A stretch of 12,075 bases of DNA, from positions 1 to 12,075 of the forward strand of contig BAAFSQ010000297.1 in the NCBI GenBank assembly GCA_054661495.1, in the 5' to 3' direction. Under the pieces are notes generated by a model. It saw only the letters and a program-made list of their open reading frames with translations, did no database searches and had not been told where the DNA came from. Both the position numbers and the translations under genes were made by a program. The stretch comes from Zygophlyctis sp. KS116 (Eukaryota > Fungi > Chytridiomycota). Positions 1 through 12,075 of the stretch are shown piece after piece; position 1 is the stretch's first letter, and every line of letters begins with the position of its first letter.

Positions 1-124
1 GAACAGGATTTTGAGATTTCTATTCCTAAATCTCCAGTTTTAATGGGAAAAAGACTCTTTTAAGAGATTTCTACGTATTTACTAATTATAACAAGACGTG
101 ATCTTGTAAAAATCTATTAAAATA

Positions 125-148
125 CTAAAAAACTAAAAAACTAAAAAA
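125..148 (+). repeat. Tandem repeat (CTAAAAAA)x3
   Basis: Three perfect 8-nt copies at 125-132, 133-140 and 141-148, upstream of eIF4G. Confidence 0.8.
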
Positions 149-228
149 ATCATCAGAGACGACATATTGTCCCATAACAGTCTAAAATTTGATGTAAATT
201 TGACCGCATTTGAACAATTAGCGTCAAA

Positions 229-264
229 ATGGGAAGTAGACCTAGACAGTCGCCAAGGGTTTAG
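229..264 (+). promoter_or_regulatory. Possible upstream ORF (MGSRPRQSPRV*) ending 10 nt before the eIF4G ATG
   Basis: The ATG sits in a strong context (AAAATGG) and the TAG is at 262-264. It is relevant only if transcription starts upstream of 229. Confidence 0.25.
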
Positions 265-274
265 ATAGAAAAAA

Positions 275-3200
275 ATGACTTGGGCAGCTAGAGTTGCTGC
301 CAATAAGAAAAATAGTTTATCACAGGCAAATGGAGCTATGATGAATAATCAGAAAGATCAGGTTCAAGGGGGATCAGCGGATGTGCGATCAAAGTCTCTA
401 GGAACTGCAGACGATTCAGTGGTTTTTAAACCTGAAGCTGCAAATGGAGCGCCTGTCAAGAATTTAACTAAAACTGGTCTTTCTTTTGGGAATTTCAGTA
501 ATGATCAGAATATTGTTAATCCTGTGCCAGTTCATAGAGTAAATGCACCTGTTCCAGTAATCTATAAATGCTTTTTTTAACACTAGGTTGCTGCATCGGC
601 TGTTTTACAAAATTATCCAAGAACAATGTCGGCTCCTCCAAAGATTGATGAGCAAATGAAGGCGGCTAGAATGAAGAGTGTGGAAAATCAAGATAAAATT
701 GATCCTTCAATAGGATCTACTGGAACTACAGTACCAGGACTACCTTCAAAAGCTAATCCTCAGACTCAAGGTACAACTACAAATTATGAAAACTCTACTG
801 CTCCTCAGATGGGAATGCAATTTGTTCCTGCTAATCCTTATGTAATTTTCTGAAATTTAATTTTTAGTATTATCCAGATATGAGTATGTATGGAATGGGT
901 CAGTTTAATTACTCTCGATTTCCAGTGTATTACCCATCTCAGCAAGTTCTTCCAAATGGATCGGTAGCTCAAAACAAGGCTGTTCCAATTAAAGGTGCTG
1001 GAAGTTCATCTGTACCTCCTATTCCAACTCCTAAAAAATCATCTGCAATCAAAATTAAAAATCCAAATACTCAAGAGGAAGTGGATCTTAAGGCTATTTT
1101 AAAGGATAAACCAGTTTCAGCTGAAAGGAGCTTATCGCCTGTCAAGAAAACAAAGCCTACTCTTGTAGCTCCGCAATCAGATGTAGTATCTACAACTTCA
1201 GACCAAACTTCTAACATCACTATTCCTGTTGTTGCTCAAAAGGTTGCTGTGACTCCTCGCTCATCTGCTATTAAAATTATAGACCCTTCAAAAAATGAAG
1301 TAGTAAACTTTTCAGAAGTTTTGAAGAAGGAAAAGGAACAAGCTCAGAAACATCAAGTTTCTCAAGTCTTGCCACAAGAAAATATTAAAGTCGTTATGCC
1401 TACTCAATCGGTGAAGTTTGCACAACCAGAACAGATTTCTAAACTCTCTCCGGGTGCAGAATCTTTGGATACTGCTGAGGATACTCTAGTGTCTCCATCT
1501 TTTGGGGATTCTTTGGATGAAACTTCTGTAATGTCAGATGAATCTGAAGAAGGTGAAATTCCAGAGCCAGTAGTTTTAACCACAAACGAAGGAATTAATT
1601 ACCCAGCATCTCTGAAAACTTTTATTCCTAATTTGACTAGCAAAAGGTATTCAAAAGAGTTTCTTATGGCTTTTGAATGTTTAGATCTTCCAAAGCCTGA
1701 TGAATTGCCTACTATGGATGAACTGAAGGGTGAAGAGCGATCTTATAAGTCTGGTTCAGGTGATAGGCGCTCTTTCCTCTCAAGTGGCCGTAGTGGTACG
1801 GGACGTTCGTTTGATTATTCTGGCAGAGATAGATATTCTGAATCTAAAGGCTCTGGAAAATCGAGGAAGGGATCACAAAGACAAAGTGGACAAAGAGGCA
1901 GTGCATCATCCAGTAGACCTTCTAAATTCCAGCCTCCAGTTGAGTTACTAGTTAAATCTGAGACTGCATGGATTCCTCATAATCAACAAAAGAAGAAAAA
2001 TGAGGATCTTGTTGAAGTTACCAGTCGTCAAGTCAAGGGATTATTGAACAAATTAACTGTTGAAAAGTTTGATGTCGTCTCTGAACGCATCATAAACATT
2101 GGCATCATTGATGAGCACGTACTATTATCGGTCATCTCTATTATATTTGAAAAAGCTTTAGATGAACCCGGTTTTGGTGCCATGTATGCTTCATTGTGTC
2201 TTAAAATATCTCAAGAGCTATATAATGTTCAGAAATGGACTGGCCAAGGGCCGAAAAATGCTTTCCGTGTGACTCTTATCAATAAATGCCAACAAGAGTT
2301 TCAAAAAAATTCTAAATGGTCTGAGGAGGATGGAACATCCGTAGAGGAACGAAAATCAAGAAGAAAAATGTTAGAATCGCTTTCAGCTGAAGAGAAGTTA
2401 AAGTTTGCCGAAGAAGAATATGAAAGGGCTAAATTGAAGCGCCGAGTGTTAGGAAACATAAGATTTGTCGGAGAATTATTCATGAAAGGACTTATTGGAG
2501 AACGAATTATGCACAGTTGTGTATTGCAACTTTTATCAAATGTCTCAGATCCAGAGGAAGAAGATATTGAATCTCTTTGTAAATTGATGACAACAATTGG
2601 CGCGAAAATAGATCATGAGGCCGCTCGGCCCCATATGGAAACCTACTTTGCCCGAATTACCGAAATATCCAACAATAGGAAACTTTCGTCTAGAATTAGG
2701 TTCATGTTAATGGACCTTCTTGATTTGCGTAAGAACGGTTGGAAAGCTCGTGTGGAAGTCGCAGTTCCAAAGACTATTGCGGAAATTCATCGTGAGGCAG
2801 AAAGAAAACTGGCGGAGGAAAATGCTGAAAAGCTAAGGATGTCTCGAGGATCCAAGGGAGGCAGTGGTTCCAACCGAAGTTCAATCACGGCTAAATCGAT
2901 GCAGAGCAGATCACAGGATGTGCGATCATCCCTATCAAAAGATGACAATAAACGCAACAGCGTTTGGCAAAATCAAAACCCTTCCACTTCCAAAATTGCG
3001 AAGCCGATCCTGAAAAAGAATGGAGATATCAAAGAGCAGCTTGATGTGAAACTCTCAAAGAATATATTTGCGTAATGCTAGTTTAGTTAATTTATAGGGC
3101 TCTTAATGAAAAAGAAACAATTGATAGTCCGGAATCTCCATCTGTAGAAACTCCGCAGGAGTCTTCTGTTCATCATATGAGCAATGAACAGGCTAAAAAT

Positions 3201-4365
3201 AAGATAGATGCAATGATAGCCGAATGGTGGTGCAATTTTGATATGAAGGTAACCGAAACATATTTTGATTATCAGGAGATAAAGCTTACTCTGGAAGAGT
3301 TGGAAGGCTCTAATTACAACTCACTTGTAATTGATAGCTTTTTCAATGCTACGATGGAACGAAAATTACCGGACGTACAGAAAACAGTTGATCTTTTTTC
3401 AACCCTCTTCAACGACTCTATTTTTACAGCGGAAGAGCTGATCAAAGGGTAAGAAATATGAATGTAACCTTATAGTTCTGCATCTCAAATAGAATTTGCG
3501 GAGGACAATCTTCCTGATGCACCTCAACTATTCAAGCATTTGGGTATGCTTCTTGGAAGATTAGTCTTGGATGGTGTTTTGAGTTTATCATCTTTATATG
3601 AACTTTTCAAGCCTCTTTTGGCCTCTAGAAGCCGTAAACCGCCTGCTCCAAGACTATTAGGAGAGCTTTTGGGCAGTATCGGAGAAGCAGGAGATGAAGT
3701 CCTCGTGGAAGCGTTCCAAGCCGACCCAATTGATCTTGAAAGCTTCTGGCCTATTGAGCAACGAGGGAAAGAAACATTAGATACTTGGATGGATCACTAT
3801 GGTTTGTTTGCTTTGAAAATGGATTCAAATGGTGACTTAGAAGAACAATTTTGCAATTTTTTGGGTAGTCATGATGAATTGGAAGAGTGGATAAATGTAA
3901 GCATTTGGAATATATCTTATAATTAAGGAACATCCGGCAATATGTCAAACATCAAAATTTAGTCTTCAACTATCCTCAGTAGTAATTAATTATGTGGCAT
4001 CTCTGACCTTTTTCCCACCAGGATCTACAAATGCTATGAAAATTACAACTGATACCTACATTAAGTTCAAAGAGATCTTATCGTCTTTTATGCCTATATT
4101 ATTGAAATACTTGATGGGCAATGCTGCAAAGTTATCATTCCTGGAAGCCGTGGTAAACTGCTGGGAGAAAGTCGGTCAGCCTGAAGGTAACTTTTTATAG
4201 ACCTTTCTAATCTCAGAGCTGTTAGAGTCACTTTTTAGACTCGTCTGGGACCTCGATATGATTGGCGTGGAAATTTTCAAGGCATATAAAGATTGTCCAA
4301 AGAGCAATGAAGTATCGAAGAGGCTCGTTGGGTGGTTCAAGTATATGGAACATCAAACAACTTAG
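275..4365 (+). CDS. eIF4G: Eukaryotic translation initiation factor 4G (eIF4E-binding motif, MIF4G, MA3, W2-like C-terminus), ~1297 aa, 8 exons
   Basis: Predicted exons: 275-556, 587-841, 868-3071, 3098-3248, 3276-3448, 3476-3896, 3928-4186, 4217-4365. They total 3894 nt with one open frame ending TAG. Motifs: YxxxxLphi eIF4E-binding site YSKEFLM (1648-1668); MIF4G signatures VKGLLNKLTVEKF, IFEKALDEPGFGAMYASLC, RRVLGNIRFVGELF, EEDIESLCKLMTTIG, SSRIRFMLMDLLDLRKNGW; PKTIAEIH; MA3-like DMKEIKLTLEEL and DAP; W2-like LVWDLDMI...WFKYME. Intron 3249-3275 is in frame with no stop, so it is the least certain. Confidence 0.95.
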
Positions 4366-4387
4366 CAATCCTTATTAGAAAAAGATT

Positions 4388-6787
4388 TTATTCACTCTTA
4401 ATAATTCCAATGAAGGCTTCGGTGTTCTTGAGGTCCTTTTTACCTACTGAATGCTCCAATCCAGAAGAGACATCAATGCACCAAGGATTATATGCGAGTG
4501 CTTGGCTTATATTTGAGATTGATAATCCTCCTGCTAGAATAACCGGATAAATCTCCTTAATTTTGTTGAAAAGGTTCCAATCAAAAGATTTCCCAGATCC
4601 TCCCTGTTGTTTAGCACCTTTAATTCCAGTATCTAAGAGAATATATTTAGCAGATCCTTCATATGCCCTAATTCTAGATAAGATTTCCTCAATCGAGTCA
4701 CCTTCCATTACATGAATCACTTTAATAACGGGTGCAGAAATTAGCCGTACAAATTGAGGAACCTCGTCACCATGAAGTTGAACAAGATCCAATTTACATA
4801 GACTTACAGCCATATTGATTTCTTCCAGCGACTGGTTGGAAAAAACCCCAACTAATAGCGGTCCATTCTGCTCGAGGAAACTATCCATAATAGTACGAGA
4901 CTCGGAATAATTAGCACATATTGGAATACTTAAGATATTACGGGTTTCTGTCATCACACCGCGAGAAATTTGAATGGCCGTCTCTAACGATACTTTACGA
5001 GGGGAATTTGCAAAGATAATACCAATAAAGTCACAGCCAGCCCTAGCAGCAATGGTAGCATCTTCAATGTTGGTGATACCTACATATTTAGCAATGAAGA
5101 GGAATTACCGCAAACTTTGACCTTTTTCTTACTATTTCTTACCCTTGTTTCGACTTCTTTGCATAGTAATGACCGTATTAATTCCGGCTTATTTGAAGCT
5201 CGCATTAAAGCTTCTCCCACTAAAACTCCACGAGCACCACTAGATATATACGTTTCTACGTCTGATCTACTTGATATTCCACTTAACGCTATCAGAATAC
5301 AGTCGCTGGGAACTGACTTAGATAAGGATATGGTGCGGTTGTTATCTACTTTAAAAGTATGTAGGTCCCGATTATTCACTAAGTAATAAGTGAACATAAA
5401 TACTATATATACCTCCAATAATTTTCGATCCTGCCTTAATAGCCCTGTTCATTTCAAGTTCATTCGCGACCTCTACTAAAGGTTCCATTCCTAGCATACG
5501 CGAAATCTGAATCAGTTCTCGCAGCTCCTTATCAGACAAAATAGCAACAATCAAAAGAATTGAATCTGCCCCATAGCATCGAGCTTCAAAGACTTGATAT
5601 AAATCAACTATAAAATCTTTTCTTAAAATAGCTGGCCGACCAGGTTTATTGTCAAAAGCTCTCCGAACGTTCATCATGTCATTGATATGACCCTTAAACC
5701 ATTTTGGTTCCGTCAATACAGAAATAGCAGCAGCACCACTTTCCCAATACAACAAGGCCTGTGATGGAGCGTCAGCATTTATATCAATTTCACCTATTTA
5801 TTGGAACAAGATTCATATTTTACCTTTAGATGGCGATGCTCTCTTAATTTCAGCAATAACAGCAACTGGATTTGCACTATCAGCTAGCCTTTTCTGAAAA
5901 GCAATCACCGGTGGGGCTAAACCGAGAGCGATATGCCTTTCCAGGTGAGATAAGGATTTTCCAGGAATCATTTTCTCGTTGCTGACATCTTTAATCCTCT
6001 GAATCTTTATTTGCTCAAGAATGCTTGAAGACTTGTCAGAAATAGAGTTAATTGTTGAAACTTCACTTAGATCAATGCCTCCCCCGACAGTCTTCCTAGG
6101 GACTGTGACTGGAATCGGTTTCACCAAATCAAATCTGATCTTCAAATCCTGCCAAGTTCCACCCTCCCATTTCAGGAAATTTTTAAAAATCAAATAGCCA
6201 TTTTCGGAAGCAATGCTCTCCGGGTGGAACTGTACTCCTTCAATCACAAATTCTTTATGCCGTACTCCCATTATGATTCCACTATCAGTGGTGCTAGTCA
6301 CTTTTAATTCTGAAGGCAATGTGTTAAGATCTCCGGCAAGCGAATGATATCTGGTTACTTCAAAAAGTTGAGGGAGTCCTTCAAATACGCCTTTCCCATC
6401 GTGATTTATCCGAGAAGTCTTTCCATGGATTAACTCTCCCGCGTGACTGACTTTTCCTCCAAAAACCTCAAAAATAGCTTGCTCACCCTATAAATGAGTT
6501 GAAGGAATTAAAGTTACTAAGCATACTCCTAAAATTGGGATTTTTCCTGCAAAATAACGAATGATATCCGAAGATATTCCAGCTGTGGAAGGGTGTCCCG
6601 GTCCTACAGGTTAAATATATTTTTGAATACCAGGAGATATAACAATATTTCTAGGACAGAGCCCGATACATTCTTCTAGAGATATTTGATCATTTCTGAA
6701 AACGCGAACATCCGCTCCTAATTGGCAAAGATATTGGTAGACGTTCCAAGTAAAGCTATCATAGTTATCAATCAAAATTGTTATCAT
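4388..6787 (-). CDS. TRP1: Trifunctional tryptophan biosynthesis protein: anthranilate synthase component II (GATase, TrpG) + indole-3-glycerol-phosphate synthase (TrpC) + phosphoribosylanthranilate isomerase (TrpF), ~749 aa, 6 exons
   Basis: Predicted exons: 6787-6631, 6603-6518, 6487-5824, 5793-5413, 5378-5109, 5079-4388, totalling 2250 nt. The N-terminal part is missing from the ORF track and reads [20 protein letters not shown]...ISPGPGHP...GVCLGEQ...HGKTS...RYHSL...GVQFHPES, with the GATase Cys/His/Glu triad intact. IGPS motifs: [47 protein letters not shown] motifs: [39 protein letters not shown]. The domain order matches filamentous-fungal trpC/trp-1. Confidence 0.96.
6784..6787 (-). 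other. ATGA stop/start overlap between TRP2 and the TrpG-C-F gene
   Basis: The minus strand reads ...CCA ATA TGA TAA CAA... in the TRP2 frame (TGA 6786-6784) and ATG ATA ACA ATT TTG ATT GAT AAC TAT GAT AGC TTT in the -1 frame (ATG 6787-6785). Confidence 0.92.
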
Positions 6788-8321
6788 ATTGGAATATTTA
6801 AGTGTTTTGATGGGTTTGAAGAGATATTGTGATAAAATTTTTCGGCTTTTTCGATTGCCGTAACGTTTGATTTAAGCTTATTCAAAGTCTCTTGGAATTC
6901 ATCCTCTGGTATAGAATCATACACAATCCCTCCTCCAGCTTGTAAATAAACATGTTTATCCTTAAACAACATCGTTCTGATTGCAATACATGTATCTAAG
7001 TCACCATCAAAAGAAAAATAACCAACTGCTCCAGCATATATTCCTCGTTTTTCCTTTTCTAAAGAGTAAATGATTTCCATCGCACGAATCTTCGGTGCTC
7101 CCGATACGGTCCCGGCTGGAAAAACTGATCGAAAAGCATCAAAAGAAGTTTTTCCTTCGCGCAATTGGCCAGAAACATTAGAAACAAGATGCATTACATG
7201 TGAATATCGTTCAATGTGCATCAAAGAATCAACTTTAACCGTGTTGGGATCACATATGCGATTGACGTCATTTCTTCCCAAATCGACCAGCATAATGTGC
7301 TCAGAGCGTTCTTTTAGATCAGCTAAAAGATTTTGAGCCAGTTCATCATCTTCCGCTAAAGTTGATCCACGCTTTCTAGTGCCTGCTATGGGATGAGTGT
7401 ATACGGTATTCTTGGAAACTTTGACCAACATCTCGGGAGACGCTCCAACCAACTGAAATTCATTGTTCAGGTTAATATAAAACATATAGGGACTTGGATT
7501 GACTCTTCGCAACATTCTATAAGCATTGAATGGATGTAGATCAGTCTTTTTCTTGATTCTTTGAGAAGGTACCGCCTGGATTATATCTCCCTCTACAATG
7601 AAATCCTTAAGATCTTTCACAAAATTCTGATATCCTTCTTTTCCAACATTAGAAATAGCTTCATGACCGAGCGTTATTGGACCTTGATCGGGCAGTGTTA
7701 ATTCGTCGCTCTCCAATTTTCCCAGGCATTTTTGAATTTTTTTAGTGGCTTTATCATATGAGATTTGTAAAGATTCATCAGGAGTAGTGAATACATGAGA
7801 AATTATACGCAAAGTCTGAAACAAATGATCAAAAACAACAACAGTATCACAAAACATAAGCACAGCATCTGGTAACCCCAAGGAATCCTTCAGCTCAGGA
7901 ATATTTCTTTTGATTGAAGGCTCGAATACTCTAACACAATCATATGAAATATATCCAATCGCACCACCAGTAAAGCTGGGAATTTCAGGAACTCCAATAT
8001 AGTTAATTTTTTCCATTTCTTGTTCGATTATAGTTAATGGATCACCCTGGTCTGCATTACATGAAACAACTTTATAAGGACATGTACCAATAAAGGAGAA
8101 TCGCCCAAGTTTTTCACCCCCAAGGACAGACTCAAAAAGAAACGAGTAACTTTCTCCATTCGATAATTTCAAATAAGCAGATATAGGAGTCAAAAGGTCT
8201 GCAGAAAGCTCGGAATATACCGGAATCACGGAAGGCTTCTGATTATTTCCAAGAATGGACTTAAATTCTTCAAAACTGGGTCGTACCTTGGGTTAGAAAT
8301 TCAAAAAATTACCGGGTTCAT
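6784..8321 (-). CDS. TRP2: Anthranilate synthase component I (TrpE), ~503 aa, 2 exons
   Basis: Predicted exons: 8321-8313 (ATG AAC CCG) and 8286-6784, separated by a 26-nt intron (GTAATT...CTAACCCAAG). This gives the N-terminus [12 protein letters not shown]. Motifs: [122 protein letters not shown]. Confidence 0.96.
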
Positions 8322-9000
8322 ATTTAGTTTCAATTAATTTTGGCAAAACAACTGTTAAAGGTTCAAAAAGAAAATTCCTTTTCATCTTTGATAAACAGCG
8401 AAGAAGCTGTTTCTGAGAGACATTTAAATCCGACCTTATAGACGGCTTTAATGAATTTATAAGCGCTTTAACACGCTCCCTTCGATCCCTATAAAATTGA
8501 ACCATCAAAGGGTATTTCAAGAATTTACGATTCTGAGAGAATTTTCTTTCCAAAAACCCAGTATTAGAATTCGAAGATTGCTTGACACGGGAAAACGATT
8601 TCGGTTTCAACAAACTCCCATGAATTTTGGGAAATACGACATCTACAGATTTTCCACCTTCTTTCAAATCGGTAGAAAATGAATTCCAAATAGATTGTGG
8701 CTGAATTGGCTGTTTATAATTATCTAATGCAGGCCAATCATCCCGTCTTAACAATTTACAAGATATCTTTGGTTTACGATAGCGTTTAAGTGCTCTATGT
8801 CTTTTTTTTCCACGGTCCTCTACGTCCTAAAATTATAAAATTGCAGATACCGAAACGGAGGACACAATTTCCTTATTACGAGCGATCGTCTGAACAAACG
8901 ATCGTGAAGAAGGAAAGGGACTATTATGGGGCTCACCAGCAACACGATTGCTACTAGAAGCCCAACCAACTCTGAATATTATTGCACTCCTTATCTTTAT
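8293..9000 (-). CDS. Hypothetical Lys/Arg/Ser-rich protein (ORF X), ~225 aa, start unresolved
   Basis: The frame is open from 9006 to 8851 and from 8826 to 8293. The two parts are joined in frame by a 24-nt intron of the same type as the others (8850-8827, GTATCT...TATAATTTTAG), which itself contains stops. There is no in-frame ATG until 8505. I do not recognise a family. It fills the whole gap between TSC10 and TRP2. Confidence 0.5.
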
Positions 9001-10134
9001 TTTTTTTCAAGCCTTCTGGTTAGGCCTTGCTCTACCATTGATTTGGAAAAATGCATTTCAACATCTCTATCAACCATAAAAGACCAAATACATAATGCCA
9101 AAGAGAGTAATGGCATAGCAAATGCTTCAGATACAGGATTTGGTCTTGGGCCACTGACATTTGCACAAACACGTATTAATTCCCCCAGTAAATCGTTTGT
9201 AATTACATATCTTGAATTAAATATTTCTACATTACCTTTCACACAAAATCCCACCAATCAATGCTAAAGCAGCATCTTTAGGCGATGATGTTGAGGCGTT
9301 CCCTTCAATATCTGCTGTTATCTTTGGTTTAATCTGATTTTCTTTTTCAAATCCTGGAGTGTCCATATTTGCTGGACAATATAAATGTACTTTTACGCCT
9401 AGAAACTTTAATTCTGACCTTAATGCATCAGAAAGTCCTTTTAAAGCATATTTAGAACCAGAATATGCAGAATAACCAATAAATGAAGTTAATGAGAGAA
9501 CAGATCCTACAAAAACTAACCTTTTTGGAAGTACTGACATTAAATCTTTCTTACTGACCGATCCCATGATTGCGGTATCCTTTGACTCCTTTCTATTTGA
9601 CTTTACTTTTGCCAACTTCATTAAAGCCGCAATAATGGCAGTACAAGTAAAATAATTTGCTGAAATCTGTTTTCTATAATCATCAAATGAATCTGCAGCC
9701 AATCCAGGCCTTGAACTTCCAGCGTTCGCAATAATCCAATCCGGCATAAATCCCAAATCATATAATTTAGAAAACGTTTCAAACATCCAATCTTCATTTG
9801 CAGAATCTCCTGCATAACTAACAACTTTTTGATCTGATTTAGCGCATGATTTTAATTCATCAACTGCAGAATCTAGAGCATCCTGTCCTCTTCCAATTAA
9901 AATAATATTAGCTCCTCTTTCCAATAACTCATGAGCTAGAGCCAAACCAAGTCCTTTTGATCCACCAACTATAAGTGCCACCTTTGGATACTTTTCTGAT
10001 TTTGAAATCCAAGATACAGAGATCAACCAGGAAATAACAACCTTTAAGATGGAAAATAAGAATATCAATAATAAACTCAATAGTACAATAATAATAACTT
10101 CTCCAGTGTAATCACGCAAGGCTGTAAAATTCAT
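8997..10134 (-). CDS. TSC10: 3-ketodihydrosphingosine (3-dehydrosphinganine) reductase, SDR family, ~370 aa, 2 exons
   Basis: Predicted exons: 10134-9236 and 9210-8997, separated by a 25-nt intron (GTAATG...TTTAATTCAAG). It has an N-terminal hydrophobic segment, GGSKGLG, ANAG, GYSAYSGSKYALKGLSDALRSE (YxxxK intact), the KDSR-typical PANMDTPGFEKENQIKP, and a C-terminal hydrophobic segment. The extreme 3' end could be spliced differently (see findings). Confidence 0.85.
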
Positions 10135-10152
10135 TTTAGAAAAACTAAAAGA

Positions 10153-10620
10153 TTAAATTGCATCAATATCAAATTCAACATCGGCACCTTCCTCTTCTTC
10201 TCCCATATTATCTGTTTCATTAATTTTGAGATTTTCTGGCAATTCGCCGTATGATTTTAATAGTCTAGCCTCATCGGGAGTATATTTTAAAATAATATCT
10301 GCCTTTTCATCTTGATATTCCCTCAAGGATAATAGTATAACATCACCGACGCCCATCCTATCAAATTAAATAAAACAATCTTACCAAACTTTTTTCCTGA
10401 ATGCACCTCTAATGTGTCCCAACCTTTTAGTTCCATCACAGCATATAGTTTCCAACCAACCATTTCCCAACATCTTGGTAACTGATGCATATTCCTGACC
10501 ATCTTCCTTGAAGATCAATTCTCTCTTTAAAGACTCATTTTCATTCTTTCCCCTTTTTAATTTAGTTTGTCAAAGTTACCTTTTTCTATTCTTTCCTCCC
10601 TTTCCTTTGTTTTTGGGCAT
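10153..10620 (-). CDS. eIF1A: Eukaryotic translation initiation factor 1A, 137 aa, 3 exons
   Basis: Predicted exons: 10620-10580, 10552-10385, 10357-10153, totalling 414 nt with two 27-nt introns. Protein: [45 protein letters not shown]...HIRG...[36 protein letters not shown]...GELPE...DIDAI. Confidence 0.97.
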
Positions 10621-10687
10621 TTCAAGGTCACTGGACCCTACGAGTCTTAAATTCTCACAATAACTGTTGGCTTAAATTGAAATTTGT

Positions 10688-11753
10688 CTAAAACTGTTTT
10701 TTAAAGTTGAGTTGAGTTTTAGAGCCTAGATTGAACATATTCTCACTATTAATCTCTTCAAAATCATTCTTGATAGTCTCGAAATGCGCGATTGAACTTG
10801 TAAACATGGCATCTAAAATACGATCAGGTAAAAGTGATCTTAATAACCATGTTGCTCTTGCGTCCCAACCAACAAAATATCTAGTTTTAGGAGATGATGA
10901 GAATAAAGCATGATTTATAGCCCTCGTAGAATATCCAAGTGATAATGGTCTGGTATTTTCTAAAATTAGGGAAATACTAGAAATTAGAGATCCATAATTC
11001 ATTATAGAATTTTTAGACAGAGAATTGTAAAGATTAAAAGTTTGAAGTTTAATCTTTTCAGTATGTACTGTATCCATTGATCCTAATTATAAATTATAAT
11101 AGAATACCTAATTCAATCAATGATACTGAAATATTCCATTTACTTAATTCTATTCTTAAAGAATCAGCAATTGATTCTAAAGCAATTTTTGAAGCTCCAA
11201 ATGATGAATTAAGAGGTGAACCAACCCATCCAGATACAGAACTCATAAATACAATTCTTCCTTGAGATTCACGAAGTAAATCTAATAGTGAGGATGTCAC
11301 CAAACAAGGTCCAACAGTATTGACAGAATACATTTCCAACATGTCTTCTTTTGATAAAAATTCCAAAGGACCAACAATAGATGTTCCCGCACAATGTACT
11401 ATCCCAACCAATGGAAGATTACCAAGTTTACATCGAATCATTTGTGCCGCACGATTAATAATTCCTTCATTTGTCACATCCAAATGTATAGGAATCCAAG
11501 ATGATTGTGACCGATCAATAGAAACATGATCCGCTTGACTCATATCTTTAAATCCAGCAAATACTATATATCCCTTGTCCAACAAATGTTTTGCCAATGC
11601 GATCCCAATCTTTGATGGACATCCGGTGATCAAAATAGCACCCTTTAAATGGATCTTTAAATCCAGTCTCTTTAACAATATTAAAGAGACTAGCCAATTG
11701 TAAAAGCTAGAAATTAGATCTAGAATGAATAATAGACTTCCGTTCACCGTCAT
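10688..11753 (-). CDS. Short-chain dehydrogenase/reductase, retinol/hydroxysteroid dehydrogenase-like, degenerate active site, ~346 aa, 2 exons
   Basis: Predicted exons: 11753-11108 and 11082-10688, separated by a 25-nt intron (GTATTC...ATAATTAG) that restores IELGSMDT. Motifs: ILITGCPSKIG, LDVT, VHCAG, VNTVG, GRIVFMSSVSG, ASKIALESIADSLRIEL..WNISVSLIE, HALFSSSPKTRYFVGWDA. Confidence 0.88.
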
Positions 11754-12075
11754 ATAACAACCGTTTGATTAGGGCCTTTCAATTCAAAATCTAAATATTT
11801 ATTCTTAACAGTTGATCAATCAAACTACTTTTGATTAGATCTATTCGTGCTCTTGTGCTTTATTGGTATTTTTACACCTTGCTCTGCAAAATGCTTTGAT
11901 ATTTCTGAAGATTCTAATAATTAAAATTAAAATTGTATTAAATACCTTTTCTATCCAATATTGTCCCTAAAGGAAAACATTTAAAAGGATTAGTCATTAC
12001 ACTACAAATAAACGTTGAACCTTTGTTGACTTGAGCTCTAAATGTTAAAAATTAATCAAAAAATACTGTGATAAA

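Follow-up and report, generated by a model that had tools for sequence, protein, structure and literature searches.

The fungal type of anthranilate synthase combines TRP2 with a trifunctional TrpG-C-F protein, as known from Aspergillus trpC, Neurospora trp-1 and Phycomyces trp1. The pair found in the window analyzed here, a 12,075 nt stretch of DNA from Zygophlyctis sp. KS116, is alike in its domains and in the G-C-F order, and matches named fungal proteins at about 50-66% identity, but its genes are adjacent and arranged stop-to-start, whereas those of Cokeromyces are 429 accessions apart and in most Mucoromycota the two genes are located on different contigs. With the TrpE-G-C-F fusions of Blastocladiomycota, Synchytrium and Thoreauomyces, the locus has the four domains, their order and their orientation in common; however, the fusion linker is about 115-130 nt longer and contains neither a stop nor a Met before TrpG, whereas the linker in the window is split by both. 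A stop/start overlap following a long ORF is also used by fungal ribosomes on the AUGA of victoriviruses and the UAAUG of CHV1 (PMC2699510), and termination-reinitiation is a mainly viral class according to a review (PMC10275272). In contrast to the viral cases, the window contains nuclear, spliced housekeeping genes, a search for conserved RNA structure upstream of the start found none, and in relatives gaps of +10 to +18 nt replace the overlap. Bacterial trpE-trpG coupling via ATGA or TGATG (PMC6728339) shares subunits, gene order and the 4-nt overlap, whereas the proteins described here are fungal by descent, are encoded by genes with spliceosomal introns and appear to trace to a fused gene and not to operon transfer. 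Closely spaced, conserved and co-oriented ORFs likewise characterize the green-algal polycistronic loci (PMC7896298, PMC11892635); these were demonstrated by long reads and operate largely by leaky scanning, which for the window was excluded by the 503-codon length of the first ORF and the 38 AUGs that the TrpE frame region contains. Finally, microsporidia (PMC2803860) also combine a compact genome and tiny intergenic spaces with transcripts that enter neighbouring genes, but every microsporidian gene has a start of its own and a very short 5' UTR, and no tight junction would be predicted for non-compact chytrids.

The features of the locus are as follows, in order of transcription:

8270..9006, minus strand: upstream ORF, conserved and unannotated, context of TRP2
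8313..8321, minus strand: TRP2/TrpE exon 1, ATG at 8321, aligned to the spliced contig L003
8287..8312, minus strand: TRP2 intron, 26 nt, GT-AG, missing in the RNA-derived L003
6784..8286, minus strand: TRP2/TrpE exon 2 through the TGA, anthranilate synthase component I (PF04715, PF00425)
6788..6847, minus strand: the 60 nt immediately preceding the TrpG ATG, i.e., the TrpE C-terminal tail, 3% G, A/C-rich
6784..6787, minus strand: ATGA stop/start overlap, TrpG frame -1 relative to TrpE, A at -3
6631..6787, minus strand: TrpG-C-F exon 1, start of the glutamine amidotransferase domain
6518..6603, minus strand: TrpG-C-F exon 2
5824..6487, minus strand: TrpG-C-F exon 3, end of TrpG and start of IGPS
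5413..5793, minus strand: TrpG-C-F exon 4, IGPS, followed by a 34-nt intron (5412-5379)
5109..5378, minus strand: TrpG-C-F exon 5
4388..5079, minus strand: TrpG-C-F exon 6, to the TAA, PRAI (PF00697 detected on the L003 homologue)

TRP2/TrpE comprises 503 codons with a single intron (8312-8287), which occurs at the same position in the related sequences L004 and L005, and TrpG-C-F comprises 749 codons with five GT-AG introns of 27-34 nt each, in agreement with the protein sizes of about 503 and 749 aa in the original prediction. Domain searches and closest matches identified the former as a fungal anthranilate synthase component I, nearest to fungal TRP2, while Pfam placed GATase, IGPS and PRAI within one polypeptide of the fungal trifunctional type. 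TrpG-C-F showed 74% identity over its full length to the intron-free protein of L003, and the 34-nt intron at 5412-5379 was spliced out in an RNA contig. The genome holds one copy of IGPS and just one second chorismate-binding locus, on a separate contig. Bacterial origin, already dismissed in the original prediction on account of the spliceosomal introns, was rejected on the same ground and by fungal best matches and a position among chytrids in a one-protein tree of limited search depth. With its 3' part, the upstream ORF (8270..9006) covers TRP2 exon 1; it terminates 26 nt beyond the TRP2 ATG in the spliced and 29 nt beyond it in the unspliced sequence, and no in-frame ATG was found at its conserved 5' end. 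Contig L003 also takes in an unrelated upstream gene.

At the junction, the ATG (6787-6785) overlaps the TGA (6786-6784) on the minus strand and a second stop in the TrpE frame, TAA, follows at 6783-6781, as originally described. The exact ATGA is retained in L002, L003, L004 and L005, related environmental sequences of 72-97% nucleotide identity, and in Borealophlyctis. RNA contigs from two other runs span it ungapped, one of them without differences across 6691-6889, and a fully spliced RNA-derived contig includes both ORFs, although assembled contigs can merge overlapping transcripts. Joining of the two frames by a cis intron had been ruled out, and this holds: the flanking AGs end at 6846 and 6756, the latter within the conserved DNYDS motif. 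The G content of the tail preceding the ATG was 3-10% in four ATGA lineages; a value of 5% or less was found in 0/105 other predicted coding tails of this genome, and only 1/105 of the upstream regions of its other genes resembles the G-poor tail, which is probably the remnant of a fusion linker. All eight tight junctions have a purine at -3 and 54-118 nt without AUG before the ATG, and their stop-to-start distances of -4 to +18 nt are within the range of termination-reinitiation. Conserved upstream RNA structure or rRNA pairing, another hallmark of that mechanism, was not detected: pseudoknot-free folding of the eight junctions gave no common structure (z-scores -1.8 to +1.2), and neither a TURBS-like motif nor UGGGA was found near them. 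Nor were Gcn4 sites, AATAAA-like signals or a promoter-like motif conserved at the junctions. Synonymous conservation in the last 80 TrpE codons (0.37-0.49 compared to 0.20-0.42 elsewhere) rose too mildly to be usable.

The comparison with other fungi, as proposed in the original prediction, revealed that adjacency and tight junction are kept across several chytrid orders; the lack of conservation named there as a refuting outcome did not occur. About 20 chytrid genomes have TrpE next to TrpG-C-F. Stop and start are separated by -4 nt in the lineage of the window and, independently, in Borealophlyctis, by +10 nt in L007, +11 nt in Phlyctochytrium arcticum and +18 nt in P. planicorne, even where neighbouring gaps are mostly 100-2000 nt; at the loci with +10, +11 and +18 nt, other annotated co-oriented gaps are 107-495 nt. 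A conserved and unusually short distance between co-oriented ORFs is what a eukaryotic bicistronic locus should display. Across the tight lineages, of which there are only five, the spacing between TrpE core and TrpG differs by up to 60 nt and that between stop and ATG by only 22 nt. Adjacency is kept with wider gaps in Hyaloraphidium (236 nt) and Entophlyctis helioformis (171 nt), the two proteins have consecutive accessions in Fimicolochytrium, Polychytrium, Cladochytrium, Gonapodya, Gaertneriomyces, Chytridium, Polyrhizophydium, Quaeritorhiza, Batrachochytrium, Powellomyces, Clydaea and Lobulomyces, and in several chytrids the genes are unlinked. Paraphysoderma and Thoreauomyces carry an in-frame E-G-C-F gene at the DNA level, with 1210 open codons over the junction and no Met in the former and a 1344-codon ORF in the latter; annotation gives such a fusion for Allomyces, two Blastocladiella, Sorochytrium and two Synchytrium, while Amoebozoa and Creolimax have E-G fusions. 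Public gene models were found to be wrong in both directions: false introns join TrpE to TrpG-C-F in those of Borealophlyctis and P. planicorne, and another divides the true Paraphysoderma fusion. The window itself does not encode a TrpE-G-C-F fusion, as its stop and -1 frame change are conserved and seen in RNA contigs. A single-gene tree did not resolve the order of fusion and split events. A metagenome scan gave almost only bacterial-level matches, and L033 is a transcript of unlinked appearance with an A-rich leader. No published account of the linkage or fusion was found in a search mostly outside the subscription literature. The comparative series, adjacent pairs with tight gaps on the one side and a single E-G-C-F frame on the other, is the new result. 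It bears out the two-ORF arrangement originally described, but not its operon-like character: since related fungi carry a true E-G-C-F fusion, gene fission is indicated rather than a bacterial-style operon, and the ATGA is dispensable, given the gaps of +10, +11 and +18 nt in relatives.

The host genome is compact (12.7 Mb). In a 200 kb sample, our own ab initio gene-finder script, whose counts are approximate, placed 7/77 predicted co-oriented pairs outside the window at a gap of +1 nt or less (median 134 nt), divergent pairs as little as 30-37 nt apart and 15/23 convergent pairs within 50 nt. The script recovered TrpG-C-F, but with intron 4 in a 25-nt form instead of the 34 nt seen in RNA, and fused TSC10, the upstream ORF and TRP2 into one model. 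As tight junctions are thus common between unrelated genes, the ATGA overlap by itself proves little, and near-zero gaps and closely spaced divergent pairs imply that promoters here can be tiny or lie within coding DNA.

Taken together, we assign a probability of roughly 50% to the reading that an older fusion was split and retained as a bicistronic, reinitiating unit. Clearly possible, if below even odds, is that the fission left two overlapping monocistronic mRNAs, an option already named in the original prediction: the 3' end of TRP2 would harbour the promoter of TrpG-C-F together with a short 5' UTR, and the TRP2 mRNA would end in TrpG. The tightness would then reflect signals sitting in coding DNA and, in this genome, the general compaction just described. 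The gap statistics, the overlap of TRP2 with the unrelated upstream ORF, the good Kozak context and AUG-free leader of the TrpG ATG, a possible role of the G-poor tail as 5' UTR and the precedent for such expression in microsporidia (PMC2803860) all speak for it. However, it leaves unexplained that the gap remains at -4 to +18 nt in three chytrids in culture that belong to different orders and mostly have hundreds of nt between neighbouring genes, the promoter and polyadenylation signals sought at the junction were not conserved, and the G-poor tail is unlike upstream regions of other genes here. Several observations count against our own reading: assembled contigs join overlapping transcripts, so that a shared contig may mix molecules, and L003 takes in an unrelated gene as well; near-zero gaps are frequent in this genome and its promoters can be tiny; neither conserved RNA structure nor a TURBS-like motif was found; and the purine at -3 with an AUG-free leader resembles a scanned 5' UTR.

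That TrpG is translated from the same mRNA through internal ribosome entry, or once that mRNA has been processed, with TrpE termination irrelevant, or that both transcript types coexist, would fit the A/C-rich unstructured stretch before the ATG and the partly polycistronic loci of green algae (PMC7896298), but is unlikely: it gives no reason for the stop to remain within 20 nt of the ATG, and a conserved element was sought and not found. A programmed -1 frameshift, raised in the original prediction, or readthrough, either yielding an E-G-C-F protein, is very improbable. The TrpG frame is indeed open for the 28 codons upstream of the ATG counted there, and for 20 in L003, where an A-AAU-UUU heptamer lies in register; furthermore, P. 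planicorne has an in-frame junction and true fusions exist. However, the window carries the heptamer out of register and L005 lacks it, the upstream frame is shut after 9 (L004), 12 (L005) and 7 (Borealophlyctis) codons, the junction phase differs by species and uses all three frames (-1, +1 or 0), no stimulatory downstream structure was found, and the Met with its Kozak context is always retained. An assembly error of 1 nt concealing a fused gene, also considered originally, finds a parallel in the fusions existing elsewhere and is of negligible probability, refuted by ATGA in four independent assemblies and by the ungapped RNA contigs.

For the split and retained fusion, we infer that fusion preceded the split, that one mRNA holds both frames and that the restart is reinitiation. 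The ancestor would have been a single TrpE-linker-TrpG-TrpC-TrpF gene, a form still present in other zoosporic fungi, whose linker acquired a stop plus a new ATG; the stop-to-start spacing would have persisted because both frames share one mRNA. After TrpE termination, the small subunit would stay on the unstructured, G-poor junction and restart at the AUG, -4 to +18 nt away, and completed TrpE would be released as the N-terminal TrpG domain begins to emerge, which would match the assembly order of yeast anthranilate synthase. In yeast, nascent Trp3 alone is engaged co-translationally, the Trp2 interface forming only once that subunit is complete (PMC10963368), and TRP2 and TRP3 mRNAs co-localise (bioRxiv 10.1101/2025.02.19.639054). 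The original prediction of matched subunit amounts would require reinitiation far above the 2.5-4.4% efficiency measured for a fungal virus (PMC2699510). Moreover, with UPF1 found in the genome and five introns downstream of the TrpE stop, a bicistronic mRNA would presumably need to evade decay. The gaps of 171-236 nt in two species and the unlinked genes in several indicate that coupling is dispensable.

At this locus, one nuclear mRNA may give rise to two partner proteins, which would be rare in nature. Just short of even odds is the wider proposition that chytrids maintain an old nuclear, spliced bicistron in which efficient reinitiation downstream of a 500-codon ORF couples two subunits of one enzyme. 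Such a bicistron would be a long-lived intermediate between the fused gene and the unlinked genes, and the coupling may extend to dozens of other pairs in the compact lineage. If conserved cellular reinitiation is true, fungal ribosomes would reinitiate after long ORFs for housekeeping genes, and a short natural element for expressing two genes would be at hand. How a eukaryotic gene can be split before its downstream half owns a promoter is a standing question, made testable by the series of fused, stop-to-start, spaced and unlinked forms in living species, and the tight junction is available in the cultured Borealophlyctis, Phlyctochytrium arcticum and P. planicorne. Even if the two genes are expressed from separate overlapping mRNAs, the series from fused to unlinked would be a useful character.

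The stop-to-start arrangement of TRP2 and TrpG-C-F is real and conserved. The two genes lie in the window as follows:

ATG 8321 to TGA 6786-6784, minus strand: TRP2/TrpE, 503 aa, one 26-nt intron
ATG 6787-6785 to TAA at 4388, minus strand: TrpG-C-F, 749 aa, five introns of 27-34 nt

The ATGA overlap described in the original prediction was borne out in the window sequence, as were the second TrpE-frame stop after the TGA, the absence of any AG between 6846 and 6756 and the 28-codon open stretch in the TrpG frame upstream of its ATG. Pfam identified the first protein as anthranilate synthase component I and found GATase, IGPS and PRAI in a homologue of the second; both are ordinary members of their respective fungal families, and IGPS has a single locus in the genome. 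A 1-nt assembly error, which had been raised as concealing a fusion, is refuted by the exact ATGA kept in four independent assemblies (96.7% and 72-73% nucleotide identity); moreover, contigs from two RNA runs span the junction without a gap, one having no differences over 6691-6889. The -1 frameshift proposed alongside it is not conserved in upstream TrpG frame, slippery heptamer or junction phase: the upstream frame closes after 9, 12 and 7 codons in the environmental sequences L004 and L005 and in Borealophlyctis, respectively, an in-register heptamer with an open frame occurs only in the RNA-derived contig L003, and the genes are joined in other phases in other species. We regard recoding as highly improbable.

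Across chytrids, the junction is special. Linkage of TRP2 and TrpG-C-F was first indicated by contigs of matching length, and consecutive accession numbers confirmed that they are adjacent in twelve genera, including Batrachochytrium, Gonapodya, Polychytrium, Cladochytrium, Chytridium, Powellomyces, Clydaea and Lobulomyces. Measured on DNA, the spacing from stop to ATG is -4 nt in Borealophlyctis, whose ATGA is identical, and larger in the environmental sister lineage L007 (+10), Phlyctochytrium arcticum (+11), P. planicorne (+18), Entophlyctis helioformis (+171) and Hyaloraphidium (+236). Within the three cultured tight loci, the remaining annotated gaps range from 38 to 2030 nt, those between co-oriented genes from 107 to 495 nt. 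L007 (2891-6555) shares the downstream, convergent neighbor eIF4G with the window at a TrpG-C-F identity of only 61%. In many linked chytrids the TrpE tail is longer and has an L-x-E-Q-like motif (C-termini of P0005-P0043). The genes are apparently unlinked in Geranomyces, Zopfochytrium, the Chytriomyces group and Cokeromyces, and TrpG has gained an N-terminal extension in the first three (P0132, P0135, P0138, P0151, P0167); that of Geranomyces resembles the Thoreauomyces linker.

True E-G-C-F fusions were found in Paraphysoderma (L009 4669-8301), with 1210 open codons from TrpE through TrpF and no Met before TrpG, wrongly split in the public gene model, and in Thoreauomyces (L113 3001-7035), with a single uninterrupted 1344-codon ORF. 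Fusions whose long linker lacks a Met are annotated in Allomyces, two Blastocladiella, Sorochytrium, two Synchytrium and several environmental contigs; Creolimax, Planoprotostelium and Balamuthia have TrpE-TrpG fusions. The annotated fusions of Borealophlyctis (L006 4771-4774) and P. planicorne (L031 about 6558-6582) were rejected as false introns across the stop; judging from protein models, the same probably applies to Spizellomyces palustris, whose fused model lacks the DNYDS motif, and Nowakowskiella JEL0407 (P0377, P0242). In environmental proteins of ~2100 aa (P0286, P0288, P0293, P0297), a single chain combines TrpE, G, D, C, F and B domains. On the simplest reading the fusion would be older, chytrids would have split it in the linker and Thoreauomyces would represent a later re-fusion, the single-protein tree not fixing the direction.

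The window spans one entire contig, the assembly comprising 12.7 Mb over 1175 contigs. Chytrids are the best named TRP2 matches (62-66%), and in a quick single-protein tree the window and its environmental relatives form one long-branched group within chytrids, its sister not being resolved. The RNA runs containing the window sequence are of fresh water origin. An ab initio model (200 kb plus window) put gene span at ~84% and most introns at 24-31 nt, with a peak at 25-28 nt. Within this genome the ATGA overlap is not special: ab initio gene calls place 7 of the 77 co-oriented pairs outside the window at +1 nt or less and 9 within +20 nt, with a median of 134 nt over all 80, and four divergent pairs are separated by only 30-37 nt (L011-L030, G000 contigs 1-15). 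Besides the TRP -4, predicted tandem gaps in L011-L030 cluster at -1, 0, +1 and +1. After splicing, the gene preceding TRP2 extends 26 nt into it, and relatives show this overlap too. These findings lowered the weight given to the ATGA in itself. Six consecutive co-oriented genes (11753-4388, minus strand), namely SDR, eIF1A, TSC10-like, an unknown ORF, TRP2 and TrpG-C-F, are separated by 67, 18, ~0 or overlap, -26 and -4 nt, and eIF4G converges on the last, 22 nt from the TrpF stop. The conserved unannotated ORF (9006-8270, minus strand; also L003 1-653 and L005 about 1250-2000) matched nothing in Pfam, and neither in the window nor in L005 does its conserved 5' end contain an in-frame ATG; it may possibly use a non-AUG start or a hidden first exon. 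Two RNA contigs terminate within it at exactly 8990, and an A-run at the TSC10 stop, present in the window alone, would allow a -1 shift to join both frames.

The downstream half of a split fusion needs either its own promoter or translation from the old mRNA. We give a reinitiating bicistron a probability of about one half. It is supported by the stop-to-ATG spacing, which in five lineages stays within -4 to +18 nt, against a variation of 60 nt in the distance from TrpE core to TrpG. Also in its favor, the last 60 nt of TrpE contain 3-10% G in the ATGA group vs a median of 20% in other coding tails, none of 105 others being at or below 5%. In yeast, the Trp2 interface forms only when Trp2 is complete, the engaged chain being nascent Trp3 (PMC10963368), and both mRNAs co-localize (bioRxiv 10.1101/2025.02.19.639054); the order TrpE-then-TrpG fits these assembly data and was counted for reinitiation. 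Both ORFs lie on one fully spliced RNA-derived contig, which is not proof of one molecule because assemblers join overlapping transcripts and the upstream gene is also included. Separate transcription into overlapping monocistronic mRNAs is a serious if tentative alternative, favored by the tight junctions, all of which have a purine at -3 and 54-118 nt of leader without an AUG, by the tiny promoter space in this genome, the lack of a conserved RNA element at the junction, the presence of UPF1 with five introns downstream of the TrpE stop, and the efficiency under 5% of fungal virus reinitiation (PMC2699510). Leaky scanning was rejected given 38 AUGs in TrpE, and other one-mRNA routes to TrpG seem unlikely.

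The locus is not a transferred bacterial operon, nor of the algal leaky-scanning type (PMC7896298), and on structure the junction does not qualify as a TURBS-type element. Reinitiation after long ORFs has been described mainly in viruses (PMC10275272), and a literature search covering few subscription journals turned up nothing on the chytrid linkage or on an E-G-C-F fusion. If the reinitiating bicistron holds, the locus would work like a coupled trpE-trpG pair. For the genome as a whole, the pattern in L011-L030 may reflect genome-wide coupling or extreme compaction, both being conceivable.
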